A stretch of DNA of 64,000 bases, from NCBI RefSeq assembly GCF_009914755.1, contig NC_060940.1. One strand, written 5' to 3'. The stretch is from the human T2T-CHM13v2.0 reference genome, Homo sapiens. The notes below the pieces were generated by a model. That model saw only the letters and a list, made by a program, of their open reading frames with translations, was not told where the DNA came from and made no database searches. Shown here piece by piece: positions 1 through 64,000 of the stretch. The stretch's first letter is position 1; the number at the start of each line of letters is the position of its first letter. A program made the position numbers and the translations under genes.

Positions 1-885
1 TGAGCCGGGGAGGTCGAGGCTGCTGAGGTGGGAGGATCACATGAGCCGGGGAGGTCGAGGCTGCTGAGGTGGGAGGATCACATGAGCCGGGGAGGTCGAG
101 GCTGCTGAGGTGGGAGGATCACATGAGCCGGGGAGGTCGAGGCTGCAGAGGTGGGAGGATCACATGAGCCTGGGAGGTCGAGGCTGCTGAGGTGGGAGGA
201 TCACATGAGCCGGGGAGGTCGAGGCTGCAGAGGTGGGAGGATCACATGAGCCGGGGAGGTCGAGGCTGCAGAGGTGGGAGGATCACATGAGCCTGGGAGG
301 TCGAGGCTGCTGAGGTGGGAGGATCACATGAGCCGGGGAGGTCGAGGCTGCAGAGGTGGGAGGATCACATGATCCTGGGAGGTCGAGGCTGCAGAGGTGG
401 GAGGATCACATGAGCCGGGGAGGTCGAGGCTGCAGAGGTGGGAGGATCACATGAGCCGGGGAGGTCGAGGCTGCAGAGGTGGGAGGATCACATGAGCCGG
501 GGAGGTCGAGGCTGCAGAGGTGGGAGGATCACATGATCCTGGGAGGTCGAGGCTGCTGAGGTGGGAGGATCACATGAGCCGGGGAGGTCGAGGCTGCAGA
601 GGTGGGAGGATCACATGAGCCGGGGAGGTCGAGGCTGCAGAGGTGGGAGGATCACATGAGCCGGGGAGGTCGAGGCTGCAGAGGTGGGAGGATCACATGA
701 GCCAGGGAGGTCGAGGCTGCAGAGGTGGGAGGATCACATGAGCCGGGGAGGTCGAGGCTGCAGAGGTGGGAGGATCACATGAGCCTGGGAGGTCGAGGCT
801 GCTGAGGTGGGAGGATCACATGAGCCGGGGAGGTCGAGGCTGCTGAGGTCGGAGGATCACATGAGCCGGGGAGGTCGAGGCTGCA
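1..885 (+). repeat. 41-bp minisatellite (at least 21 copies, truncated by window start) derived from an Alu right-arm segment
   Basis: Unit GAGGTGGGAGGATCACATGAGCCGGGGAGGTCGAGGCTGC(T/A) recurs every 41 nt (TGAGCC at 1, 42, ...). It runs straight into a normal Alu 3' end and A-rich tail (886-978). Confidence 0.92.
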
Positions 886-978
886 GCGAGCTGTGGTTGC
901 ACCACTGCACTTCAGCCTGGGCCACAGAGTCATACCTTGCCTCTAAGAAAAGATAATGCAAACAAACAAACAAAAAAT
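886..978 (+). mobile_element. 3' end and tail of the AluJ-like element hosting the minisatellite
   Basis: GCGAGCTGTGGTTGCACCACTGCACTTCAGCCTGGG...CTCT followed by A-rich (AAAC)n. Confidence 0.85.
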
Positions 979-1572
979 TTAAAAAATCATTAGGGAAAGG
1001 AAAAGAATGTCACAGGCTATGGGAGTAATGAGGCACTGGTTGGGATGAGTAAAAAGAACTCTGCAGAGTGTAGGGACAGCAGGCACAGGAGCAGCCGCCA
1101 CCCAGGGCCGGGGCAGAGCCCCCCAGCTACAGTCACTGCCACCCAGGGCTGAGGTCTGCACCAGCTGCAAACGGCGTGGTGGGGACACCACCGTGCTGTC
1201 AGGGCTTGTGGGGAACCTGCCTCCTGGCTGCCAGGAAAGCTATTCTGTTGCAGGACACTTGGCAGAGGCACCCCTAGAGAACAGCTACCCGAATGGGGTC
1301 GGGGAAGCCCCTGGCTCTGGCTACAGTGGGCAGGATGCTCCCTGGAGTAGGTACTGGGGAGACTGCAGGTGTCGGAGGGCCCTGCAGAGAGTGGTCAGAA
1401 CCAGGAGGCAAACCTCTTCCTGCTGTGTTCACTCCTCGGCTCCCTCTGCTGATGACACGCAGCATTGTGGAGGAAGAGCCTGCTAAGGGCCCAGCTCTGT
1501 TTCTACAGGGCAAGTAAAAAGGATGGACTTAGAGCTGAGGGGCTCTACGTTAATACCTGGCACAGCAGCTGA

Positions 1573-1885
<313 letters not shown>

Positions 1886-2659
1886 CCTCCAGTAGACTTT
1901 TCTGCCTGACCCTGGAAAGAAAATCAGAGGTGTTTTTGAGACAGGTAAGCTGAAGAGAGACGTGGCTTTGTGAGTTCCAGGACCGTGATGGTTCCCAGGC
2001 CCCAGGGGTGAGGGTGTCTTCCTGCAGGCTGAGGCTAATAGTTCAGCAGCTAGACTGTAAAATACAACTTTGGACCTCAGAAATGAGGGAGAAGGTAAGT
2101 TTGGCCCATGTGCCACTGCAGATGGTTAAATCAGACAGCTGATGTATAATTGGCTATATTTACTGCCCTGAAATGGCAACGGGAAAGGTTTCCAAACTGA
2201 TGCCTAGGCAGGCGTTCTGAGCATGATGCATCAGTGCCTGAGTCGAAGCCAGCGGCAAACTCTCCTGTCACAGCGGGGCCTGGGTCACTTTTCACTTGGG
2301 GGCCTCCGAAGGCCAAGCGTTTGGGGGTAATTTGGCTTCAGAAGCATTGGGACAGTGCAGCCAGCGGGTGGGACCAGGTGTGGCGCTGGCCTCTCAGTCG
2401 TGGTCTGGGGTGGCTGCATCTGGAAGCCTCTTTGGGGGCTGGAGTAACGAGACGTATGCGGCCTCACCCCAGCACTGCCGTGTCCTTGCTGTTTTGCTGA
2501 GTGAGCATTTGTGCATGGACTTGCCTGGGGGGCCCTGCATGCCGGGAGCATTGCTGAAAGGCCGCCCACCTCGTATCTCCACAGCCTGAGTTTCCTGCTT
2601 CCTCCTGCTCCTCTCTGTCTGTTCTAACAATTTTCCTGTTTATTTTGTTTTCTGCACAG

Positions 2660-2695
2660 TCCGACAAAGCGGCTCTCCAGCAAGAAGGTGGCAAG
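2660..2695 (+). CDS. RAB11FIP3: RAB11FIP3 exon 6 (36-nt small exon, (S)PTKRLSSKKVA(R))
   Basis: Pyrimidine tract and CAG acceptor at 2659, AAG|GTAGGT donor. Phase 2-2, joins in frame to the next exon (R-YLHQSG). Confidence 0.9.
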
Positions 2696-3738
2696 GTAGG
2701 TGGGTCTCTGGTTCCTGCTGAAAAACGTTCTGAAGTGGATAATTAATCATAGTTTTTTAAAAAACATTTTAAAATGTTCTTTTCCAAGGTATTTTTTAAA
2801 CTCTTGCAAGTTACTTTACATGGTTTGGGGCTGAAGGTATCCTGAAGGAGTGTTGGGAAAGGGGTTTCCAGGGCTGTGAATTTGGACCTGGATTTGTGAC
2901 CAGGGAGGGTACGTGTCAGAGCTTTTGGTGCTGGGCCTCTTGTGTGTTCACTAAGGTCTGGAAGGGGCCGCCATCCCCAGATGTCTGCTCTATGTTAGCT
3001 CTGAGGTAGCGAGACCCAGTGAGGAGCCTGGCTTCTCAGAGCCGGGTCTGGGCAGCTCCCCAAGGTGAGTCGAAGGTGAGGGATGGGTCTGACTCCAATT
3101 CCTAAAGACCATTTCTTCATTTTCCAGCTTCGTATAGATCTGTTGGCTTCCTGCTGTGAAAGATGGCAACATACACTTTTATCTTCCTCCCCTGCCAGTT
3201 CTTACCGAAATAAACATGCAGGGTTAAGGCCCTTCCCAGGGAGCCACTCAGTGTGGCTGCCGGGTGGCCTCTGCTGCCGTCAGAGTCTGCCTTTGTGTCT
3301 TTATCTGCTTTGCCTTCCTAGTCCCCGTCCTGCTTCGTGGCCCGGCATCTGGCAGGGCTGGGAGACGCCTCTCCAGCTTCCTCTGGAGCATCCCCTCTGG
3401 AGCCTCCTCTCTGCCCTGTTGTGCCGGGCGTTCTCCAGGCCTCGTGGCTGTGGTCCTGGACAGGTCTCCCCACACTGGTGGGTTCCTTTGTTTCGGGGGT
3501 TGGATCCTCTAGCTCCCTGGCCCCGTCTTCCTTCTCATTTGTTTTCTCTGGTTTTTGTCCAGCGTATCTTCCTGTAGCTTCTTGAGAAAAGAGGTGCTCA
3601 GGAGATAAACTTGAGCTTGGGTTGGTTTGTACTGTGAGAGTGGGATCATTTTCCTGTAAGATTTTTGACGGCATTGCTTATCTTCTAGAGCTAAAGTTGT
3701 TACCATGAAGTTTAACCTTTCTGACTCGGTTTCTTTGG

Positions 3739-4637
3739 GACCAGCCTGAGCAACTTAGTGAAACCCTGTCTCTACAAAAAAAAAAAAAAAATTAAAAATT
3801 AAAAATTAAAAAAAAAAAAGGAAAATAGGCAAGGTCTAGCTGCGTTGCCCAGGCTGTAGTGCAGTGAGTGGCAATTCATAGGTGCAAGCATAGCTCACAA
3901 CAGCCCCAGACTCCCTGGGCTTAAGTAATCTTTCCACCTCAGCCTCCCAAAATTCTCGGATTACAGAGGTAAGCCACCACACCCAGCCAAGAACAGAAAC
4001 CTTTTGTTTTCCATTTTCTTTTATTTTGAGACATTGTCTTGCTCTGTCACCTGGGCTGAAGTACCGTGGTGCAATCACAGCTCACTGCAGCCTGGACCTC
4101 TCAGGCTCACTCCATCCTCCCACCTCCTCCTCCTGAGGACCTGGGACTACAGGTGCGCATTGCCAATGCCTGGCTAGTCTTTTAATTTTTAATAGAGATG
4201 GAGTTTCACTACGTTGCCCAGACTGATCTTGAGCTCCTGGGCTGAAGGGATCCTCCCACCTTGGCCTCCCAAAGTACTGGGATCACAGGCATGAGCCGTC
4301 ACACCTGGCCATGGATGAAAACTTTTTTCTTTTTGTTTCTCTTCTCTTTTCTTGGCTTTCTTTTCTTTTTGAGACAGTCTTGCTCTGTCTTGCTCTGTGA
4401 AGTGACATCATCACAGCTCTCAATAGTTTTCACTTCCCAGACCTCCCAAGCTCAAATGATCCTCCCTCCTCAGCCTCCCGAGCAGCTGAGACCACAGGCG
4501 CATGCCACCATACCCAGATGATTTTTTAATTTTTTGTAGAGACAGGCCCAGACTGGTCTTGAACTCCTGGGCTCTAGCAGTCCTCCCACCTCGGTCTCCC
4601 AGAATGTTGGAATTACAGGCAGGAGCCACCGCGTCCC
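3739..4637. mobile_element. Cluster: Alu left-arm fragment (+, 3739-3825), FAM fossil Alu monomer (-, 3832-3988), two AluJ-like elements (-, ~4005-4310 and ~4322-4637)
   Basis: Alu hallmarks. The 3832-3988 monomer reads GCACCTATGAATTGCCAC on the minus strand, the 7SL-like stretch retained in FAM but absent from dimeric Alu arms. Confidence 0.8.
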
Positions 4638-4764
4638 ACTTGTTTTCCATTTTCTGTCATTTTAGGGGCTAGGGGCTAGGGGCTAGAGGAAGCAGAGGTG
4701 AACGTCATCATGCATCTTTTTCTAACTGTCTTCTTGCTCACCCCTTTCAGAAAAGCATTGAGCT

Positions 4765-5068
4765 GGCCGGGCGTAGTAGGTCACGCCTGTAATCCCAGCA
4801 CTTTGGGAGGCTGAGGTGGGTGGATCACCTGAGGTTGGGAGTTCAAGACCAGCCTGGCCAAAATGGAGAAACCCCATCTCTACTAAAAAAATACAAGATT
4901 AGCCAGGTGTGTTAGCAGGTGCCTGTAATCCCAGCTACTCAGGAGACTGAGGCAGGAGAATCACCTGAACCCTGGAGGCGGAGCTTGGAGTGAGCCGAGA
5001 TTGTGCCATTGTACTCCAGCCTGGGCAACAAGAGCGAGACTCCATCTCAAAAAAAGAAAGAAAAAGAG
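4765..5068 (+). mobile_element. Full-length AluS
   Basis: GGCCGGGCG start, A-rich tail, TSD AAGCATTGAGCT on both sides. Confidence 0.93.
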
Positions 5069-5350
5069 AAGCATTGAGCTCTTAGGAACGTGACGTGCAT
5101 CCCCAGCTACACTTCTGTTACCACTTCAGCATCACCTTCCTCCCCACTTCATCAAGTCTTTTACTCCAGACAGGCTGCAGCTGGTGACATGAAAGACCGG
5201 TCAAGGCCAGCTAAGGCATCTGCTTGAGGCCTCCCGTGCCTAGGATGGGGCGCAGCCTGCAGTTGGCTGTCACAGCCTTGTGTCAGAAACACCCTTTAAA
5301 ATTTAATGTTTCCTTCACGGGTACCCTTTGGCATAAAAAAAGCCCAATCT

Positions 5351-5652
5351 GAGCCGGACGCAGTGGCTCACGCCTGTAATCCCAGCACATTGGGAAGCCA
5401 AGGTGGGTGGATCACGAGGTCAGGAGTTCAAGAACAGCCTGACCAACATGGTGAAACCCCGTCTCTACTAAAAATACAAAAATTAGTTAGGCATGGTGGC
5501 ACACATGCCTGTAATCCCAGCTACTCAGGAGCCTGAGGTAGGAGAACTGCTTGAACCCAGAAGGCAGAGGTTACAGTGAGCCCAGATCACGCCACTGCAC
5601 TCTAGCCTGGGCGACAGAGCAAGACTGTCTCAAAAAAAAAAAAAAAAAAAAA
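5351..5652 (+). mobile_element. Full-length AluS
   Basis: Alu dimer with poly(A) tail. Confidence 0.92.
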
Positions 5653-6236
5653 AGCTCCATCTGCAGTTATCTGTCGTTAGAGTTTACAAAACAGAGACCT
5701 CTTCTGCAGTGTGTCTATCCACATGTAAATATATGTACACAAGATTTAATCTGTTGTTTTGCCCCAAATCTGCCACAAGAGGCTAAGGAAGAGCAAAATA
5801 AACGTCGCGATTCGCTTCTCACAGTTCTCAGCCCTTCGCGCTGAACTATTGCTGAGATGGTGGGTTTTGCCAGCAGCCATTGTAGCCCCCGGGCCTGGCT
5901 GCATTGCTCACCTCCCTCAGCCTTGTTCTGTCCCTGTCCATGAGATGGAAGTGGCTTTCTCCAGTCAGCTGTGTGTGCAGAGACCGGGGGCTCCGGGCAG
6001 AGCCGAGTCCATCAGGACTGGAGGAAGTGCTCACAGCAGGCAGGCTCCCTGGGCCCTGGGTGGGAGGCCTCAGGGATCCCCGTACCTCCTTGCTCACCAG
6101 CCAGGCTCGACCTACTGCCCTGTGGGGCAGGTCAGGCTTTTTCCACAGCTCCCTCTCTGGGAGGAGGGTCCTTCCAAGTGAGGGTGTGGTGTAGCTGGAG
6201 AATCCCTCTTTCTAGGGGATTTAAATAAGCAGCCCC

Positions 6237-6685
<449 letters not shown>

Positions 6686-7120
6686 CTACGCCTCTAGGAC
6701 AGCTCAGAAGTGCTGACAGGTCGTGGCCTCTCAGGATGGGCTCTGGGTTGCAGCTTCATGCCTGGAGTGGCTCATGTTTGGGGGCAAGGTCATGGGCGTT
6801 TAAGAGCAGCGACTGGCCAAGAACATGATCTGTATCAGCAGCAGCTTTTGAGAATCTGATGAAATCCCCAGAGCCCCAGAAGGGCACCGGTGTGTTCCAG
6901 CTGGTGCACGTTCACAGGGCTTGTCTCCTCAGAGCGTTTATGGGGAAAAAGATGGAAATGTTCAAGCCCAGTCCGTACTGAGAAGCAAATCGAACTTCAT
7001 ACACTTGGTAGACATTTTCAGTGGAAAAATATTAACATTTTATGGAATTCTTACTCTGCTACGTCCCTAGCCAAGCTGTTTGTATGCATGACCTTGGTTA
7101 AACCTCAGTTGCCTCTAGAC

Positions 7121-7860
7121 CCCCATTTCATAGGCAAGGAAGCTGGGAGAGGGTCCCCCCATTTCATAGGCAAGGAAACTCGGAGAGGGTCCCCCCATTT
7201 CATAGGCAAGGAAGCTCGGAGAGGGTCTCCCATTTCATAGGCAAGGAAGCTGGGAGAGGGTCCCCCCATTTCATAGGCAAGGAAGCTCGGAGAGGATCCC
7301 CCCATTTCATAGGCAAGGAAGCTGGGAGAGGGTCCCCCCATTTCATAGGCAAGGAAGCTCGGAGAGGGTCCCCCATTTCACAGGCAAGGAAGCTGGGAGA
7401 GGGTCCCCCATTTCATAGGCAAGGAAGCTGGGAGAGGGTCCCCCCATTTCACAGGCAAGGAAGCTGGGAGAGGGTCCCCCCATTTCACAGACAAGTTCAG
7501 AGAGGCTCCCCCCATTTCATAGGCAGGGAAGCTGGGAGAGGGTCCCCCCATTTCACAGACAAGTTCGGAGAAGGTCCCCCATTTCATAGGCAAGGAAGCT
7601 GGGAGAGGGTCCCCCCATTTCACAGGCAAGGAAGTTCAGAGAGGGTCCCCCCATTTCACAGACAAGGAAGTTCGGAGAGGATCCCCCATTTCATAGGCAA
7701 GGAAGCTGGGAGATGGTCCCCCCATTTTATAGGCAAGGAGTCTGGGAGAGTGTCCCCCCATTTCATAGGCAAGGAGGCTGGGAGAGGGTCCCCCCATTTC
7801 ATAGGCAAGGAGGCTGGGAGAGGGTCCCCCCATTTCATAGGCAAGGAAGCTCGGAGAGGG
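7121..7860 (+). repeat. ~36-bp minisatellite (~20 copies), probably MIR-core derived
   Basis: Unit CCCCATTTCATAGGCAAGGAAGCTGGGAGAGGGTCC, with ATTT at 7125, 7161, 7197, 7232. Confidence 0.92.
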
Positions 7861-8839
7861 CCAGTGCTTTTTAACGGTCACGCAGTTCTGAGCATCAGGC
7901 TGTCAGCCTGGAGCCTGGCTTGGTACTGAGGTTCCCAGGATGTATAAAGAACTGAACACGCACCTTTGCTGTTGGCTCTTCTGTGCGAGTGCTCTGAGAG
8001 TTTTCTGTACTCCCGGCAAGTTTGGGTTGGTACAGATTCACCACAGCGAATCTGACCACGTGGTGACCACAAGCACGCGCTTACTGCGCGCCTAAGTTCA
8101 CACTCCCTGGAGAAGCTCCTGCCCCAAGGCCGCAGCCTATGGGCCTTTGCGTCTACTCAGGACCATGAGGCTGTGTCCCCGAGCCTGGCCCGGGTAGTAA
8201 CTGGCATGGCCTGCGGTGCTGGGGGCGTGTCCACAGGAGCTGGTGCCACAGAGGACACGTGTGTCTGCTGTCTTCCTGGACTCGGTCGGACCAGTTTCCC
8301 AGTGTGTCCGTGAGGGTGACACTGAGTGAGACTTCTGGGATCCACACCTTTCCTGGGACCCTCACTCTTCCTGCCACAGAAAGCACCTGTGAAAGTCTGA
8401 GATCAAGAATGTGCACAGGGGAGGTGTCTGCAGGTCAAGGTCCTGAGCTGATGTCTCACAGGCCTCTGGTAGAGACGAGATTGTTCGTGTCTCTGCGAAG
8501 AAGGGCATGTTTTATTGCAGCCAAGTACAAAGTCCTCTCTGCCACTCGCTGGCTGGGACTGAGGTCATGTTCTGTCAGGTTCCAAAGAGCGCCAGGAAGA
8601 CTCTGAGACCACAGAGCACGGCCTGCTTTCTCCCAGCCCCTGGTAAAGATGTCCAGCCTGGGACCTCCCCCTGTATATAGTGCTTTAAGTGGGAGAAGAC
8701 CACCACCCAGATCAGGGGAGGACCTGTCCCCTGCAATGCTGCTGCCTGCTTTTCAGATTGACTTGGGAGTGCTTGTGCTGACGGAGCATGTCCTGTGGTT
8801 TTTCCCTTTCTTCCCTCTGTTGTTGTGCCTTTTCTGTAG

Positions 8840-8933
8840 GTACCTGCACCAGTCAGGGGCCCTGACCATGGAGGCCCTGGAGGACCCTTCCCCCGAGCTC
8901 ATGGAGGGCCCAGAGGAGGACATTGCTGACAAG
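8840..8933 (+). CDS. RAB11FIP3: RAB11FIP3 exon 7 (YLHQSGALTMEALEDPSPELMEGPEEDIADK)
   Basis: TTTTCTGTAG acceptor, AAG|GTAGGC donor, 94 nt, in frame with neighbouring exons. Confidence 0.95.
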
Positions 8934-9433
8934 GTAGGCCCTGGAGGGCTGGGTAGGTGGCAAGTAGGGGATTTAGAACACAGCCACGCCTAAGGGCCGC
9001 TGCAGACACCCCGGGAGGTGGGGACAGCACAGCCGGAGGTGACCCCATGTCCTCCAGGGCTCCCCAGACTGTCCATCCAGCCCCGATGCTCTTTGGCAGG
9101 TTTCCCCAAGGGGTCTCGTGGCCATGTGAGAAAAAGGAGTCTTCCTGTTGTGCACGAAGGGCCAGCTGGGAGGAGTGGACTGGGCAGTGAGTGAGCACCC
9201 TCGGGTATCCCACCCCCACTGTGTCTGAGTCGGGCTGGGGGACACCCAGACATTCAGTCCACCAGGCCCATGGAGACGCGACCTGGGGCACCCATGATTT
9301 GGGAGAAAAGGGCTGGCCCTGCAGTTACTGCAGAGCCAACAGCCTGAGGAACGGGCTTCTCCTGGGGCCTTGAATGGAATGGGTGACAGCAGCCAGGGCA
9401 AGGCAGCCTTGCCGTGGTCAAGACCCGCTTTTC

Positions 9434-12080
<2,647 letters not shown>

Positions 12081-12600
12081 ACAACTTCTCTAGCATCTCA
12101 AGTCTGCTGACCCAGGCCAAGTCCTCCTCTGCTCCCTTCACTCCTTCTCCTACCTCCGCAGGTGTCTGATTCTCATCTTGGTGTGAACTCTCTGAGGGAG
12201 GGACCGAGACATGGATCTGTCTGTCCCTTGCATCCATGGGCACCTGGGCTGCCTCTGTGAGCTGCATCTGGCTGAGCAGAGACCCAACTGTGTGTTGGGG
12301 GGCTGAGTCTTGCTGCCCACCAGCCAGCCAGTCCAAAGGCACCCCTGGGCCCCGAGCCCTCAGAGCTGCGGCACTGTGTGCATTTGTGGGTCGAATGACA
12401 GTGCTCCCCAAGACCCCGGCCCCATTAGGAGCTGCACCTTTGTGGGTTTATGGGACAAGTTGGATCCAACACCAGCCTAGCTAGGTGGATCTGATTCTGT
12501 GCTGAGAAAATCCCCAGGCGGCCTCCCAGGTTGTTCCCTTGGGGGTGCAGGCCCTTCTGCTTCTGGCTGCCTGACCCTGAAGCCTGGTCTCATTGCCAAG

Positions 12601-12704
12601 GTTGTCTTCCTGGAAAGGCGTGTGCTGGAGCTGGAAAAGGACACGGCAGCCACCGGTGAGCAACACAGCCGCCTGAGGCAGGAGAACCTGCAGCTGGTGC
12701 ACAG
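12601..12704 (+). CDS. RAB11FIP3: RAB11FIP3 exon 8 (VVFLERRVLELEKD...ENLQLVH)
   Basis: AAG acceptor at 12600, CAG|GTGAGC donor, coiled-coil sequence, 104 nt. Confidence 0.95.
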
Positions 12705-14039
12705 GTGAGCCTGGGCCAGGAGACCCGGGCCTCTGCGTGGCGCCTCCTGTGCCCGCCTGTCAGCCCCCATTTACTTCTCTTTACCTCACACAGCAGGGGC
12801 TTGGCCACCCGTCCATCCCCGTTGGAAGCCGGCTGAGGGGGTGGTGCCAGGTGGTCATCTGAGCCTACCCAGTGGGCTGCAGGCAGGCGACCCGAGGCTC
12901 TGACTGGTGCTCTCATGGAACCCTAGACACACAGAGGGCCAGAGGAGGGCACTGCCTCCCTCTCGGGAGCGCTGAGACCTGACCCACACAGAGGAGGAAC
13001 TGACTGCGAACCCACGCAGTGCTCAGCCTCACCAGCAGGCCTGGAGGTGCAGCTCTCCCACCACTCTGGTCCATACGGGGTTTGCCCGTCCTGGAAGAAT
13101 GCAGGTTAGAGAAGTCGCTCAGCAGCAGAAAGCGAAATGAGCAGTGACTGCTGAGTACGCGACAGGACGCGCAGTCTCATCGCTGTGGGCAGGAGTGCTG
13201 GGGAGGAAGCGAAGTGTGACGCCGTGTTTGCAGAGAAAGAGTGGGAGCTGCTTGCCTCACTCTGGTTTGCAGACTTTTCTTAGAATACCGTGTAATTCTC
13301 GGTGTTTTTCACACGAGGCACGCCATGTTGTCTCATAGCCGATTTGCAGGACTGTTTCCGGTGCAAAGTAAGATGAGCTTGTCCCAGGAGTCAGCTACCC
13401 AGGCTATGACACCTGTAGCTGGGCACCGGCAGCCTCTTGTGGGCAGAGGAGGCAGCCAGGAGGCCTATGAGGCACCTGTGGGATCTGCAGAAGAGGTTCT
13501 TCCTGTGAGCTTCTGTCCCTGCCCAGCTGCGCGGGCACATCCCGGCTCTTCCACATATTCTCAGCTCGGCCAAGGGCCCTGTCCCTTGAAGCTTCAGTGT
13601 CTTCATCACCACTGAGCAGGTAGATTCAGGGCTCTGAGCAGCCTGCACACACGTGTGTTGGCAGCAGGGCATTTGTGGTCAGCATCCCCAAAGCCCCCAA
13701 GCCCTCACCCTCACGGTACTAACATTTGTGACCATCTGCCCTGTGAGCGCTGAGAATTGGAATGCCTCATGGGATTGTGGGCATAACTTGCACATCATTT
13801 TAATTCTAACAAAGCAAAGCATGTGCTCTTGTGGAGTGAAGACCCTGGGCTTGGCGGCTGCCCGTTCTCCAGGATTCTCAGCAGAAGAGGGCCTGCTACC
13901 AGCCCCTGCTGCAGAGTGGAGAGGGGCCAGGCATGCTGGTGAAGGGGCTGGACTCCCGTAGTGCGCTACACATAAGCAGTGCCACCAAAGACCACTGTCT
14001 CCTCCTTGTCAAGGAGAATCCGGGGGGCTGCCAGATGCA

Positions 14040-14623
<584 letters not shown>

Positions 14624-14815
14624 TAGATGCCTTTGTCGAGTTGACTGTGGAGGTTTCATTTGAGTCTGGAGTATGTTCATCTGTTTTCCGTGTGTGTGGT
14701 GTGAAGTCCACACTGCCGCCTGGCACCACCCACTGACCGTCTGCAGTGCAGCCCCGGCCACATTCAGTTCCTGTGGCTGTTCCCTGTGGTGCTCACCTCC
14801 AACGTCCTAAACAAC

Positions 14816-15053
14816 ACGTTTCCCGTTTTCAGTATCATCTGCCCGTTCTGAGCCATTTGCTCTCTAGCCCTACCATACAGCTGCCATCCTAAGAGTACGT
14901 TTCCCGTTTTCAGTATCATCTGCCCGTTCTGAGCCATTTGCTCTCTAGCCCTACCATACAGCTGCCATCCTAAGAGTACGTTTCCCGTTTTCAGTATCAT
15001 CTGCCCGTTCTGAGCCATTTGCTCTCTAGCTGTGCCGTACAGCTGCCATCCTA
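14816..15053 (+). repeat. 81-bp tandem repeat, ~3 copies
   Basis: ACGTTTCCCGTTTTCAGTATCATC... at 14816, 14897, 14978. Confidence 0.93.
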
Positions 15054-15316
15054 GGAATTCCGAGTGCTTTCTCCTGTGTTTGATTCCTTATTTTCTGGGT
15101 CCCACGTTTTCTTCTGTTTTGCCAACTCATTTTCTGAGTATGTCACTGATAGTTGCCTGGAAAAGGGAGCACAGGAGCCAGATGCTCTGAGAACTGCTTG
15201 TGTGGAAGTGCTTTTTCCTCCCACCCTGCTCCAGTCCATAGTGTAGCTGGGCATAAAATTCTAGGTCAGAGATCGAATTCCCTGAGAATGTGAAGACCTC
15301 TGACCCGGTGCTGTGA

Positions 15317-15805
<489 letters not shown>

Positions 15806-15984
15806 TGAAGTTATTTCACCATGCGGCCTCTCCCTCTCATCTGTCTGAACATCTGCTAGTCACACAGTGGGCCTTCTGGATGTTTCCTCTCCTTTTTTAA
15901 ACTTTCCTCGTCTCTAATTTTATCTTTCTGTTCTTTTTTTCTATGTAATATTCTCAGTTTTCTCCTTCAACTCTTGATCAGATC

Positions 15985-16270
15985 TTTTTTTTTTTTTTGA
16001 GACAGAGTCTCACTCTGTTGCCCAGGCTGTAGTGCAGTGGTGTGATCTCTGCTCAGTGCAACCTCTGCCTCCTGGGTTCAAATGATTCTCGTGCTTCAGC
16101 CTCCCGAGTAGCTGGGACTACAGGCACCTGCCACCACATCCGGCTAATTTTTGTATTTTTAGTAGATTCAGGGTTTCACCATATTGGTCAGGCTGGTCTC
16201 GAACTCCTGATCTCAGGTGATCTGCCCGCCTCTGCCTCCCAGAGTGCTGGGATTACAGGCGTGAGCCCGG
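15985..16270 (-). mobile_element. AluS
   Basis: Poly(T) followed by Alu consensus on the minus strand. Confidence 0.9.
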
Positions 16271-17081
16271 CATCTCAATCGGACTTTTAAATTGTCCTTC
16301 CCACGCTTTCAGTTCCTGGGAGCTGTTCCTTGTTGTTTGTCTCTTCTGCAGCAGGCTGCCCTGACGCTGCAGCTTTGGCTCTCTGCTCGCGGAGGCCGCT
16401 GGCTCGGGGACCTTTCCCTGCTGTCTGCTGCATCATGTGTCTCCCTGGGTCCTCACTTGGTGTTTGCTTTGGCCACTTCCTGTTGAAAGCTTTCCTGTTG
16501 TGTCTGGTGATCTTTGGCCATCTGTTCACTCCTGCGTGTGAGGCACCACAAGGATGAGAGGCTCTGTGCGAGGCAGGGCCAGAGGGCGTGGGCTGTGCTG
16601 TGTCAGTGGGCAGGGCCTGTGCCCTTCTCTTTGGGATGGTTCAGTCCTGTCTCCTGCGGATGGTTGTGAAGATCTCAGGAAGGCCAGGGTCTCCCTGCCC
16701 TGTGGGAATATTCCCTTTCCCCTGTGGTCTAGCTGACACCTGCCCTGCCTCTGCTCTGAGGTGACCTGGATGGGACTGGTCTCTATACCCACTTCCCCAG
16801 CCTGGAGGGGACTGGGAGCAGAGTGGGCCCCCCCCCCACTTGTGGCCCCTCACAGCCTCTGGGGCCCGGATGTGCCCAGCTGCCAGAGCCAGACTCGTCC
16901 TGGCTCCCATGTGGACCTGGCATCTCAGGAAGCCTCGTGAGCACCTTTGGGTGATGTGCCATGAACTGACTGTACTGCAGCTGAAGGCAGACTCCGCCAG
17001 CACACTCAGTTCTCTGGTGTTCAGCTGCCGCGGACCACGTGCTCATCAGACACTCACTTCCTGGAAATGCTGTGGCCCTTG

Positions 17082-17372
17082 GGCCCTGGCACCTCCACGC
17101 CCCGTCCCGAGGCCCCGTGCCTCTGGGCTCTGAGCGCACGCGTTGTGTGTAGTGGCCCTGGCACCTCCACGCCCCGTCCCGAGTCCCCGTGCCTCTGGGC
17201 TCTGAGCGCACTCGTTGTGTGTAGTGGCCCTGGCACCTCCACGCCCCGTCCCGAGTCCCCGTGCCTCTGGGCTCTGAGCGCACGCGTTGTGTGTAGTGGC
17301 CCTGGCACCTCCACGCCCCGTCCCGAGGCTCCGTGCCTCTGGGCTCTGAGCGCACGCGTTGTGTGTAGTGGC
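17082..17372 (+). repeat. 72-bp CpG-rich tandem repeat, 4 copies
   Basis: GGCCCTGGCACCTCCACGCCCC... at 17082, 17154, 17226, 17298. Confidence 0.93.
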
Positions 17373-17736
17373 TGCAGGTGGAGCAGCTGCATGAACACAG
17401 AGTGCACCAGGAGAAGTTACCTGGCGGGCTCAGGCCCTCTGAGTGCTGCGGTCCACAGGCCACAAGCGGGCAGTGCCTGTGGGTATCAGCTGGGCCTAGG
17501 TGCAGTGGACACTGCTCCGGCCACCCCAGGTGCCTTTAGTGTGGGAGGCGAGGCCATCTGGGGGTGTATTCGCTGCTTCAGAACTGCCTTGACCAGAGCT
17601 CGGGGATGCCCTTCTCGGTGCCCTACTCCCGAGTGGAGGCAGGTTCTCTGGAGGTCCTGAGGCAGCTTCTGGGCATGGGTGGAGCCACTGCACACCCTGC
17701 CTGGAGACAGCTCAGCTCCTCCCTTTGCCTTTCAAG

Positions 17737-17877
17737 AGCAAACGCCCTGGAGGAGCAGCTGAAGGAGCAGGAGCTGAGAGCCTGCGAGATGGTCCTGGAA
17801 GAGACCCGGCGTCAGAAGGAGCTCCTGTGCAAGATGGAGAGGGAGAAGAGCATTGAGATCGAGAACCTGCAGACCAG
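17737..17877 (+). CDS. RAB11FIP3: RAB11FIP3 exon 9 (ANALEEQLKEQELRACEMVLEETRRQKELLCKMEREKSIEIENLQT)
   Basis: CTTTCAAG acceptor, CAG|GTAGGC donor, 141 nt, phase 2-2. Confidence 0.95.
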
Positions 17878-19125
17878 GTAGGCGGTTCCCAACAGCCCAT
17901 CCACCCCAGAACCTGCAGGCCAGGTAGGAGACGGTCCCCAACAGCCCGCCAGCCCCAGAAACTGCAGGCCAGGTAGGCGAGGTTCCCGACAGCCCGCCAA
18001 CCCCAGAACCTGCAGGCCAGGTAGGAGAAGTTCCCCGAAAGTCCGCCAACCCCAGAACCTGCAGGCCAGGTAGGAGAAGTTCCCCGAAAGTCCGCCAACC
18101 CCAGAACCTGCCGGCCAGGTAGGAGAAGTTCCCCGACGGCCCGCCAACCCCAGAACCTGCAGGCCAGGTAGGAGAAGTTCCCCGACGGCCCGCCAACCCC
18201 AGAACCTGCAGGCCAGGTAGGAGAAGTTCCCCGACGGCCCGCCAACCCCAGAACCTGCAGGCCAGGTAGGAGAGGTTCCCGACGGCCCGCCCACCCCAGA
18301 AACTGCAGGCCAGGCAGGAGAGGTTCCCGACAGCCTGCCCACCCCAGAAACTGCAGGCCAGGTAGGAGAGGTTCTTGACAGCCCGCCCACCCCAGAAACT
18401 GCAGGCCAGGCAGGAGAGGTTCCTGACGGCCCGCCCACCCCAGAAACTGCAGGCCAGGTAGGAGAGGTTCCCGACAGCCCGCCAACCCCAGAACCTGCAG
18501 GCCAGGTAGGAGAAGTTCCCCGACAGTCCGCCAACCCCAGAACCTGCCGGCTAGGTAGGAGAAGTTCCCCGACGGCCCGCCAACCCCAGAACCTGCAGGC
18601 CAGGTAGGAGAAGTTCCCCGACGGCCCGCCAACCCCAGAACCTGCAGGCCAGGTAGGAGAAGTTCCCCGACGGCCCGCCAACCCCAGAACCTGCAGGCCA
18701 GGTAGGAGAGGTTCCCGACGGCCCGCCCACCCCAGAAACTGCAGGCCAGGCAGGAGAGGTTCCCGACAGCCCGCCCACCCCAGAAACTGCAGGCCAGGTA
18801 GGAGAGGTTCTTGACAGACCGCCCACCCCAGAAACTGCAGGCCAGGCAGGAGAGGTTCCTGACGGCCCGCCCACCCCAGAAACTGCAGGCCAGGTAGGAG
18901 AGGTTCCTGACGGCCCGCCAACCCCAGAACCTGCAGGCCAGGTAGGAGTAGTTCCCTGATGGCCCGCCCACCCCAGAACCTGCAGGCCAGGTAGGAGAAG
19001 TTCCCCGACGGCCCGCCCACCCCAGAACCTGCAGGCCAGGTAGGAGAGGTTCCTGACAGCCCACCCACCCCAGAAACTGCAGGCCAGGCAGGAGAGGTTC
19101 CGACAGCCCGCCCACCCCAGAACCG
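17863..19125 (+). repeat. 48-49-bp minisatellite (~26 copies) whose unit contains the exon 9 3' end and splice donor
   Basis: Unit GTAGGAGAAGTTCCCCGACGGCCCGCCAACCCCAGAACCTGCAGGCCAG; the first copy overlaps the real exon end. Confidence 0.95.
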
Positions 19126-19155
19126 GCAGTGGCTAGGAATAACCTGAAAGTTTAG

Positions 19156-20672
<1,517 letters not shown>

Positions 20673-22526
20673 TTTTTAAACTGAGCATGTACTACTTTTA
20701 GATTTTGAAATACAGTAGTTTTAAATATTCATAAGAGGATTTCAGGTTCTTTTGCTTGTGTTCCTTCCAGCTCTTAAAGCTAAGATACTTGCCTTATCTA
20801 AGAAGAGCTCCTAGGCATTTTCAAAACTGGTGGCAGGAAGGGGCCTGCACTGAGAGAGCTGTGCGGGACGCCCCACACAGGGAGGCCTCCGTGCCTGCCA
20901 TTGCAGTGGGGCGCCGTCTTCTGGGGAGCAAGGTCAGGGCAGCCAGGACAGTGTTTTCCCCGGGCCTTGGCACAGTGCAGTTGAGTGGGCTCAAAATTAA
21001 AGTACGTTTCTCGTCTGTGAGCGCCAGGGAGCACCTCCCATGGGACCTTTCCGCTGGGGCTGAGGTTGGGGCACAGCCGTGTGGACATCCTGCCGCCTCT
21101 GTGTGCTCTGGTGTGGAGGGGCACAAGATAGGGGTCTCACGAGGCCCTCAGGGAGCAAGCAGGGCCCAGTGTCACTGCCTCTTGTGAGCAAGCCGCCTGC
21201 CCACCCTAAGCGCTTGGGGTCAGTGCCACCGTGTTCTGGGCCTCCTGCAGCTTCCTGGAGTGGCCACCAGGAACCTTGTGGTTCTCAGGGCTGCTCAGGC
21301 CGTCAGAGGCCCCTGCAGCCCCAGGTCAGCAACCTGCGGTCAGCCCAGCACGAGGCCTCTGGCATCTTGGGGACTTCCCCAGCCTGGCCTCTGCCCATCT
21401 GGTGTACAGGAAGACCCTGGTCAGTGCAAAGACACTGTCTCAGTCCGGGGTCCTCAGGAGCAGAGGATCTGGAGGCAGGACTCCCAGCACCTGCGTCGGA
21501 ACCTCCTGGGAACAGCAGGGGCGGGTGGCTATGCAGTTGCAGTGCCTAGAAAACAGCTGGATTTCAGGAGTGGAGCCTCAGTAGAGATGAGAGTTAAAGC
21601 TGAAAGGGCATAGAGAAGATGGAGGAGTGGAGAGGCTGGAGCTTTGGACATCCTTGTTTAGGGACCGGGAAAGGAGAATATGTGTCATCAGCAGAATGGG
21701 GCTGTACGAAGGTCACAGGCAGAGATCTGAATCTCAGGACACAGGGCCCGGGAGAGGTTCTAGGAAAGGCCAGGTACCTCTGGGAGTGGGGCCCCCAGGG
21801 GCTTCCAGAAAGTATGGGAGCCCCTGGCAGGCTGCAGAGAGCTGGAGTGAAGGCTGATGGGGCCACAGTGGCATGTCCACAGAGACCGGGGCCTGATTTG
21901 CAGCTTGTGGCACCTGCCGAACCCCCGGCGTTGGGGTACATGGCCCATCATCAGGCACAGAGTGAACTGGGTGAACGTGGCCCTGGTGTGTGGTGCTTTC
22001 TAGCAGCACGTGAGCCAAGGAAGCCCAGGGAAGCCTTCGCTTGTGCCACGTAGCATAGCTCGTCCTTCCAGAAAATGTGAGTAGACTCCCCTGAGCCTGA
22101 TAATGAAAGGAGAGAAGTCAGAAAGACTGACCCCAGCACTGGGCAGAGCCGAGTGTGTCTGATGGACAGCGAGAGGCTGGGGCAAGGAGGAAAGAAAGAG
22201 GGGTCAGGCCTCGGGAAGGCAGTGCTGCTGTGTGTGAAGCTGTGCGGCTCTTTATTTTCTTCTCTTTGCTTATCTGTAGTTTTGAAATTCAATAGAATTA
22301 AAACATAATTTGCTTTCATAATTATGAACAAAACATGCAAGTGTTACTTTGAAAGGAGAAAATAGCTGTGGGTAGAGCCGTCTGGACTCCAGGGTTAGAG
22401 GCGGAGAGTGGAACTTAGTATGCTCCACTCAGCAAAACAACAGGAAAGGCAGATGGCAAAGGTGCAGCCCAGAAAGCACAGCTGCACACACTCCTAACGC
22501 AAACAACACCCTGCGCCAGCAGCTAC

Positions 22527-22870
22527 ACCGGTGTTTGCATCTCGGAGCAGCCACATGGCTGACACGGACCGGGGTTCGCATCTCGGAGCAGCCACACGGG
22601 CGACACGCACCGGTGTTTGCATCTTGGAGCAGCCACACGGGCGACACGGACCGGTGTTTGCATCTCGGAGCAGCCACACGGCTGACACGGACCGGGGTTC
22701 GCATCTCGGAGCAGCCACACGGGCGACACACACCGGTGTTTGCATCTCGGAGCAGCCACACGGGCGACACGCACCGGTGTTTGCATCTCGGAGCAGCCAC
22801 ACGGCCGACACGTGTTGGGGTTTGCATCTCGGAACAGCCACACGGCCGACACGGACCGGGGTTTGCATCT
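22527..22870 (+). repeat. 41-bp CpG-rich minisatellite, ~8 copies
   Basis: ACCGGTGTTTGCATCTCGGAGCAGCCACACGGGCGACACG at 22527, 22568, 22609... Confidence 0.93.
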
Positions 22871-23369
22871 TGGTACATGAAGGCTCAGAAGTGGGTAGCA
22901 CCAGGAACCGTGGAAGTTGGATAAAGGCGAGGCTCACACAGGAGGGTCCCCACCCACATACAGCTGGATCACACCCATCCCCACCCTAGAGGAGGAATCG
23001 GGACTGCAGGGCGCCAGCACACACCAGAGTGGCACCACCGAGCGCCCGGGTCCTCCTGACGAACACCTGAGGCCAGGGGTCTGACCAGCCCCAGACAAGT
23101 CCTGGGAGCGTGCCTGTCCCGGGCACCCCGTGGCCTCCCCGGCAGTGCAGAGGCCGGCCGGTGCTCTTTGGAAGGGGTTGCATCTGCTTTGCCCCTGGTC
23201 TCAATCATCAGTTTGCAAAGCAAGAGCAAGTCCCCTCCTGGGTAGAGGACACCTTAAGCCCTTCCCGCCCAGCCCTGTGCTGCCCCTGGGTTTCCACTTA
23301 CACCAAATTCTGGGTGTTGGTGCAGGTTGGATTGAATTAGAAGGGACGGCAGGGTAACGGGATGGTGAG

Positions 23370-25840
<2,471 letters not shown>

Positions 25841-26019
25841 TTACGGAAAAGCTGTGCCCTGGAGCACATGGGTGGGCACATAAGGATTGGCCCTGGTCGT
25901 TTGGGGGCGTCTGTTGGTCACAGGGCGGCCCCAGCAGGGTTTCCCTGAGACACAGGGCACACTGGCCCTGTAGAGGCGAGCTTCCTGGAGTGAGTTTCAG
26001 CTTTGTTCTTGTGTCCCAG

Positions 26020-26101
26020 GCTACAGCAACTGGACGAGGAGAACAGTGAACTCCGGTCCTGCACGCCCTGTCTGAAGGCCAACATTGAGCGTCTGGAGGA
26101 G
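26020..26101 (+). CDS. RAB11FIP3: RAB11FIP3 exon 10 (LQQLDEENSELRSCTPCLKANIERLEE)
   Basis: CCCAG acceptor, GAG|GTGAGC donor, 82 nt. Confidence 0.95.
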
Positions 26102-26830
26102 GTGAGCTGCCAACAGCCTGGAGCTGTGGCCAGTGGGGCCAGCCCATGCCCTGCCTGTGGGGCAGCTGAGGTAGCCCTGAGCTCTGTGCTGAGCGGGATA
26201 CTGTGCTGTGTGTGAGGGAACGGGGCCAGCTCAGGGCCCAGGCCGCTGGAAGACACTGGACCGTGCTCCACCCACAGGAGCAGGGCCCAGAGGCTCACTC
26301 CTAGATGGACCCAGGGCTCTGAATCTGGGAATTGTCCTCCAAGGGGAAGGCATCAGCCAGCCACTTATGCCCCAACCACTGCCGACGTGGAGGCAGAGGC
26401 TACACATGGGGCTCCCACACCCCAGCTTGTCACTGCGAGACCTCCCTGCCCCCACCTCACCAGGTGTGCTCTGGGAAGCTCCCAGGAAGGATATTCTCAG
26501 AGCACTTGGGCCCTGACTCCCATGAACCAGAGGAGCCCGGCTGGAGGTGCCCACAGCCACTGAGTCAGGTCCTGTCCACACAAAGGTCCTTCCTGCCCCT
26601 CGTGAGAAACGGCCCTCGTGGCCTGCGTGTGCGCCTCTACCCAGAAGCAGGTGGCCTTGACCTCCACTGAGAGGCAGGAAGGCTCAGACCCAGCCCTGTC
26701 GCGCTCCAAGCACGGGCGCCACCGCGTTGCTGTTGGGAGACTCAGAGATTGGAGGGACAGACGGCCGGGGCAAGCTGCATGCACAGGTAGGTGCGTGACC
26801 CGCATCCAGGGCAGGTGTCCACCCCTGCAG

Positions 26831-26968
26831 GAGAAGCAGAAGCTGTTGGATGAGATAGAGTCGCTGACGCTGCGGCTCAGTGAAGAGCAGGAGAACAAGA
26901 GGAGAATGGGGGACAGGCTGAGTCACGAGAGGCACCAGTTCCAGAGGGACAAGGAGGCCACCCAGGAG
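26831..26968 (+). CDS. RAB11FIP3: RAB11FIP3 exon 11 (EKQKLLDEIE...DKEATQE)
   Basis: CTGCAG acceptor, GAG|GTGAGC donor, 138 nt. Confidence 0.95.
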
Positions 26969-27198
26969 GTGAGCACCCACCCTGCCCCACGCCCAGTCCT
27001 GCGCCCAGCCTGCCCCACGGGGAGCCTTTGTTTCCTGAGACGCTAGCTCTTGGCTGTGCTGCTTTGGGCATAGCCGCTGGTGTGTGTCGTCCTCCCGAGA
27101 GACGGCCAGATCAACCCTGAGGTTCTACAGCCAAGTGATGGCTGACGGTGGCCCCTGGGAGCCCAGGCCCCCCGGCTCACTGCACGGTTGCCCTGCAG

Positions 27199-27354
27199 CT
27201 GATCGAGGACCTCCGAAAGCAGCTGGAGCACCTGCAGCTCCTCAAGCTGGAGGCCGAGCAGCGGCGGGGCCGCAGCAGCAGCATGGGCCTGCAGGAGTAC
27301 CACAGCCGCGCCCGGGAGAGCGAGCTGGAGCAGGAGGTCCGCAGGCTGAAGCAG
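27199..27354 (+). CDS. RAB11FIP3: RAB11FIP3 exon 12 (LIEDLRKQLE...EVRRLKQ)
   Basis: CTGCAG acceptor, CAG|GTGGGC donor, 156 nt. Confidence 0.95.
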
Positions 27355-27535
27355 GTGGGCAGGCCTGGGCCTCCCTCCCTCACACTCCTGCAGAAGCTTC
27401 CACAAGACTGGTTGGGAAGGGGGGGCCGTGGAGGGTCAGCATCTGAGCTGGAGGCCTTTTTCCCCGGGCAGTCCTTGTCCCTGCTCAGCCACCAGCAGGG
27501 GCCACAGCCCAGTAGTGATGTTGCTGTGCCTTCAG

Positions 27536-27676
27536 GACAACCGCAACCTGAAGGAGCAGAACGAGGAGCTGAACGGGCAGATCATTACCCTCAGCATCCA
27601 GGGCGCCAAGAGCCTCTTCTCCACAGCCTTCTCTGAGTCCCTGGCTGCAGAGATCAGCTCCGTCTCCCGAGATGAG
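27536..27676 (+). CDS. RAB11FIP3: RAB11FIP3 exon 13 (DNRNLKEQNEE...SSVSRDE)
   Basis: TTCAG acceptor, GAG|GTAACA donor, 141 nt. Confidence 0.95.
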
Positions 27677-27802
27677 GTAACACATCCCGTGTCTGCACGG
27701 TGTGGCCTGGGGTCCACAGTCTGCACTGTCTGTGCGCTGTGGTTTATGCGCTGTGGCCTGTGGCCCATGCGCCTCAGCTCTGACCACCTGCTTGCCCTAC
27801 AG

Positions 27803-27916
27803 CTCATGGAGGCGATTCAGAAGCAGGAGGAGATCAACTTCCGCCTGCAGGACTACATCGACAGGATCATCGTGGCCATCATGGAGACCAACCCGTCCAT
27901 CCTGGAGGTCAAGTAG
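27803..27916 (+). CDS. RAB11FIP3: RAB11FIP3 exon 14 coding part, C-terminal Rab11-binding domain (LMEAIQKQEEINFRLQDYIDRIIVAIMETNPSILEVK*)
   Basis: FIP RBD signature L-x-x-Y-I-D-x-I/L...P-S-I-L; TAG stop at 27914-27916. Confidence 0.97.
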   Translation, partial: LMEAIQKQEEINFRLQDYIDRIIVAIMETNPSILEVK

Positions 27917-29322
27917 AGGCAGGAAGGTCCAGCCTGAGCTGGATTCGGGACTCCAACACCCTGGAGTGGTTCCGTCAGACCATGAGGAGCCAAGACCAGC
28001 AGGTCCCACAGCCGACAGTGCCCAGAGCATGCAGGGAACCCTCGTGCAGCTGAGCTGGGGCCGCCAAAGACCGGGGCTGCCAAAGGGGCAGAGGGTGGTG
28101 GAGAGGAGAGGGAGAAAGGGAAGTCCCAGGGCCCGGGGTCCACAGAGGATGAGGGTTGTGGCAGGGCCGTCCATCAGCGCTGACCTTCCGGGGGCCCAGA
28201 GCTTCCCAGCCCTGAGTCAAGCTGGCCATGAACGCGTACACTTCAGTTCAGCAGGATGGGCTGGAGAGCCTCTCTGTGCAGCGGTGTGGGGTGAGCCCTG
28301 CTGTGGCCTCCTTGTGGTGGTCCCTCTTCCCACGTGCAGCCCTGTTGGGAAGAAAGGAAGAAAACAGGTCCCTCCAGGGGTGCTGCTGCCTAAGCCACCC
28401 ACATAAGTACGCTGGTGCCGTGTCACCCATGTTGAGCCGCTCCTGATGGCTGACGGGCTCCCAGACCCTCACCTCGGACATGGTGGTGGGGGAAGGACGG
28501 GTGGGCAAGGCTGGTGCGTTCCCCAGCTCTCCCTACGCTGCTCGGGCCATTGCCCAGCCAGATGTGGTCACCTCAGTCCAGCTCTGGGGCCTCCAGGCCA
28601 TGTGGCTGTTCCCACGGCCCAGTCCTCGCTGCAGTAACCCCTGGGGGCTCTGACCACCTATGGGGGCCGGGCAGGAGCCTCTGGGGCCTCCACTCCGACA
28701 TCAGGACCTGAGATGACCGCTGTGTGGCGCTCTCTCCCTGGGCAGGGTGGATGCCACAGGCCCCTCTGGCTCCCAGGTGCTGCTTCTCCACAGGTGCGGC
28801 CTGGCCCGGCCTCCTAAAGGCCACACCCTCCCCACGCACTTCCCAGGCCAGAATCCAAACATCGGGAACCCTGTTTTCTTCTGGGTGTGTCTCACTTAGA
28901 AATCGTGGTTCTTCCCCGAGGGTGCATGTTGCAGGAGGGAGAGGGCAGGGAAGACTCACAGCAGAGCAGGAGGGGGCCTGTGCTTCTCGGGGTCTGCACC
29001 CCAGGCACAGCGGTGTCACCCCGCAGGACCGCGGGCCTGCCCCAACCCCCAGCATTCCCGGGTGGGCCCAGACCCCATCACCAAGACTGGCCACCCGCTG
29101 CGTGTGTGTGCGCGCGCGTGTACGTGTGGCCCCACATCCGCCGCCTTCCACGCTAGGATGTAAGAGGTCGCCTCCTATTGTACATTTGGGGAAAGCCTTG
29201 GGTGTAAATCAGTGTAAACTTGGAGGAGAGATTTTTCTATCATGTAGAGTAGGTATTTTTTATAGATTGAAGGTTGATCAATTTTTTAATACTTTCAAGA
29301 GAAAACTGTGTATACACATGAA

Positions 29323-29350
<28 letters not shown>
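29323..29350 (+). repeat. (AT)14 microsatellite in the 3' UTR
   Basis: Direct reading. Confidence 0.95.
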
Positions 29351-29354
<4 letters not shown>

Positions 29355-29538
29355 AATATATAAAGACTGGCACCCTGCCTCTCTGTGCCCAGGCCCAGCC
29401 CTGGTGACATGGCACCACTCAGCAGTGCTGTCACTGTAAGCATGGACTCCCAGGAGACAGTGTGGGAAACGCTCCTGCTTTAATTCCCCGAGAAACGGCT
29501 CTTCCTGCCTGGATGCAGGAGGGCAGGGGCCACCACAG

Positions 29539-29544
29539 ATTAAA
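29539..29544 (+). terminator. Polyadenylation signal ATTAAA (RAB11FIP3)
   Basis: Common PAS variant followed by CA dinucleotides about 11-18 nt downstream. Confidence 0.75.
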
Positions 29545-29950
29545 GCTGTTACTGCACACGCAGAGGCCGGCTTCTTCCTCCAGGGGGGCCACAGGGTGGG
29601 GTGGGAGTCTTCTGGGCCTGGCCCAGCTTCCCTCAAGGCGTCCGAGGCCATCAGTTGTCTGAGCTCAGAACCCAGCAGACCTGCCTGGCTCTGCAGCTTG
29701 GTCAGACTAAGACCCTTCCAAGGCCGTAGGATTGCACCTCCAGGCCCAGTGGAGCCTGGCAGCTTTCCAGCCAGGTTCTGGATCCTGACGAGCTGCTGAG
29801 ACAGCATCAAGGTGGGGCAGGTGGGGCGGGGCAAATTGGGCAGCACAGGGCTGTGTGGGCATCAGGGCTCTGGGTCACACGCCTCTGGGGACGTACGTCC
29901 CATGTCGGGAGAGCCGTCAAAACGTCCCCGGGATTAAGAGAAGAGTGGGG

Positions 29951-30240
<290 letters not shown>

Positions 30241-30795
30241 AGGGCAGTGATGTGCAGGGTGGTGGGAGGACATCCCCCAGAAGAGGGGGCAGACACAGTA
30301 CCAGCACCACAGGCACGGGAAGGTGAGGAGGCAGGTCCCGACGGAAGTGGGCTCCCGAGGTCATGGGCAGCCAGGGAGTCTGAGAGAGCTCAGTGCCACT
30401 GCAGCCACAAAGAATGGCCTGCGGGGAGTGGTCCCATCTGATCAAGAGTCCCCCAAAAACACAAGCCTTGAAAACTGGACCACCTGGTCCAGCATCCAGG
30501 AAGCGGACTGTGCATCTGCGGCTCTCGCTCTCCCGCCCCCCGCGCGAGATGCCCGCCTGCCTGTCACTCTCAGATGCAGATGGAGATGGAGAAACCAAGG
30601 CCCAGGGAAGCTGAGGACCCAGGTCTGCCAGTCCCCTCAGCCCAGCTGCTGCTTGCGGGCTGGTGACCAGAAGAGGACCAGGCGTGGCCTACAGTGAGGA
30701 GTCCTTGAACCCTCAGTGCAGGTGCAGCAGAATGGTTCCAGGTCACAGGGCCCAAGAACCCTGATTGCTTCATGAGTTAGAACTGAGGAGTGACA

Positions 30796-31316
<521 letters not shown>

Positions 31317-31774
31317 CTAGGAGCACCTCAGTTTCCACGCTAGATTTTAAACATGGGGCTGTCCACAGTCCAGCTGGCCCCACCTCGATGACCCACTGGG
31401 GTCTCCAGCCCAAAGGAGTTTGAGACAGGAGGACACAGGATGAAATGGAAACATTCCCGGAAGGGCTGCCAGAGACCTTGTGGGTGAGCGAGAGCAGGGT
31501 GGGGTGGCCGGTGTGCATGCCTGGTGGACGTGCCCAGAAGCCTGCACCCCCCAGGAGGCCCGAACGTGTCCCTCTGGAGTGTCGCCCCCACCCCCAGCTG
31601 TGCAGTGGGATGGTCACTGGGCCTGCCAAGTCTCCCAAGGCAGATCCTGTCCCCAGCTGGCTCCTGACATTGAATGTTCTGAGTCTTGGTCAGTTCTGCC
31701 CGATGGAAGAGCACCAAGGAGTCTTGCCCGGCAGGATAGAGAGGAGCGGCTCTGCCCCTGCCCTGGAACAAGAG

Positions 31775-31973
31775 CCCCGGACGTGGGTGCAGAGCCCCTC
31801 ACATGAGGACCGCCCCATCCTGCCTCTGCTGAAGGGCAGGTATAGGAAGGCTGGACCCCCTCAGCGGCCCCCCGGATGTGGGTGCAGAGCCCCTCACATG
31901 AGGACCGCCCCAGCCTGCCTCTGCTGAAGGGCAGGTATAGGAAGTCTGGACCCCCTCAGCGGCCCCCCGGATG
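31775..31973 (+). repeat. 95-bp tandem duplication
   Basis: CGGA(C/T)GTGGGTGCAGAGCCCCTCACATGAGG at 31778 and 31873. Confidence 0.9.
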
Positions 31974-32090
31974 GCACCCTGGCCCCTCTACCTGCTGGCA
32001 GTCCAGTAACCTGGAGGTGGTGGCCCAGAGAAAGGCGGGAACTTCTCCCAGGGCCCCGTCCATTGTTATTTTCACCTGTCCGGCCGCCCA

Positions 32091-32290
32091 TTCTTTTTTT
32101 GAGACGGACTCAGTCACCCAGGCTGGAGCGCCATGTGCCATCCCAGCTCACTGCAGCCTCAACCTCCCGGGCTCAAGTGATGCTCCTGCCTCTGCCTCCC
32201 AAGTAGCAGGGACCACAAGCACACACCACCACACCCTAATTATCTTTTAAGTGGAGACAGGTTTCGCTTTGTGTGTTGCCCAGGCTGGTG
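32091..32290 (-). mobile_element. Degenerate AluJ fragment
   Basis: CACCCAGGCTGGAG...GCTCACTGCAGCCTCAACCTCCCGGGCTCAAG. Confidence 0.75.
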
Positions 32291-33919
32291 GTCCGTCGTC
32301 TTTTTGACCCAGGCCTGTGTGGCTCACAAAGCAGGCAATTGCAGGGTCATCCCATCAAATCTGAGCATGGCACCAGAGCACACAAGTCAGCCACCTGCGG
32401 GCCTTGGCACCCTCGTGCTCCACGCCAGGGTCCCTGTGTGCTCAAGTCTGGGCTCCATGATGGCACTGGGGTTTGTTCTGTTTGCTGCTTTGTGCGCGTG
32501 AGGCTTTCTCTGGGTGCCTGAACAGATGCCTCCAGTTTCAGTTCTTTCTGTTTGGCCCTCCCCATCCTCTTCTCCTCCAGGGGGGATTCATGGCTCGCCT
32601 CTTGGCTCTTCTGGGCACTTGGCGAGCTTCTGCGCACTTGCGTTAGCTGCTCAGGTCTGTCTGGATGTGAGAGTCGTGTCCTCAGGCCAGGAAGCACTGG
32701 CACGGAGCAGGGCTCGGTCAATGGTCTGGATAATCCAGAGTCACTTACCTTCTGCTGTGCAGTCATTTACAATTCACGCCTGTGTGCCTGATGTCTTGTG
32801 ACTCAGAATCTTCAAGACAATCACAGGCTGGCCTCACGGAGGCACGAGTGACTCATTTCTCTCATCGCACCCATTCCCTCCAGCACTCTCCTTGTGCGGG
32901 GAAACCTCAGTCACCTTGAAGACGCCTCCTGAGGCCCTCTTCTGGGTGAATGGGCTTCCTCCTTCACCATGACAGGCTACTGGGGAGAGCTGGGGTGCTC
33001 CCACCCTCTCCTCACCCCAAATGGGCCTGGCCTAGCAAAACTGGCCAGAACTGGCCACTCTGCAGTGAGCTGGCAGGGCCCTCAGCATCAGATCAACAGG
33101 TTCAACTGCAGCTGCCTCTCTGGTGGGGAGGTTATAAGGCCTGCTGGCTAGACCACTGGCCCCTGGCCAGGGAGCCACCTAGGCAGTGCCAGGGAAGGAC
33201 TGGGAAGGGAAGAGAACCTGCGGTCCCTGAGTGAGGCCTTGACTGCACCCTCTCCTGTGGTTCGAAAGCCACACTTGGCCAGTATCCTGCCATGCAGGTG
33301 AGGAAGCTGGGGAGGACAGGGTCCCAGAGCCTTGTCCAAGTTGCAGAGAGGAGAGCCAGCTCTCACTCTGCAGCCCTCTGTGCCCCCAGACCCCCACTGG
33401 CCCCCGGGGACACATTTCCTGCCCTTGGGATGCTTTGGCATGGATATAGTCTGGGAACAAACGGCACATCCAGCTGCCCTGCCTGTCTCCACAGAGGGGG
33501 CAGCAGACCTAGGGGGAGGTGTCCAAGACACAGGAATGAAGTGTCCTTACCAAAAGCTTCCGAGGACAGAAATAAACCCCTCCTGCCAGCTTCTGCACTG
33601 ACTGCAGCTAGAAGCCGAGCTCCACGTGGGACACAGGTGTCCCTGCTGCGGCATCTCAGCATGACGGAGGCCCATCCTTGGCTTTCCTGGAGCATGAATA
33701 TCCTCTGAGGAGCACTGGCCCTGGCCTTGTAGGTCTTGCTGAGACTGGCTTAGATTTTCTGGCCCAGGAGCAATCGTCACCCAACCTCCCACTTGTAAAT
33801 CTCGCCACAGAATCGGCCCACAACCGTCTCTCCGGAATCTCGGCGGACCAGCCCTGCTCCTGTGTCTCCCTCTCCCGCAGAGCCACTGCCTTCTCAGGCT
33901 CCTCAAGTGCACCTAAGAG

Positions 33920-34485
33920 CGGGAGTCTGGCTGCCCTCAGCACTCGCGTCCCGCCCTGCAGCCTGATAAGCTTGACGCCAAGGCATTCTCCCGAGAGCCG
34001 GCCCAGCAGCTGCTGGCAGGAGAGTGGCCTCAGGGCAGCGGGAAGGGGACCTCCGGGGAGAGAATGAGGCCTGCGCAAGGGTCCTGGAAGGACCCAGGAG
34101 TCGCCCCGGCTTCCCTCCCCCAGGCCCTGGTTGGGCGCCGTGGGCCGCGTCCCAGTTGAGCCCGGCGTGGCCGTTTAATGGCGTCCCTCCGCGACCGAGG
34201 ACGAAGGGGCCTAGAGAGGCTGTGCCCAAGCGACGCTGCGAGGCCAGGCCGCGTCTCGGGCCAGGGCGGTCCCCTTGCCACCGCCGCTCTTGGCCGCCAG
34301 GACCAAGCACAGCACGCAGCGTCGCGAAAGGGGCGGTCCTGGAAGGCGCGAAGGGGTCTCCGGGTCTCGCGAACACGGCGGGGTCGGGGCGGAGTCGTGG
34401 GTCCTCGGTCGAGCGGCCGCCCAGAGCCCCGCGGGACACGGACGGCCCCAGCCCGGCTCCCCGCGAGCCCCACGCGTCTGTGACG
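33920..34485 (+). ncRNA. LINC00235: Region of the lncRNA LINC00235 (position recalled; exact bounds and strand not demonstrable from sequence)
   Basis: Recalled gene order RAB11FIP3-LINC00235-CAPN15; lies at the 5' edge of the CpG island and has no credible ORF. Confidence 0.3.
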
Positions 34486-34541
34486 CCGCTGATGCGCAGA
34501 CGCCGCGGCTGCAGGCCCCGCCCCTCCGTGCCCCTCGCAAG

Positions 34542-34795
34542 GCCCTCTGGGAGTTGTAGTTCCAGCTCCTCCTCGGGCCGCCCCACTCCCTGATAATCCT
34601 GGAGCGCGGCGCCTCCCGGGGACCGAGGCCTCGGGCCCGGCCGTCTCCAGCAGCGAGGGCAGGAGAAGTGGCCCGGGCGGTCGGCGGACTGGGAGGGCGC
34701 CACCCGAGGACTACAACTCCCGGCCTGCCTCGCGCAGGCACCGCCCCGAGCTTCCGCCCCGTCGGCGCCGCGCAGCCCTGTGGGAGCCGTAGTCC
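34542..34795. promoter_or_regulatory. Three ZNF143/THAP11-type ACTACA-TCCCA (SBS) motifs
   Basis: Minus 34542-34562 GAACTACAACTCCCAGAGGGC; plus 34710-34728 ACTACAACTCCCGGCCTGC; minus 34775-34795 GGACTACGGCTCCCACAGGGC. Confidence 0.8.
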
Positions 34796-35106
34796 GGGCG
34801 CGCGATTCACAGCGCCGCGTGCGCCCCGGGCGCGCCGTAGCCGCGGGGCCCGGGCCGGGCGCTACGCTACGAAGGCAGCGTAAGGCGGGCGCCGGACGCG
34901 GGCAGGGGCCGGGGCCGGAGCCGGGTCGGGGCGCCCCGCGGCTGAGGAGCGGGAGGCCGTCCGGGCAGCGCGGCCGGCGGCGAGAGGGGCCCCGCCGCTC
35001 TCCGGAGGCAGAAGTTGTGGATCGGCCGGCGGGGGCGAGCGGGCCCGGGGGCCGGGGCCGCGCTGCCCGGGCCGCGAGGACGAGGCGGCGCCGCCGGGCT
35101 GTGGAG
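34790..35106 (+). other. CAPN15: CAPN15 exon 1 (5' UTR; start approximate)
   Basis: Consensus donor GAG|GTGAGT at 35107 inside the CpG island. Confidence 0.8.
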
Positions 35107-38100
35107 GTGAGTCCCGTCGGCCGGGCCCGGCCGGGCGCCCAGCCGGGGACCCCGGGCGGGGAGCGCGGGCCCGGAGGGCGGCGGGGAGCGCGGGCTCGGC
35201 GGGGCGCAGGAGGCCTCGGGGGCCGGGCGCGCCGGGCTCCGAGCCAGGGCAGGGACGGCAGGGCCCCCGGAGTGGGGTCAGCCCGCCGCCCGCTGGCGCC
35301 TCCAGGCTGGTGGGGGCCAGGGCTGGGCGATGCTTCGCAGAGGAACCCAGAGGAAGGCGGGAAGTCGGCAGGGACCTGGGCCATGTGGGTCACTTGAGGC
35401 CAGCCCCGGGGGCCGCGCACACCGGAGGCGGCCTCGGCCCTGCCTGCCCTTGAGTGCCCTTATATCCGGGCCCATCGTGCGGTCCTGGCCGCCTTAGGGA
35501 TGTTGTGCTTGGTGCGGGCATCACTCCCCTCACTTGGGGAACGGCCTGGGGGCGGCCACCTGGCGTGGAGGGGCTGGCGGGAGCCCCGTCTGTGCCAGCC
35601 ATGCCAGTGTTCTCTTCCGTGTTCCTCTGGGGCTGCTGCGGCACCAGCTGGGAAGTTGCAAATCTGCTGTCCTCCCGCTGGCTGCAGAAGGGGCCCCTCT
35701 AGTCCTGACCGGGGGAACTCTTGTGTGGTCAGCTGGCCCTGGCCGGGCGAGCTCTCGGGGCCCCCTTACTGCTCTGGAGTTTGTTACCGGACTGCAGGTA
35801 ACAAGACCCGGAAAGCAATGGTGAGGCCCAGAACCTGAGGCCAGGCCTGGGTGTGTGGGGCCAGTGGGGAAGACTGGGACTCCGTTGGGTGCTGAAGAGT
35901 TGTGTGCTTCTCCTTCGGGAAACCCGGATCTCTTCCTCTGCCCAGGTCTGAGGGGTGCGGAAACGTGAGTCACAGTTCAGTGTGGGAGTGCCCCGTAATT
36001 GCCTCCGCGTTTCCAGAGTCTGGGGCTGGGCAAGGATATAGGGGTGATTCTCCCTTCCGGTTCTGAGTGACTTCTCAACTGTGAAGTGGGGCAAGAGAAA
36101 TTGTTTTTCTGGCCTGTCTGGGGGAGGCAGGTCCTGCAGGAAACCAGCTTGGCCTGGCCTTGGGTTGGGTGTGCCTTGCCTCCTCCGAGGTCCTTCTGCT
36201 TGCGGGAGGAGCACCCCTCTTTTTCCTGCTTCTGTCTGTGTCTGAGGCTCTCCAGAGCTCCTTGATTGGCAGAGGAGCCAGTGACCTCTGAGTCCCCAGG
36301 AGAGCCCGAGGCTCAGTAACTGCATAACTGCGCAGGGCCTCTTGTCTGGGCCTCCACAGACCGTGGTCTCTGAGAGCAGGAAGTGGCTGGTCCCCTGTAA
36401 TGCTGCATCTGTGTGACAGCCTCAAGCCCTGCTGGCTCTCTCTCCGGGCACCCCTCACTTGCTTCTTGCCCTGGCCTTGGGCAGCACTCCGGTAACCCCA
36501 GTGCCACAGGTGAGGAACCGAAGCTGGAGACAGCTGTTCATGGCAGGGGAGGGGCCGAGGGAGGCTGAGCGCCTGGTCTCTCCCTCCTGCTGGTTCCACC
36601 AGTTCACACGAGGCAATTGGAGGGAAGGATTCTGCTGCCCGGAAAATCCTCCGGAACCACAGGTGTTGTTCATGGGCCTGAGCCGCTCAGTGAAGAACTC
36701 GGCCGTTGGTGGCCGAGTTGCCCCTGGTCCAGCCCTCTGGCCCGCGGTGTGATGCCTCTACTCATGGCAACAGGCGTGGACAGGTGCTGAGAAGGAGGAC
36801 GACATCATTAAACAAAACAGCTTGGGGTCTTTGAAAAACAGTGACAGAAACCCAGGAAGGCTGGTGACTTGTCAGGTCTGTGTCTGTCCTGGGTGGCCAC
36901 TCGGCCCTGGACCGTGAGGCTGAAATGACAGGAGACACGGAGGGTGGGCTTGGGTGGTTTCCTCATAAGACACAGAAGAAGGAGGCCCCCAACCCGGGGG
37001 CTGCCTCGTGCGCTTTGCTCTCCTGTTTTCCTGCTCTGTCCCTCTGGTCCTGCCCTCTGACCCCTGGCACAGCAGGAGTGCCCAGAAGCCCAGTGGGACT
37101 TGTTCTCTGCCTAAAGCCCTTCCGCATCCCTCGTACCCACTCGGTGTGGATGTGGGTTTTCTCACCACCAGGCTGTGCCTCAGCTGTGTGGAGCCACTGG
37201 CCTCTCATGCCCCACGCTGGAGAGAACGCTGAGGTCTGTGCGGTTCTCATGTGACCCTGTAGCTGGTCCCTGGCTCCCCACTGTGGGATCTGCCTGCAGC
37301 ACTTACACTTGGGACCGCCCTGTCTCCCTGCTGGATGTGGCGCCGAGGGCAGGGTCCGTTTCTGTTTCTTGGTAGGCCTAGTGTCTAGCGCTATGCAGCC
37401 GTGCGCAGAGCAGGCGGTCAGTGAGCACCTGGGGTTGGCCCTCACCACAGGCAGTTCTGAATACCTGGGTTCTGGCAGCCCAGGGGGACTCCTGCGTGCT
37501 CCAGGAAAGTAGCACAGCAGCCCCTGTGGCGTGGACACGGCCACACCTGAGCTCGGCCTGTTTCTGAGTCTGAGAGAACAGGCTTGCTGGCCTGTGATCT
37601 TTGCATGTGTGTCTCGCTGCAGGGAGGCTGTGGGTTGGGGCTGGACCTAGACCCGTTCAGCCACACCCTGTCACTATGTGGGTCACACACAGCTGGGTGG
37701 AGACCTCCCGGTGCGTGGCCCAGGGAGGTGTCTGGGCGTGGAGTCTGTGGACAGCCACATTGTACCACTAGGACAGGGGCTGCTGCTGGGCCCACAGGGT
37801 GCACGGAATGGGGTCTGTGGGAGGATGGGGGCATCCTAGCCCAGGGCAGGGACCCCGTGGGCCCCCCAAGATGAGCTGCGTCAGGCTGTTGCTTTGCACA
37901 CTCTGAGGGGCCTGCCTGAGTGCTGCATGGGAAGCCAGCAGTGTGGCCGCCCTCCCCAGAACTCATCCAGGGCACCAGGGTGGACCCATGAGTCCCGTCG
38001 GGTCATGGGCATCAGCCTCGCCATCCTGGCCTCCAGATACAACGATTTGTCAGATTCCCTGAGGTCAAAGGGAAGCTTCAAGGGTTGCCATCCCCGCCTC

Positions 38101-38269
38101 CCTGGCGGTCCTAGACGGGATGTCAGGAGGACGCAGGGCCATCGCTGCTTTTTAAATGTCACAGTGACTGCAGCGTCTGCTCCTCTGTGGAAGGAGCTTG
38201 CTCCGCTAATGAGGGAGTTCCTCCTCATGGCCTTCCCCTCACTTCTCTTCAAAAAGTTGCCCTTTATTT

Positions 38270-38438
38270 TAACATTTTTTAAGTTTTATTTTTTTGAGCC
38301 AGGGTCGTGCTCTGTTGCCCACGCTGGAGTGCAGTTGCAATCATAGCTCGCTGCAGCCTCAAACTCCTGGGCTCAAGTGATCTTCCTGCCTCAGCCTCCC
38401 AAATACTGGGACTACAGGTGGGCGCCACCACACCCAGC
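38270..38438 (-). mobile_element. Alu monomer (FRAM/AluJ arm)
   Basis: Single right-arm-like unit with T-rich tail. Confidence 0.75.
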
Positions 38439-38656
38439 CTCTGCCCTTTGTAAGTGAAGTCCCCCAGGCAGGTTGAACCTCTTACACCTTCTGCCCCTGC
38501 CTGATCCCCACTCCCTACCCCCCACCTCCCTGTCCCCTGTAATGAGAAAGGCAATAAGTTTTGGAGCTTTCTGGAGTTCCTGCCCCTCCTGAAAAGGTGG
38601 CTGCAGAGAGGCTGGAGCTGATGGGGAAAGAGGTGCCACGAGGCCTCCTCTGGGTT

Positions 38657-38878
38657 AGGGCCACACGGCTCCCAAGGCCCCCGTCTCCTTCTCTGGGGTG
38701 ACAGGTGCCCCCAGGGCCACACGGCTCCCAAGGCCTCCGTCTCCCTCTCTGGGGTGACAGGTGCCCCCAGGGCCACACGGCTCCCAAGGCCTCCGTCTCC
38801 TTCTCTGGGATGACAGGTGCCCAGGGCCACACGGCTCCCAAGGCCCCCGTCCCCTTCTCTGGGGTGACAGGTGCCCCC
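38657..38878 (+). repeat. ~56-bp tandem repeat, 4 copies
   Basis: AGGGCCACACGGCTCCCAAGGCC at 38657, 38713, 38769, 38823. Confidence 0.92.
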
Positions 38879-39034
38879 TGTGTCCCAGAGGCTTCTGCTT
38901 GGCCACCAGTGAGGTCACCGGGCTGCCCAGACCAGGGCTGCTTCTGCCACCACATGGCAAGCAGAGAAGTAGAGAAGTGCCAAAAACCACGAGTGCTTGT
39001 CTGGTCCTTTTTTCCTGTTAAAAATAGAAGTCGG

Positions 39035-40369
<1,335 letters not shown>

Positions 40370-41022
40370 CTACACAGGGCCCAGGAAGGACAGGGCGGGA
40401 AGCGTGAGCATCCTGCCCACCGCAGTGGGTCCGCCATGGAGAGCATGACCTTAGAGAAGCAAAGCCGCCTGGCTCGAAGCAGTGGCCGCCCTGCTGACAG
40501 CTGTAGTGGCCGGGTGGCACTCGGGCTGGGGTCCGGGGGAGTCTAGGTGGCCACCTGGCTGTGTGCCTGTGCCTGCCCAAGCTGGGCACCTTTCCCTGGC
40601 AGTGCCTGGGAAGCTCGGCCGCCCTCCCTGGCTGGTGCTGCTCTGCAGCCCCGCTCATGGACTCTTGCCCACGGCCTGCTCCTTGTAGCAGGGTCGGGCC
40701 GTGGGAGGTCCGGACAGGATCTTGAATGGCCCTGTCTGCGGTCCTGGCTGGCCGGAGGTTGACCGCACTGGACAGGTCAAGGGCCTTAAACCAGGGTAGT
40801 GAGGAGCCTGCTGAGCCCCTGCTGCTCCCCGGGCTGCCTTTGGCGCTCGGACAGACACCCAAGGACAGAAGCTCGGACAGCTTCTAAGGCGAAGGGTCTC
40901 CCGGGGCTGATTTCCCGGGACTCTGGCTCCTGCAGAGAGGGCTGGAGGCGGGGCTCTGTGTTCCAGGGTCAGAGTCCTCCTGGTGGAAGCTGAGGTGCCT
41001 GATTAAATGCCTCCCTTTCTAG

Positions 41023-41075
41023 GCAGCAGCCCAGACGCGGCACAGAGAGGGCCTGGGAGCTTGCTGCAGCTTCAG
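41023..41075 (+). other. CAPN15: CAPN15 exon 2 (5' UTR, 53 nt)
   Basis: CCTCCCTTTCTAG acceptor, CAG|GTGAGT donor. Confidence 0.8.
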
Positions 41076-42392
41076 GTGAGTTTGTTCCCAAGCCCTGCGG
41101 CTTGTTTATGGGTTTGCTTGCGCTGCAGAACTGTTTGTGGAGCAGCAGGGTTGGAGTGCCCACGGCTGGGGGGCCTCTCGGAGCCCTTGATTCACAGAAC
41201 CCCTGGAGGCCGGCAGCCCTGCCTGCCCTGAAGAGCCTCGTTCTCCCAGCCGTTTGGGCCGTGGTCCTGTCGTGGGAGGCGACGGTGAGGGCGGCCCGGG
41301 GTCCCGACAGGGGTGTTTGTCCCTTTGGGGACCTCCCCTGTGCTGTGGCCCCGGCCCCCAGATGGAGCTCCCCATCCCCACGGCAGCGCTGGGGCTGGGG
41401 CTGGTGAGGAGCCTGTGCACGGCCCCCGCCGCTATCCTCAGCCAGGAGGGTGCCTGGTCCCTGGGGAGCGGCCTGCACCTGTTTCTGGAGAATGCTGTCC
41501 TGCCAGTTGTCATTTGGGGCGGGCGGTCGGAGTCCACGTCCTCCCCCAGGGCGGGGCCCTGGCCTTGTTTCTTGTAGGGACGATGGGAAGCCCTGTCCTC
41601 AGCCCTCCCACCCGACTCATGCAGGAGCTTCCTGTCCTTGGGGTCATCTCCTCCACAGGGGCCTTAGCGTCAGTGGGGACAAAGGCAGAGTTGCCTGTCT
41701 TCAGGTTGTGGGCACCGACTGAGCTTCGTCCCGGTAGTGGCTGGCTCTTGTTTCCTGCCTGGACCAGCAGCCTCTGGTCTGGTGGGTGCAGTTTTAGGGC
41801 GCAGTGGGGTTGCCGTGGGGCAAGGCCAGGCCACCAGCTGCCTGGACACAGGGGCCCCCGCTTTCCATCTGCTGCCCCCCACACCCCCAGCTCGGGCAGG
41901 GGTGACACCGGGGCATCCTTGTTGGGGTCGCTGTGGTTCCCATGGTGGCAAGATGGCTCTGTGAAAGATTGACGGAGATGTAGGGCCCAGGAGCAGGTGC
42001 TGTGTGAGTGGGACACGCCTGTGTCACCTGCGGGGCAGGGGAGGGCTCGGGGGTACAGCCGTGTACATGATTAGTTAGCGAGACAGTGAGGAGTGTATGC
42101 GGAGTGGACACAGCTGTGGGTGCCGCCCGCGCAAGGCTGGGGGTCGCTGTGCCAGCCCTGCTCCCATGTGGGCTCCCAGCTCCCCAGGTAGGGACGCTGA
42201 CCCCGGGAGGTGCCTTTGCCTGCATCCACTGGAGCCTCAGGAGCATGCGTTCCGTCCCCACGGGTCACCCCCACTGAGCCCACCACCTACCGAGAGGCAC
42301 CTCGAGACCCTGTCCTGCCACGGGTGGGCTGTCAAGGCCAGCACCAGAGACCCCCAGCAGACCTCAGTGGCCGCAGATGGAGCGGGGCGGCA

Positions 42393-42445
42393 ATGGTCAC
42401 CTCCGGGACTCAGCCCTGTGCTGAGCCCCGGGCAGTGTGATCATC
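42393..42445 (+). ncRNA. MIR5587: MIR5587 precursor hairpin
   Basis: 5p ATGGTCACCTCCGGGACT (42393-42410) pairs with 3p GCCCCGGGCAGTGTGATCATC (42425-42445); mature sequences recalled. Confidence 0.8.
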
Positions 42446-43105
42446 CTGGCCCTTCTCGTGCACGTCCCCTGGCTGGATGCTCCTTGCTGCCCTCACGGGG
42501 TGTGTGTGTGGCATACAGGACAGGGACCGGCCAGTTGGCCCTGCTCATTAACCACTTGTCCCCACAGGGCAGTGGCGGCCTCACCTCTGCAATTCTCTGA
42601 GGCTGGATCTAGGCCACCGCCCCGTTTAAAACTAGGGCATCGGCTCCCAGGGAGGGCGGGGAGCTGCACAGTTGGACTTGTGGGGGTCAGGCATGGATCC
42701 ACACAGCCCGGGGCCCTCCGCACCCTGCCCCTCCAGGGAGCCCAGAGGCGGGCGTGGCTGCAGCCTGGCTCTGTGGCAGTCATGAGTCACGGCCACTCTT
42801 GAGGCGCCGCCCTGAGAGTCAGCCCTGTGGTCACGGCTCCTGCTGGTTCCCATTCGCGAGCACCTGAAACAGCCTGGCCCACAGCAGAGGCCCGGGGGGC
42901 ACATGCAGCTCACGGGAGCAGCACAGATGCTTGGCCGGCGGCAGGCCCTACAGGAGCAGCAGCGGCCCAGGGCATGTCCCTGGGGTCAGGGGTCAGAGTT
43001 CGGCATGCTCTGCGGGGGCCTCACCCTGCTGTCCCTCGGCCTGGCCTGGGCACACTCCTTGGTGACAGTGCCCCTGCACGCCCCCCCCCCCCCCCGGTTA
43101 TTCAG

Positions 43106-43219
43106 ACAGGGAGCCAGGATGGGAACCACGGACTGACCTGACCTGCGTCCTCGGGGCCACTGCACTGGGTGATTCACGTGTGCCCAGGCCCTGAGGTGGG
43201 CCGGACCTGGGAGTGGCAG
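43106..43219 (+). other. CAPN15: CAPN15 exon 3 (5' UTR, 114 nt; contains a uORF)
   Basis: C15 tract and TTCAG acceptor, CAG|GTGAGC donor. Confidence 0.8.
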
Positions 43220-43461
43220 GTGAGCGTTCCTCCCAAGAGCCTCTGGCTGGCCGCAGCAGGCCCTGTCCCTGCTGTCCTCAGTGGCCCTGGACATGATAAC
43301 CCCCCTGCCGAGGTCTGGCCGGAGCCAGCACCCACGGCCGAGATGCAGTCAGCCCTGGCTGGGCGCTGTCCCTGGGGGTGGCTGCTGGTGCTGCCCTCCC
43401 TCCTTCCCACCACTTCTTGCTCCTCTTTCCTGGGGCCCTCCCATCGGAGTCTTCCTCCTAA

Positions 43462-43800
<339 letters not shown>

Positions 43801-45329
43801 TGGGAGCCTTTTCCGTAGCTGCTCATCCTGTACTAGCATCTGTCCATCATGAGTGGACGGAACACAGGGGGACCCAGGACCCACAGCTGCACTCGGGAAG
43901 GCCAGCAGGGTGGATTTCGGGAAGAGCATCGGTGCCAGTTTCCCACAGTCACCCTTGCGATGGGACCCTCAGGTTGGCACGTGGCTGGCAGCTGTGTCCC
44001 GGGAGCTCTTGCTCCTTAGTGGGCCTCGCCAGCCAGGGCAGGGCCCCCGGCACCCCTCACGGGGCTCTTGACTCCTCTGGCAGCGGATCGGGGCGGTTCA
44101 GCGATACCATCTCTGGAGATCCCCTGGCGTGTGCTGGAAAAACCCCGGAGAGGGCTTAACAGAGCCAGCTGTCCAGCCTCTGTGACAGGGACGTTTGCTT
44201 TTCTCTGCAGGGTCCTCTCTTCTCTTCCGAGCACCCACGGGAGGGGACTGTGCTGTCCCTGCTCTCCTAGGACAGGCCTCCCTCCTGTCCAGATGGGGCC
44301 CACAGGGTCAGTTGCCTGAGACTGGCTCCAGCTCAAGAAAGGTTTTCTGAGTGAGCGCAGGGGAGCAGGAGGCTGGTGAGCAGCTCGCTTCCTGCCCTGG
44401 GTGCAGCTGGGCACCACTTCTGCCTTGGGCCTAAAGGCATCAGTGAGGAGCAGGCGGGGCCTGGTAGGAGCCTGTGTTTCTAGCGGCACGCGTGACCCCA
44501 GGTGCCACGTGGGTGAGTGCGTGGGTGGGTGAGTGGCGAAGGAGCTGAGGTTGGCCCTGGCAGGTGTGCAGTCCTCACACAGAACGGGCAGGGCTCCTGT
44601 CAGAGCCAAACCAGCTCAGGGCCCAGTGCAAGCAGCTTCTGTCCCGTGGCACCTCCGCTAGTCGCCGCTCCCACCCAAGCCCTGCCCCGCCCTGACCCGC
44701 TCAGGGTTTGGCTACAGAAGGGGAGTGTCGGAAATGCCCAACCCGTCTCCCGTGAGGGACTCCTGCGTGGCCTGGGCTGGGGAACGCAGGGGCCGTTTGG
44801 GTGGTTCCGGCGTCTGGCGTAGCCACGCGAGAGGCCCTGGGTTGATGCGTGGGCTCCCTGCTAGCGAGCCTGCTCCGTGCGTGCTGGGCTCCCGGCCTTG
44901 CTTCCGTGTGGCATTCGAGACCCCGTGGACCTCGCCTGCGTCCTGCATGTTTGAGCGCTGCCCCTTGTGGAGGCCGCCAGCACTGGTGGCTGCAGGGCCT
45001 GTAGTGTGGCACGTCCAGAGACCCGGCCTGGAGAACGGGTCCTGGATGTCTCCGTCATGTTTTACGTTCGCTTCACACGGACGCAGCGATGTCTCAGATA
45101 CCTCGGATCACACAGAGCACGTCGCCAAGGCTTGTTTTGTCTGTTCCTTTCCACCTGTCTTACGTGGATACCAGGAGATCCGCCACGACTCCCGTGGCCC
45201 CGTCCACACTGCGCGGCGCTCTCCGGCGTGGCCGCCAGGTGCCCCTTCGAGGGCAGGTGTGAGTACAGGGTGGTCCCTGTGGAGAAGCGCCTGCAGGCGA
45301 GTGAGCCAGGCTGTGCCCTGCTGACCCCG

Positions 45330-45495
45330 AGGCCTGAATTTCATGGAACTCCCACCTCTCACAGAGTATTGTTTTTTTTTTTGATTTTTTTCCAACCATT
45401 TAAAAATGTAAAAGCCATTGTTGACTTGCGGGCTGGACCAGGCTTAGGGCTGGGCTCTGGTCCGCACCCCACACTGGCCCCGTGTGTCCTGTGAC
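45330..45495 (+). mobile_element. MER58B-like DNA transposon fragment
   Basis: TGAATTTCAT...TTTTGATTTTTTTCCAACCATTTAAAAATGTAAAA matches the recalled MER58B internal segment. Confidence 0.6.
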
Positions 45496-46023
45496 CGTTC
45501 TGCCTACGGGGCAGGCCTGAGCCACCACAGGATGGCAGGGTCTCCAGGGTGCAGGGCCCGCAATGCTTCAACCCTCCCACGACCCCAGCACCTTCAGAGA
45601 AAACGGACCCTCGTGCCGAGTGAAGTGGTTCAGGCGAACGTTATCACCACACGGGGGACTCGGCGGCTTCTGCCCCAGGCCTCAAAGGAGAGGGGATCCA
45701 GAATTCTCTGTCTCACCCCCTCAGCCCCTGCCCTTGAAGCTTCTGTCCCCAAGGCTGTGGGGAGGAACCAGGGAAGGGCTGGCGCGTCTGCTGTGCGATC
45801 CCAGGTGCTCGTGCCTCGCTGAGCTCAGCCCCTGTGGCCTCAGAGCTGCAGGCCCCTCCCGGGTGTCAGAGCACTGACTGGAAAGGCCCCCCACATCCCT
45901 GCCCTCTGCTGCTCCCCATCGTCGCGGGGGAGAAGCTGGAACTGCACCCCCACCCCCCCCAGCCCGCTCACCTAGGGCTGCCCCCAGGCCTCCCTGAGCT
46001 CCAAAGGATATGTTCTTTGGTGC

Positions 46024-46225
46024 TTTTTTTTTTTTTGGCTCTGTCTCCCAGGCTGGAATGCAGCTGTGGTGCTCACGCCATCCTCCCATGTCAGCCTCCT
46101 GAGTAGCTAGGTCTACAGGTGCACACCACCACACCCGGATAGTGTTTAGTTTTCTATAAAGACAGGGTCTCACTGTGTTGCCCAGGCTGGTCTCAAACTC
46201 TTGGGCTCAGGTGATCCCCCACGCA
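46024..46225 (-). mobile_element. Internally deleted AluJ
   Basis: Partial Alu arms. Confidence 0.75.
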
Positions 46226-47266
46226 CGGCAGCTTTGACACTTACTTGACCCTTTCCTCCTAAGCTCTACCCTGACGCTGGCTGTGTGTCCCAGAGACTTA
46301 ATCAGAAGCTGGAAGAAGGGCTGTGACGTGTGTGACAGCAGGAACTGCTGGTCAACCCACAGCCGGCCAGCCTGCCGGGACGCCATCTTGGCCCCAATCT
46401 TGGCAGGGAGAGGGGAGTGTATCGGACTCTGGGGAGAGCAGCTGCCTGCACGGGCAGGGTCCTCCCGTCTCAGGATTAACGTTCTCAACTGTATTTGATT
46501 TCTCCTCAGCCAGAGGGGGTAAGGTGGCCTTCCCAGAAGCACAGGTGGGCCGCGTGTCAGAGGCCCTGGACAGCCTGTGCCTCTCCCAGGCCTCCCAGCA
46601 GGGGTGGCTCTCGCCCCTCTGGAGGGGAGACCCCAGGAACCGGCCCCCGCCCTCAGCCATAGCCTCACAGGGTCCTTGTTTCTCGGGGCCTGGCTCTGTG
46701 GGTGCACAAGGCATGGTCGGGCTCCCGTCCTTCTGGAAGTCTCCAGAGTGGCATGTGGGCAGCTGTGTGAAGCGGCCCCCCAGATCTTCATCCAGCCTGG
46801 CCTGCAGCAGCTCCCTACGCCCTCTGCTACCTCCCCTGCCTACCTTTGGGTAGACGTTCTCTTGACCCTTCCTTCTGTGATAAAGCAAAAGCGTGTGATC
46901 TCTTTTCTCACCAAGGAATAAAACGTCTCTGAATACCACAGACGTGATGCCGGGCTTTTGGGGGCCGGGGGGTGTCCTAGGGCCCCGAGGGAGGAGCCCT
47001 GTGGGTGCCGAAGTCGGGCCGCAGGCCCTGCACTGAGATGTCCCCTCAGCCTACCCCAGGCGGCTGGGCATGCTGGGAAGTCCTCCCGGGCTGTGTGTGT
47101 GAATCATGCTGTTTCTTCTCTATTTTCTCTCTCTGTCTGTTTATTTTTGTTGTGTGTCACTCTGCCCAGCCGGCCGTCCTGTCTCTTCCCTCCATGCTCC
47201 GCTTCGCCCGCTGCTGGCCAGAGGTGACCAGGTCCGGCTCTCAGCACGGCCGCCGGCCGGGGGGCC

Positions 47267-47448
47267 ATGGGGAGCTCCGCCTCCTCCCTGGCCGCAGAGA
47301 CCGAGTCGGACCACAGCTTCCCCGGGGGACCGCCCTACCCGGGTCCCCCGGCAGCGGCTGGCTGGTGTAGGAGCGGCCCAGGGGGGCCCGTCTGGGGAGG
47401 TGCCCTGGTCAGCCGGCAGCACCAGCCCCCACGGCCCCGGGCCCGAAG
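47267..47448 (+). CDS. CAPN15: Candidate alternative N-terminal coding exon of CAPN15 (exon 47170-47448; [18 protein letters not shown]...)
   Basis: Long pyrimidine tract and CAG at 47169, GCCATGG Kozak, AAG|GTAAGA donor. 182 nt plus 22 nt of exon 4 gives 68 stop-free codons in frame with ATG 53916. Confidence 0.6.
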
Positions 47449-48370
47449 GTAAGAGGTGGGGAGGGGTGGCCCCGGAGGGCTCCCGGGGGCAGAGGGCCTC
47501 GTTCTCAGGGTGCCCCCTCCTTGGCAGAGGTGCTTGCAGAGAAGTGGGTCCCTGCTCCTTCCAGTTGTGGCAGCTCTCTTCCCCAGGGTGCAGGAGCTGA
47601 GCAGGTCTGAGACCCCGGCCTCGGCCTGGCTGGTTGGTGGTGGGGATGGGGGCTAGTGCGCCCAATCCCGGCGGCCCTGTGTTTCTCACAGGCTGTGCTG
47701 CTCCACGCAGAGAAGCTGTTCCTGAAGCTTCTTTTTGGGCTGGGGTCGCTGGCGGCTGCAGGCTCTGGGCATATTGCCTGCTGCCCACGGTTTCAAAGCT
47801 GCCAGCACTCGCTGGGCTCCGCCTGCTGCCCCCCCGGGGGTCACAGGCCACATGGCTTGGTGGCCGAACTCCACGTGCTGGCTCCTCACAGCTGTCACCA
47901 TGGCCTTGGCTACCCGCTGCGTCCCTCAGGAGCTGCCATCAGGTTCTGAGGTGCCTGGTCTGGAGGCAGTCCAGGTGGTGAGGTCTGGACTGGCTGGACC
48001 CCACCGATGCTCCTGCCGTCACCCCGTCCTGGCCCTCACTGGAGGCAGGGACACTCAGGGGCCCGGGGCCTCGGGGCCAGTGCTGCAGTGGCCGCCGTTG
48101 CTCTCACAGCGGGTCCAGGCCTGGCTTCTGAAGGCAATGTGCCTGCGTCTCACACTCAAAAGGGCCTGCCAGGCTGCACCTGGCGGCAGCTCCCACGGGG
48201 GACGATGTCCTGCTGTCTGTTGGCCCCCAGGTGGGAGGGACGGGCGTGGAGCTGCAGGCAGTGGGCAAGGCCATGGCAGGTGGCCAGGCCTGGGAACCAG
48301 CCTCCAGGTGGCATCCACGCTGAGGCCTGAGCTCCGGCCGACAAGGACTGGGGATGCAGGGGATTAGCCA

Positions 48371-48549
48371 GGGGCTGTGTGGGGGAGCCCTGGAGCCCTG
48401 TCTGCGAGTTACCCCGATGAACAGGGAGACGCGGCAGAGGCAGGGCCGGGGAGGGGCCGTGTGGGGGAGCCCTGGAGCCCTGTCTGCGAGTTACCCTGAT
48501 GGACAGAGAGACGCGGCAAAGGCAGGGCCGGGGAGGGGCCGTGTGGGGC
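48371..48549 (+). repeat. ~82-bp tandem duplication
   Basis: GTGTGGGGGAGCCCTGGAGCCCTGTCTGCGAGTTACCC occurs twice. Confidence 0.88.
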
Positions 48550-48669
48550 CTGGTGGTCGGCAGAGGAAGGGTCTGTGCTCCTCCTGCGTGTGGTGGCACC
48601 GGAGCGCCTCCCAGTTCCTGGTGTTACCGCACCAGCCGCCTCCCAGTGAGCATCTCCACGTGTGCCGAC

Positions 48670-50245
<1,576 letters not shown>

Positions 50246-50353
50246 AAACAGAAAAATGTAGAAAGGATTGTCGTTCCCTTTCTCGTTTTCCAGAGGGCAG
50301 AGGACTCTCGGCCCCTGCTTTTTGAGCACCAGGCCGAGTTTCAGACCTCGGGA

Positions 50354-50443
50354 TGGCCTCTCCAGTCTGCAGCTCCCGGCAGCCTCGGGCCACACTCCCG
50401 GGATCCCCAGGGACTGGCCTGGGACTACCGGGGGTGGCGGCCG
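50354..50443 (+). ncRNA. MIR3176: MIR3176 precursor
   Basis: Recalled mature ACTGGCCTGGGACTACCGG at 50413-50431, pairing with CCGGCAGCCTCGGGCCA upstream. Confidence 0.78.
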
Positions 50444-51764
50444 TGGCTCTGGCTATGGGGAGGGAGGCAGAGCCGCGGGGCAGGCGTGGGGTCTGCTGTG
50501 CCGGGTATGTGGGGCGTGTGTTAGACTTTGGACCTGGCCTGCGGGGTCAGGCCGTGGTGTATGATGACGCCACGCCGCTCTTTCTCTTTCACCCTGGCCT
50601 CCTGCCTGGCCCTCCCCTGGGTCGGCATCCCTGGGGCCACTCCTGCCCGTGCCCGCTGCTGTGGGGCCTGGGCTCCAGGCAGCTCCTGTCTGCTGCTGCA
50701 AACAGGCCCCCAAGGTGCATGGTGAGGAGACCCCCAGGCTAGAGATGGGCGAGAGCGGTGGGCGAGCAGACTGCGGGAAGGCAGCTGGGCCTCCACACGC
50801 GGAGCCCTCCCCACCACGTGCATGCACAGGCGACCCCTGCCGTGCTCCGACGGAGGGCGCCGGGACTGGGGAGGGTCAGCGCGACAGCCCTGGCGTTTAC
50901 TGAAGAGCTGCCTGCCTGGCTCGCTGCCCTGGTGGCCGCTGAATTCTCCCAACGCCCCAGGACAGCAGGTGCTGTGGCCCCATGACCGCTCCCCCACATG
51001 GATGAAGGGGTGGTGCACAGGCTGGTGGAGCCTGGGAGAGCCAGGGCAGCCTGCGGCCATGCGGCCATGCGGCCGGCGTGGGGCTGAGGTCCCTGTACAG
51101 CTGACAGAGTGCCTGGCGCCCTCAATCAGTAAGTCATCTACGGGCCGGGCACCGGCGGCTCAGCACAGAGAGGCAACAAGGGTAGACCCCCCCTGGCAAG
51201 GCTGACCGGCGCCGGGCTGTGGCCAGACCAGGAGACTGCAGCCCAGCTCGAGGGAGGCACCACGCCTGCCCCTCAGAGCACTGAGCAGAGCCCCCCATGG
51301 TATCCCCCGCCCTGGGCACAGCAGGAGGAGCTGCCGACCAAGTCTGGCACCCCGGTGTGCCCCGAGAGCTGTCTGGGCACAGGTTGCGGGGCTGCCCCGG
51401 CCGGACGGGGCATCTGTGTTTCTCGGTGTGGCCTCAGGGCTCTGGTGGCTTTGACCGAGGCCCCGGGGGACAGAATGCAGCTTCCTGCTCCTCACTTTTC
51501 CTAAGAAAGGGGCCGCCTCCCAGGACTGGGGCTGCGCCAGTCACAGGCCCGCGGCCTCCACGCTCCGGGTGCTGCTGTCCCGGCTGCTTCAGGGCGGGCT
51601 CTGTCTTGCACGCAGCGAGCGGCTTCATCACCTCCCTTTTGAATTGGAGCTGAGTGTCGGCAACGCCCAGATAACTGGGGCGCGCGGGTCTTTTGTGCTG
51701 GATTTTTCTGTACAGTTGCCTCGATCTTCCATCCAGCTTGGCCTCTGTGCAGTAAGGAGCGGCC

Positions 51765-51996
51765 CGTCGCCTCCCCCACGTCGCCTCCCCCACGTCGCCT
51801 CCCCCACGTCGCCTCCCCCACGTCGTCGCCTCCCCCACGTCGCCTCCCCCACGTCGTCTCCCCCACGTCGTCGTCTCCCCCACGTCGCCTCCCCCACGTC
51901 GCCTCCCCCACGTCGCCTCCCCCACGTCGCCTCCCCCACGTCGCCTCCCCTCACGTCGTCGTCTCCCCCCACGTCGTCGTCTCCCCTCACGTCGTC
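51765..51996 (+). repeat. 14/17-bp CpG-rich minisatellite, ~15 copies
   Basis: Unit CGTCGCCTCCCCCA with CGTCGTCG variants. Confidence 0.93.
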
Positions 51997-53915
51997 TGCC
52001 CTGAGCCCGCTCCCTTCGAAGGTAACCATCCTGCAGTAGTGAGGGCTCCTTGCTGAGCACGTGTGGCTGCGACTTCAGGAGCGTTCTGGGTTGAGAATTC
52101 CAAAAGGGCTTCGCTCAGGCCTGGCTTTGGGTCTTTGGGCTCCTGACGCGAGCTTTTACTTCCAGGCTTTGGCGGTCTGGCCTCAGGAGGTCAAGGCTGC
52201 AGTGAGCCGTGCGCGAGCCACTGCACCATCCTGGGCAATCAGACCCCATCTCTAAAGTTCAAAACAACATCTTTGTAAGGGTTTCGGGTCTCTGAGCCCA
52301 TGAACCTGCCCAGGCCCTGCAGAGGTGAGGGTGGCCCTAGAGTGGCTGGGGGGTTGTGGAGACCAGAACCAGGGCAGAAGGGCAGGGAGGGTGGGGGCCC
52401 TGCCGAGGTCTCCCACCGCTGACCCCTGACCCCTGGCCCCCTTCCACCTCGGCCCACCGAGAGAGGCCGGCACAGCGCAGACTGCGGGGTCAGTGACACT
52501 CCCCTCAGCGTCTCCAGCCACAGAAGGGCCGTGGCCTGCCTTCGCCCTCCTCACCCGTGTCCCGGGGCCACGTTTGAACTTTAGGCCTTGTTCTGACTTC
52601 ATTGAAACCCTCCTGAAGTGCAGACGTCTTCCTGACCCACCTGGGTTTTGCCAGGATGACTCCGAAAGGTGTCTCCCAGCAGACACACCCCGCTGGCGAT
52701 TGTTTGGTCCTGGGGACCCGGGTTCTCATTCTCCTCTCTGGAGCTGGTGAGGCTGTCCTTGCTAGTCGGTGACAACTACAGGGCCAAAGGGAGGGTGTGT
52801 CCCAGGAGGCCCAGCCCACCTCTGCCTGCACCTGCGGTCAGCGGGGTGCAGAGTCTGTGAAGGCACCTCCCGGAGTGGGGGCTGCAAAGATCATGGCCAC
52901 TGTGCCACCCACAGGGGCCCAGGCCGGACGCCTGGGCTGTGCCGCCTCGGCAGCCAGGCCGAGGAACGTGCAGGTGCGGCCGGGAGCCCGCCGGCCACAG
53001 CTGCATCCATGCCCTTCTCCGAGTGGTGATGGCGGGGAGAGGCCTGGCTGTCTACGGGCAGATTGCTTGGGCTTTCACAGAAGCCCGCTGTTAGAGCAGA
53101 TTCCCGGCCTTGGGTCTCTCTGCTCCAGCTGGACGCCCTGAGCCTCGCCGGGCCCAGTCCACCCCCGTCCACTCTGCCAGGGGCAGCTCAGAGCCCTCGC
53201 CACGCGGGGCTGAGCGCAGGGAAGGCAGCATCACGGAGTTCGCTCGGCTCCACAGAACACCCGTGTTGCTCGCGGAGACTTTTTGTTTTTGTGCTTCTTA
53301 TGAAGAGGCAGGTTTTCTTTCTTCCTGAACCAAAAGGGTTTAGATGGAGCACAAGATTCAGGCCATATTTACAAGAACAATTGATTTTTCTGCCAGGCAG
53401 AGCAGCCAGTCTGTCTCGGAGGCTGTGCTGTGGTGTGGGGAGGCCCCTTGCTCAGATCAGCCTGTGCCTTCCCCAGGCCCCGGCCCATGCACCTGCCCTT
53501 CCGTAGGTCTGAGCACCTGTTCTTCCACGCCCAGGACGACCTGGTCCTGAGTTTGGCCGGGACCCCCTGCTATCTGCCGTCCACAGGCCTGGTGACAGAG
53601 AAAGCAGTGCCCTGGAACAGCAGCCCGGCTGTGGGGTGCTCAGCCCTCTCTGTAGGATCCTGTGTGGCTCAAGGGGTCTGCTGAGCCTCCAACGGGCAAG
53701 AGGGGCCCTGAGCCATGGATCCATTCTGGGTGGAGGCAGCCCCCACCGCCGCCTGCCTCAAATGCTCAGCCCTAGGCCCTCGGCCCCGTAGCTCTGCAGC
53801 CACAGACGGGTGCCTTCCCCAGGCCGAGAGGAGGGTGGGGTCCAGCCACTCAGGACCTCACAGGGTGGCCCTGATGAGCACCTTCCCTTGCAGCCACACC
53901 CACTCGCCCGGGTCT

Positions 53916-55364
53916 ATGGCCACGGTCGGAGAGTGGTCCTGTGTGCGCTGCACCTTCCTGAACCCGGCCGGCCAGCGCCAGTGCTCCATCTGCGAGGCTC
54001 CCCGGCACAAGCCCGACCTCAACCACATCCTGCGGCTCAGCGTGGAGGAGCAGAAATGGCCCTGCGCCCGCTGCACCTTCCGCAACTTCCTGGGCAAGGA
54101 GGCCTGCGAGGTGTGCGGCTTCACCCCGGAGCCTGCGCCTGGGGCTGCCTTCCTGCCAGTCCTCAACGGGGTCCTCCCCAAGCCACCCGCCATCCTGGGG
54201 GAGCCCAAGGGCAGCTGCCAGGAGGAAGCAGGTCCAGTGAGGACTGCGGGGCTGGTGGCCACGGAGCCCGCCAGGGGGCAGTGCGAGGACAAGGACGAGG
54301 AGGAGAAGGAGGAGCAGGAGGAGGAGGAGGGAGCGGCGGAGCCCAGAGGGGGCTGGGCGTGTCCGCGTTGCACGCTGCACAACACGCCCGTGGCCAGCTC
54401 CTGCTCCGTCTGCGGGGGCCCACGCAGGCTCTCGCTGCCACGGATCCCTCCTGAGGCCCTGGTGGTCCCGGAAGTGGTGGCCCCGGCCGGCTTCCACGTC
54501 GTGCCTGCCGCGCCTCCACCTGGCCTCCCCGGGGAAGGTGCCGAGGCCAACCCCCCAGCCACCAGCCAGGGCCCAGCTGCCGAACCAGAGCCGCCCAGGG
54601 TCCCGCCCTTCAGCCCCTTCTCGTCCACCCTGCAGAACAACCCCGTGCCGCGCAGCCGACGCGAGGTTCCCCCCCAGCTGCAGCCACCGGTGCCTGAGGC
54701 TGCCCAGCCGTCACCCTCTGCCGGCTGCAGGGGAGCCCCCCAGGGCTCGGGCTGGGCTGGGGCCTCCCGCCTAGCAGAGTTGCTGTCTGGCAAGCGGCTG
54801 AGTGTGCTGGAGGAAGAGGCCACGGAGGGTGGCACCAGCCGCGTAGAGGCCGGCAGCTCCACCTCGGGCAGTGACATCATTGACCTGGCCGGAGACACCG
54901 TGCGTTACACGCCCGCCAGCCCCTCCAGCCCCGACTTCACCACCTGGTCATGTGCCAAGTGCACGCTCAGAAACCCCACAGTGGCCCCCAGGTGCTCGGC
55001 CTGCGGCTGCTCCAAACTGCACGGCTTCCAGGAGCATGGCGAGCCCCCCACCCACTGCCCCGACTGTGGGGCCGACAAGCCCAGCCCCTGCGGCAGAAGC
55101 TGCGGACGGGTGTCCTCGGCCCAGAAGGCCGCCCGCGTCCTGCCCGAGCGCCCGGGCCAGTGGGCCTGCCCTGCCTGTACCCTGCTCAACGCACTGCGGG
55201 CCAAGCACTGCGCCGCCTGCCACACGCCTCAGCTCCTGGTGGCCCAGCGGCGGGGGGCCGCGCCCCTGAGGCGCAGGGAGAGCATGCACGTGGAGCAGCG
55301 GCGGCAGACAGACGAGGGCGAGGCCAAGGCACTCTGGGAGAACATCGTGGCCTTCTGCCGGGAG
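53916..55364 (+). CDS. CAPN15: CAPN15 (calpain-15/SOLH) exon 4 coding part, aa 1-483, five RanBP2-type zinc fingers; exon begins at 53894
   Basis: Five W-x-C-x2-C-T-x2-N-x6-C-x2-C motifs; CCTTCCCTTGCAG acceptor, GAG|GTGAGG donor. Confidence 0.96.
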
Positions 55365-56069
55365 GTGAGGCGCCCCCTCGCCCTCTTCCTGCTCCTGAGC
55401 CTCCTGCTCCCGCCCTCCCCTTCCTAGGCTTTGGGCTCTGGCGATGGGCTGGGGAGGAGCCCACAAGGCCTAAGACGTGATGGGGAGGGCAGCACCCTCC
55501 GCCCCGAGGCTCCAAGCTCCCAATGGCCCTGGGGTCCAGCTTGGCCTCCTGACCCTTGGTCCTTGCTGGTGACCGAGATGCACGACCTTCACCCCCCTCA
55601 ACCCTCCACCATGGCCAGGAGGGCCCCGAGCCCCGTCTGATGTGCCGCAGGAGGCGAGGGCTTCCCAGGGGCAGCGTGGAGACCCCGCTGAAGTGCGAGG
55701 TCGGGATGTACCCGTGCTCCGCCCTCTAGAGTCCAGGATGGCATCACCCACGGGTCAACTGGGGCGCAGCCTGCACCCTCCCCAGCAGGGCCAGGGCCAG
55801 AGTCGTGCTGCCACCCACTGGGGGCTGCGCTGTCCCCCTGGGCCCACACGTCCCCTGCTCCTCACCTGTCGCCAGCCGGTGGCCTCTCCACTAGGGCTGA
55901 GGGCTTCCTCGACAGAGGGCCGGCGCCAGGTCTGTGGCTGTCCACGCTCCACCCGTCCCTTTGGGGCTCAGGCAGTGCTTTTGGGCGCTCTCCTGGGTGG
56001 GGTCTTGTCCCTGCCAGGTGGAGCGAGGCCACCCTGCCCAGCCTGAGCACATGGCCGTGGTCTCTGCAG

Positions 56070-56278
56070 AACAATGTGAGCTTCGTGGATGACAGCTTCC
56101 CTCCCGGGCCCGAGTCTGTCGGCTTCCCCGCGGGTGACAGCGTGCAGCAGCGTGTGAGGCAGTGGCTGCGACCCCAGGAGATCAACTGCTCCGTCTTCAG
56201 GGACCACAGGGCCACGTGGTCTGTGTTCCACACACTGCGGCCCTCAGACATCCTGCAGGGGCTGCTGGGGAACTGCTG
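56070..56278 (+). CDS. CAPN15: CAPN15 exon 5, calpain domain with catalytic Cys552 (QGLLGNCW)
   Basis: FVDDSFPP and [11 protein letters not shown] calpain motifs; canonical AG/GT. Confidence 0.97.
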
Positions 56279-56364
56279 GTGAGGCCTTCTCCAAGGCCGG
56301 GGTGGGGCGGGTGGGCGGGCGACCGGCCGCGGTCCCCGCGAGGTCACCCTGAGGCTCTGCGCAG

Positions 56365-56548
56365 GTTCCTGAGCGCCCTGGCGGTGCTGGCGGAGCGGCC
56401 GGACCTGGTGGAGCGGGTGATGGTCACGCGCAGCCTGTGTGCAGAGGGCGCCTACCAGGTGCGGCTGTGCAAGGACGGCACGTGGACCACGGTGCTGGTG
56501 GACGACATGCTGCCCTGTGATGAGGCCGGCTGCCTCCTCTTCTCACAG
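56365..56548 (+). CDS. CAPN15: CAPN15 exon 6 ([10 protein letters not shown]...VDDMLP...LFSQ)
   Basis: Calpain motifs; frame continuity. Confidence 0.96.
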
Positions 56549-56676
56549 GTGGGGCGGCCTGCAGGGTGGGCACGGGCGGCAGGGGCAGCCTCTGACCCCA
56601 GCCCCGAAAACAAGGCCGGCTGCTTCCTCTTCTCCCAGGGCGGGTAGTGTGGGGGGCGGGCGGGGGTGGCCTCTGA

Positions 56677-56916
<240 letters not shown>

Positions 56917-57135
56917 TAAGAGGAGGGGCACTGCGTGGTCAGCCGCGTTGGGAGGAGAGGCGAGGCGGAGCGGTGGGAGATGTGGGGCTGGTGGCCCCTG
57001 ACCCAGTTCTGCTTCCACGAGGTGCCCCTGGCGTGGGCTGACCCCGCGTGGCCAGGCCACAGCCCCAATCACCTCCCCCTCCCTGGGCGGGGCTGGAGCT
57101 GGCCTTCTCATGCCAGGAAGGCCACATCCTGGCCA

Positions 57136-57267
57136 GGCCGTGGGGCGAGACCGATGCCGTCACCCCGGAGCAGGTGTGAGCGGCGTGTCGAGTTTGACCT
57201 GGGCCGTGGGGCGAGACTGATGCCGTCATCCGCCTCGGGGCAGGCGTGAGCGGCGTGTCGAGTTTGG
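57136..57267 (+). repeat. ~66-bp imperfect tandem duplication
   Basis: GGCCGTGGGGCGAGAC(C/T)GATGCCGTCA...GTGAGCGGCGTGTCGAGTTTG occurs twice. Confidence 0.8.
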
Positions 57268-57627
57268 CCACACTCTGGTCAGCGGGTCTGTGCCTCGACC
57301 CCCAGGGGCCTCCTCGGAGTGCCCCGGTGCGAGCACCTTGAAGCTCCCGGAGCCCTCCTCTCAGCTGACCCTGGGCAGTGCTGCTGCCCACCCCCCACCC
57401 GCCCGGGAGCCACAGAGCCCAGAGCCAGCCCCACAAGGCCTCCAGGGGACCCAGGCCTGCCACCCCTGACTCAGGCCCTGTGCGCTTCAGGCATGGTGGA
57501 GGGGGCTGGTCCAGACCCTCCTGAACACTTCACGTGGTCCCTACAGGCAGGAGTGGGCCCTTCTCTGCTGCGCCTGCCTGTCTTGGTGGCAAGGTCGCGG
57601 CCAGCGAGGGCACTGGTCAGCAAGGCC

Positions 57628-58785
<1,158 letters not shown>

Positions 58786-58868
58786 TAGGGCCGGCCTGGC
58801 TGAGGGTGGGTGGGGTGCCGGTGAGACTCGGGCAGTGTGGTTCAGATCCTCACCCCTGTGGTCTGCAG

Positions 58869-59021
58869 GCTTCTGCGGCTCCGAAACCCGTGGGGCCGTT
58901 TCTCCTGGAACGGCAGCTGGTCCGACGAGTGGCCACACTGGCCGGGGCACCTGCGTGGCGAGCTCATGCCGCACGGCAGCAGTGAGGGTGTCTTCTGGAT
59001 GGAGTACGGCGACTTTGTCAG
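58869..59021 (+). CDS. CAPN15: CAPN15 exon 9, catalytic Asn737 (LRNPWG...WNGSWSD...GVFWM)
   Basis: Calpain RNPWG motif. Confidence 0.97.
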
Positions 59022-59407
59022 GTATCGGCACCGTGGGGCGGTGTGCACGCCGCCCCCGCCCTCCTAGGGCCGAGTCCTTCTCTGGAGAACAAGCCTGTCC
59101 CTCCTGCTGACCTGGGGTGGGGCGGCTTGTTCGTGGCCCAAATGGGACCTGGAGCTTCAGCTCCAAGGTGCCAACCTCAGAATTCAGGTCCACCCAGGTC
59201 AGCAGATTCCAGCGCCCTGAAGAGCCGGCCCTGGAGGGCTTCCTATTATAGGCCTCAGGGATGGGCCCCCGGGGGCCGGGCTGCAAGAGGACGGTGACGG
59301 AGCAGCTGGCACCTGCTGGGGTCACCGGCCTGTGGTTGCGGTAGGCGCTGAGCCACGGAGGTGTGGGCCGTGGTAGGCTCAGGGCCCCGTCCTCCCGCCA
59401 CCTGCAG

Positions 59408-59569
59408 GTACTTCGACTCCGTGGACATCTGTAAGGTGCACTCGGACTGGCAGGAGGCGCGGGTGCAGGGCTGCTTTCCCAGCTCGGCCAGCGCGCCCGT
59501 GGGGGTAACAGCGCTCACGGTGCTGGAGCGGGCCTCGCTGGAGTTCGCGCTCTTCCAGGAGGGCAGCAG
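59408..59569 (+). CDS. CAPN15: CAPN15 exon 10
   Basis: YFDSVDICK...ALFQEGS; 162 nt, phase 2-2. Confidence 0.93.
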
Positions 59570-59657
59570 GTGGGTGCTGCGGGGCCCCATCGGGCTGGGC
59601 TGGGCTAGGCTGGCGGCCGTGACCACGCGTGACCCTGGCCCGTGGTGTCTGGCGCAG

Positions 59658-59887
59658 GCGCTCGGACGCAGTGGACAGCCACCTGCTGGACCTGTGCATC
59701 CTGGTGTTCCGGGCCACGTTCGGCAGCGGCGGCCACCTCAGCCTGGGCCGCCTCCTGGCCCACAGTAAGCGCGCGGTCAAGAAGTTCGTCAGCTGCGACG
59801 TCATGCTGGAGCCTGGCGAGTACGCTGTGGTGTGCTGCGCCTTCAACCACTGGGGGCCGCCCCTGCCGGGCACCCCTGCCCCCCAGG
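59658..59887 (+). CDS. CAPN15: CAPN15 exon 11
   Basis: [18 protein letters not shown]...AFNHWG; 230 nt. Confidence 0.93.
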
Positions 59888-59961
59888 GTACGTGGCCCCT
59901 ACCCCAGGCTCATGCCCCAGGCCCACGGGGAGGGCTGCGGTTCACACGCCCGTCCTTGTAG

Positions 59962-60934
<973 letters not shown>

Positions 60935-62031
60935 CCACCATGCCTGGGGCAGGGGCTGTGCACAGACGGACCCCCCACCCCCACACGCACTTTATGAGGG
61001 AGACCCCGACAGAGGACGCTTGAGCCAGAATCTCAGGACCCCGCCCAGGGAGCTGCCAGCCCAGGGCTCAGCTTCCCATGGGCCCCCCGCCCCCCTCCTT
61101 CCCCTCCCTGAACCCCACAGTCCGCCTGGCCAGGCCTCCTGGCCGCCACGCAGAATACCTCGAACCAGGCGGGCTGTGAACCAGCCCCGCTCACCTGCCA
61201 GCCCCAACACCCGACGGGGGCCGAGGCCAGGCTGCCCCTCCCTGTGGGCTCAGGGTCTCCTGCGGGCTAGGCAGCCAGGAGCTCTGTCCGCAAAACCAAA
61301 TCTGGGTGTCAGAGGCCAAGACCCTGGGGTGGGATCAGGGACCACCCCTCACGGGGCATAAGGTCAGTTTTCCCCCAGAGCCCGGGTCCCTGTCCCCCAC
61401 AGGGCAGGCGGGGTCCCTGGAGCCCTGGTGTGGAGCGGCGAGTCCCGGGGCGGTGCCTGTCTCAGAAGAAGGGGCCCTTGGCCAGCCCCCCAGCGACACT
61501 ATGCAAATCCTGGAGTGCCCGCCAGGATCGAAGCCATGACTGGGTGCAGGCGGGCGCCAGGCCCGCTGTGGGTGGGCACCAGTTCTCAGCACCGCTCACT
61601 GCTGCCGGGCACACTGGGACCAGCAGGCTCCTCAGCCAACCCTGTCCCTCGGCCCGGCCCTGCCAGAGAGGGACCCCAGCACATCGTGGGCACGGGCAGG
61701 GCTCAGCCGCTCCCACCTCCCCACAGAAGCCCAGGAGTGTGTGGACGTCTGAGCCCAGCTTTCTGCGTGCCCTCCTGGCCCCTCACTCCCGGCAGCGGGC
61801 CGGCCTCGCCCCCACTCCCCCTCCTACCCCGGCAGGGGCTTCCGGGGCCTTTTCACCTGGAGAAACATTCCCACTCCCCTTTGGCCTCCCTGTACTCTGA
61901 GCTGTGAATATTTTTAACCCTGTAAATACGGCCAGCTCTTGTGACACAGAGACTATTTTATCAATTGTCAGTCCCGTTCCTTTACCATAGGATTCTCCAC
62001 AGTGGCTTCCGACTCAGGCTCCAATGGACCA

Positions 62032-62037
62032 AATAAA
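62032..62037 (+). terminator. Polyadenylation signal AATAAA (CAPN15; 3' UTR 60935-~62055)
   Basis: Canonical hexamer, upstream TGTA elements (61891, 61921). Confidence 0.85.
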
Positions 62038-64000
62038 AGCGTTTTGTTTTGTAATCACGCCTCCTCCTCCTGCTGTTGCCCCGCGCAGGGCCCTGTGGAA
62101 GGGCGGGGAGGTTGCAGGTCTGAGGGGTAGGCCCTGCCCAGGCATCCCGGGCAGGCGGACGGGTGGGGGCCCCTGGAGATGGCCGTGGTGGGGTGACTCA
62201 CAAGCTTGTAAGGGGCAGCCGGCCCTGCCAAATGGACGCAGCCAGGAAGGACGGAGTGACTGGGCGGGGGCAGGGGTCAGACCCTGCGGCCGCAGCCCCA
62301 GGGCCGGGAAGGACTGGGCAGACGGGACAGCAGCGCATGCAGCTTCTTCCAGCGAGGCATCCGCACGGGGGGCTCTGTCTGAACCCATCAGTCACCCGGC
62401 AGGAGCAGATGGAGTGAGGGGGCGCGTGGGGAGAAAAGTTTCCTGTCCCCTCCCAGCCTCGTCCCAGGGTGGCCTCTGCCCCCACACGGGTGCTGCTGAG
62501 CAAAGCGCCCGCTCGGAGGCTCTGCTGTCTCCCTGGACGGAGTTGGGGGCTGGGGTGCGGCCGGCGCGGGGTAAGAGGCTGTCACGGGCAGCGTATCGAA
62601 TGTGAAAGCAATTAAAGCCACCAGCAGTGTTCGCTCCGGGCGGGCCTCGGGCGGCGGGGAGCTGCCAGAACACATCTCACCTCGGTGCCCGCGGACGCCG
62701 GCCCTGCTGCTCCGCGACTGCGCCACGTCACACTCCTCCTGTGGGTGGGGGCCGGGCTCGTGCCCGCTCCTGTTTGGCACAGAGCTGGCTCTGTCTAGTC
62801 CTGGGGTATCTGGGACCCCCGTTCCTCCCGAGACCCTGCTCCTCTGTCCCTGGCCCCACCCCCACCACCACCCACCTCTCTGGCTTCTGCCACCCCAGTC
62901 CTGGGGTGGCCCAGGACAGAGGCCCACAAGAAGGACCCTCCTTCTTGCAGGAGTCCCGCACAGCAGGCAAGGGGTCCGTGCCCACCCCCTCAGCTGCCCA
63001 GAGTCCCCACTAGCCCAGCCAGCAGCCTCCTCTCCACTTGAAAGCCCCCGGGAGCAGCTCCCACAGGGAGGTGATGAGGGAAAGGGGGGGCGTCTGCAGA
63101 GGACTCAGGGTCCCACAGCACAGACCCTGCCAGGTGTTGGGCCGGGGCCACGTGAGGGGCTGCTGCGGAGGCCTGGAGGAGGCGGCTGGCAGCAGGTAAG
63201 GGGAAAAGATGCGAGCGTCCTGCAGGCAGCAGGGAGGATTGGCTGGGCAGGACACACAGCCCTGGCGCGGGGCAGACCTTGGTGGCAGCTGTCGGGGCTG
63301 ACTCCTTCCCACTGTCACTGCCCGGCCCCCGCCCAGCCCTCCCCTCCCTTCTCTGTGCAGGCCTCTCCCCTCCCCCGCATCTCCTCCTGGGTCTCACCCC
63401 CACCAACAGCACCATCTCTCTGGTGTATCTGGTCTGTCCCAGCCCTGTGCCCCCACGGTGCCCTCTCCTGGCCCCTCTTGTTGGCGCTGCTGGCCACAGC
63501 CTTCCCGGGGTGGGCAGTGGCAAGTTCTCACTTATGAGGCATCGCTGTCAGAAGCATTTAGTGTACAAATTAGCCGTGGCCTCCTCGCCTCCTTCCACAG
63601 CTCTGGGCTCCAGGCTGACTGGGCCGCGGCTCCAGGCCCTCTCCCGCCTGCCCGGGGCGCACTGCTGCCCAGTGTGGACCCCTGGCTGCCTGCCCATGTC
63701 CTGGCAGGAGTGCCCGCTCCCCACTGGCCGGCCAGGGCTCCTCTAGGACCCCGACCTAGACCTGGGCAGGGGTGGCCATGGCAGGCCGGGGGTGCTCAGT
63801 GAGGTTTTGGGGGGTGGGAGGCCAAGGCCCAGGACCCGGATCTACCCCAACAGTGGCCAGCCCTGGTGCTGAGGGCTATGGGGGGGCTGGACATGGGGCC
63901 CCACCACCCCACCTGCCAGTTGGAGGCCCCGCCACCCCGCCCGCCAGCCCGCCTGCCACTCAGGCGGGGAAAATCATCTGTGACAGGCCCAGGAAGGCCA

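What the first reader, a model, noticed from the sequence alone, without database searches (positions are those of the whole stretch)
47100..47455. Hidden coding exon that would give calpain-15 a 68-aa N-myristoylated extension
Seen: deep in CAPN15 intron 3 lie a ~55-nt pyrimidine-rich tract ending in CAG (47169), an ATG in perfect Kozak context (GGGGCC ATG G, 47267) and a strong donor (GAAG|GTAAGA, 47449). From ATG to donor is 182 nt. Splicing to the exon 4 acceptor (53894) gives AG|C CAC ACC CAC TCG CCC GGG TCT ATG, stop-free and in frame with the canonical start, predicting a 1154-aa isoform [18 protein letters not shown]...RARSHTHSPGS-MATVGEW. Established: M-G-x-x-x-S is the N-myristoyltransferase consensus, and the canonical ATG has a weaker context (T at -3). 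Inference: alternative splicing or an internal promoter could switch this ubiquitin-binding zinc-finger protease to a membrane-anchored form. It may exist in predicted gene models; I cannot check that.
Basis: partly seen in the sequence, partly recalled or inferred. Interest (0 to 1): 0.85.

Follow-up and report, generated by a model that had tools for sequence, protein, structure and literature searches.

The report
Conserved lipid-tag start exon of calpain-15
An alternative exon inside the human calpain-15 gene, already present in predicted gene models, encodes a 68-residue front end whose first eight residues, a signal for attaching a fatty acid, are unchanged from fishes to humans, so the textbook protein start probably misses a real and ancient part of this protease.

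Summary

The exon is not hidden. 10 of 21 RefSeq CAPN15 mRNA models start their coding part at 47267. XM_054313766.1 and XM_054313767.1 give the predicted 1154-aa protein.

The human sequence alone proves nothing. The exon is 76% G+C, so a 61-codon open frame has a chance probability of about 0.5.

Cross-species protein data decide the question. The extension occurs in placentals, marsupials, birds, turtles, bichir, sturgeon, gar and teleosts. MGSSASSL is invariant in 97 of 97 distinct orthologue-type extensions. All 148 proteins that start with the motif fit the N-myristoylation pattern.

So this is an ancient coding exon with a selected Met-Gly start, very probably an N-myristoyltransferase substrate.

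Stable membrane anchoring is doubtful: no basic or cysteine second signal follows, and the segment is acidic. An internal promoter is not supported.

I found no paper on calpain-15 myristoylation. Expression level and lipidation remain untested.

The parts
47108..47169 (+). Pyrimidine-rich tract and 3' splice site (ends CAG) of the short form of the exon
   Evidence: 77% pyrimidine over 62 nt. Acceptor 47170 is used by 5 of the 10 models that carry the exon: XM_054313762.1, 763.1, 764.1, 765.1 and 767.1.
47170..47448 (+). Alternative (cassette) exon of CAPN15, 279 nt, lying in intron 3 of NM_005632.3
   Evidence: RefSeq exon 543170-543448. It is not in a masked repeat of 100 nt or more. The peptide it encodes is unique in the genome (one match at E 3e-33, the next best at E 2.1).
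47170..47266 (+). Untranslated leader part of the exon. It holds one upstream ATG at 47194 (weak context, out of frame, 58-codon ORF overlapping the main start) and the in-frame stop TGA at 47225-47227.
47267..47448 (+). Coding part: start codon plus 60 codons and 2 bases. It encodes the Met-Gly N-terminus with the myristoylation pattern, an acidic stretch and a Pro/Gly/Trp-containing segment.
   Evidence: Translation. This is the coding start of 10 of 21 RefSeq models. Conserved in 97 distinct orthologue-type sequences.
47449..47454 (+). 5' splice site GTAAGA
   Evidence: All 10 models join 47448 to 53894.
43714..47169 (+). Upstream sequence included in the long (intron-retaining) versions of the exon: 43714-47448 in 3 models and 44211-47448 in 2 models
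   Evidence: These leaders carry 22-24 upstream ATGs, so they are poor templates for starting at 47267.
53894..53915 (+). First 22 nt of exon 4. This is 5'UTR in the reference mRNA and coding in the long isoform (the last 8 residues of the extension, the first codon being split by the intron).
   Evidence: This segment is near-invariant from fishes to mammals, including in models built with other first exons (P0004, P0010, P0036).
53916..53918 (+). Reference start codon of CAPN15, which is Met69 of the long isoform

Best explanation
Window 47170-47448 is a genuine, ancient coding exon of CAPN15. When it is spliced between the 5' leader exons and exon 4, translation starts at 47267 instead of 53916. 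The protease then gains a 68-residue N-terminal extension.

The first residues of that extension (Met-Gly, then only small residues, with Ser at position 6) are a substrate motif for N-myristoyltransferase. The long isoform is therefore made with a myristoyl group on Gly2, and the reference isoform is not. Inclusion or skipping of the exon is the switch.

No second membrane signal follows the motif. The lipid more likely gives weak or reversible membrane binding, binding to a lipid-carrier protein, or an intramolecular contact than permanent anchoring.

Shown here: the exon, its frame, its annotation and its conservation. Inferred: myristate attachment, its consequence, and how much of the long form human cells make.
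For: 1. Anatomy is exact. 10 of 21 RefSeq CAPN15 models use it, all with the 47448-53894 junction.

2. An unbiased search with exon-4 protein already returned proteins with the extension. Of 43 hits of 962 aa or less, 6 start with the motif: elephant P0012, gar P0015, a mormyrid P0024 and three teleost paralogues. A fin-whale fragment also had it.

3. Targeted searches found it widely.
- Elephant residues 1-68 gave 84 protein clusters at E<=0.01 out of 101 candidates: placentals, 2 marsupials, 3 turtles and a salmon.
- Gar residues 1-69 gave 116 clusters out of 132 candidates: teleosts, sturgeon, bichir, 8 bird clusters, turtles and mammals.

4. The first eight residues are invariant in 97 of 97 distinct orthologue-type extensions, human included. 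Glu11, Phe18 and several residues just before the reference Met are also invariant.

5. In a 39-species full-length alignment, mean identity to the primate reference was:
- 0.90 for residues 1-18;
- 0.69 for residues 1-68;
- 0.21-0.79 for 34-residue windows across the rest of the N-terminal half (residues 69-510).

6. 148 of 148 proteins that start with the motif fit the N-myristoylation pattern (the pattern is recalled from PROSITE).

7. Several kinds of source carry the extension, judging by their names: NCBI 'isoform X' models, UniProt entries for opossum, dog, tilapia and medaka, and genome-project entries named 'hypothetical protein' or 'unnamed protein product' (for example Aldrovandia, Gadus). 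The 22-nt 'UTR' of exon 4 is conserved at the protein level.

8. The start context has a purine at -3 and G at +4. The reference start has T at -3.
Against: - No transcript, ribosome or peptide data could be consulted. RefSeq's chosen transcript skips the exon, and the models that include it are all computational.
- Half of those models (5 of 10) retain 3.2-3.7 kb of intron, with 22-24 upstream ATGs.
- Even the short form has an overlapping out-of-frame upstream ATG at 47194.
- 3 of the 149 proteins found carry the motif but are annotated with extra residues before the Met-Gly (P0175, P0177, P0178). One (P0176) has a different first exon.
- No amphibian, squamate, coelacanth or cartilaginous-fish protein with the extension was returned. 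The gecko (P0004, P0006) and elephant-shark (P0008) models lack it.
- No second membrane signal follows the motif.
- Myristoylation was not tested. No paper mentions it. Supplementary tables of myristoylome studies were closed.
Confidence: 0.7

Rival explanations
1. The extension is translated and selected, but Gly2 is not myristoylated. The conserved N-terminus would serve another purpose, such as a docking or phosphorylation segment or an N-terminal stability signal.
For: The whole 68 residues are conserved, not only the first seven. That includes an acidic Ser/Thr stretch, two Trp residues and an Arg-x-Arg-[Ser/Asn]-x-[Ser/Thr] motif in 146 of 148 proteins. No second membrane signal follows. 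No experimental report of lipidation was found.
Against: Invariance of Gly2, of the small residues at 3-5 and of Ser6 in 97 of 97 distinct sequences is what selection on an N-myristoyltransferase site predicts. The teleost paralogue changed residues 3 and 5 but kept a pattern-conforming motif.
Confidence: 0.15
2. In humans the exon is splicing noise. It is included rarely and feeds no meaningful amount of protein. The conservation reflects a function kept in other vertebrates, or only at certain stages.
For: The RefSeq Select transcript NM_005632.3 skips it. All models that include it are Gnomon predictions, half of them with retained intron. An upstream ATG overlaps the start. In many fishes the only model listed has the extension, whereas in mammals it is listed as one of several isoforms.
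Against: The human exon has intact splice sites, an intact ATG and an intact frame. Its peptide is identical over all 68 residues to the gibbon cluster representative P0089. It differs from other placentals at only a few positions. A decaying exon would not look like this.
Confidence: 0.1
3. An internal promoter just upstream of the exon drives the long isoform.
For: None beyond the possibility itself. One model (XM_054313776.1) starts at 47455, but that is downstream of the exon.
Against: All 10 exon-containing models begin at 34789 or 35835. No enhancer or promoter element is listed at the exon. The 500-nt window starting at 47000, which covers the exon, has a CpG observed/expected ratio of 0.53 at 70% G+C.
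Confidence: 0.05

Closest known systems
RefSeq predicted calpain-15 long isoforms (human XM_054313759.1-XM_054313767.1 and XM_054313769.1; 'calpain-15 isoform X1' and similar in many vertebrates)
   Same: It is the same exon, start codon and junction.
   Different: The database entries are unreviewed computational models with no functional note. The conservation of the Met-Gly motif and its implication are not stated there, nor in any paper I could find.
NADH-cytochrome b5 reductase (CYB5R3): a myristoylated membrane form and a soluble erythroid form from one gene
   Same: One gene makes an N-myristoylated form and a non-myristoylated form that differ only at the N-terminus, through alternative 5' exon use (PMC2289487, abstract seen in the listing).
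   Different: There the switch is an alternative promoter, and the membrane form also has a hydrophobic anchor stretch (PMC2171821, abstract seen). Here the switch is a cassette exon behind the same promoters, and no hydrophobic or basic second signal follows.
Kinetoplastid calpain-like protein CAP5.5 and related acylated calpain-like proteins
   Same: These are calpain-family proteins with an N-terminal fatty-acylation motif. CAP5.5 is reported to be myristoylated and palmitoylated (PMC4181241, passages seen).
   Different: That N-terminal domain is described as unique to kinetoplastids, and it carries dual acylation. The CAPN15 extension is vertebrate, unrelated in sequence, and has no cysteine near Gly2.
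High-affinity cargo of the myristoyl-binding chaperones UNC119A and UNC119B
   Same: The published motif is small or medium residues at positions 3, 4 and 5 of a myristoylated N-terminus (PMC8246649, passages seen). The long CAPN15 form has Ser, Ser, Ala there, invariant in orthologues.
   Different: No binding data exist for CAPN15. This is a resemblance to a short motif, not evidence of interaction.

Membership tests
N-myristoyltransferase substrate (co-translational N-myristoylation) | Initiator Met followed by Gly at position 2 | tested here: met
   (human). 148 of 189 fetched proteins start Met-Gly with the motif. 145 of the 149 proteins do.
N-myristoyltransferase substrate (co-translational N-myristoylation) | Residues 3-7 fit the consensus: no charged, aromatic or Pro residue at 3; a small residue or Ser/Thr at 6; no Pro at 7 (PROSITE-type pattern, recalled) | tested here: met
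   148 of 148 proteins that start with the motif fit. The first eight residues are invariant in 97 of 97 distinct orthologue-type sequences.
N-myristoyltransferase substrate (co-translational N-myristoylation) | Myristate actually attached to Gly2 | not testable with these tools
   Needs metabolic labelling or mass spectrometry. No report was found in main texts. Supplements were closed.
Alternative coding exon of a protein-coding gene | Canonical splice sites and an in-frame, stop-free junction to the downstream exon | tested here: met
   CAG|47170, 47448|GTAAGA, CAG|53894. The spliced coding sequence gives 1154 or 1162 aa with a single terminal stop.
Alternative coding exon of a protein-coding gene | The encoded peptide is conserved across species beyond what non-coding sequence keeps | tested here: met
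   The extension aligns from teleosts to human (gar against the gibbon representative: 54% identity). Residues 1-18 have 0.90 mean identity over 39 species.
Alternative coding exon of a protein-coding gene | Transcript and translation evidence in the species concerned | not testable with these tools
   Only Gnomon models were available.
Small-optic-lobes (SOL) calpain, CAPN15 | N-terminal RanBP2-type zinc fingers plus a calpain protease core (and the SOL C-terminal domain) | tested here: met
   P0089 has Peptidase_C2 at E 2.2e-82 and Zn_ribbon_RanBP in 4 stretches. PF26741 is precomputed for most hits. The extension itself matches no Pfam family.
Stably membrane-anchored myristoylated protein (myristate plus a second signal) | A polybasic cluster or palmitoylatable Cys next to the myristoylated Gly | tested here: not met
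   0 of 148 have Lys or Arg, and 0 of 148 have Cys, in residues 3-10. 148 of 148 have at least 3 acidic residues in 1-18.
UNC119 high-affinity cargo | Small or medium residues at positions 3, 4 and 5 of a myristoylated N-terminus (PMC8246649) | tested here: met
   Ser, Ser, Ala. The criterion was read. Binding itself is not testable here.
Isoform driven by an internal promoter | A transcription start or CpG island directly upstream of the exon | tested here: not met
   None of the 10 models starts near the exon. CpG observed/expected is 0.53. No regulatory element is listed there. Cap-mapping data were not available.

The most novel reading that the evidence does not exclude
The long, Met-Gly-initiated protein is the ancestral and physiologically principal form of calpain-15, and the human and mouse reference proteins are N-terminally truncated. 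Its myristoylated N-terminus, with small residues at positions 3-5 and no second membrane signal, would be a high-affinity cargo of the UNC119 lipid chaperones. That would deliver this ubiquitin-binding protease to the primary cilium or to synaptic sites. It would link the eye and brain malformations of CAPN15 deficiency to ciliary or synaptic proteolysis. It would also mean that disease variants in this exon are currently read as intronic.
Probability: 0.12. Interest if true: 0.8.

Novelty: new member of a known kind. Interest (0 to 1): 0.55.

Why it matters
Loss of CAPN15 causes eye and neurodevelopmental malformations in mice and humans. Its substrates and its site of action remain unidentified (PMC12002525, abstract and passages seen).

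If the protein normally carries a conserved, lipid-modified 68-residue front end, three consequences follow:
1. Expression constructs that begin at the reference Met would lack a targeting or regulatory element.
2. Proteomic searches against reference proteomes would miss the true N-terminus. PMC12002525 searched the mouse UniProt database with N-terminal acetylation, not myristoylation, as the variable N-terminal modification.
3. Clinical variant calling against the reference transcript would score changes in window 47170-47448 (chr16:543170-543448 in T2T-CHM13) as deep intronic.

It would also be, as far as my searches show, the first animal calpain with an N-myristoylation signal.

Tried and rejected
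- Statistical significance from the human sequence alone: rejected. A stop-free run of this length has a chance probability of about 0.5 at 76% G+C, and long ORFs occur in other frames and on the other strand.
- Repeat or transposon origin of the exon: no masked repeat of 100 nt or more overlaps it, and the peptide has no second copy in the genome.
- A known domain in the extension: none in Pfam. The protein Atlas gave no usable hit for residues 1-68.
- Internal promoter: not supported.
- Literature: none of the following searches found a report of an N-terminal extension or lipidation of calpain-15.
  - CAPN15 + isoform: 39 papers, 25 listed. I read passages of two.
  - CAPN15 + myristoyl: 1 paper, irrelevant.
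  - calpain-15 + N-myristoylation: 0 papers.
  - small optic lobe + calpain + myristoyl: 3 papers. One (PMC9648470) was read and is irrelevant. The other two I judged from title and abstract only and did not open.
  - SOLH + myristoyl: 50 papers, 15 listed. Their titles and abstracts are unrelated to calpain-15. I opened none and did not see the other 35.
  - Two peptide strings: 0 papers each.
  - Supplements, where myristoylome and phosphopeptide lists live, were closed.
- Taxa where the extension was not seen: it was not found in amphibians, squamates, coelacanth, cartilaginous fishes or invertebrates.
- Codon-level tests (synonymous against non-synonymous change): impossible, because no vertebrate genomes other than this one were available.
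Full report
**1. The observation**

- A pyrimidine-rich tract (47108-47169, 77% pyrimidine) ends in CAG.
- An ATG lies at 47267 in the context GGGGCCATGG.
- A donor AAG|GTAAGA follows base 47448.
- The exon 4 acceptor is at 53894, 22 nt before the reference start at 53916.

ATG to donor is 182 nt. The junction is in frame and stop-free, and the product is 1154 aa. An in-frame TGA at 47225 closes the frame upstream, so 47267 is the first possible start in that frame.

**2. It is not hidden**

The RefSeq table for this chromosome lists 21 CAPN15 mRNA models.
- 10 start their coding part at 47267: XM_054313759.1 to 767.1, and 769.1.
- 9 start at the reference Met.
- 2 start elsewhere.

XM_054313766.1 and XM_054313767.1 encode the 1154-aa protein. 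Seven others encode 1162 aa through a different last-exon acceptor, and one encodes 1098 aa.

Five of the ten use the acceptor at 47170. They reach it from exon 3, from exon 2 or from an extra exon. The other five retain 3.2-3.7 kb of upstream intron and carry 22-24 upstream ATGs. All ten join 47448 to 53894.

The short-exon models have between 1 and 5 upstream ATGs. One of them, at 47194, is out of frame, in weak context, and overlaps the main start.

**3. The human sequence alone is not evidence of coding**

The exon is 76.3% G+C. A 61-codon stop-free run has probability about 0.5. One other frame of the exon has no stop at all, and a 236-aa ORF lies on the opposite strand. A Met-Gly start with a small residue at position 6 is also not rare in such sequence.

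**4. The outside support is strong**

A search with the exon-4-encoded protein (window 53715-55364, 550 aa) returned 43 proteins of 962 aa or less. Six of them begin with the same motif: elephant, spotted gar, a mormyrid fish and three teleost 'calpain-15-like' paralogues. A fin-whale fragment carries the rest of the extension.

Searching with the extension alone gave the following.
- Elephant residues 1-68: 84 clusters at E<=0.01 of 101 candidates. These were placentals of many orders, two marsupials, three turtles and a salmon.
- Gar residues 1-69: 116 clusters at E<=0.1 of 132 candidates. These were many teleosts, sturgeon, bichir, eight bird clusters, turtles and mammals.

Of the 149 proteins from these two searches, 145 start with the motif. 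Three are annotated with extra residues in front of it (P0175, P0177, P0178), and one has another first exon (P0176).

Among 97 distinct orthologue-type extensions, human included, the first eight residues are invariant. So are Glu11, Phe18, and Ser61, Ser65 and Met69 (human numbering).

In a 39-species full-length alignment (A1), mean identity to the primate reference was as follows:

| Region | Mean identity |
|---|---|
| Residues 1-18 | 0.90 |
| Residues 58-68 | 0.87 |
| Residues 1-68 | 0.69 |
| 34-residue windows across residues 69-510 (zinc-finger half) | 0.21-0.79 |

The gibbon cluster representative P0089 is identical to human over all 68 residues.

The 22 nt of exon 4 that the reference mRNA treats as untranslated encode residues that are nearly invariant from fish to human. 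They appear even in models that were built with unrelated first exons (P0004, P0010, P0036).

Annotation pipelines can copy a model from one species to another. They cannot create this conservation in the genomes. The entries also appear to come from several kinds of source, judging by their names: NCBI 'isoform X' models, UniProt entries, and genome-project entries named 'hypothetical protein' or 'unnamed protein product'.

**5. What it is**

It is an ancient coding exon of the single vertebrate SOL-family calpain. It has been present at least since the common ancestor of ray-finned fishes and tetrapods, and it is kept in both teleost paralogues. It is unique in the human genome, not repeat-derived, and outside any Pfam family.

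**6. How it most likely works**

Shown: inclusion of the exon moves the start codon 68 residues upstream, to a Met-Gly start in a stronger initiation context.

Inferred: Gly2 is myristoylated co-translationally. All 148 proteins that start with the motif fit the recalled PROSITE-type pattern. The absolute invariance of residues 1-8 is what selection on an enzyme recognition site predicts.

Residues 3-10 contain no Lys, Arg or Cys in any of the 148 proteins, and residues 1-18 are acidic in all. By the two-signal rule (recalled), myristate alone gives only transient membrane binding.

The lipid may instead serve reversible membrane sampling, an intramolecular contact, or binding to a lipid chaperone. 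On the last point, the published motif for high-affinity UNC119 cargo is small or medium residues at positions 3-5 of a myristoylated N-terminus (PMC8246649, passages seen). The long form has Ser, Ser, Ala there. That is a lead, not a result.

Other conserved elements suggest regulatory content beyond the lipid site. They are the acidic Ser/Thr stretch, two Trp residues, and an Arg-x-Arg-[Ser/Asn]-x-[Ser/Thr] motif in 146 of 148 proteins.

**7. The switch**

The models point to alternative splicing of a cassette exon behind the usual promoters. They do not point to an internal promoter. No exon-containing model starts near the exon, no regulatory element is listed there, and the local CpG ratio is 0.53.

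How often human cells include the exon is unknown here. Reads were not available, and the RefSeq Select transcript skips it.

**8. Comparison with what is known**

- The exon and isoform are already in public predicted models, so the sequence feature is not new.
- NADH-cytochrome b5 reductase is a classic case of one gene making a myristoylated and a non-myristoylated form through alternative 5' exons (PMC2289487, abstract seen).
- Acylated calpain-like proteins are known in kinetoplastids (PMC4181241, passages seen), but with an unrelated, lineage-specific N-terminal domain.
- I found no paper that mentions an N-terminal extension or lipidation of calpain-15. Supplementary tables, which could list it among myristoylome or phosphopeptide hits, were closed.
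- A recent N-terminomics study of Capn15 knockout brain searched the mouse UniProt database with acetylation as the variable N-terminal modification (PMC12002525).

**9. Verdict**

The coding exon and the conserved myristoylation motif hold. 'Hidden', 'internal promoter' and 'membrane-anchored' do not, or are untested.
- Novelty: a new member of a known kind (an alternative N-terminal exon carrying a myristoylation signal), for a protein whose literature ignores it.
- Interest is moderate to good (0.55). The conservation is striking and has practical consequences for constructs, proteomics and variant interpretation. However, the exon is already annotated, and lipidation and abundance remain to be shown.

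**10. Limits**

They see only proteins of 0.55-1.75 times the query length that share exact words with it. The absence of amphibian, squamate, shark and invertebrate hits therefore says little.
- No genomes of other vertebrates were available, so no codon-level selection test was possible.

Noticed in passing
window 48882-49156 and 49073-49127: A 55-nt tandem repeat (5.0 copies, 98% matches) lies here. The 'intron' 49073-49127 of model XM_054313776.1 is exactly one 55-nt unit. It is therefore probably a copy-number difference between the transcript evidence and the assembly, not a real intron.
   Followed up: partly
window 47455-55364 (XM_054313776.1), coding from 53715: This model starts 7 nt after the exon's donor, retains the rest of intron 3, and opens an ORF 67 residues upstream of the reference Met. 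No homologue covered those 67 residues: the best hits cover 88% of the 550-aa query. It looks like an intron-retention artefact.
   Followed up: partly
window 35216-35820 (coding from 35500) and 41023-41075: XM_054313768.1 uses an alternative first exon and reads through exon 2 into exon 4 in frame, giving a 1218-aa protein with yet another N-terminus. Its conservation was not examined.
   Followed up: no
window 60733, 60757, 60761: There are three alternative acceptors of the last exon. They give +8 residues (1094 or 1162 aa), the reference form (1086 or 1154 aa), or a frameshifted short C-terminus (1030 or 1098 aa).
   Followed up: no
proteins P0031, P0033, P0040, P0041 (teleost calpain-15-like paralogue): The paralogue keeps a variant of the Met-Gly motif with changed residues 3 and 5. 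It also has an internal Met-Gly-Cys about 27 residues in, where one model (P0041) starts.
   Followed up: no
window 47366-47368 (codon 34 of the extension): Residue 34 is Cys in placentals, Tyr in marsupials, birds and turtles, and Leu in fishes, within an otherwise conserved Gly-Trp-x-Arg segment. I did not assess whether the placental Cys could be lipidated.
   Followed up: no
window 47438-47448 plus 53894-53915: An Arg-x-Arg-[Ser/Asn]-x-[Ser/Thr] motif followed by Ser-Pro lies just before the reference Met in 146 of 148 proteins. It resembles basophilic and proline-directed kinase sites (recalled consensus).
   Followed up: no
window 47141-47851, minus strand: A 236-aa ORF lies on the opposite strand, and a 164-aa ORF lies in another plus-strand frame, both across the exon. 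Both are expected from the high G+C content and were not taken as genes.
   Followed up: partly
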